35,742 nucleotides of DNA, from NCBI GenBank assembly GCA_016840035.1, contig JAEOTC010000240.1, forward strand, positions 1-35,742. Direction: 5' to 3'. The translations under genes were made by a program, and so were the position numbers. The notes beneath the pieces were generated by a model. The model worked only from the letters and a program-made list of their open reading frames with translations, was not told the DNA's origin and did no database searches. Numbering within the stretch: the first letter of the stretch is position 1; the number at the start of each line of letters is the position of its first letter. The DNA comes from Candidatus Hodarchaeota archaeon. GTDB lineage: Archaea; Asgardarchaeota; Heimdallarchaeia; Hodarchaeales; Hodarchaeaceae. Shown piece by piece: positions 1 to 35,742 of this stretch.

Positions 1-2
1 TG

Positions 3-281
3 GGAAAAATTATGGAAATTGGCACTAAAACCATGTTTACCATGGAGAAATCAAAAGTTCATCCTTATACTAGTGCTTTAGGAGTAGCTGTTCCTATACC
101 CGATCCAAGTCTGGATAAAGATGTGATATTGCTTAAAGGTGATGTTCCAAGTCCAGCAAACCCCCCACCAGGATGCGTATTCCACACACGTTGTCCCGAA
201 GCCAGATCTATCTGTTCAGAAAAAGTACCAGTACTTGAGCAGAAAGAGAGTGGACATTCCATAGCTTGCCATTTTAGATAA
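3..281 (+). CDS. Oligopeptide/dipeptide ABC transporter ATP-binding protein, C-terminal part (5' end lies left of the window)
   Basis: The frame is open from base 3 (GKIMEIG). It carries the oligo_HPY tail HPYT..L...P and the Cys cluster PPGCVFHTRCP...C...ACH typical of DppF/OppF/AppF. Confidence 0.92.
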   Translation, partial: GKIMEIGTKTMFTMEKSKVHPYTSALGVAVPIPDPSLDKDVILLKGDVPSPANPPPGCVFHTRCPEARSICSEKVPVLEQKESGHSIACHFR

Positions 282-339
282 GAGTAGGTGTTTAGCGATC
301 TCAACCGAGAAAACTTCTAAGGAAAGTCTTGAGGAACAG

Positions 340-534
340 TTGGCTACTATCCCAACCAATCCTCACCAATTATCCCTTTTTAAAGAACCAACAGAAAATA
401 AGATTGCTGGAGTTCAATTAGAGAAGAAAGATTACCTAGCTCTGTTTATCGCCATGATGCAGACAATATTTCTTCCTATTCTTATTATAATGGGAGTATT
501 TGTGGTAATTGCAGTTTTTTTTGCCTTTCTGTAA
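340..534 (+). CDS. Small membrane protein (64 aa)
   Basis: TTG start preceded by GAGGA at 331-335. The C-terminal half is hydrophobic (DYLALFIAMMQTIFLPILIIMGVFVVIAVFFAFL). Confidence 0.65.
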   Translation: MATIPTNPHQLSLFKEPTENKIAGVQLEKKDYLALFIAMMQTIFLPILIIMGVFVVIAVFFAFL

Positions 535-717
535 CTATCAACAGACTTCTTTATTTTCAAAATTTAATTCCTTTCTCTGAGTTCAAGAGTACCTGATTCA
601 GGGATTTAATAGGTTTTAGAATATAGCAATACTAATCAGATTTGATTAAAATTTTCTTTTGGGGGGTACATCGTTTCTGATTTATCGTTTTCAACAAAAT
701 CCCCCAACAATAGATTC

Positions 718-740
718 TAAAAAAAAAGAAAAAAGAGAGA
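718..740 (-). terminator. Probable archaeal oligo-T terminator of the dppA-like gene
   Basis: The minus strand reads TCTCTCTTTTTTCTTTTTTTTTA a few nt after the stop codon at 748. Confidence 0.55.
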
Positions 741-747
741 GGAAGAC

Positions 748-2871
748 TTAACGTCTTCGTTTGCGTGCATAGATTGCTGCAAAGGTAGCTGCAATAAAGA
801 TTGCGGCGAATTCGAAACCAGGTGTTCCATCATCGTCTTCAGTGGTGGTTTCTGGTTCTGTTCCCGTAGTAGTGGTGGTTGTAACCGGGTCACTGGTGAC
901 TGGTTCCATGTATTTGTCCAGGTACTGATAATTAGCACGAGAACTCATGGGGTTCAGTGAACCACTTTCTGCGAATCCTTGAATCCAGGAGCGAACGACG
1001 GTGAAGCGTTGGGCTTGATATGCATAAATGAATGCATAGTCTTTTGCTGCCATTTCTTCTAGATCGAAGTACATTAATTCTCTAGCAGTCGTGTTCTGCT
1101 CGATAGCAGCATCTTCGATGAGTTGGTTTACAGCAGAGTTGTTATAGTCGATACGGGGAGCATAGATACCGTAATCACCGTGGAGGAATGGAGCAGCATA
1201 GTTATCTGGGTCTGCATAATCGGGTGCCCATCCTAAGAAGAATATTGGGAGTTGTCTTCCGCGGACTGCACGTAGATAAGTAGGCCAGGCCATTTCTAAT
1301 ACGTTAACATTGATACCAATTCCCATGTCATTGATTGTGGTAGCTAATAAGAGAGAACCTTGTCTTCGTACCTCATTACCTTGGTTGAAACCAATGGTAA
1401 TATCACCGGTCCAGTTAACAGCTTCAAACAGAGCTTGGGCTGCATCAGGATCGAATTCTGGTAAGAATCCATCTTCGACTAATTGGTCGTGATGGCCGAA
1501 CATACCATTTGGAATAACACCTTCCATTCTCTCGGCAAAACCATTTGTTACAGCATCAATAAAGGTGTCGTAATCAAAGGCTAAAGTAAAGGCCTGACGG
1601 AATTTCAGGGCAGAGAAGGGATTATCGGCTGAAGCGGATCCGTATGCTGGATCATCCATCTTATCCCAGAGGGTATGATCATAAGCACTATCAGAAGCTT
1701 CACTGATGAATTGAGCTGGAAGAGTTTCATTCATGTTTAATCCGAAGAACATCACAGTGAATGTGGGTCCAATATATACATCAATATCATCTTCTAAGCT
1801 GGGGAGAACTTCACGTGTATCAACATCTACAATTTCACTGGCGTGGGTTGTAGGGACATATACGTTGTCTGCGTCTCCACCTTTGATATCTAAGATACGG
1901 GTAGCAACTTCGTTAACACTCTTGATCAAGATTTGGTCAGGGGAGTGTTCTGCAAAGTTTGCGGCATTCCACCAGCCATTATATTTGGTACATTCAATCA
2001 AAGTTCCAGGATCTAAATCTACAAGGCTGTAGGGTCCTGTACCGGCTTCGTGGTCAACTATCCAGTCGTGTGAGTTATCACTGTCTGCTGGAGAGCTTGG
2101 TACGACACCAGAAATTGCTAGATCATGGTCAACAGCAAGACCTAAGTAACCACGTAGATCTGCATCAGCAACACCTGGGAACCAGGCGTTAAGATCGAGC
2201 ATTCCAAATTGATCATCACCATCAGTGGTATAATCTGCGGGAGCATTTTCAGCAATTGCTTTTGGAGAAATTGCCGCACCTACCCTGTAAGCCATAGCGT
2301 AAAGGAAAGGAGTATATACTGTAGCAAGGTTGATTTGGAATAAGTATTCATCAAGAACTACGAAAGCTCCACCTGTAACGAAGGTTTCTGCCTCTGTAAG
2401 GTTTACATCATCCATACCCATAATTGCTGGACCACCAACAATTGCTTGTTGAATCATCCAAGCTGGACCCCAATGATCGTTCATGATGACCATTCTGTCC
2501 AATGAGTATTTCATAATGTAAGCATTGAAAGTGACTCCATCGTGGAAGGTGACACCCTCTCGTAGGGTGAAGTTATATTGCAAACCGTCTGCTGAGACAA
2601 CCCAGCTGGTAGCTAAAACACCCTCTAAATCTGTTGCTGAATTACCAACATAATCTACGAGTGTTTCATAAAAGAGTTCGTTAAGTCCTGAACCGAAGCT
2701 TTCGTAATCAGTAGCTGGATCAATTGCCTCTGGTGCACTTACTGTTTCTGCGATAAAGACCCCTGGATTTTTGAGCTGCATAACTGCTGCTGTGGCGGGG
2801 GAAACATTAGAAGAGAACACCAAAAGAAGGACAAAACCGAACAACAGTTTCATTTTTAATAAATTCTTCAT
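748..2871 (-). CDS. ABC transporter substrate-binding protein, family 5 (DppA/OppA-like), with C-terminal PGF-CTERM-like anchor
   Basis: N-terminal signal peptide. SBP_bac_5 motifs IDPA..Y, YETLV, LATSW..SADGLQYNFTLREGVTFHDG, GTGPY and GWAPDYADPDNY. Thr-rich linker followed by TPGF, a TM helix and RKRRR. SD GAGGT at 2880-2884. Confidence 0.95.
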   Translation of the reverse strand: MKNLLKMKLLFGFVLLLVFSSNVSPATAAVMQLKNPGVFIAETVSAPEAIDPATDYESFGSGLNELFYETLVDYVGNSATDLEGVLATSWVVSADGLQYNFTLREGVTFHDGVTFNAYIMKYSLDRMVIMNDHWGPAWMIQQAIVGGPAIMGMDDVNLTEAETFVTGGAFVVLDEYLFQINLATVYTPFLYAMAYRVGAAISPKAIAENAPADYTTDGDDQFGMLDLNAWFPGVADADLRGYLGLAVDHDLAISGVVPSSPADSDNSHDWIVDHEAGTGPYSLVDLDPGTLIECTKYNGWWNAANFAEHSPDQILIKSVNEVATRILDIKGGDADNVYVPTTHASEIVDVDTREVLPSLEDDIDVYIGPTFTVMFFGLNMNETLPAQFISEASDSAYDHTLWDKMDDPAYGSASADNPFSALKFRQAFTLAFDYDTFIDAVTNGFAERMEGVIPNGMFGHHDQLVEDGFLPEFDPDAAQALFEAVNWTGDITIGFNQGNEVRRQGSLLLATTINDMGIGINVNVLEMAWPTYLRAVRGRQLPIFFLGWAPDYADPDNYAAPFLHGDYGIYAPRIDYNNSAVNQLIEDAAIEQNTTARELMYFDLEEMAAKDYAFIYAYQAQRFTVVRSWIQGFAESGSLNPMSSRANYQYLDKYMEPVTSDPVTTTTTTGTEPETTTEDDDGTPGFEFAAIFIAATFAAIYARKRRR

Positions 2872-3234
2872 TTGTTTTTACCTCTAGTCCGTGTAAACAC
2901 GTCGGTGCTTTACAGATTCTCAAAATAAGCCCTAGTATGGACTTATAGGATAATCTATAACTTGTCAAGTTGAAGTAAATCATATTTTATGAGATTCCAT
3001 TGTTTAGTGTCATATTTAGAACAACAATACTCAATGTTTGAATCCTACAAAGCACAGACAAAACTTATCAGAATTGCTAATAAAACTTGTTTGTGGTGCA
3101 ATTCACAACAAAAAAAATAAGACGATTGGATAGAACCATTGGGGAAATTAATCCCTCTAGATCACATATTGAATTGCCCTTAACATATTGTATTTATAGT
3201 GTCTTTTTCGTTGGTCTAAACAAGGGATTAACCA

Positions 3235-3555
3235 ATGAATACCAAACAAGAAACTCAGAACTTTGTTGAGAGAATAAAACTATTTTATCATGATAATTAT
3301 AGAAACATTACTATTCGTTTACCAATTATTACAGGTGTATTATTAATATTACTTGCAATCGTTACTCTCTTGACGTACGGGGTTGAATTAGAGCGTTTAA
3401 ATTGGATAACAACATATTATTCAACTAATTATCCCCTTTATGATTATTTTAAGCAGTCTGCAGAATATTTATTGATGATAACAATTCTTTCGATTGGTAC
3501 TGCCATTATTTTATTTGTAATTGCATTTATATTTGATAAACGAGATACGTATTAG
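3235..3555 (+). CDS. Hypothetical 2-TM membrane protein
   Basis: 106-aa ORF with two clear hydrophobic helices. Confidence 0.7.
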   Translation: MNTKQETQNFVERIKLFYHDNYRNITIRLPIITGVLLILLAIVTLLTYGVELERLNWITTYYSTNYPLYDYFKQSAEYLLMITILSIGTAIILFVIAFIFDKRDTY

Positions 3556-3768
3556 AAAGATTGATACTCCATAAGGTAATAAGAGTTTGCTTGAAAACTC
3601 AAATTTTTTCTTCAATAACATTTGACCACGATCTTTCTTTCTAAATAAGGCAAGGTCTAGTAACAACTAAATCTAAGAAACTCATTAAAAGATTAAAAGA
3701 TAGTAAAAATTTCACCATTCCGAAGCTTAATATAATCCAATTCGTTGCTTTCTGAGAAAAGCTGATTA

Positions 3769-4935
3769 TTGATGAAGCATTCATTTGAAGGAAATCCACT
3801 TTTAGAAATTAAAGATCTCAGATTTCATTTTAAATTTCATTCTTTTGAACGATCCAAGTATTTAGATCAAAAATTCATGGAATATCTTCAATATCGACCA
3901 TCATTTGACCCTAATCCTCTGGAAAAGAAGGCTCGCGAGGATTATTGGAATCTTGGGAGAGAACAAAGGATTGTTGATGGAGAGGATTATACATACCAAC
4001 AAGAAGAAATTCTTGTGAAAGCAGTTGATGGGCTAGATCTCATATTGCACGAAGGTGAGAGTATTAGTATCATAGGAGAAACAGGATCTGGGAAGTCCAG
4101 TTTACTATTTGCTATTATGAATTTTCACTTACCACATTTGTATCGCAAGGAAGGGAATATAAATTACATTCCTCGTGAGACAAAAACTCCAGTGAATTTA
4201 CTTCCTTTATCTGATCATCAAATGGAACAATATCGAGGCATTCATTTAGGTTTTGTTCCCCAGTTACCTAAAGAATCACTGAATCCTTGGTTAAAGATTG
4301 GTTTTCAAACAGGCGAGGTGCTTTTCGAGAAGTTATCTATTCGTCAGGAAAAAGTAAAAGAACGTGTCCTTGAATTTCTGGGAAAAGTGGTGTTACCCGA
4401 TCCCAAAGCAAATTACGATAAATTTGTGGATAAATTGAGTGGAGGAGAGGCTCAAAGAGTATGTATAGCCATGGCTTTACTGTCAGATCCAAGAATCCTT
4501 CTTGCTGATGAACCATTGTCAGCATTAGACTCAATAATTCAAGCGAATGTAATACACTTGCTATTAACATTAAAGAAAGAACTCAAATATTCGTATCTTT
4601 TCGCTACTCATAATATTGGAGCCGCAGGACAGCTTGGTGATAGTATTGCAGTGATGTATGGAGGTGAAGTTGTGGAAGTCAGTCCTAAAGAGAAGTTCTT
4701 TGATGAACCACTCCATCCCTACTCCCAAGGATTGCTTAAATCTGCACCATGGTATGCGATTAAACACGGTTTAGAGCTAGCAGAAATTCCAGGAGAACTC
4801 CCGAAACCTCATGAATGGCCTACTGGATGTAAATTTCATCCACGATGTCCGAAAGCGTTAGCTATGTGCCAAAAAAATAAACCACCGAGAACACAAGAAA
4901 ATGGATCATCTGTGGAGTGCTTCCTCTATTCCTAA
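3769..4935 (+). CDS. Oligopeptide/dipeptide ABC transporter ATP-binding protein (DppD/OppD-like)
   Basis: LLEIKDL, VKAVDG, Walker A GETGSGKS, signature LSGGEAQR, Walker B ILLADEP, H-loop ATHN, HPYS and a GCKFHPRCP tail. Confidence 0.95.
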   Translation: MMKHSFEGNPLLEIKDLRFHFKFHSFERSKYLDQKFMEYLQYRPSFDPNPLEKKAREDYWNLGREQRIVDGEDYTYQQEEILVKAVDGLDLILHEGESISIIGETGSGKSSLLFAIMNFHLPHLYRKEGNINYIPRETKTPVNLLPLSDHQMEQYRGIHLGFVPQLPKESLNPWLKIGFQTGEVLFEKLSIRQEKVKERVLEFLGKVVLPDPKANYDKFVDKLSGGEAQRVCIAMALLSDPRILLADEPLSALDSIIQANVIHLLLTLKKELKYSYLFATHNIGAAGQLGDSIAVMYGGEVVEVSPKEKFFDEPLHPYSQGLLKSAPWYAIKHGLELAEIPGELPKPHEWPTGCKFHPRCPKALAMCQKNKPPRTQENGSSVECFLYS

Positions 4936-4988
4936 GATAAAATCTGAGGATTAAGAAAGAGAATTTCCCTCCCAAAAGATATAATTGG

Positions 4989-5717
4989 TCAAAGTTTACA
5001 GAATGTAAGTCTCATTTCTCGTACCCATTCTGCAAAGGTTTGATCCCCTTTCAGGATTTTTGAAATTGTGATCTGATATTCTTTACAGGCACTCTCTGTG
5101 GGAATGAAAATTAGTTTATTTTCCAAATCAGGGGTAGGTTGCATTCGAATCATGGGTGCTTCAAGCTTGGAGGCAGAGTCCGCACAAGCAAGTTCCAAGG
5201 CAAGTAATTTGAGAAAATCTCGAACTGTGATATCGGGAAAACCATATTTTGTCATAGAGTCATGAGGTACTAAATTGAGGATAACCTGACTCCATTCATG
5301 GTACCAGTGATCTTCTAAATGCCAATAAAGGAAAAATTCCTTATGTTGTGCTCGATACTCCGAGAGAACTACTAAATATCTTATCATACATTCTCTAACT
5401 TTTCCCATTAAATCTAATCCAGATTTATCGTAAAGAGAACTTAATTTATTTCTCTCAACACTCAATGTAACCATTATCTTGATAATAGCCTCTAATTCAG
5501 CTTCACTTGAAATAGGAACGTACTTCGAAATTTTCTCCAGCCAAGTAATCATCTCGTTGATTTTTTCTTCAGAAGTATCAGTGATAGCAAGGTTCGAAAA
5601 AGAGTGCTTAACGTTCTCTCTCGAGATAATGCTAGCTAAGTCTTTCTTTTCAAGAAATTTATTCCGATTTTGGATAAGAGTTCGGACATTCCATTCTAAA
5701 TGACCTCTTTGCTCCAT
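4989..5717 (-). CDS. Hypothetical protein (242 aa, mostly helical)
   Basis: Long ORF with ATG and upstream AGGAG-like SD. No family recognised. Confidence 0.75.
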   Translation of the reverse strand: MEQRGHLEWNVRTLIQNRNKFLEKKDLASIISRENVKHSFSNLAITDTSEEKINEMITWLEKISKYVPISSEAELEAIIKIMVTLSVERNKLSSLYDKSGLDLMGKVRECMIRYLVVLSEYRAQHKEFFLYWHLEDHWYHEWSQVILNLVPHDSMTKYGFPDITVRDFLKLLALELACADSASKLEAPMIRMQPTPDLENKLIFIPTESACKEYQITISKILKGDQTFAEWVREMRLTFCKL

Positions 5718-6103
5718 ATACTTATTTCTCCTAGTATCTTAATTGTTGTCGCTAAGTTTAACTCAAGATTTTTATTAGTTATGGCCAATCTAAAAAACTT
5801 TTGACGTTGACAATATCATTAGATCTACTTTCTCTAAACCTATAAATTAATAGAGTTCAGAAAACCAAGAGGGTAAACGTTTGGATAACTTACTCTTTGA
5901 CATTGGAGCTTACAAATATTCTTAGAAATTTTCTCTCAGAAGAATCAAAATCAACTGAAAAAGACCACTAAAGTAAGCTTTGAACTTACTTAATCGATAT
6001 CCGATTCAATAGTTATATTGTGAATTGCCTAGATCCAAGTATTTAAGAATGGAGTCAGTATTAGGTTTCAAACCTCTAGATCAATTCAACTTAGGGACTA
6101 ATA

Positions 6104-6355
6104 ATGACAAAGAAAGATCTAGCTCAAATAAGTTTTATAGGTGTACTTCTATTTTCGAGTTTAATCATTTTTGAGATTGGATTAAGCTACCTTGAATATC
6201 CAGTAAGTTATCTTCGAAAGAATTATGTTGAAGGCCTTCAGAATTTAGAGAAATCACTAAATCTGTTTATCCTAGCTTTAGCTATCTTCATAGTAGGTGT
6301 AATCCTATCCTTCTGGGTGTATCTCTCGAAAAGAAGTCAAGCAAAAGATGAATAA
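6104..6355 (+). CDS. Hypothetical 2-TM membrane protein
   Basis: 83-aa ORF with two hydrophobic helices, ending 32 nt upstream of the first dppB. Confidence 0.65.
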   Translation: MTKKDLAQISFIGVLLFSSLIIFEIGLSYLEYPVSYLRKNYVEGLQNLEKSLNLFILALAIFIVGVILSFWVYLSKRSQAKDE

Positions 6356-6387
6356 GCTTTCAAAGAACCAAGAATAGCTACTACGGG

Positions 6388-7488
6388 ATGATACGAGTGA
6401 AATTTAGTGTCTTTCTAGGTAAAAGACTTATTTTTTTCCTTCCTGTGTTATTTGGTGTCTCGTTTCTATCTTGGCTCATCTCTGATATCAGTGGAGATCC
6501 GATTACAGCCTATGTTGGTGATCCTTTATTTATTACAGAAGAGGAATTTCAAGCTTTGGAACGAGAATACGGTCTTGATAAACCTTGGTTTGAACGGTTT
6601 CTAATTCATTTTAGTAAATTCATGCTGGGAGATTGGGGAACAACTGGTGGGATGTTAGGAGAGCAACCTGTTTTAGGTTTAATAGGGCATCTGTTTCCTG
6701 CGACTATAGAACTAGCAATATTTTCTATGATTATTGCCTTGCTAATTGGAATACCCCTTGGTATTGTTTCTGCAATGAAAAGAAATACCCGATTAGAAAC
6801 AATCGTGAGAGGATTATATCTGAGTGGGTACAGCATTCCTTTATTCGTCCTAGCGATGATTGTTTCCTATCTTTTATTCCAAGTGACTTTTGAAGTGGCT
6901 CTAAGCTTGAATGATCGGAGTTTGATTGGAAGCATTCCCTATAGTGGTAGGTACAATGAAAGATTATTTCGATATCCAAATTCAATCCTTTTCGGTGTCT
7001 TCTCGTCCACAGGAATCCTCCTAATTGATAGTATTCTCTCATTAAATTTCTTACTCTTTTTCGATGCCTTTTTTCGTATCTTATCTCCTGGAATTGTTGT
7101 GGCAATACCTCAAGTAGCAATTATTAGTCGAATGACTAGAATGGCCATGATAGAGACAATGAAAAGTGACTATATCCTATTAGCACGAGCTAAAGGATTG
7201 AAAGAAAGAACTATTATCTATAGACATGCTTTAAAGAATGCTATCATTCCCACATTGACTGTAAGTAGCATTATACTAGCCAATCTATTAACTGGTATCT
7301 TATTTGTAGAAATAGTATTTCATTGGCCAGGTCTTGGAACTTTTATTTATGTAGCAGTTAACAATGTGGATATGCCAGCAATCCAGGGTTTTATTATGAT
7401 AACTACTCTCGTATATATGAGTGTCAACTTTATTGTAGATTTAATTTATGGATATATTGATCCTCGAATCAGGGGAATTTTGTCATGA
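6388..7488 (+). CDS. dppB: Peptide ABC transporter permease, DppB/OppB-type (paralog 1)
   Basis: KRL..PVLFGVS..., GDP, YGLDKP, GDWG, FPATIELA, EAA loop DYILLARAKGL..RTIIYRHALKNA, WPGLG and the DPRIR end. The true start may be GTG at 6397. Confidence 0.93.
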   Translation: MIRVKFSVFLGKRLIFFLPVLFGVSFLSWLISDISGDPITAYVGDPLFITEEEFQALEREYGLDKPWFERFLIHFSKFMLGDWGTTGGMLGEQPVLGLIGHLFPATIELAIFSMIIALLIGIPLGIVSAMKRNTRLETIVRGLYLSGYSIPLFVLAMIVSYLLFQVTFEVALSLNDRSLIGSIPYSGRYNERLFRYPNSILFGVFSSTGILLIDSILSLNFLLFFDAFFRILSPGIVVAIPQVAIISRMTRMAMIETMKSDYILLARAKGLKERTIIYRHALKNAIIPTLTVSSIILANLLTGILFVEIVFHWPGLGTFIYVAVNNVDMPAIQGFIMITTLVYMSVNFIVDLIYGYIDPRIRGILS

Positions 7489-7578
7489 TCACTTATCAGA
7501 TAGTGGCAATCAACAATCATATTCTCTGTTTTAAAGAACTTAGGATTCTCAAACCGACAAACATATGGAAGACAGTGC

Positions 7579-8673
7579 ATGAACTTTAAAGGATTTGTAA
7601 TAAAAAGGTTGATTTTTTTAATACCAGTTTTTTTTGGTGTCTCATTCATATCGTGGTTTTTAGCCGATATTAGTGGAGATCCGATTACAGCTTATGTGGG
7701 CGATAATGCACTTATGATGCCTGAAGAGGACTTACGAGCGATAGAACGTGCACTTGGTCTCGATAAACCTTGGCTTGAGAGATATCTTGCTCATTTCTGG
7801 CGATTTATTACTGGCGATTGGGGAACAACAGGAACTCACTTCGGAGAGCAACCTGTTTTAGGTCTGATTCAACACCTTTTCCCGGCCTCGATAGAACTAG
7901 CCCTTTTTTCGATGATATTGGCACTAAGTATGGGCATTCCATTAGGAGTATTCTCTGCAACAAATAAAAATAAAGGTGTAGAAGGCTTGGTAAGAGGCAC
8001 TTACTTGAGTGGGTATAGTATTCCGCTATTTGTTCTCGCAATGCTGGTTTCGTATCTATTATTCCAATTTACATTCGAGCTATCAAATTTTGTTGGAGAT
8101 AAGAGTCTAATTGGTACACTTCCTTATCGAGATAGATTCACTACGCAAGTTTTCTATTACCCCGATCGAATATTATTTGGTCTTCTCCCTTCAACTGGTT
8201 TTCTATTGATTGATAGTTTATTATCTTTTAACTTCCTCCTGTTCCTTGATGGATTAGTCCATTTATTCTTTCCAGGATTGGTAGTTGCTATTCCACAGGT
8301 TGCATTGATTAGTCGAATGACTCGTATGTCAATGATAGAAACAATGAAAAGTGATTACATATTATTAGCAAGAGCTAAAGGATTAAAAAAGAGGACTATT
8401 CTCTATAAACACGCGTTACGGAATGCTATTTTGCCAACTTTAACAGTGGGTAGTCTAATATTAGCGAACTTGTTAGCTGGGATTATTTTTGTGGAAATGA
8501 TCTTTTATTGGCCAGGATTGGGAACTTTTCTTCTAGAAGCAATAAATCGTGTCGATACTCCTGCATTAACGGGATTTGTGATGATTACTACAATCATCTA
8601 CCTTACTACAAACTTTTTAGTAGATTTAATGTATGCTTTTGTAGATCCAAGAATGCGTGATGTCATTTCTTAA
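7579..8673 (+). CDS. dppB: Peptide ABC transporter permease, DppB/OppB-type (paralog 2)
   Basis: Same motif set as paralog 1 (GLDKP, FPASIELA, DYILLARAKGL, WPGLG, DPRMR). Confidence 0.93.
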   Translation: MNFKGFVIKRLIFLIPVFFGVSFISWFLADISGDPITAYVGDNALMMPEEDLRAIERALGLDKPWLERYLAHFWRFITGDWGTTGTHFGEQPVLGLIQHLFPASIELALFSMILALSMGIPLGVFSATNKNKGVEGLVRGTYLSGYSIPLFVLAMLVSYLLFQFTFELSNFVGDKSLIGTLPYRDRFTTQVFYYPDRILFGLLPSTGFLLIDSLLSFNFLLFLDGLVHLFFPGLVVAIPQVALISRMTRMSMIETMKSDYILLARAKGLKKRTILYKHALRNAILPTLTVGSLILANLLAGIIFVEMIFYWPGLGTFLLEAINRVDTPALTGFVMITTIIYLTTNFLVDLMYAFVDPRMRDVIS

Positions 8674-8695
8674 GCTTGGAAAAAAGGGAACTTCT

Positions 8696-9787
8696 TTGAA
8701 ATTCAGGGTTTTTTTGCTCAAAAGGCTGATTTTCTTAATCCCAGTATTCTTTGGTGTTTCATTCTTCTCTTGGCTATTATCCGACATCAGTGGCGATCCT
8801 ATCACAGCCTATATCGGTAATCCAATGATGATGACAGAGGAGGAAATTCAAGCTCTTGAAAGATCCCTTGGATTCGACAGACCTTGGCCTGAGCGTTATA
8901 TTGCCCATTTTTTACGGTTTATTTCTGGTGATTGGGGCACTACAGGTAGGTTTTTTGGTGAACAACCAGTTTTAAGTCTGATTCAACGTCATTTTCCTGC
9001 TTCTATAGAACTAGCGATTTTTTCCATGGCAATTGCAGTAAGTATTGGAATTCCATTAGGAATTTTTTCTGCAGTTAATAAAAATAAGAGTGTAGACACC
9101 TTAGTTCGAAGTGTATATCTAAGTGGATACAGTATTCCCCTATTCCTTATGGCTATGATCGTTTCATATCTGATATTTCAGTTTACATTCGAACTCGGAC
9201 TTTTCCTCAATGATAGAACCCTCATTGCCTCTCTCCCGTATCGAAGTCGATATAACACAGATATATTTCATTATCCCAATCGAATCGTGTTTGATCTTCT
9301 TCCATCGACGGGGATTCTATTGCTTGATAGCTTGCTTTCGTTTAATTTCATTCTTTTTCTGGACTCCTTATTCCATATCATTTCACCAGCATTCGTAGTT
9401 GCTACACCACAAATTGCCTTAATCAGCAGAATGACCCGAATGGCTATGATGTCCACACTGAAAAGTGACTATATTCTTTTAGCACGAGCTAAAGGTCTGA
9501 AAGAAAGAACTATCCTTTATAAACATGCATTAAGAAATGCAATTCTCCCAACTTTAACAGTAGGAAGTATTGTCTTAGCCAATTTGATGACAGGCATAAT
9601 TTTTGTTGAGATGGTTTTCGCTTGGCCTGGTCTAGGCACATTTCTTTACACCGCGATCTATCGGGTTGATCTCCCCGCGATTACTGGCTTTGTGATGATA
9701 ACCACATTGGTGTATCTTACCACAAACTTTCTTGTCGATTTAGCATATTCTTTGATCGATCCTCGGATGCGCGACACGATTTCATAA
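8696..9787 (+). CDS. dppB: Peptide ABC transporter permease, DppB/OppB-type (paralog 3)
   Basis: Same motif set. The start is placed at TTG 8696 (MKFRVFLLKRL) by alignment with the other two paralogs; the ORF track begins at 8657. Confidence 0.92.
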   Translation: MKFRVFLLKRLIFLIPVFFGVSFFSWLLSDISGDPITAYIGNPMMMTEEEIQALERSLGFDRPWPERYIAHFLRFISGDWGTTGRFFGEQPVLSLIQRHFPASIELAIFSMAIAVSIGIPLGIFSAVNKNKSVDTLVRSVYLSGYSIPLFLMAMIVSYLIFQFTFELGLFLNDRTLIASLPYRSRYNTDIFHYPNRIVFDLLPSTGILLLDSLLSFNFILFLDSLFHIISPAFVVATPQIALISRMTRMAMMSTLKSDYILLARAKGLKERTILYKHALRNAILPTLTVGSIVLANLMTGIIFVEMVFAWPGLGTFLYTAIYRVDLPAITGFVMITTLVYLTTNFLVDLAYSLIDPRMRDTIS

Positions 9788-9909
9788 CCGAATCAAGAAA
9801 TTATAAAGTGTTGATACCATCCAAATACGCAAACATATTTGTATAGTAAAACTCACCACCAGAATATCTCCAAGAAAAATAACCTTAACGATTCAGATGT
9901 GACATTTTT

Positions 9910-11355
9910 ATGGTAACCACAAAAATTGTAGCAACCATTGGGCCTGCTAGTGATAAAATTCTAATCTTGAAGGACATATTAAAGTATGTAGATGTTTGTC
10001 GACTTAATTTTAGTCATGGGGCCTATCCTGATCATTTAGAACGGTATGAAAGAATTAGATCGGTTTCCAAAGATGTAGCGGTACTGGTTGATTTATGTGG
10101 ACCCAAGATTCGTACAGGGGACGTTGAAAAGGGGACGATATTAGAAAATGGACAGGAATTCAGGATATCAGGGAAGATAGGACTTGAAGGCAACTCAAAA
10201 GTAGTCTCTACGAATTATCCTCCTCTAATAAAAGATGCTAAGGTCGGGAACCATCTAGCAATTGATGATGGACTGTTACAATTTCGTGTGAAAAAGAAAA
10301 ATGCTAAGAAAAATGAGTTAGTGTGTGAAGTTTTGAATGGTGGGGTATTAAAATCACGAAAGGGGATAAATGCCCCTGATGTTCCTCTATCGATCTATTT
10401 TCCAACGCAAAAAGATTTAGATGATATTAGATTTGTACTTCGCAAATTTGATCAACCTGCTGACTATTTGGCTGCATCATTTGTAAGAAGAAAGGAAGAT
10501 ATACTTGCAGTAAGGGAGAAACTCGATGAAGCAAACTCCAGTATCAATATTATAAGTAAAATCGAAAATCAAGATGGATTAAAAAATTTTGATGAAATTC
10601 TCGAACATTCAGACGGGATAATGGTAGCACGAGGTGATCTTGGAATTGAAATTCCCAGTGAAAAAGTTCCGATTGTTCAGAAAGAGATCATCGCTAAATG
10701 CAATAAGGCGTCTAAACCAGTAATTGTTGCTACTCAAATGCTAGAATCAATGACAATTAATCCAAGACCAACTAGAGCAGAAGTATCTGATGTATCGAAT
10801 GCTATAATGGATGGTGCAGATGCTGTGATGCTAAGTGGAGAAACTGCTGTAGGAAAATTTCCTGTGGAAACAGTGGGTTATATGGAGCGGATTATTGATG
10901 AAATAGGGGCGAACTTACATCTGATTTCAACAGAACCGTCTTGGACAACAGATTCTCCCAATATCCCGGAAGTTCTCGGAAGAGCTGTTCATATGATCAG
11001 TGATGCAAGTTCTTTAGGGATCAATGCAATCGTTACAAGCACTCGATCGGGTTCAACCACACGAATGATTGCCAAATGTCGTCCCGAGAAGAAAATTATC
11101 GCTGGAACTCCTTATGAAACTGTTAAACGGCAATTACAATTAGTTTGGGGTGTATATCCATTATGTGTCAAAGTTACTCCTTCATATGACGAACTGTTAT
11201 TTGAGATCGTTTTAGCTGCAACTGAACAGCAAATGCTTGATCCTAAGGATACAATTTTAGCAGTAGGAGGAAGTATGCTGGGATTTCCAAGTAAAACAAA
11301 TCAATTGCAAATCTTAAATGTTGAAGATGTTTTGCTTTTCGGTCAACAGCTATAA
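9910..11355 (+). CDS. pyk: Pyruvate kinase
   Basis: TKIVATIGPAS, RLNFSHG, GPKIRTG, ISKIEN, DGIMVARGDLGIE, ATQMLESM, PTRAEVSDV and DAVMLSGETA. Confidence 0.98.
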   Translation: MVTTKIVATIGPASDKILILKDILKYVDVCRLNFSHGAYPDHLERYERIRSVSKDVAVLVDLCGPKIRTGDVEKGTILENGQEFRISGKIGLEGNSKVVSTNYPPLIKDAKVGNHLAIDDGLLQFRVKKKNAKKNELVCEVLNGGVLKSRKGINAPDVPLSIYFPTQKDLDDIRFVLRKFDQPADYLAASFVRRKEDILAVREKLDEANSSINIISKIENQDGLKNFDEILEHSDGIMVARGDLGIEIPSEKVPIVQKEIIAKCNKASKPVIVATQMLESMTINPRPTRAEVSDVSNAIMDGADAVMLSGETAVGKFPVETVGYMERIIDEIGANLHLISTEPSWTTDSPNIPEVLGRAVHMISDASSLGINAIVTSTRSGSTTRMIAKCRPEKKIIAGTPYETVKRQLQLVWGVYPLCVKVTPSYDELLFEIVLAATEQQMLDPKDTILAVGGSMLGFPSKTNQLQILNVEDVLLFGQQL

Positions 11356-11468
11356 GAGTTTCCAATCTCCTCCATTTCATTTTATTTAGGGAAGAATAAA
11401 TAAAGTAGAGTGATTTTAAAATATCCTCGTACGAAATTCCCTTCGGAGGAAGACACAATAGGAGAAGA

Positions 11469-13211
11469 TTGCAATTGAGTAGCTCTACCACCCAATCTGA
11501 AGAATCAATAATAACTAAAATTAAAGCCAATAGATTAGACCAAATCATTCAGATTCTTGAAATATCATTCATCTTTATGCTTTGTTATTCTATTATTACA
11601 CTAGTCGATGCCGCCTTTCTGGAATTAAACTTATATAATCCATTAAGTGACTTTCTGGGGGATGAAGGAGTAGGAAATCTAAATGGTGGGCATTTTGAGG
11701 AAATTGTGCGCGTAACCCTTATCTTTAATTTGTTATTATTTAGCATAAGCTTAATTTTTGGTTTGTGGATGCGACGGACCCGTGACGGATGGACATTCAA
11801 TCAATTGGGATACACATTAAAAACGCCCAATTACACTTTGGGTTCTCTTATTCGACGTGGATTACTCCTAGGGTTTATTGTAATCTTTGTGTGGTATACT
11901 CTGGTCACTCTTGTTCAATATCTAATAAATGGGGACTTAAATGAGGCAATTTTTATGCATCATTCGTTCCAAAGTAATGGGACGCTTTTAAACTCACATC
12001 AATTAGTTGCAGAGTATTATTTTGGATTTATTGAGATGGGCTTCATCTGGCCGTTATCAGCTGGTTTTTTCTTTTTCGCATATGTCCACAATTCATTGAA
12101 AGCTCGATTTCCTTTTGGAATTGCTAATTTACTGGCGACCTTCTTCTATGTAAGTTATCTTGCATTTTTTTTCATGATTGACAAGAGGGGGAAGTTAGAT
12201 AAAATAATTCCAGCAATGGAAAATCCTATGTTTTGGGCTATGCTTTTGAGTTTTGCAATTATGCTTTATATTTCTTTCAGTGCTTTTGCGGAAACAGGCT
12301 CTGTTGTACTTCCGTTTCTACTTAATTTTGTCTTGAATGTTGGATTAACATTATTTAAATCATTTAATTCACTCGTATTCATCTCCCAACCTGAATTAGC
12401 TCATATATGGATGATTATCCCGTATTTATTTATATTAACAATTATAGTCATTTGGTTCTTCCTTAAACCTGAGGATTTTTCTACACTAAAATTAGGAGTC
12501 AATCATCTTCGTGATATATTTCGAAAAAAATCTCGGGACGATGTTTCATTACGTGCAGCAGTCTACATCTTCGGGTTGTTCTTCATTCTGTCTTTTATTA
12601 TTCCAGGGTTCATTGAGTATGTGGTTTGGCAGAGAACACAACCAGTTCCGCTACCTTCAGAAGTAGTAAGTATAGTGTATGCAGTAACATATGCAGTAAT
12701 AGTTGCTTTAGCTATAATTGTGTTGACATATGAGCCTACGGAAGTTTACGATGTTCTCCTTGTCAAAATGCCTGATGGAATTCCGATTGCACACAGATTG
12801 AAGCTTTTCCAATCTGATGAGGTGTTAATATCAGGATTTTTTACTGCAATATCAAGTGTTTCAAAGGAGCTTGACGAGGATGAAAAAGCTGACCTTCGAT
12901 CAATAAAACGTGGAGACCGGGAAATCTTACTTGAAGATGGAGTCTTTACTCGGATCATCGCACTAGTCGACCGAGATCAATCCCGAATACGTCACCAAAT
13001 GCAAACAATCTTACGAAAATTTGAAAGTGCCAATGCCAATGCTTTAGCAAACTGGATTGGAAATCTTGATGCGATACCTGAATCGAAAGAATTTGTAAAA
13101 GAAATAGGTGGATTATCCATCAGATTTGATATACCGAATCAAACACGTCTGATAGGGGTATTAACCTTAATTCTAGCTCCTTTTATGATCGCTCTGATTG
13201 GTTTTCTATAA
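11469..13211 (+). CDS. Multi-pass membrane protein with degenerate CPBP/Abi-like core and cytoplasmic longin-like domain
   Basis: TTG start with AGGAG SD and many TM helices. The soluble segment YDVLLVKMPDGIPI...LISGFFTAISSVSKEL...IKRGDREILLE resembles Asgard longin-like modules. The function call is inference. Confidence 0.7.
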   Translation: MQLSSSTTQSEESIITKIKANRLDQIIQILEISFIFMLCYSIITLVDAAFLELNLYNPLSDFLGDEGVGNLNGGHFEEIVRVTLIFNLLLFSISLIFGLWMRRTRDGWTFNQLGYTLKTPNYTLGSLIRRGLLLGFIVIFVWYTLVTLVQYLINGDLNEAIFMHHSFQSNGTLLNSHQLVAEYYFGFIEMGFIWPLSAGFFFFAYVHNSLKARFPFGIANLLATFFYVSYLAFFFMIDKRGKLDKIIPAMENPMFWAMLLSFAIMLYISFSAFAETGSVVLPFLLNFVLNVGLTLFKSFNSLVFISQPELAHIWMIIPYLFILTIIVIWFFLKPEDFSTLKLGVNHLRDIFRKKSRDDVSLRAAVYIFGLFFILSFIIPGFIEYVVWQRTQPVPLPSEVVSIVYAVTYAVIVALAIIVLTYEPTEVYDVLLVKMPDGIPIAHRLKLFQSDEVLISGFFTAISSVSKELDEDEKADLRSIKRGDREILLEDGVFTRIIALVDRDQSRIRHQMQTILRKFESANANALANWIGNLDAIPESKEFVKEIGGLSIRFDIPNQTRLIGVLTLILAPFMIALIGFL

Positions 13212-13242
13212 AGAAAATAGAATAGGAGGAAAACTCCTCCAC

Positions 13243-13905
13243 TTATCGATTTAATATTCTAACCCACTCATATACAGGCTGACAAAGTTTTTCAATGCGT
13301 TCTTTTTCCGCATTCATTGGAGAAGGAGTCCATTTTGGATCAGGCTCAAACCAAAAATCAATGATGTTTCCAACACGGTCTTCTTCTTTAGCAAATTTCA
13401 CAATAACAGGCATATTAGTTTCTGTATGCCAAGGTTGGTCGATTTTCAAGATATTTGCCACTGCTGTTTTACTTTCTCCAACGAGGACATAGGCAAGCAC
13501 AAAAGGTAGCTTCTTCAGTGCACTCTTCGCTGCAAAACCACAGATAGTAAAAGTATGAAGAATCCCCGTTAGAGGCATCTCAACCCAGTCAGTGATTTCC
13601 AATTTGCAATCAAGGTTCCAACAATTGACACGGGGAGGAAAAGTTACATCTCCACACTTCGGGCACTTCGTACCAAGCAGCTTTCCTTCCTTTAATGCTT
13701 TGGCATATGGACTTAGAGCACCTAGACGAAAAGTATACAACATATCATAGTAAATTTGTTGTTCCACCCATTCTGATTTGTCAGAACTAGTCCCAGTCCG
13801 ATAATTTTGCCAGACCCATCCTCTCTCGGGAATGAGTTTGCTGATTTTTTCCCATCCTTTCCAATTAAAATCCGTATTATTTGGTGTTGAATGAAGTTTT
13901 GCCAT
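13243..13905 (-). CDS. DUF35-type Zn-ribbon/OB-fold protein (acyl-CoA-binding thiolase partner)
   Basis: LKEGKLLGTKCPKCG..FPPRVNC...C, G.LHTFT and PFVLAYV. The start is reassigned to ATG 13905 (MAKLH) with GAGGTG SD at 13912-13917. Confidence 0.92.
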   Translation of the reverse strand: MAKLHSTPNNTDFNWKGWEKISKLIPERGWVWQNYRTGTSSDKSEWVEQQIYYDMLYTFRLGALSPYAKALKEGKLLGTKCPKCGDVTFPPRVNCWNLDCKLEITDWVEMPLTGILHTFTICGFAAKSALKKLPFVLAYVLVGESKTAVANILKIDQPWHTETNMPVIVKFAKEEDRVGNIIDFWFEPDPKWTPSPMNAEKERIEKLCQPVYEWVRILNR

Positions 13906-13915
13906 TTTTTGCACC

Positions 13916-15184
13916 TCACACTCTCTGTAATATGAAATTACTAATTGACGTCCCAGTACCGGCATGAGAATTGACCAAACCAACTTCAGCATCTTTAACC
14001 TCGTTTTCAGTACTCTTATGTTCTCGTGGTATTAATCCTGTAAGCTGATAGTAGCATTCTATTGCAGACATCAGACCTGTGGCCCCTACGGGGTGTCCAT
14101 ATCCAATTAATCCCCCACCAGGGTTGGTGGGAATTTCACCATCCATCATGGGCATTTTATCGTGAATGAATTGTTTTGGGGTTGTCGATTCACACCACCC
14201 TAGAGCATTGTAAATCTGGAATTCAGAAGTTGAAAAAGCATCATGAACCTCTGCTACATCAATTTGTTTGTGAGAGTCTTTCCAGTTAATACCTGCCATT
14301 TTATAGGCTACTTCAGCTGAATGACGACAAGCAGCAAACTCTCCAAGACCTGGATATCCCGCTCCATACCTCTCGGTCCAACCAGGAAACGCATATCGAT
14401 CACCTGCACGTATGGTGCAAGACGATAATCCAGCACCTGTTATTTCAACATAGTGATCAGGAGAGTATTGCTTTGCATACTTCTCATTACACACGAGAAT
14501 GGTAGCTGCACCTTCAGACATAAAACAACAATCCCATTTTTTCAAGGGATAAGAGATCAGCCGACTTTCCATGACATCGTCCACGGTTAATTTTTTCCCT
14601 ACCTTTCGGAAATGTTGAGCTTTCTCTCCTGTGGCCATGGCATTATTCTTGTTTTTTACTGCAATCTCTGCAAAATCTTCTTCTGTTAATCCATACTCTT
14701 CCATGAAGACACGGGCAAGACCAGCATAATAGTTGGTATAATTCGCCCCAAGCATCGCTTCATATCGAGTATCTGATGCAATAGCTATAAACTCAGAGCC
14801 TTTACTCTGAGAAACCGATCCCATCAATTCATAACCAATAACGGGAACTACATTTGCTAATCCTGCGCGAACCAAAGCATAAGCTGCATATAGAGCGCTT
14901 CCACCTGTGTTCCCACCATTATCAATTCTGAAGTGGGGGACGCCAACTAAACCAAGATGATCATGAAGAATCCAATAAGATGTCAATTGATGAGCAAAAT
15001 GAACACTAAAATGGCTGTAAACAACCATTCCATCCTCTCTCACGTCCTTTAAATGAAAATTAGGTACATCTTCATATAATTGACGAATTGTATTTGCTAC
15101 AAGCTCCTCAATCTGCAGATTTACTGGATAATCAAAAGGAGTAGTCGTTCCTCCTGCTATAAATACTTGTTGCTGTTCTACCAT
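13916..15184 (-). CDS. Thiolase-superfamily protein (SCP-x/archaeal acetyl-CoA acetyltransferase-like) lacking the nucleophilic Cys
   Basis: IAVKNKNNA, DCC.MSEGAA, EVHDAF and NPGGGLIGYGHPVGATG. The expected CASG loop reads DNGGNTGG. Confidence 0.9.
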   Translation of the reverse strand: MVEQQQVFIAGGTTTPFDYPVNLQIEELVANTIRQLYEDVPNFHLKDVREDGMVVYSHFSVHFAHQLTSYWILHDHLGLVGVPHFRIDNGGNTGGSALYAAYALVRAGLANVVPVIGYELMGSVSQSKGSEFIAIASDTRYEAMLGANYTNYYAGLARVFMEEYGLTEEDFAEIAVKNKNNAMATGEKAQHFRKVGKKLTVDDVMESRLISYPLKKWDCCFMSEGAATILVCNEKYAKQYSPDHYVEITGAGLSSCTIRAGDRYAFPGWTERYGAGYPGLGEFAACRHSAEVAYKMAGINWKDSHKQIDVAEVHDAFSTSEFQIYNALGWCESTTPKQFIHDKMPMMDGEIPTNPGGGLIGYGHPVGATGLMSAIECYYQLTGLIPREHKSTENEVKDAEVGLVNSHAGTGTSISNFILQRV

Positions 15185-15596
15185 AATATATCCTCTATAA
15201 ATCTCTTTCCAACACTATTCAAAACTTTATTTCGAGTTTTCATACGTAATTAAGAATTACTTTCCAATCAAAGAACGGATCTGTGATCGGTAGAAAACCA
15301 CATTTTTACAAGTGATACTCCTTAAAAAAACCTCCCTAAAGGTAATCATATCTTAAAGTAGGATGTGGTAAATTCGTTTTATACGGAATTTTAACGATTC
15401 CCACGACTAAGATTGAATTATTGCGTAGGAATGCTAATAGTTTTACTTGGTAAGAATGGTAAGATTGTTGGGAAAGAATCAATGCATTGAGATTTTTTAT
15501 CTGTGGAGATTCGAAATACTATTCCTTAAGAATAATACATTTGAGGAAGAAATTCTTTATCGAAGTCTATAAGATGACAACTGATACTCCTATAAA

Positions 15597-16550
15597 ATGA
15601 TTATTGGAGAGACGAATGTGAGTACAAGACAGTTTAGAGCAATATTCGATCTTTTAAGATTCACTCTGGGAATTTTAAGCAGTTTTGCTGTTCTCTCCGC
15701 TGGTTTCATAGTGTATGTGCTCGAGGGGAGTGTACCCGATTTTGTTAATTATTTTTTTAATAATGGTGTTTTAGAATGGCCAGGACTACTATTTGGACTA
15801 TTTGCCACCATGTTACTCACTTGGGGTAACCAATCAGTTAATGATCTATTTGATGTGGAAACTGATATTGCAAATCAACGATTCGATCGTCCATTAGCAA
15901 GAGGAGATCTTTCTAAAGATTTTGTCAAAGCTCTTACCTTCTTTATGTTTTCCAGTGCCGTAGTTATAATCGGTGTTTTGGTTTTAATATACGACATCAC
16001 TCCTGCACTGTTTATATTTACACTGATCTTTGTTGTAATTGGTGTTGGTTATAATTTTGGGGTTAAACAACTCGGTTTTATTGGTAATATCTGGGTATCA
16101 ATAGGGTATGTAGCACCATTATTTATCGGGTTTTTCTTACTAGATCCCAACAAAGAATTAACCATAATAGCCTGTATAATTATAATAAATTCGACCTTCT
16201 TTATGAGTGTAGGTAGGGAGGTTATCAAAGATATTCAAGATTATGAGGGGGACAAACAGCTGCAGTTGAATTCTTTAGCAGTAAAATTCGGGCCTAAAAC
16301 TGCGGGAATTGTTGCGACCATATTTTTTGCCATCACTGTGCTTTCCTCAATTGTTGCAGGATTCCTTGTATACAAAAATTTGGTTTTTTGGGTTCTTGAT
16401 GGAGTTTTTGTTCTTATCCTTGTATTAACAAGTTATACCGTATTCACAGAGAGTACTCAGGGTGGGAAAAAAGCAAGAAAGTATACACGGTGGTCATTGT
16501 GGGTAGCACTAGGTGCTTTCTTCTTCGGTGTTTTTTTCATCCCCACGTAA
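15597..16550 (+). CDS. UbiA-family prenyltransferase, digeranylgeranylglyceryl-phosphate synthase-like
   Basis: Asp-rich motifs NDLFDVETDIAN...RPLARG and REVIKDIQDYEGD, plus multiple TM helices. Confidence 0.88.
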   Translation: MIIGETNVSTRQFRAIFDLLRFTLGILSSFAVLSAGFIVYVLEGSVPDFVNYFFNNGVLEWPGLLFGLFATMLLTWGNQSVNDLFDVETDIANQRFDRPLARGDLSKDFVKALTFFMFSSAVVIIGVLVLIYDITPALFIFTLIFVVIGVGYNFGVKQLGFIGNIWVSIGYVAPLFIGFFLLDPNKELTIIACIIIINSTFFMSVGREVIKDIQDYEGDKQLQLNSLAVKFGPKTAGIVATIFFAITVLSSIVAGFLVYKNLVFWVLDGVFVLILVLTSYTVFTESTQGGKKARKYTRWSLWVALGAFFFGVFFIPT

Positions 16551-16566
16551 CTAGAGGTGACGTTAA

Positions 16567-17934
16567 ATGGAATCTACAGTAGAAAAAACGACGAGTGAGA
16601 CAAAAATTTCTACAAAGGATATGCTGTATGTTTTTGCTGTTATCCTAATTCTTGTAGCATGTTTTGACCTTGTAGGAAATATAATTACGTTTGGAATTTT
16701 CTTTGGAATTTTTAATGATATAATCCAGGTAACAGAAGCAAATGAATCCATATTAAATTTATTCCTGAACTTAGGTGCTCAGATCGGGGCTATTGTTGGA
16801 TTCTCACTCCTTTATAAAGCTGGAAAAATCGAACCTGAAGAAAAAACTACCCCTCCAGGCCAACATCTCCTTACCACATATCTCTTACACGCAATGAACA
16901 TCTTTTTGCTATTTATTATCATTCTCCCTTTGGATAGCGTTTTAAAGGAACTAGGATTCACCACAGACTCACCTTACGATACAATTGCCCCCACAGCAGC
17001 AACTATCAATGATCCAGTATTCATAATACTATTCTTTAGCGTTTTGGCTATAGGAGCACCAATTTGGGAAGAATTAGTTTTTCGACGAACATTAATTCCA
17101 CTATTTGAAAGAAGGGGCATGGGTCAAACATGGGCGTTAGTTTTTTCAAGTTTAATCTTTTCTTTACAACATACTCCCACGGATCTCTATAATGGGTCAG
17201 CAGGTTTTGCAATCGAACATTTTTTCAGTACTTTTTTTGGTGGGTTACTTCTTGGCTTTCTATATTTAAGAACCCGGAATATTATCTGGCCAATACTATT
17301 TCATTCATTAACAAATAGTTTTGCCCTTCTAGGTGAATTTTCAGATATTAGCCTTCCAGGTGTGGGATATTCCGTTTTAAGTGGATTCATGATATATTGG
17401 ACACTTATTGCTCTCGGAGTTGGGGCTTTAGCTTCGGCATATTTCTTTATAAAGTTGCTTGGGTCTGGAAGAGATGAATTTAAACCGTTTTGGATTCATA
17501 TTTTGTCAGAAACGAAAACTCGATCTGTATCGTTATTAAAATTCGGTGGTTTCTTAATTATCTTTGTATTGATATCAGGTGTTGTTCCAATTTTCCTTGA
17601 TTTATTCGAAGAGGTATTGAATCCTGGAACGGAATCTGAATTGTTAACCTACCTCCTAATTCAAGGTCTCTTTTATGTAGTGTTCATTGCAGGATTATGT
17701 TTATTTGTTTTTAATATGAACCCTATTAGCAATCCGATTTTTGTTTCAAAATTTTTAGAAGCAGATTGGATAAAACCAGTTTTACGCCGACCAGATTTCG
17801 TTCCAACAGTACAAACTGCACAGACTGCAGGGAAAACTCAGTTCTGTATTTCATGTGGAAACGAAATTCTTCCAAGTGCGAAGTACTGTGCATTTTGTGG
17901 AGCTGATCTTAGTTTCTTAAAGAATGTAAGATAA
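16567..17934 (+). CDS. CPBP/Abi (Rce1-like) intramembrane glutamic endopeptidase with C-terminal zinc ribbon
   Basis: APIWEELVFRR, FSLQH and PILFHSLTN motifs are intact. C-terminal CISCG...KYCAFCG. SD GAGGTG. Confidence 0.92.
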   Translation: MESTVEKTTSETKISTKDMLYVFAVILILVACFDLVGNIITFGIFFGIFNDIIQVTEANESILNLFLNLGAQIGAIVGFSLLYKAGKIEPEEKTTPPGQHLLTTYLLHAMNIFLLFIIILPLDSVLKELGFTTDSPYDTIAPTAATINDPVFIILFFSVLAIGAPIWEELVFRRTLIPLFERRGMGQTWALVFSSLIFSLQHTPTDLYNGSAGFAIEHFFSTFFGGLLLGFLYLRTRNIIWPILFHSLTNSFALLGEFSDISLPGVGYSVLSGFMIYWTLIALGVGALASAYFFIKLLGSGRDEFKPFWIHILSETKTRSVSLLKFGGFLIIFVLISGVVPIFLDLFEEVLNPGTESELLTYLLIQGLFYVVFIAGLCLFVFNMNPISNPIFVSKFLEADWIKPVLRRPDFVPTVQTAQTAGKTQFCISCGNEILPSAKYCAFCGADLSFLKNVR

Positions 17935-18037
17935 ATTTCAAAGGATTATCATAATAGACGTATCTCCAAGCTCTGATCCGCAATAGAGTTCAAGTCACGC
18001 TCAAAATCGATAAATTCGAGAAAGTAGGTATCAAACC

Positions 18038-19351
18038 ATGGAAATAAGTCAAAATTCAGGAATGAGAAACCGTTTTCTCCCTTTCAAGTATCCTGACTTC
18101 GGAAAACTCTTTTTAGGTCAATTTATTTCCAATATTGGTTCGCAATTTTCGTATATGGCACTCCAGTTCTTGATCTTTGATCTTACAGGGGATCTAGTTA
18201 TGATGGCTGTACTCGCAATTACCGAAGCTGTACCTATCATACTTATTGGTCCGTTCGCAGGAGTTCTCATTGATAGATATGATAGAAAGTATATCATGGC
18301 AATTGCAAATGGTTTCCAAGCAGTAGTAATTTTCTTAATTCCCCTCACGGCTATATATACTGGATCAACTCGTATTATAGCAATATTAGTTCTAGCTTTT
18401 CTGAATTCCGCATTTGCTCGATTCTTCTTTCCTGCAAGAGGAGCATCTATTCCAAGATTAATTGAGGATAAAGAGGATCTGTTTGGAGCGAACTCATTAA
18501 GTGCGGGGGCGTATCAAACATCCGCTTTAATTGGACCTATGTTGGCTGGAATAATAATAGGGATTTATGGTTATCAAATTCCCTTTATAATCGACAGCTT
18601 AACATTTATTTTCTCCTCTATTTGTATTTTGTCGATTTCGACCTCATTAAAGGTAACTTCACGATCTAAACAAAGTCCATTTCAGGATTTAGAGGAAGGT
18701 GCGAGGTTTATCAAGGGATTCTTACCCATCTTCTACCTTTTAATCATCTTTTCAGTTCTAATGTTTGCAGGTGGAGCGACCCTATTTCTAATAGTTCCTT
18801 TTCTAGAAATTGAATTTGGGTTAACATCTCGTGGCCCGAGAGAGTTTGTCTTTGGTTTATTTTCCGCATTATCAGCTACTGTAGGAATGCTGTTTGCAGT
18901 TTTTCTTTCAAGGAAAAAGCAATTACGAAGACCAATTACATTGATAACATACTCACTAGTTCTTGCTGGTATAATGCTCATTGGATTTGGCGCTTCAACT
19001 GCTCTTTGGATGCTAGCAATTGCGTGGATAGGTTTTGGGACAATAGAAGTCGCAGTAGGGATACCTTTACAAACAATTGCTCAAGAAACAGTCCCTGATG
19101 AACTTCGGGGAAAAGTATTTTCTTTCATCAATTTAGCAATTACTTTTTCCCAAATAATTGGGATGGGATTCGTTGGTCTATTAGCTGCCGGGCCTCTTGC
19201 ATTACGGGGGACTTTTACGGTAAGTGGTCTTTTCATGATCATTATTGCTTTTTTCGGATTCCTCTTCTTAAACCGAAAGGATCTAGAAGGTATCGCTACC
19301 CAAAAACGTGAGGAATTTCGTGCTAAACCACGAGAAGTTATGTCACAGTAG
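18038..19351 (+). CDS. MFS transporter (DHA3/macrolide-efflux-like)
   Basis: LGQFISNIG, motif A GVLIDRYDRK, VPDELRGKV and about 12 TM helices. Confidence 0.93.
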   Translation: MEISQNSGMRNRFLPFKYPDFGKLFLGQFISNIGSQFSYMALQFLIFDLTGDLVMMAVLAITEAVPIILIGPFAGVLIDRYDRKYIMAIANGFQAVVIFLIPLTAIYTGSTRIIAILVLAFLNSAFARFFFPARGASIPRLIEDKEDLFGANSLSAGAYQTSALIGPMLAGIIIGIYGYQIPFIIDSLTFIFSSICILSISTSLKVTSRSKQSPFQDLEEGARFIKGFLPIFYLLIIFSVLMFAGGATLFLIVPFLEIEFGLTSRGPREFVFGLFSALSATVGMLFAVFLSRKKQLRRPITLITYSLVLAGIMLIGFGASTALWMLAIAWIGFGTIEVAVGIPLQTIAQETVPDELRGKVFSFINLAITFSQIIGMGFVGLLAAGPLALRGTFTVSGLFMIIIAFFGFLFLNRKDLEGIATQKREEFRAKPREVMSQ

Positions 19352-20894
19352 TGGCATTTGTTAATTTAGCATATTCCTTGACTTTTGCTTCTTCACTTGT
19401 TCCTTGAAGGACGAGGACATACTCTATACATCCTCTAGCGCGTTCTCGACGCTGGGTCATATCATCCAGATTACTAGTAATATCTAAATGGATAACTACG
19501 TCTGCCTCCTCTAAATTCAACCCTCGACCACCAACTGGTGTAAATATTAAAACATTCACATCTTCGGTGCGAAATTGGTCTAAGATTATATGGCGAGATT
19601 CTTCTTTAGTCTTCCCAGAGAGATATTTGACTCCTGGATACTGCAAAGTTTCCAATATCATCTTTAATTGTTCCCCCAGAGCTAAATATCGAGTGAACAA
19701 GAGTACTTTGGCCCCACGAATTATGTGCTCGTGAATAATATTAATTGCTTTCTCAACTTTAGGATGAATTAAACCCCGAGTGGTGGTTTCTTCTGGTTTA
19801 TCATATCTTGGTAAATCAACTCTGTAAGATATGATTTCTGAACTAACCTCACGCAGAGATTGGAAGACTTCTTGGTTCTCATCCTTCTTCGTATAACGGA
19901 GATATTCTCCTGGAGTGCTTTCCAGTAACAATAACCGAGCATGAGTTAATTTGAAGAGTAACGCAAATGCATTGATAAGCTGAATGCGGTCTTCATTGTT
20001 TTCTACTTTGTGTTTACCTAATCTAATTGGATACGATCTCTGTTCTCCTCGTAAGCGGTCTAAAGCTCCCCCATAGGATAATTTAACAATTTCAAGTCTA
20101 CTCAAATTAGGATCAAGAATTTCTTGAATGGTACCAACAGGTTTTGTAAGTAAATTAGAGATAGTTTGATCGTTATGGACATAATCCTCTCTCACAATGG
20201 GGTTAATTTGTGTGATAGTCTCATAGGGGGATAGATCTAAACGAGACATTTGATGAGCATCTTCTCCAAGGACTTGTACGATGAATTTTGCTTTATGTTG
20301 ATCTCGCGTACCGGACATGGCAAGGATAGGAAAATTATTCTTTTTACGTACTTGAAATAATTCTTGGAAGTATTTGGACAGACGAAAACCTGACATAGAA
20401 CGAGCTAAGAGATCAGTCGCTTCATCTACAATACATAATGAAACATTGGCAAAGATGTCAACCTTGAGTCTTGATTTGATTTGGAACCGATCATTCATCA
20501 AAGTTTGAATTGGGGAAAAGATTACCTGAGATGCTTGATACATCTTCATCTTTTGAGATAGATTTAGCCCTTTTCCACCCGTTTGAGGATTGAAAAGATA
20601 GCCCAGCTGGTCAACAAAGCCGAATTTTTTACCCATTTCAACTGCTTGACGACAGCGTAAACCTGCTGCTTCACGAGCGGAAGTAAAGATAAATTGTTTT
20701 CCTGGTTCAGCCATCTTTAGCTTTAGTAGCACTAGAAGAGCAATAATAGTTTTTCCAGTTCCATAAGGGTAGTTTAACAAGATGGACTTAGAATCTTGAT
20801 GAAGGGAGAGAATTTCTTGTACAGCTTGTAATTGATAGTCTCGTTTGTCAATTGTCAAGCCTTGAAGTAATTTATCCGTTATCTCCAGAACCAT
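19338..20894 (-). CDS. SF2 DEAD/DEAH-box helicase, Hef/FANCM-like helicase core
   Basis: Q motif RDYQ, Walker A PYGTGKT, motif II VDEAT, III MSGT, HPK, IV LLFT, V VGGRGLNL and VI QRRERAR, with a helical insert between the RecA domains. Confidence 0.85.
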   Translation of the reverse strand: MVLEITDKLLQGLTIDKRDYQLQAVQEILSLHQDSKSILLNYPYGTGKTIIALLVLLKLKMAEPGKQFIFTSAREAAGLRCRQAVEMGKKFGFVDQLGYLFNPQTGGKGLNLSQKMKMYQASQVIFSPIQTLMNDRFQIKSRLKVDIFANVSLCIVDEATDLLARSMSGFRLSKYFQELFQVRKKNNFPILAMSGTRDQHKAKFIVQVLGEDAHQMSRLDLSPYETITQINPIVREDYVHNDQTISNLLTKPVGTIQEILDPNLSRLEIVKLSYGGALDRLRGEQRSYPIRLGKHKVENNEDRIQLINAFALLFKLTHARLLLLESTPGEYLRYTKKDENQEVFQSLREVSSEIISYRVDLPRYDKPEETTTRGLIHPKVEKAINIIHEHIIRGAKVLLFTRYLALGEQLKMILETLQYPGVKYLSGKTKEESRHIILDQFRTEDVNVLIFTPVGGRGLNLEEADVVIHLDITSNLDDMTQRRERARGCIEYVLVLQGTSEEAKVKEYAKLTNATTVT

Positions 20895-20966
20895 TTAAGC
20901 TCAAGGGTGCTAGAGGAGTCACCCTTAAAAGTACTTCAGTTATGTTCAAAGGTTGGATGGTTCACA

Positions 20967-21467
20967 ATGGAAGAACTAATTGCAGTACTGGAAAAACGTC
21001 GGAAAGGTATCGTCTATCTACTTAAAATGATACCCCTCGACATTTGGGATTGGAAACCTGGTTCTGGGATGAGAACAACGGCTGAATTAGCTAATCACTT
21101 GGCTTCAAGCCCACTAATGCTTCTAGAGTTATTTAAAGGAGACTTGAAAACCGGCGAGGAGTTTCAAGAACTTGAGAAACAAAACTTCCCTCTTAACGCG
21201 CAGGGATTAGTAAAACTGTATGACAAGGGTCTTCAAAAATTAGTCGCATATCTCAAAGAACATCTTGAAGAAGCACGAGAGAAGAATGTCAAATTCTTTT
21301 ACCAGGAAGAAAAAAGCTCATTATATCATGAGATATTCGAGGAGATCGGTCATGAATGGTTTCATTCAGGCCAATTATTCACCTATCTACGAATTAATAA
21401 TGTCTCGGTAGATATGGGAACTTATTACGGCTATAAAGATCCCGATGAAAGTATTCCCCCTAATTAG
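20967..21467 (+). CDS. DinB/YfiT-family protein
   Basis: WDWKP..GMRT.AELANHL and HEWFHSGQLFTYLR (metal-binding His triad). The start is placed at ATG 20967. Confidence 0.9.
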   Translation: MEELIAVLEKRRKGIVYLLKMIPLDIWDWKPGSGMRTTAELANHLASSPLMLLELFKGDLKTGEEFQELEKQNFPLNAQGLVKLYDKGLQKLVAYLKEHLEEAREKNVKFFYQEEKSSLYHEIFEEIGHEWFHSGQLFTYLRINNVSVDMGTYYGYKDPDESIPPN

Positions 21468-22329
21468 ATACTTTTTCATTAAAAGAAAGGGGAAAGACAA
21501 GGTTGAAAGTTGATTGTGTTAACCAACATCGTAGGTTGAAGTAGGCAGCAATATATTGGAAATATTGAATGAGCAGACGATAGCTTTGTAGTGAGGATAA
21601 ATAGTGATTAAAAGGAATGCAGAAACTTAATCTAGTTGAAACACTATTTAATTGTTCTAATTCAATCGTGACTGGTTCAGTTTCAAACCAAGTGAGTGTA
21701 GTGATGCAGAAATTTACTAAAAAGTGTTCATCACCATAAATGATTGGATTTGGTTCGAAGTAAGAATTACTATGTCCATTCCCTACTTGAATATGAAATC
21801 GTACGCGAGAAGGATTAGAGTATGAACCCCAACTTTTGGATAGAACACCTGATAAAGGTGAAGGTGTCAATGGAGGAGGAAAACTTAGTATTTGAATCAA
21901 ATCAGAAGCAATTAACGTACTTAGTTTCTGTCGAAGGGATGCAGTTTGTAATGTCTTGAAGAGATAGGGAAGCGAAGAACCAGATGTATCCTGTAATAAT
22001 CGTGTACCAAGTCCCATTATGAGGCTAGCGGTGCGTAATTCATGAACGAGATCTTCAATCCACGATTTTTGGAAGGATAATGGTGAAGATGACTTCTTAT
22101 GACAGGAATAAACGCTGTAGATCGAATGTGATTCCTCTAGAAGATTATAACCTACATCTTGAATTTTCAACTGGGAGAGACGGGGGGAAGACTGAGAAGG
22201 ATTAAGCCCACTGATCTCAGCAAATGACTGTGTAAAGTAAAGGATGGAATCATCATCTGCAATAATGTAGGGTTGAAATGGACTCGTGAAGACATTTTCC
22301 GTTGTTAAGTGCCGATGTGTCATGACCAT
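21460..22329 (-). CDS. Degenerate PAS/HisKA histidine-kinase-like protein
   Basis: PAS-like start PYIIADDDSILYFTQSFAEISG, H-box DLVHELRT and IYGDEH. No N/G1/G2 boxes are visible. Confidence 0.6.
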   Translation of the reverse strand: MVMTHRHLTTENVFTSPFQPYIIADDDSILYFTQSFAEISGLNPSQSSPRLSQLKIQDVGYNLLEESHSIYSVYSCHKKSSSPLSFQKSWIEDLVHELRTASLIMGLGTRLLQDTSGSSLPYLFKTLQTASLRQKLSTLIASDLIQILSFPPPLTPSPLSGVLSKSWGSYSNPSRVRFHIQVGNGHSNSYFEPNPIIYGDEHFLVNFCITTLTWFETEPVTIELEQLNSVSTRLSFCIPFNHYLSSLQSYRLLIQYFQYIAAYFNLRCWLTQSTFNLVFPLSFNEKVSN

Positions 22330-22357
22330 TCCCAGATTCTTTAGATAATGTATATCA

Positions 22358-22723
22358 TTAAGTGATTTTGTCTTTCATTTCACAATCAATAACTTCTTCG
22401 TACCGTAGATCTTCATTTATTAGAAGAGGATTTGAATCGTAGATCTTCAAGAATCCAACCTTGTTTGTTTGCATTTCAAAATAGAATTGTGATTCGGTTA
22501 TTTCCCCAAGTGCATCTAAGAACGCTTGAACCTGAGGTAGAATACTCTCGTGACCTTGTGTGAATTTACAGACGATTTCTGACTCGTGTAGCTCAAAATC
22601 ACTAATAAATGTCAGAGGTAAAAGAACTGAAAGTAATCCGCGGTTTAGAGATGGATTCGACGAAATTACTGTCCCAGACATTAAAATCTCCAAATTTTTT
22701 TTCAACTTTTTTTTAAGTTGCAC
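22358..22723 (-). CDS. Hypothetical protein
   Basis: 121-aa ORF co-oriented with, and ending 28 nt upstream of, the kinase-like gene. The start is uncertain. Confidence 0.6.
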   Translation of the reverse strand: MQLKKKLKKNLEILMSGTVISSNPSLNRGLLSVLLPLTFISDFELHESEIVCKFTQGHESILPQVQAFLDALGEITESQFYFEMQTNKVGFLKIYDSNPLLINEDLRYEEVIDCEMKDKIT

Positions 22724-22995
22724 CTGGAGGAGGGGGAGGAGGATTCAAAGTTGGATCGGCAATTCCGATAAAAACGGTTAATACCATTAGAAATGTCATA
22801 AGAATTAATGGTAATAATTTGTAAAAGTTAATCTTACTTGGTTTCATAATTTGCTTTCGGTTTCGAAGTTTTTGGAACATTTTTAGATCATCCGTTAGTT
22901 TATTTTTATTTTGGTTTTAGTATTTAGTTTATAGATAAAAAAATAGATAAGTTTAATGAAGGAGAAAAACTGCATGTATTAGTACTATCTTCGCT

Positions 22996-24483
22996 TTGAT
23001 TAATTCCGATTATATGGATAAATTAATGGTTGTGTTCATGTCCCTAGAGAATCTTGATGAATTGATTAGTTTAAAGGAAGAAGGAGAGTTTATTAAAGAT
23101 TTCTTGAATATCTGGGACATTATTCGTGCTATGATGAAATCTGAAGAACATAAATATAAAACATGGCGGAATTGGGGGAGTCTTGCTGAAAAATTACTCC
23201 ATGAAACTACTTTACCTTTCTATAAGAAATGGAAGCATTTGGAATACATTCACTATGTTGAATCATATATAATTAGTTATTCTTCGATTTTATTCCACAT
23301 GGATGGTATGAGTTTGTTGATACCAAGAAAACTCATTCTACATGAAGCCAATGTTGCCGAAGGGGAAGTATATGAACTTCTACAAACAGAACCTACCCTA
23401 TTGCAATTCAGGAAAGTCATTTCTCATTTAACAAGAGATTACAACTATGCCTTACGTAAAACAGATGTAAAAATCCTTCAGAAACTTTCTAATCCCCGTT
23501 TTTCGAAATCCTTGGATAAATTCCCAAAAATGCGTGAGTTAGCATATGGGACCCGTCAGGATGTTAGAACTGTATCGAGTAGACTGGATTTTTTAAACGA
23601 GAGTGAGATTCTTGGTATGTTCTATTCAGTTGATATGGGAAAAATCGGTTATCAAACAGCAATTTTTCTCCATGATATCAAAGTTCCAGAAATACCTGCA
23701 GAAGTCAGAGATTATGTATTTTACGATTTTCCTGCGCCTACTCTCCAAAAATATGTTGCTGTTGTTCAATATCCTTATACAGATTCCGAAATTATCTCAC
23801 ACCTTGAATCTTCGTTTCAAACCTCATCAGGAGCATTTACAATTGTCACAAAACAGTTTCGTAATTGGAATCTTGCGGGATTAACTCCTAAGCCGGAGGA
23901 GCGTTGGAAATTACGTCCCCCATTACTTCAACCTGGTGGTAGCTGGTTACGTGATTTGATTGTCGGGAATATTGGATTTGAATATAACCTGGATCCTGAG
24001 TATGATTATTATCAACTTTCTCTTCAAGAAGCAGAACTACTTGGTTATATTAGTCAATATTCAACCATGGATGATGCATCTCTAGAAAAACAGTTAAAAC
24101 GGTCTAGAAAGAGTATTAACGTAGATTGGAAAAATCTTCTTCGTAATGGAATCATAAACCGATTTCCAACATTCACTAACATTGGACTCGGTTCATGGGT
24201 TTATTTTTTCATCTCAAATATACCCAACAAAAGATTCCGAAGCTTACTCCAACATTTCAAGTTTTTTCCATTTACAAACGTTTTCTATAATGAAAAGAAA
24301 GGAACAATGGTGGGAATGGTTATCATTCCTTTAGAATGGACAAATTCACTCTTGTATCGTTTTGCCTCGATGTATAGTGAATTACTAGGCGTAGATATGA
24401 GCTATTATATCGGTCCAGACATTCTCGTGCGTTGGAGTACGAATATTCAGAAAACCTTCGATTGGAAACGATTTGAAAAATGA
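22996..24483 (+). CDS. Large transcriptional regulator with two Lrp/AsnC-like winged-HTH modules
   Basis: TDVKIL...ELAYGTRQDVRTVSSRLDFL...DMGKIGY and QEAELL...LEKQLKRSRKSINVDWKNLLRNGII...NIGL. The true start may be 23014 or 23038. Confidence 0.72.
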   Translation: MINSDYMDKLMVVFMSLENLDELISLKEEGEFIKDFLNIWDIIRAMMKSEEHKYKTWRNWGSLAEKLLHETTLPFYKKWKHLEYIHYVESYIISYSSILFHMDGMSLLIPRKLILHEANVAEGEVYELLQTEPTLLQFRKVISHLTRDYNYALRKTDVKILQKLSNPRFSKSLDKFPKMRELAYGTRQDVRTVSSRLDFLNESEILGMFYSVDMGKIGYQTAIFLHDIKVPEIPAEVRDYVFYDFPAPTLQKYVAVVQYPYTDSEIISHLESSFQTSSGAFTIVTKQFRNWNLAGLTPKPEERWKLRPPLLQPGGSWLRDLIVGNIGFEYNLDPEYDYYQLSLQEAELLGYISQYSTMDDASLEKQLKRSRKSINVDWKNLLRNGIINRFPTFTNIGLGSWVYFFISNIPNKRFRSLLQHFKFFPFTNVFYNEKKGTMVGMVIIPLEWTNSLLYRFASMYSELLGVDMSYYIGPDILVRWSTNIQKTFDWKRFEK

Positions 24484-24495
24484 ATCGAGGGAAAA

Positions 24496-25251
24496 TTAGA
24501 ATAAGAGGGAGAGGCACGTTAATGCTCCTTCACATTTCTGAAATTCAGACATCTCAAGAGTGATCACTTCAAATCCTTCTTCGGTAAGCTGTTGATATGT
24601 ATGAGGATATCCTGAGGGAAGTAAGGTTACTTTGTTAATAGTTAAAGTATTAGTAGCATATTGTTCATCTGGTGTAATCACTATTTTCTTAAAAGAGTCA
24701 AGTACTGGGTGATTAGAGACTTTGTCATTAACAAGAACAGTATTCGAATGAAGAAACGTGACATGGCTTTTGAGGTGAATTATTGTATCATCAATTATCC
24801 TTTTCACCTCGAGTTTTAACCAATTTGAAAGTTGGTTTATTCCTTCGACATTTGTGCGTTGTGAAACTCCAGAAATTAGATAGTTTGGTAAGTGGACGAC
24901 ATCCCCTCCCTCAATCGTCCCTGGAGTATTGGTAGCTTTAATTTTCAAATATTCGGACAGAAATTCAGAGACTGTTTGTTCCTCCCCTCTTCTACTCTCT
25001 GCACCCATGCGTGAAATCAACGCTCGTTTTCCATGGATAATTGCTGTATCTTCAACAAAACAGCAATCTGGAAATCTATCTTCAGGTGAAAGCTTGAATA
25101 CTTCTAAGCCTAATTCGGATAGTATGTCGCAATAATATTTATGTTGTTGTTTTGCTTTCCGAGTGCTGACTGAAGAATGCATTGGGTGGGAAGAAATGCA
25201 TCTAGGAAAGGAATTACTCGGTTCACGAACAAGAGCACGCTTTATTTCCAA
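24496..25251 (-). CDS. ddaH: Dimethylarginine dimethylaminohydrolase (amidinotransferase family)
   Basis: FPDCCFVEDTA, SRRGE, IEGGDV, RTN.EG, HLKS and GALTCLSL (Asp/His/Cys catalytic residues). Confidence 0.92.
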   Translation of the reverse strand: MEIKRALVREPSNSFPRCISSHPMHSSVSTRKAKQQHKYYCDILSELGLEVFKLSPEDRFPDCCFVEDTAIIHGKRALISRMGAESRRGEEQTVSEFLSEYLKIKATNTPGTIEGGDVVHLPNYLISGVSQRTNVEGINQLSNWLKLEVKRIIDDTIIHLKSHVTFLHSNTVLVNDKVSNHPVLDSFKKIVITPDEQYATNTLTINKVTLLPSGYPHTYQQLTEEGFEVITLEMSEFQKCEGALTCLSLLF

Positions 25252-25504
25252 GGGATTGTCACCAGTAAATTACGAGTATAAAAAGGATTGAAGGGATCTA
25301 GGGTGAACAGGAAATTTGGGGTGGTTAAAAGGAATATGATAGAAGTAATTCTGGATGGATGGTTCAGTGAGTAACAAAATCTACCATATTACATTAAGTA
25401 ATAGATATGTCAGATTAATGTTACAAGAACATTGGAATAGTAACCGACGCAAATGGATGGATTATTTAGAATTTTTAGATGAGGAACGTTCAATCTAAGC
25501 ATTT

Positions 25505-26149
25505 CTATTTACGAAATAATTGTTTTCCCACTTTAGCCATCCGTCGACCAAGCGCTTCTGCATCGCGAATAGCAATTACGTCATTTTTTACATGACGGAA
25601 CTTTATTTTGACTTCTTCGTCTTTGGTCTCTTCATACATCATTGACCCCATGGGAAAGGGAGATGTGAACCAAGGATGGCCTGTACCTCCAACAATCAGC
25701 ATTCCGTGTGCCAAACCAAATGTAGTCAATTGAGAAATGACAGACTCTTGTCCTCCAACACGTAAGCCCGAAACAGTTAAAGCAGAAAATATTTTGCCTT
25801 CCCATAACTGCTTTGGCATTTTATTATCACGAGAACGATCGAAAAAATTCTTCAGAATCCCAGGAGGGCCAGCCCAGTAGGAAGGACTGGCAATAATCAG
25901 TCCATCATGTTCCTCGACAAGTTTTTCGATCTTTGAATAATCATCATTCTTATCAAGAGGACAAGGTTTGGTAGTACAAACTTCACATCCATTACAAATA
26001 TCAATTGAATAATCAGTAAGATTAATTACCGTTGTTTCAACTCCATGTTCCCTTGCACTTCGTAAAGCTACATCAAGCAAGAATTTAGAGTTTGTTTTTG
26101 TAGCAGGCTTTTTAGGGGAGCCATTTATCCCAAGTAATTTGAATGCCAT
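25505..26149 (-). CDS. Iron-sulfur flavoprotein / NADPH-dependent FMN reductase (flavodoxin fold)
   Basis: GINGSP, CNGCEVCTTKPC, DD, IIASPSYW, LKNFFDR and GGQE. The start is reassigned to ATG 26149 with upstream GGAG. Confidence 0.9.
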   Translation of the reverse strand: MAFKLLGINGSPKKPATKTNSKFLLDVALRSAREHGVETTVINLTDYSIDICNGCEVCTTKPCPLDKNDDYSKIEKLVEEHDGLIIASPSYWAGPPGILKNFFDRSRDNKMPKQLWEGKIFSALTVSGLRVGGQESVISQLTTFGLAHGMLIVGGTGHPWFTSPFPMGSMMYEETKDEEVKIKFRHVKNDVIAIRDAEALGRRMAKVGKQLFRK

Positions 26150-26223
26150 TATTGGAATCTCCAAAATAGTTGAATCAGAAGTAGTTGGGGAGAATAATAA
26201 ATACTGAGTGATCTAAGTAGATA

Positions 26224-26853
26224 TTAACTTAATGCGTTTTTGACCAATTTTCCTTTTTCAGTAAGGAGAAAGAGCTTATTCTTTGTACTTCCTCTTGAAG
26301 TAACCAATCCTTCAGCAGTTAACTGTTTAAGGTAGCGTGATAAGAGACCACTGCTTCCTTTCTTATCTTCCTGCAGCTCTTTGTATTTGGTGGTTATTGC
26401 TTCTAGCTTTACTCCTTCCTCTGGAATTAAGAGTAATACTCGCTCCTCAGTTTTCGACAGTTTTTGATAAAGAACCATCTCCATTGGTTCTTTACGTTCC
26501 TTGTCAATAATATAAAATGATTTTATCTTTTCTTTCAGAATGGTCGCCGTACTATAGAACAATAATTGCCAACTGACCAACCCAGATGTAACATTTAGCA
26601 TAAGTTCATATTCTTTCGAGTGCAAATCATTAATTAAATTTTTTAAAAAGTCTACAATGTAGTATGAATCTCTTGGTTTTTCAATGATTTCTATTCGAAC
26701 TTCTATACCTTTAACCAGCTCTGTTATCTCATTTGCTTGCTCTAGATAATCTTCTGTAGTAATTAGAACTAATAAAGAGGTTGGATAACGAAATAATCCT
26801 AACTGGATCCATTCAGGGTTCCGACCCACTGTAGCAATCTGACAGATCTTCAT
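26224..26853 (-). CDS. CARF-domain + winged-HTH transcriptional regulator (Csa3/HFX_2341-like)
   Basis: N-terminal Rossmann strand IATVG, CARF motif MLNVTSG, then wHTH LSKTEERVL...LLSRYLKQLTAEGLV...LTEKGK. SD GAGGAG. Confidence 0.82.
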   Translation of the reverse strand: MKICQIATVGRNPEWIQLGLFRYPTSLLVLITTEDYLEQANEITELVKGIEVRIEIIEKPRDSYYIVDFLKNLINDLHSKEYELMLNVTSGLVSWQLLFYSTATILKEKIKSFYIIDKERKEPMEMVLYQKLSKTEERVLLLIPEEGVKLEAITTKYKELQEDKKGSSGLLSRYLKQLTAEGLVTSRGSTKNKLFLLTEKGKLVKNALS

Positions 26854-26921
26854 GTGACTTCTGTTTCTCCTCTGTTTTCTGCACTTAAAAAGTTAACGAT
26901 ATATGAAATCAAAAAATAATA

Positions 26922-26963
26922 TACTTTTAAAGTAATGAAAAACTTTATAAGTAAATAGTTTAC
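26922..26963. promoter_or_regulatory. Divergent promoter with BRE/TATA and two inverted repeats (candidate operators)
   Basis: TACTTT-t-AAAGTA at 26922-26934, GAAAAA-CTTTATAA at 26937-26950 and GTAAA-tag-TTTAC at 26951-26963. Confidence 0.5.
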
Positions 26964-26999
26964 ATATTTAGTTAAGCAAGTGGGGGATGAGGAAACTGA

Positions 27000-27659
27000 T
27001 TGAAAAGTAGTAAAAAAATAATCGGAACAGTTATTGGAATTGGAATACTAATAATCATCATTGGGGGATGCATGAAACCATCGGAGTGGCCAGCTCAGGT
27101 AACTCACAAATTCGACCTCCCATCAACAATAGATCCTGATCATGTGCAAATTTCAGAATTGAATGCTGAGATTGAAAAATCATGGGCCGGAGTTCGCAAA
27201 TATCACAAAGGAGATCAAATGATGGAAGATGAAATTGATTTTATCGGAAGAGAAATTAAAGAACTAATTGAATATTGCCCAGATTTGGAAAATCCTAACT
27301 ATCAAGCTTTTGAACACTTTCCAACCGTATCACAGGTTCTGGAAACCAAGAAAGATGATTGTGATGGTAGAGCAATTGTTGCTTGCTCATTATTAATTCA
27401 TCGTGGATATGACAGCTACGTGATAATGAATGAACGTCATGCTTGGGTAATTACCTATTTAAATGATGGAAGCTTCGTTGAAATTTTAAAAAATCCTATT
27501 CCTGACGATGATCACAGCTGGTTATTACAATGGAATAATAACACTGTAAAGATAAATTTCACCCATCCAGTACCTTTAGTAATTGGTGTGTTGGTCTTAT
27601 TGGGAATCACTTCGACACGAGTGTTTTTACTGAAGAAAAACAAGCCATCAAATGCTTGA
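27000..27659 (+). CDS. Membrane-anchored transglutaminase-like (papain-fold) cysteine enzyme
   Basis: N-terminal hydrophobic leader ending IGGC, catalytic-type DDCDGRAIVACSLL and HAWV, and a C-terminal TM helix followed by KKNK. Confidence 0.78.
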   Translation: MKSSKKIIGTVIGIGILIIIIGGCMKPSEWPAQVTHKFDLPSTIDPDHVQISELNAEIEKSWAGVRKYHKGDQMMEDEIDFIGREIKELIEYCPDLENPNYQAFEHFPTVSQVLETKKDDCDGRAIVACSLLIHRGYDSYVIMNERHAWVITYLNDGSFVEILKNPIPDDDHSWLLQWNNNTVKINFTHPVPLVIGVLVLLGITSTRVFLLKKNKPSNA

Positions 27660-27759
27660 GAATTTCACTAATTCCATACAAGGTTTTTTTAAGAAGATTT
27701 ATCCTTCTCAAAGAAACCCAATTTTTTTAAGCAAACCCTATTCCTAAGCACAAAAAATA

Positions 27760-30468
27760 ATGAAGGGGAATCGCAGAATGAAATCATTAGCAATATTGAG
27801 TCATAAAGGTGGAGTTGGGAAAACAAGTATTGCCGTGAATATTGCTGTTTATCTAGCATCAAAAGGGAAACGAGTCTGTCTTATTGATAATGACTTCCAT
27901 GGGCCGTCTATTTATACGTTCTTCAAACCAAATGTCACCTGGATAAATGATTATTTACTTGCTGAAGGGAAACTAGAGGATTGTTTGCAAGAATTCTCCA
28001 GTCAGCTGAATTTAGCTGGAAAGTTGTATATTGGATTTGCAGATCCATCTCATACCTCTATTCAAGAAGTATTGCAGATGGATAAAGATACGTCAATTGG
28101 GATGCTAAGAAAATATGTTAAACTAAAAAATGAACTTCTAAAACCTCCTTATGAGATTGAGTATCTGATAGTAGATTGTTCACCTGGAGCAGTATTTAGT
28201 ACTATTAACGTAATGGTCGCTACAGATTCCAGTCTCTTTATAATTAAATTAAGTAATGCGGATATCCTAGGGACATCACAGATGATATCAGCTTTGCATG
28301 AGGAAATGAAAAGCAGAACTTTAGTCTTGGCTAATTTTATCCCAGAAGATTTTGTGCAAAACACGGAAAAAACAGACGAGAGTCAGAACTTTATCGAGAA
28401 GATTTTCACCAAAGATATCGGGGATAAAGTAGTCGACTTTCTTGGTTGGATCCCTCAGGATCAAACATTGCTGAATTATGAATTCGAACAGGCATTAAAA
28501 ACAATAAGAGGACAGGAATCATCCAGAGTAATATTTTCTGTTGATCAACCTGAACATATATTCTCACAGACGATAATCCAATTATTACCAGTCTTATTCA
28601 ATGAACCAGAGGCACTTCCCTCCGTTTCTCAGGATTTACCAGAATTATTGGTGAAACAACGCAGAGCTTTTGTTGTAGGTGAACCCCAGGTGGGAAAAAC
28701 TGCTTTGTTTCATGCTCTTACCTCAGGCAGAGTGCCAGAAAAACTTCAAAGTACTGCAGGGATTGATCGCTATACAATCTGGGAAGCACAAGAAGGAAAT
28801 GTGATTACAGGTATCAATTGGTGGGATTTTGCGGGACAATATGCATATCGTGATACCCATAAGTTATTTTTGACAGAGGATACACTCTATATTCTAGTCC
28901 TAAACCTACGAGAGTCAATTGAGAAAAATCATGCACTATATTGGTTACAGAGTATTCGTGAAAAGGCTCCCAAAGCCCCGATTCTACCCATATTAACTCA
29001 TTATGATGAGGTGGGCGATAATGTTCTGGGATTAGCTGCTTCAGATGATTGGCAAGAATTAATGGAATATATGACCACATATAAGACTTTGGAACCAATT
29101 AAAGTTTCTAATACAGAAGGAAAGAATATTACCAAGGTAGAACAATTAATTAAGCGGTCGATGAATGAATATCAAGGAGTACAGATTCCGAAATTATATT
29201 CCAAACTTAAAGAATACATCCAATCCTGTGAAGAGCGTATATTCTTAACATTAGAGCAAGTTAGGAAGGATGTAAAGCAACTACCCATCGAGAATGACAT
29301 CCAACTAGAACTATCGGATAGTAAACTCAACGAAATCCTCCTACAACTTTCCCATCAAGGCCATTTTCATATTGTAGAATTACCTTCTTCTCCATCAATT
29401 GTAATTTTTGATGTTGATCGTGTGACTAAAGCATTCTCTTTAATAATAGATCAGGCAAAACCGTTGAAGGGATTTGTAGAGGAAGTTGATGTTCTTGACA
29501 TCTGTGCAGATTACTTTTCTCGCGGAGAAAGACGTGAAGCGGCCCATATTATTGCGGATTTAATGGTTAAAACCGATATGGCGTTACCGATACCTACCAG
29601 TAGTTCTACAGGGAGGATCATATCTTCTTGGTTAATTCCCCATGCATCAGAGATTCTTACAGAGAAAACAGCTCGCAAAAATTATCCTTCCATATTTGTC
29701 CGTCCTGAAGAAGAGATAGGGAAAAGTTTAGCCTCATTCAACTTCGTACTGAATACCTTTGATGAAATTATTGAAGCCCGTGTTTTAGGACACCTTTTCA
29801 ATTATCTTCCGTATTCTGAAAAGAACCAAGTTTGGCGAGAACGATCAGAAGACAGTGAAAAAACATCCTTGCATGCATTTCTGTACGAGGATGATCGACC
29901 AATTGTACATTTCCACTCAGATTCATTACGACGAGGGAAAATACGACTGAAAGTAGTCATTACTGATGATATCTTAGAGAAGGGACTATTAGCATCCATC
30001 ATCTATGCGTTAAGTAAATATAAGATCTCATTCGAGATAGAAGAGACTATTTTCATCAAAACGCAGAAATTCAAGAATAAAGATGAAAATCTGCTAGACC
30101 GAATCGCACAACTAACGAATATTCCAGAAGAGTATATCCAGACAATCGAACAAGCTATCAAAATATCCTCTTCAGCTCCCTCAAGTGCCATCGTTACAGC
30201 GGTAACCGCGTTAGAAGGACTATTTGTGACCTATTATACAAAGAAGATTGCTGAACCTGAAGCAACAACGAAGTTTTGGGAAATTCTGAAAGCCCTTTAT
30301 GATGCAAATTATGTCCCACGAACAGTCAAAATCTGGGCGGATACTGTACGATTACATCGCAATAATTGTGCTCATAATATTAACCCAGTGAATACAAATG
30401 ACGTTAATATTGTGTTAGAAGAAATTTTATACGTTTTAGAGTGGTATAACACAGTTTCTACAAGTTAA
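27760..30468 (+). CDS. MinD/ParA ATPase - Roc GTPase - COR - HEPN(DUF4145-like) fusion protein
   Basis: HKGGVGKT, IDND and VDCSPG (MinD/ParA). GEPQVGKT, STAGI, WDFAGQ..Y..TH.LFL and THYD (Roc). QIP.LY, L.HQG, IFDV..V and WLIP (COR-like). ALEG...RLHRNNCAH (HEPN Rx4H). The start is probably ATG 27778. Confidence 0.85.
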   Translation: MKGNRRMKSLAILSHKGGVGKTSIAVNIAVYLASKGKRVCLIDNDFHGPSIYTFFKPNVTWINDYLLAEGKLEDCLQEFSSQLNLAGKLYIGFADPSHTSIQEVLQMDKDTSIGMLRKYVKLKNELLKPPYEIEYLIVDCSPGAVFSTINVMVATDSSLFIIKLSNADILGTSQMISALHEEMKSRTLVLANFIPEDFVQNTEKTDESQNFIEKIFTKDIGDKVVDFLGWIPQDQTLLNYEFEQALKTIRGQESSRVIFSVDQPEHIFSQTIIQLLPVLFNEPEALPSVSQDLPELLVKQRRAFVVGEPQVGKTALFHALTSGRVPEKLQSTAGIDRYTIWEAQEGNVITGINWWDFAGQYAYRDTHKLFLTEDTLYILVLNLRESIEKNHALYWLQSIREKAPKAPILPILTHYDEVGDNVLGLAASDDWQELMEYMTTYKTLEPIKVSNTEGKNITKVEQLIKRSMNEYQGVQIPKLYSKLKEYIQSCEERIFLTLEQVRKDVKQLPIENDIQLELSDSKLNEILLQLSHQGHFHIVELPSSPSIVIFDVDRVTKAFSLIIDQAKPLKGFVEEVDVLDICADYFSRGERREAAHIIADLMVKTDMALPIPTSSSTGRIISSWLIPHASEILTEKTARKNYPSIFVRPEEEIGKSLASFNFVLNTFDEIIEARVLGHLFNYLPYSEKNQVWRERSEDSEKTSLHAFLYEDDRPIVHFHSDSLRRGKIRLKVVITDDILEKGLLASIIYALSKYKISFEIEETIFIKTQKFKNKDENLLDRIAQLTNIPEEYIQTIEQAIKISSSAPSSAIVTAVTALEGLFVTYYTKKIAEPEATTKFWEILKALYDANYVPRTVKIWADTVRLHRNNCAHNINPVNTNDVNIVLEEILYVLEWYNTVSTS

Positions 30469-31079
30469 GGATGTCCACTGTAGTATTTCTGGAATGCAGA
30501 CACCATTTCATTAAAAGGGAGATCAGAATAAACACCACGATCACTAAGATAATCTATGAATGGTCTACCTTTGGTATCTTTTGATTGAAACGTAGCATCA
30601 GTTGAACCATCAAAAGTACATACAGGAAAATCGTGTTTTTGACATAATTCGGTTTCAAAAGAGGGAGTTAGCTTGTACCAGTGATTATTTAGAGATACTT
30701 CGGCATACCCATGGAAATAGAAGATATTAGTACCCATTAATTTAACTAAATGATCGGGGCTCCTATGGTTGATGATATCCGCGAAATGTAATCTTGAAGG
30801 GAATCCACCTGCACGGTAGAGGGCTACAAGTAATATTGATTTAGGTATGCAGAATCCCTTCCCTCGCTGTAAAGTGACACTCGCTTTAAAATCATCAGGG
30901 CTTGAATACAGAGACATGTCAATTTTATATTTAATTTGATCACGTACAAAATTAAAGATAGAAATACTTAGATCGTTCACATTAACAGTTTCTGTTTTAA
31001 GATCAGTCACCTTTTGTAGAATAGCAGATGAATCACTATCAATGAAGGACGTTGGGGTCAGGTATTCACTGTTTGCCAT
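30465..31079 (-). CDS. Transglutaminase-like domain protein (cytoplasmic)
   Basis: YL.PT.FIDSD, IFNFVRDQIKY, GKGFCIPKSILLVALYRAGGFPSRL and FHGYAEV...W.KLTP. The start is reassigned to ATG 31079. Confidence 0.9.
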   Translation of the reverse strand: MANSEYLTPTSFIDSDSSAILQKVTDLKTETVNVNDLSISIFNFVRDQIKYKIDMSLYSSPDDFKASVTLQRGKGFCIPKSILLVALYRAGGFPSRLHFADIINHRSPDHLVKLMGTNIFYFHGYAEVSLNNHWYKLTPSFETELCQKHDFPVCTFDGSTDATFQSKDTKGRPFIDYLSDRGVYSDLPFNEMVSAFQKYYSGHP

Positions 31080-31149
31080 TATACAAAAGAATTTGAAGTT
31101 AGAAATTAAATAGTTTACACTCTTGATCAAATTATGGGAAGTATCAAGG

Positions 31150-31527
31150 ATGAATGCAGACCAAAGTTTAGAAGAACAAAATAAGATAAAACAGGCAATC
31201 ATGAATTATTATCACGAGGGTCATGTGAAAGAAGATCCTAAGCTATATGAACAGATTTTACATGAGAAATGGAAGTTTTTTCTACATGGTGAAGATGGAC
31301 TGCTCCGAGTAGTAGACAAAAAGGAATATTATTCATGGTATAATCCTGATGAACCCGATCTGTCTTTAAAATGGAAAACAAAATTTAAGTACATAGATGT
31401 GACAGATTCGATAGGTTCAGCTAAAATCGTGATTGAAAATCAGAATATTCGTTATACCGATTACTTCAATCTCATGAAAATTGAAGGGATCTGGTGGATT
31501 GTTCACAAAATATCTATTGCTAGTTGA
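31150..31527 (+). CDS. NTF2-like / lumazine-binding-type protein
   Basis: IKQAIMNYY, IDVTDSIGSAK and YTDYFNLMKIEGIWWIVHK. The start is placed at ATG 31150. Confidence 0.85.
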   Translation: MNADQSLEEQNKIKQAIMNYYHEGHVKEDPKLYEQILHEKWKFFLHGEDGLLRVVDKKEYYSWYNPDEPDLSLKWKTKFKYIDVTDSIGSAKIVIENQNIRYTDYFNLMKIEGIWWIVHKISIAS

Positions 31528-31819
31528 AAAACCAGATTTCTAGAATTTCAAATTTTAAAATGGCTATTCTATAAGCCCTAAAAAGAAAATGGAGATAAAA
31601 TAGAATCTAGGAGGTTGAGGGGACAGACAAAACGCACGCACTCTAACCACTCTTAACGTTCCACAAAATAAGAGTAATAATGCCTATCCCCATCATATAG
31701 GGCTAACACTTCCTCTTGGGAATTGTCCCTTTTAAGGTTGATTACCTTGGTAATATTTTTTACTTATAAAGTTAACGGTTAAAAAAATAAGTAAAACCTA
31801 TTAATAAATTGAAATCTGA

Positions 31820-32011
31820 TTAATTCCAATAGCAATAAGCGAAGGAAAATCCGCCATATCGACTGTTAGGAGGAAAAAAGTTCCGTAGATGAGTGGTAAA
31901 AGCATAAGTATTCATATATTGTGCAAGAGGAACCACAGGTAGCTCGTTATGTAATGCTGCATTCAGAGATCTACAACCGTTCATAAACTGGGGATCGTCA
32001 ATTTGTGTGCT
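31820..32011 (-). pseudogene. C-terminal remnant of a family-5 substrate-binding protein gene
   Basis: A frame absent from the ORF track reads ...LHNELPVVPLAQYMNTYAFTTHLRNFFPPNSRYGGFSFAYCYWN*, resembling the DppA/OppA C-terminus. Confidence 0.55.
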
Positions 32012-32524
32012 TTACAAGTTGATTACTTAGTTCCAATGATATTCGTTGTGATGACTCAAACCAGTGTAAGTTCAAAGAAAAGATGTTTTGAAGAATGTAG
32101 CCTAGCCAGAATGTAGGCATTGAAATACCTATGTAAGAGAATAGGGTTATGGCATAATCTATACAAGTTTGATGATAGTATGCAGAAATTATACCAAAAG
32201 GAATACCCATAAGTACCCTAGAATCAGTGCAATGGTAACTAGCTCCAATGTGGCTGGTAAAGTAAGACTGATTTGATCAATAACCGAACTTTTAAATCGT
32301 GTTGAGTATCCAAAGTCTTGTTCAAAGATTACTTTTTGAAGGTACTCTAAATATTGCGTAACAAGAGTTCCTATATCTACTGATGATTCGTTAGTGAAAC
32401 CACTAAAAATTAGAAATACAAGAAAACTTACTCCTAATAGTACTGGAATTGCCCTTAAGATTCGGAAAAAACAAAATTTTAAAAAATTCTCGACTTCTGA
32501 GGGCATTTCTAATGTATCAGTCAA
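31998..32524 (-). pseudogene. Frameshifted and truncated dppB-type permease
   Basis: Fragment 1 (RILRAIPVLLGVS...DFGYS...LPATLELV) continues in another frame as MGIPFGIISA...GISMPTFWLG. One G is missing at the GGG run 32216-32218, and the EAA loop and C-terminal half are absent. Confidence 0.85.
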
Positions 32525-32645
32525 TGAATTTCACCTCTCAACAAGTGTTGGTTTTCGAGTTTGATTTATCTCAGAATCTAGTATTAATACTATTCGTACG
32601 GTAAGAATTTTCGTGAATCTAACAAATCTTCTTTTTCCTTAGTGC

Positions 32646-35600
32646 TTATCCAAACTGTTTTCTTAGAAATGCAGCTATACTGCCTCGAGTAAATAGGATT
32701 ACTAGTCCAATTGATCCCATTAATAATAATGAGAAAATAAGTGGCCCATACTGACTCAAGAGATCGTTTTGAGAATCATCTGTGGTTTCTGGGGGATTTA
32801 CCCACTCTAGTATATTTTTGAAGAAAATCAAGTTATCTTCCAAATGTAAGTACTCAAAAAGATTACAGGGAACGATTAACAATTTCATATTTCCTCTTAA
32901 AATGCTCATTAGTGAATATTGACGAGTATCATCCGCTGCCAATGAGATCAAGTGTTCTGAAAACGGAATCATTTGTTCCAGTCTTGGGAAAAACAACTGA
33001 CTCACATTTGATACTAACTGATGTGATGCGATGTTGGAAGTATTACCTTGGTATCTATATCTTGAGATGAAATCTACACCGTAGAAGTAAAGGTATTCAA
33101 GTAGGTGTGCTGATTGAACTGGCCCAAAAATGAGAACTGTTCCACCCGAGATCAAGTATTCAAATAATGCTTTTGTCTGGTTGATGGTCCAACTTCCACT
33201 ATATGGGTTTGTGACAATAACCATTTCTGCTCCCTGTATTGTCCAATTCTCATGTAAATCAATAATTTTTACAATGGAATATTCCGAATATAACTGGTAA
33301 AGTCCGATAATGGAATTTGTTTGGGAAGTGGAAATGAATACTATTGGTGATAAATCAACGATAATGATTTGTGTATCTTCTAATGTTGTTGAATCACTCA
33401 AATGAGCAATCACTTTTAGGACAAATTCACCTTCAACCAAATCTTCCAGAGCAAAATATTGATTAGTGGTTGTCCTAAGAAGAATATCATCGAGAAAGAC
33501 TTCATAATTTTCAAGCGTTTTATTGATTGGTATCAAGGAAAACCAACTCACGACATATTCAGAGGAGTCTACAATTGTTTTATCTCCACCATAGATGTGT
33601 AATCCTTCTTTTGGCCCAGTGGTCGCGAGCTCAAGAATATTTAATAGGAAATTACGACTACTGTTGCTATAAGTGTTAGTGAGACCCCCTGTCATAATGA
33701 GTATTGAACCTAAACTCTCCCTTATTGCACCAATTGGAGTTACGCCATCTGGTGCGTAGATTAACTCAGTAACACCATGTGTTGTGGTTAGATAATAATC
33801 AACATTATAAAAGGCCAGTTCACTTACCCCCTTAAGTAAGGGGTGAACATTCAAAAATCTATTAGTATAAAAGTCGTCATCTTCGGTGTATTCTACTGTT
33901 CCGAATCCGTATCCTGATAACCATTGTGCTAGTTCATTTTCAGGTCGAAATTGGGTTAGAACAACCCAACCACCTGAATTCACATAATCGCTAAGCGCTA
34001 TTAATTCATTTCCAGTCCAAGATCTCCCACTAGGACCAATGACAATTAAATCACATGATAAGAGAGATTCTAATGTTAAATATTCTGGTCGGTCAAGAAT
34101 CCTGATAAGATACCCATGATTCTGATAGATATATAGAATTTGATCTGGATAATATTCACCATGGGAGGTAATGACCCCTATCTGAATAAAATCTGTTGTA
34201 TACACTATTGTTTGGTTAATATAATTACCTGCTCTATCAGTTAACGAAAATTTTAACTTATATTCTCCACTCATCTCAAAGTGTATGTAGATCTGATTAG
34301 GATTATATATATCGATATATAATTGCTCCCATGTGGATGAAAGGGGTCTCTGTAAATACACTTTGGTTGATGATACCCCTGATAAATTATCAGTGATATT
34401 CCAGTAGATGTGACCATATGTGAATGTTATTGTTTCATTTTCAGCAGGAATCAGATCTGTTATTCGAGGAGGGGTAATATCGACTATGAGGTTCTTGGAG
34501 TCAGAGTAACTTGTTGAAGTGTTATCAATTAAGATAACAGTAATTTCATAGATTCCCTCTGTTAGATCAGTAAAATCGATATAAGTAGAGGAAGTGCTGG
34601 TGAAGAAGTCATCATTTACATAGATATCAAAATGATCAACTGTAGTATTTTCCAAATAGTAATTCCAAGAAACACGCTGAGTCAATGAATTTGTTATCAA
34701 CCCCGTATATTTTATTGAGACACCAGATGTTTGACTTTTCACTGCTAAATTAATTAAATTTTCGAGGAATAGTTGTCCCTCATATCGATTGAACATGTCA
34801 TAAGGATCGACATTTATAACAATGAGCGATCCCAACTCATCTATAAGGACACTTGTGGTATATTCTCCACTTTCAGTAGATATTAAAGGAATACTTCCTC
34901 CTTGATTTGTAAAGGAATAGTATGCATCATCGATATATAATGATGCAATACCATTGAAGAGTGGATGGGAAGATAGAAAATTCGTTGTAGTAAAATCACC
35001 CGGTCCTTGATCATTCCTAATTACCCCATAATTGATTTCAAGCCAATTATCTAACATCTCATTGTAGTTACCTCTATATACATACACTAGCCAGCCTCCA
35101 GAGTTAATATAACTCTCAAGTGCATCTAGTTCGACGCCACTCCATGTGTTACTTCCATATTCACCGATAAATACGACATCATATCTTTTTAATACTTCAA
35201 GGGTAAGGGATTCCTGAATATGTGAAACTGAATATCCTCGTTGATATTCATAGTAATCTCTGACACTCCATATTCCATCCTCACCATGAGTCTGAATAAT
35301 ACCAATACTAAAGTAATCAACATGGACACTTATGATATCATCTTTTCTATTTCCTACCCGATCCCACACACTTGTTTTAATTTGCCACTCACCTCTTTCA
35401 AAAAAGTTGATATAACACCAAGTAGTACCATATGGATCTGGATAGGGTTCAATAAATATCTCAATCCACGTATTATTCGACGGGGTGAGAACATATACCT
35501 TTTCTTGACGAACACCAGAAAAAGTATCTACTGAGTCCCAAACAAATTCGATTCGACTTGAATTTATTAACGATCCATTTACTAGATTACGAATAGATAT

Positions 35601-35741
35601 CGTTGGTGCAGTTAAATCTACAAATAAGGATTCACTATCAGTGTACATACTGGTTTCGTTATCATACAGGATCACAGTAAAATTATAGATTCCTTCTGTC
35701 AAACCCAATAACTGAAAGCTTGATTCATTGGTACTACCCAC
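32646..35741 (-). CDS. Large cell-surface protein with repeated Ig-like and DUF4350/GATase1-like domains, C-terminal TM anchor (5' end lies right of the window)
   Basis: Repeats L(T/V)EG.Y...V.L.D....VD.T.P, D..SG(V), D..GN and IG.I..HGE...EL.AL..Y..SGG, followed by a C-terminal TM helix and basic tail. Confidence 0.85.
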   Translation of the reverse strand: MGSTNESSFQLLGLTEGIYNFTVILYDNETSMYTDSESLFVDLTAPTISIRNLVNGSLINSSRIEFVWDSVDTFSGVRQEKVYVLTPSNNTWIEIFIEPYPDPYGTTWCYINFFERGEWQIKTSVWDRVGNRKDDIISVHVDYFSIGIIQTHGEDGIWSVRDYYEYQRGYSVSHIQESLTLEVLKRYDVVFIGEYGSNTWSGVELDALESYINSGGWLVYVYRGNYNEMLDNWLEINYGVIRNDQGPGDFTTTNFLSSHPLFNGIASLYIDDAYYSFTNQGGSIPLISTESGEYTTSVLIDELGSLIVINVDPYDMFNRYEGQLFLENLINLAVKSQTSGVSIKYTGLITNSLTQRVSWNYYLENTTVDHFDIYVNDDFFTSTSSTYIDFTDLTEGIYEITVILIDNTSTSYSDSKNLIVDITPPRITDLIPAENETITFTYGHIYWNITDNLSGVSSTKVYLQRPLSSTWEQLYIDIYNPNQIYIHFEMSGEYKLKFSLTDRAGNYINQTIVYTTDFIQIGVITSHGEYYPDQILYIYQNHGYLIRILDRPEYLTLESLLSCDLIVIGPSGRSWTGNELIALSDYVNSGGWVVLTQFRPENELAQWLSGYGFGTVEYTEDDDFYTNRFLNVHPLLKGVSELAFYNVDYYLTTTHGVTELIYAPDGVTPIGAIRESLGSILIMTGGLTNTYSNSSRNFLLNILELATTGPKEGLHIYGGDKTIVDSSEYVVSWFSLIPINKTLENYEVFLDDILLRTTTNQYFALEDLVEGEFVLKVIAHLSDSTTLEDTQIIIVDLSPIVFISTSQTNSIIGLYQLYSEYSIVKIIDLHENWTIQGAEMVIVTNPYSGSWTINQTKALFEYLISGGTVLIFGPVQSAHLLEYLYFYGVDFISRYRYQGNTSNIASHQLVSNVSQLFFPRLEQMIPFSEHLISLAADDTRQYSLMSILRGNMKLLIVPCNLFEYLHLEDNLIFFKNILEWVNPPETTDDSQNDLLSQYGPLIFSLLLMGSIGLVILFTRGSIAAFLRKQFG

Positions 35742-35742
35742 A

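Follow-up and report, generated by a model that had tools for sequence, protein, structure and literature searches.

What kind of protein is encoded by a reading frame that joins two different nucleotide switches to a putative RNase, and does such a frame represent a genuine gene? The frame lies in a stretch of 35,742 nucleotides (the window), positions 1 to 35,742 of contig JAEOTC010000240.1 in assembly GCA_016840035.1 of a Candidatus Hodarchaeota archaeon. The order to which this organism belongs, the Hodarchaeales, is commonly regarded as containing the closest archaeal relatives of eukaryotes. An earlier note, made from the sequence, had described a single uninterrupted frame of 902 codons with four modules, and this description was borne out: the translation contains no stop within the 902 codons, and a ParA/MinD, a Roc, a COR and a HEPN module were all confirmed. 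The features of the gene are as follows.

27760..30468, plus strand: coding sequence of the ParA-Roc-COR-HEPN protein, 902 codons plus stop, with the probable true start at M7 (27778).
27778..28608, plus strand: ParA/MinD-type ATPase domain, aa 7-283 (Pfam AAA_31/ParA/CbiA), collinear end to end with a standalone Asgard ParA of ~280 aa.
27802..27825, plus strand: deviant Walker A motif HKGGVGKT, aa 15-22, with the signature Lys16 and Lys21/Thr22 (from the translation), invariant in fused and standalone relatives.
28609..28650, plus strand: short, variable ParA-Roc linker, aa 284-297; standalone ParAs stop at LFxE and the fused ones go on, poorly conserved.
28651..29169, plus strand: Roc GTPase domain, aa 298-470 (Pfam Roc, E 1.1e-19, aa 304-416).
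28678-28701, plus strand: Roc G1 motif GEPQVGKT (from the translation), followed by G2 TAG, G3 WDFAGQ, G4 THYD and G5 VSN.
29170..29643, plus strand: COR-A, aa 471-628, a winged-helix pair (BLASTP, hhalign and fold) that ends in a conserved (L/F)IPHA motif, here LIPHA.
29659..30069, plus strand: COR-B, aa 634-770, an alpha/beta domain (fold, residues 170-306 of an AF2 model; Atlas clusters).
30115..30465, plus strand: HEPN domain of the DUF4145 family, aa 786-902 (Pfam DUF4145 above cut-off, AF2, fold matches).
30349..30375, plus strand: predicted catalytic helix R864-L-H-R867-N868-N-C-A-H872, invariant in nine family members, with RNNCAH at 30358-30375, where the earlier note had placed it.

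One objection to such a composition is that a ParA gene was misjoined to a Roc-COR-HEPN gene in the assembly, or that the frame is a decaying pseudogene. The source genome lends this some support, as it is a MAG of 293 contigs with 87% completeness and 4% contamination. Nevertheless, the same continuous frame recurs, at 54-63% identity, in at least five other assemblies; NCBI, JGI and Logan all contributed independent assemblies and samples with the fusion, in one case on a contig of 226 kb. The ParA-Roc junction, which had been put forward as the place to look for a chimera, is conserved across the orthologues in a family alignment of nine members, and the fused ParA domains constitute a separate clade in a tree (SH-aLRT 99). 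Because the fusion is encoded by at least five other assemblies and its ParA domains group in a single clade, the frame is a real gene and not an assembly chimera; the artefact reading is already effectively refuted and its probability practically nil. The gene probably starts at M7 (27778), since the orthologues and a database copy of 896 aa begin with MKSL. The conservation runs along the full length of the protein, which thus is not obviously fast-evolving, a property that counts against a role in biological conflict. One orthologue carries a 28-residue deletion in Roc.

The N-terminal domain was recognized by the Pfam models AAA_31 (E 7e-17), ParA (1.5e-15) and CbiA (1.1e-14), and its matches in the PDB are ParA, Soj, MinD and Mrp. 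It represents a full-length ParA/MinD fold, with ~280 residues collinear with the standalone Asgard ParA proteins. The Walker A, DxD and DCSPG motifs, all named in the earlier note, are present, and K16, G17-T22, D43/D45 and D139 (within DCSPG; Walker B) are conserved with the standalone relatives in the alignment; from these residues the domain appears to be a catalytically competent ATPase. A C-terminal amphipathic membrane-targeting helix of the MinD/FlhG type is absent, as the domain passes straight into the linker and Roc, and no MinE- or ParB-like gene was found among the neighbours of the fusion gene. The profile NF047398 scored 44.6 bits for the fused ParA, below its cut-off of 90 bits. 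The closest relative is a pan-Asgard standalone ParA (up to 63% identity over 94% of the query), and the fused domain is the product of one duplication and fusion of this protein. The usual partner of the standalone ParA is a longin-like winged-helix (wHTH) adaptor, and in two genomes the gene of the standalone ParA adjoins HerA-Mre11-Rad50-helicase genes. Neither this partner nor the protein upstream of the standalone ParA showed a relationship with the fusion, in any of its parts, or with its transglutaminase-like neighbour (see below).

The Roc domain, for which motifs G1 to G5 had been read from the translation, is equally clear. TAG, WDFAGQ, THYD and VSN are invariant or almost so in the nine family members, and every one of the best PDB sequence matches was a Roco protein (M. 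barkeri Roco2, LRRK1, LRRK2 and C. tepidum Roco). The middle region had been called COR-like, and here the proposed HMM scan gave a mixed answer: AAA_31/CbiA, Roc and DUF4145 were matched in Pfam, whereas the Pfam COR-A and COR-B models had no match in the protein or in the genome, because the COR is too divergent for them. The assignment was nonetheless upheld by other means. A BLASTP alignment to a Nostoc LRR-Roc-COR-TIR protein (E 5e-17) extends through the COR-A of the latter, and hhalign against a Roco alignment gave a probability of 99.4% across Roc plus COR-A. These sequence profiles did not extend to COR-B, which is known by its fold. More explicitly, an AF2 model of aa 465-902 (pLDDT 81.5) matches the entire COR of C. 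tepidum Roco and of LRRK1/2. In VIA-align, COR-A matched 4wnr (M. barkeri RocCORdC) with Z 11.2 over model residues 1-166, and the COR as a whole matched 3dpu_B with Z 13.4 (249 residues aligned, model 8-306). For 3dpt_B 261 residues were aligned, with a Foldseek TM by target of 0.56, and Atlas clusters with COR-A and COR-B matched the model with TM values of 0.54-0.59.

For the helical C-terminus a HEPN fold had been suggested, and this is what we found. DUF4145 counts among the established HEPN families (Anantharaman et al. 2013, PMC3710099); its Pfam model (PF13643) scored 28.0 bits against a gathering cut-off of 23.1, while the DUF4145 profile reached 31.7 bits in a six-frame search of the genome. 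Modelled alone by AF2 (pLDDT 96.1), the domain shows the four-helix up-down HEPN core and matches the HEPN protein AF_0298 (2hsb) with Z 13.5 and an rmsd of 2.6 over 114 residues (VIA-align). Further fold matches were obtained with HepT toxins (Z 10-11), RnlA (Z 9) and Csm6'. The best 36 rows of a Foldseek search with this model were almost all HEPN proteins, one being a de novo design; the lowest E-value was 0.046. A profile of the HEPN alignment, run against the PDB sequences, yielded only repeat-driven CagY matches and a marginal DUF4145 entry (9y9c, E 0.83). The RNNCAH motif conforms to Rx4-6H with a polar residue after the arginine and is invariant in 9 of 9 family members; R864, N868 and H872 are also invariant in an alignment of 30 DUF4145 sequences, and a COR-HEPN relative at 31% identity retains RVHRNKCAH. 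The four-helix core and an R-N-x3-H on the equivalent helix are shared with the DUF4145 HEPN domains (PMC3710099) and with the HepT and RnlA RNase toxins. The DUF4145 relatives come with restriction-modification, helicase or STAND modules, whereas the HEPN domain of the fusion sits behind Roc-COR. Elsewhere this HEPN type is joined to LRR, nSTAND1-TPR-FGS, TIR-AAA_35 or kinase modules, which are typical conflict architectures.

It could be argued that the HEPN domain is no RNase in this protein and serves for dimerisation or for binding of nucleotides or RNA, like the HEPN domains of sacsin or of the KNTase_C type, the whole being a pure scaffold or switch with multimerisation of ParA as its output. 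Many of the wider DUF4145 relatives have a Gly in place of R867 (GNVGxH), and Li et al. have proposed both that ParA multimerisation is the primary effector in several systems and that, in an archaeal ParA system, inactive HEPN domains bind RNA (bioRxiv 10.64898/2026.10.19.760177). Set against this, R867 and the full canonical R-N-x3-H are retained in the family and its nearest relatives, and active RNase toxins (HepT, RnlA) are among the closest folds; we therefore consider a pure scaffold decidedly improbable. With the intact RNase motif of its HEPN domain, the protein would most likely be an RNA-cutting enzyme under two nucleotide switches. A homodimer prediction with two copies of COR-B plus HEPN (aa 620-902) scored 0.00 against a mark of 0.42, which bears neither way on binding.

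Two genes lie on the upstream side of the fusion gene.

26224..26853, minus strand: Csa3-like CARF-wHTH regulator, a divergent neighbour (PADLOC CARF3, E 1.1e-13, full length; Atlas HFX_2341_N/Csa3_N clusters).
27000..27659, plus strand: single-pass membrane protein with a transglutaminase-like Cys-His core (weak Pfam CEP76 peptidase-like match), directly upstream of the fusion.

The CARF-wHTH protein is 67% identical to its orthologue in L001, and the upstream transglutaminase-like protein is 47% identical to its orthologue in L001 and 37% to that in G059. In principle, these proteins could be obligatory parts of one multi-gene system, composed of the CARF-wHTH regulator, the membrane transglutaminase-like protein, the Roco-HEPN protein and a second transglutaminase-like protein, with the trigger coming from the other parts. 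The pair indeed precedes the fusion in 6 of the 8 loci (the window, L001/G072, G062, G057, P0004 and P0006), and the CARF gene occurs as a single copy, on the same contigs, in all 4 fusion-bearing genomes of the genus. However, L002 and L010 have the fusion without the pair and G059 has the pair without the fusion (observations that also speak against a conflict role), the second, downstream transglutaminase-like gene occurs in the window only among the loci compared, and the genomes are close kin, so that the linkage may partly be plain synteny. In addition, the 100-nt gap before the fusion gene contains T-rich TATA-like motifs, which suggest that it has a putative promoter of its own. We consider an obligatory system of this kind unlikely. 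Two suspected relationships were dismissed: the CARF-wHTH protein is not akin to the longin-like wHTH protein with which the standalone ParA pairs (BLASTP nil, hhalign probability 0.5%), and in G059 an ORF of 900 aa beside the CARF gene bears no relation to the fusion.

The wider neighbourhood is ordinary. The genes downstream of the fusion differ from locus to locus, and its neighbours, the CARF-wHTH regulator excepted, are metabolic genes or genes without an assigned function. PADLOC, this regulator aside, detected no defence protein adjoining the fusion gene, and no MNT or other antitoxin gene was found near it. Further observations count against a conflict role: the locus does not form part of a defence island; the genome (87% complete) contains no Cas10 or Cas1 that could feed the CARF regulator; and the GC content is the same as that of the surroundings, with no sign of a mobile element.

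The fusion was recovered in 4 of the 22 species of one Hodarchaeales genus and in none of the 378 other Asgard genomes searched. The architecture, for which a search across Asgard genomes had been proposed, recurs in other assemblies but is restricted to this genus. Within the genus, genomes that are at least 93% complete lack it. In its own genome the fusion is present in a single copy, and together with the variable downstream neighbours and the limited occurrence this supports an accessory character. Canonical Rocos are nearly missing from the Asgard genomes searched (1 of 400), and a search for closer Roc-COR relatives or split forms returned only the fusion family and distant bacterial LRR-Rocos. 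The family is small, and its hosts are uncultured or barely cultured organisms.

These data bear on a further possibility, namely that the protein has a housekeeping role unconnected with conflict, as a spatial regulator or as an RNA-processing factor; ParA would then place it on the nucleoid or some other cellular surface, and HEPN would carry out routine, localised maturation or turnover of RNA. The close paralogy of its ParA to the pan-Asgard standalone protein, the HerA-Mre11-Rad50-helicase genes that adjoin the latter in two genomes, the ordinary neighbourhood with native GC content and the end-to-end conservation all fit such a role. Nevertheless, it is hard to reconcile with the patchy distribution, including the absence from nearly complete genomes of the same genus, and the deletion within Roc of one orthologue is a further point against it. 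On balance we regard a housekeeping function as quite unlikely.

A comparison with known systems provides the nearest precedents. The protein shares the Roc-COR-A-COR-B core with the AP-GTPase (Roc)-COR proteins, C. tepidum Roco and M. barkeri Roco2; its best sequence and fold matches are to the prokaryotic Rocos, with which it also has the THxD-type G4 of LRRK1/2 in common. In bacteria, Roc-COR has been described with at least 24 alternative effectors (Kaur, Burroughs, Iyer and Aravind, eLife 2021, PMC8195603). As in those proteins, a variable effector follows COR, being HEPN in the fusion; the text of that paper does not list HEPN as an effector, and 'COR+HEPN' and 'MinD' are absent from its architecture tables. 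Unlike the AP-GTPase-COR proteins, the fusion has no LRR or other sensor repeats: an LRR at the N-terminus, a typical though not strictly defining feature of every prokaryotic Roco described by 2019 (PMC6337361), was not detected with Pfam, and a complete ParA/MinD ATPase stands in its place. Compared with the AP-GTPase counter-invader systems, the switch and the position of the effector are there and the distribution of the fusion is patchy, whereas sensor repeats, paralogues and a defence island are lacking. The bacterial Roco conflict proteins have multiple paralogues, in contrast to the fusion, which is archaeal, occurs once per genome and lies off defence islands, and this too counts against a conflict role.

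A second precedent is found in the ParA-based immune systems, in which ParA is coupled to HEPN effectors and grafted onto STAND NTPases (Li, Burroughs and Aravind, October 2026, bioRxiv 10.64898/2026.10.19.760177). The combination of ParA with a HEPN effector is a likeness of theme and does not place the fusion in one of their 28 systems. Here the second NTPase is Roc-COR and not a STAND ATPase, and the Walker A motif is KGGVGKT, whereas an Arg variant is highlighted for their ConB2 branch. The same study describes archaeal ParA-wHTH (plus profilin/longin-like) systems, and the standalone paralogue of the fused ParA likewise pairs with a longin-like wHTH protein. Its main text contains no ParA-Roc-COR fusion and no Asgard archaea. 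Finally, an ESM Atlas cluster of mollusc proteins combines Roc-COR with a HEPN-superfamily domain, as the fusion does; according to its automatic, cluster-level annotation these proteins are eukaryotic, carry a DZIP3-type HEPN of another family (PF18738) and lack ParA. For the earlier note the architecture was not one known from the literature, and likewise our literature searches found no paper on ParA-Roc-COR-HEPN and none that combined Asgard with Roco or Roc-COR. Since Roc-COR with many effectors, ParA immunity with HEPN and a mollusc Roc-COR-HEPN already exist, the novelty is one of combination rather than of kind.

Weighing the above, we favour, with slightly better than even confidence, a conflict or stress protein of the Roco/AP-GTPase type in which ParA replaces the usual LRR sensor and the putative RNase effector is HEPN. 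The protein would be a lineage-specific member of the Roco family, with three nucleotide- or dimer-dependent modules on one chain. As in the bacterial LRR-Roc-COR-effector (AP-GTPase) conflict proteins, Roc-COR would be the switch and HEPN the effector. ParA, in the place of the LRR sensor, may tether the protein to DNA or a partner via its ATP-bound sandwich dimer, or report on them. In Rocos, dimerisation is mediated by COR-B and depends on the nucleotide (PMC6337361). By analogy, dimerisation of COR-B (and ParA) would bring two HEPN domains together in a composite RNase site, and the GTP and ATP cycles would set the timing of this pairing. Such gating by two switches is plausible and agrees with the way the individual modules function in other proteins. 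The output could be cleavage of RNA that leads to growth arrest or to the restriction of a mobile element or virus, and the divergent CARF-wHTH regulator, present in 6 of the 8 loci examined, may control transcription.

A more far-reaching proposal, which we put forward tentatively and incline to doubt, is that the fusion represents a new class of single-chain immune or stress sensors in the Hodarchaeales, in which ParA and Roc-COR act as a two-input ATP/GTP gate that assembles a HEPN RNase, possibly under an orphan CARF sensor. If true, this would be the first example in which a SIMIBI ATPase is joined directly to a Roco switch, and it would offer a tractable minimal model of Roc-COR signalling to a C-terminal catalytic domain.

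The significance of these findings rests throughout on prediction. As such, the fusion would extend two recent computational themes to the Asgard archaea, namely the swappable effectors of Roc-COR and the role of ParA in immunity, with a ParA of the housekeeping type captured via a single fusion event. How the nucleotide state of Roc-COR reaches the C-terminal enzyme is the core question for LRRK2, the Parkinson's disease kinase, and Roc-COR signalling has mostly been studied in prokaryotic Rocos without an enzymatic output. With around 900 residues, a predicted output that is easily assayed (cleavage of RNA) and a well-understood second dimerisation switch (ParA), the fusion may constitute a compact test bed for this question.

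The fusion gene occupies a single stop-free frame of 902 codons (27760-30468, +), as seen in both the ORF listing and the translation. Its true start is probably M7 at 27778, because the database copy of the protein comprises 896 aa and all full-length orthologues start with MKSL or MKTI. In GC content the gene (0.36-0.38) does not stand out from its flanks (0.33-0.39). The earlier note had divided the protein into four modules, ParA/MinD, Roc, COR and HEPN, three of which were recovered in a Pfam scan:

aa 7-237: ParA/MinD-type models (AAA_31, 7e-17; ParA, 1.5e-15; CbiA, 1.1e-14)
aa 304-416: Roc (1.1e-19)
aa 798-887: DUF4145 (28.0 bits, cut-off 23.1)

No Pfam model for COR matches the protein. 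The HKGGVGKT sequence of the ParA/MinD domain (aa 15-22) is present, as are GEPQVGKT of Roc (28678-28701) and RNNCAH of the C-terminal domain (30358-30375), the latter two at the positions noted before. Within the family alignment, GEPxxGKT, TAGID, WWDxAGQ, LTHxD, KVSN and RLHRNNCAH are invariant.

The assignment of the middle region as COR was corroborated by three types of comparison. In a BLASTP search, aa 298-627 aligned to residues 343-655 of a Nostoc LRR-Roc-COR-TIR protein (E 5e-17), including the Pfam COR-A region of the latter, and a profile-profile comparison of the family with seven bacterial Rocos connected Roc and COR-A (aa 296-607) at 99.4% probability (E 4e-21). An AlphaFold2 model of aa 465-902, made on the basis of the nine-sequence alignment (pLDDT 81.5, pTM 0.69), was compared to the PDB using Foldseek, and the best matches were LRRK1, the COR and RocCOR structures of the C. 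tepidum Roco, and LRRK2, with a TM of 0.56 by target for the isolated COR domain (3dpt). VIA-align of the model yielded Z 13.4 for 3dpu_B (249 residues, model 8-306), Z 13.0 for 3dpt_B (261 residues), Z 11.2 for M. barkeri RocCORdC (COR-A only) and Z 11.1 for LRRK1, and a fold search of the ESM Atlas returned bacterial Roc-COR-A-COR-B clusters. Taken together, the BLASTP, profile and fold matches argue that both COR halves are present, COR-B being recognized by fold only.

Within the HEPN superfamily, DUF4145 is an established family whose members mostly retain the Rx4-6H motif (PMC3710099). The proposed HEPN nature of the C-terminal domain is borne out by the Pfam match above cut-off, by the invariance of RLHRNNCAH in the family and by the fold. 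The top VIA-align match of the aa 465-902 model was the HEPN protein AF_0298 (2hsb; Z 13.5, rmsd 2.6, 114/126 residues, model 322-438), followed by HepT RNase toxins (Z 10-11) and RnlA (Z 9). When the domain was modelled alone (30-sequence alignment, pLDDT 96.1), the Foldseek matches were weak (E 0.046 or worse), and HEPN proteins made up nearly all of the best 36 rows. A profile of aa 620-902 recovered 93 proteins from 1.84 billion cluster representatives. COR-B was covered only in the family, some fragments and one 558-aa relative; the remainder matched the HEPN part alone and included proteins with LRR, nSTAND1-TPR-FGS, TIR-AAA_35, kinase, WD40 or STAS modules. R864, N868 and H872 are invariant in this wider alignment; the canonical R867 is kept in the family and its nearest relatives and is a Gly in many distant members. 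The 558-aa relative (P0027, from an ENA metagenome contig; 31% identity) carries COR-A, COR-B, HEPN (RVHRNKCAH) and an 87-residue tail. Since it begins near the Roc G5 motif, with only ~100 nt of upstream sequence, and retains the HEPN motif, a COR-HEPN form without ParA and most of Roc exists naturally. The closest HEPN domains outside the family belong to LRR-HEPN proteins of 389 aa encoded in the same genus (L007 748-1917 in G066, L008 in G076, and P0028), where HEPN is likewise C-terminal, in species that lack the fusion.

One trivial explanation for the unusual architecture, raised at the outset, would be an assembly chimera at the ParA-Roc junction. When 5.8 billion proteins were searched by word index, eight orthologues with 54-63% identity emerged, originating from NCBI MAGs labelled Hodarchaeota, JGI metagenomes and Logan assemblies. 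Three of these were called full length and had the same Pfam architecture, and for a seemingly truncated one on a 226-kb contig (P0009) stop-to-stop reading restored the ParA N-terminus with KGGVGKT. The conservation runs unbroken across the junction in these independent assemblies, and maximum-likelihood phylogeny unites the five fused ParA domains in a single clade (SH-aLRT 99) that branches from within the standalone Asgard ParA proteins. These sequence data argue against a chimera and indicate that the fusion is real and arose once. P0009 itself (L002 5674-8295) was called 109 residues short, its ParA N-terminus lying upstream of the called Met without an ATG; it lacks 28 Roc residues directly after the G3/switch II motif and has a different neighbourhood (FtsX-like permease, NUDIX), and may be decaying or have shifted in function.

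When aa 1-295 were searched alone, hundreds of standalone proteins of ~280 aa were found, the most similar being 63% identical across 94% of the query; their source labels are Hodarchaeales, Heimdallarchaeota, Promethearchaeota, Thorarchaeota, Odinarchaeota and Kariarchaeaceae. The fused ParA aligns collinearly with the standalone proteins from residue one through the C-terminal LFxE, beyond which a short variable linker connects it to Roc. The fused domain retains the deviant Walker A, signature lysine included, as well as Walker B and the switch aspartates. The window's genome also encodes a standalone ParA of 281 aa (G000:C123, L014 1516-2361) that shares 54% identity with the fused domain, and a translationally coupled 213-aa protein (L014 2358-2999; overlapping stop/start codons) whose N-terminus looks like longin/roadblock and whose C-terminus is a winged helix. 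The same pair recurs in L011 and L012, from two further Asgard genomes, after HerA-Mre11-Rad50-Hrq1-like helicase genes. It is similar to the archaeal ParA-wHTH system that Li, Burroughs and Aravind describe, which includes profilin/longin-like domains (bioRxiv 10.64898/2026.10.19.760177).

Among 400 Asgard genomes, COR-HEPN matches were restricted to four of the 22 species of the window's genus (none in the 378 other genomes), namely the window's genome, in which the gene is single copy, G072, and G057 and G062, whose copies are cut by contig ends. The fusion is absent from several genomes of the same genus that are 93-99% complete. The canonical Pfam COR-A model matched only one of the 400 genomes and none of the genus. 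This sole match (L023, G138:C689; E 1.4e-39) is a 759-aa frame on a contig of 2.6 kb in a MAG with 85% completeness, for which horizontal transfer or contamination is possible. Closer Roc-COR relatives of the family were not found in the protein collection searched.

The gene is flanked in the window by the following features:

26224-26853 (-): orphan Csa3-like CARF-wHTH regulator, 209 aa; PADLOC CARF3 over full length, E 1.1e-13
27000-27659 (+): transglutaminase-like protein (Cys-His core), 219 aa, single-pass membrane; immediately upstream
30465-31202 (-): second transglutaminase-like gene, convergent; Pfam Transglut_core 7e-12; overlaps the fusion stop by 4 nt

The CARF-wHTH gene lies upstream and is divergently transcribed; the Atlas clusters nearest to its product carry HFX_2341_N and Csa3_N. 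Orthologues of this gene and of the first transglutaminase-like gene also flank the fusion in L001/G072, G062, G057 and the P0004 and P0006 loci, and do not in L002 and L010. Within the genus, the single-copy CARF gene is present in all four genomes that encode the fusion and also in G059, which has the pair without the fusion. In the latter a 745-aa ORF without Pfam match (L021 6396-8633, +) lies at the usual place of the fusion by the transglutaminase-like gene, on the opposite strand. The upstream transglutaminase-like protein, conserved together with the CARF gene, has a hydrophobic segment at its N- and at its C-terminus; the downstream gene is found in the window only. The 100-nt gap before the fusion gene (27660-27759) contains two copies of TTTTTTTAAG, which may serve as an oligo-T (archaeal) terminator for the preceding gene and as a TATA-like box for the fusion gene. 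PADLOC identified no defence proteins beside the fusion gene except the CARF protein, and Cas10 and Cas1 were not found in the 87%-complete genome. Further away, a 518-aa protein (19338-20894, -), probably a generic SF2 helicase, partially matches PADLOC DpdE, BrxH and ZorD through its C-terminal helicase region (E 1e-11 to 1e-7).

The earlier note knew of no such architecture, and our full-text searches likewise returned no paper on a ParA-Roc-COR-HEPN protein or on Asgard Roco proteins. No 'COR+HEPN' or 'MinD' string occurs among the ~2,700 AP-GTPase+COR architectures tabulated by Kaur et al. (PMC8195603), and Li et al. (bioRxiv 10.64898/2026.10.19.760177) do not mention a Roc-COR fusion or Asgard archaea in their main text. 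Related combinations already exist, such as Roc-COR with a DZIP3-type HEPN in mollusc clusters of the ESM Atlas; for the present one no published description was found.

The fusion comprises four modules with intact catalytic motifs, has one origin and a narrow, patchy distribution, and is frequently linked to a CARF-wHTH gene. ParA/MinD ATPases form ATP-dependent sandwich dimers via the signature lysine, and the dimer binds DNA, membrane or partner proteins; the active site of HEPN RNases is built from two protomers. Roco proteins dimerise via COR-B, and their monomer-dimer cycle follows the nucleotide state (PMC6337361). The placement of HEPN immediately after COR-B suggests a model in which dimerisation would assemble the RNase, with the ParA and Roc NTPases setting the timing and ParA in the sensor position. 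In bacterial LRR-Roc-COR proteins, predicted to be counter-invader switches, the slot behind COR, here taken by HEPN, is filled by any of at least 24 effector domains (PMC8195603). Li et al. argue for repeated recruitment of ParA into immunity, both in combination with HEPN effectors and as a graft on STAND NTPases (bioRxiv 10.64898/2026.10.19.760177). The ordinary gene context, the one copy per genome and the good conservation of the whole protein speak against a role in conflict or stress, but we lean slightly towards the fusion being a conflict or stress RNase.
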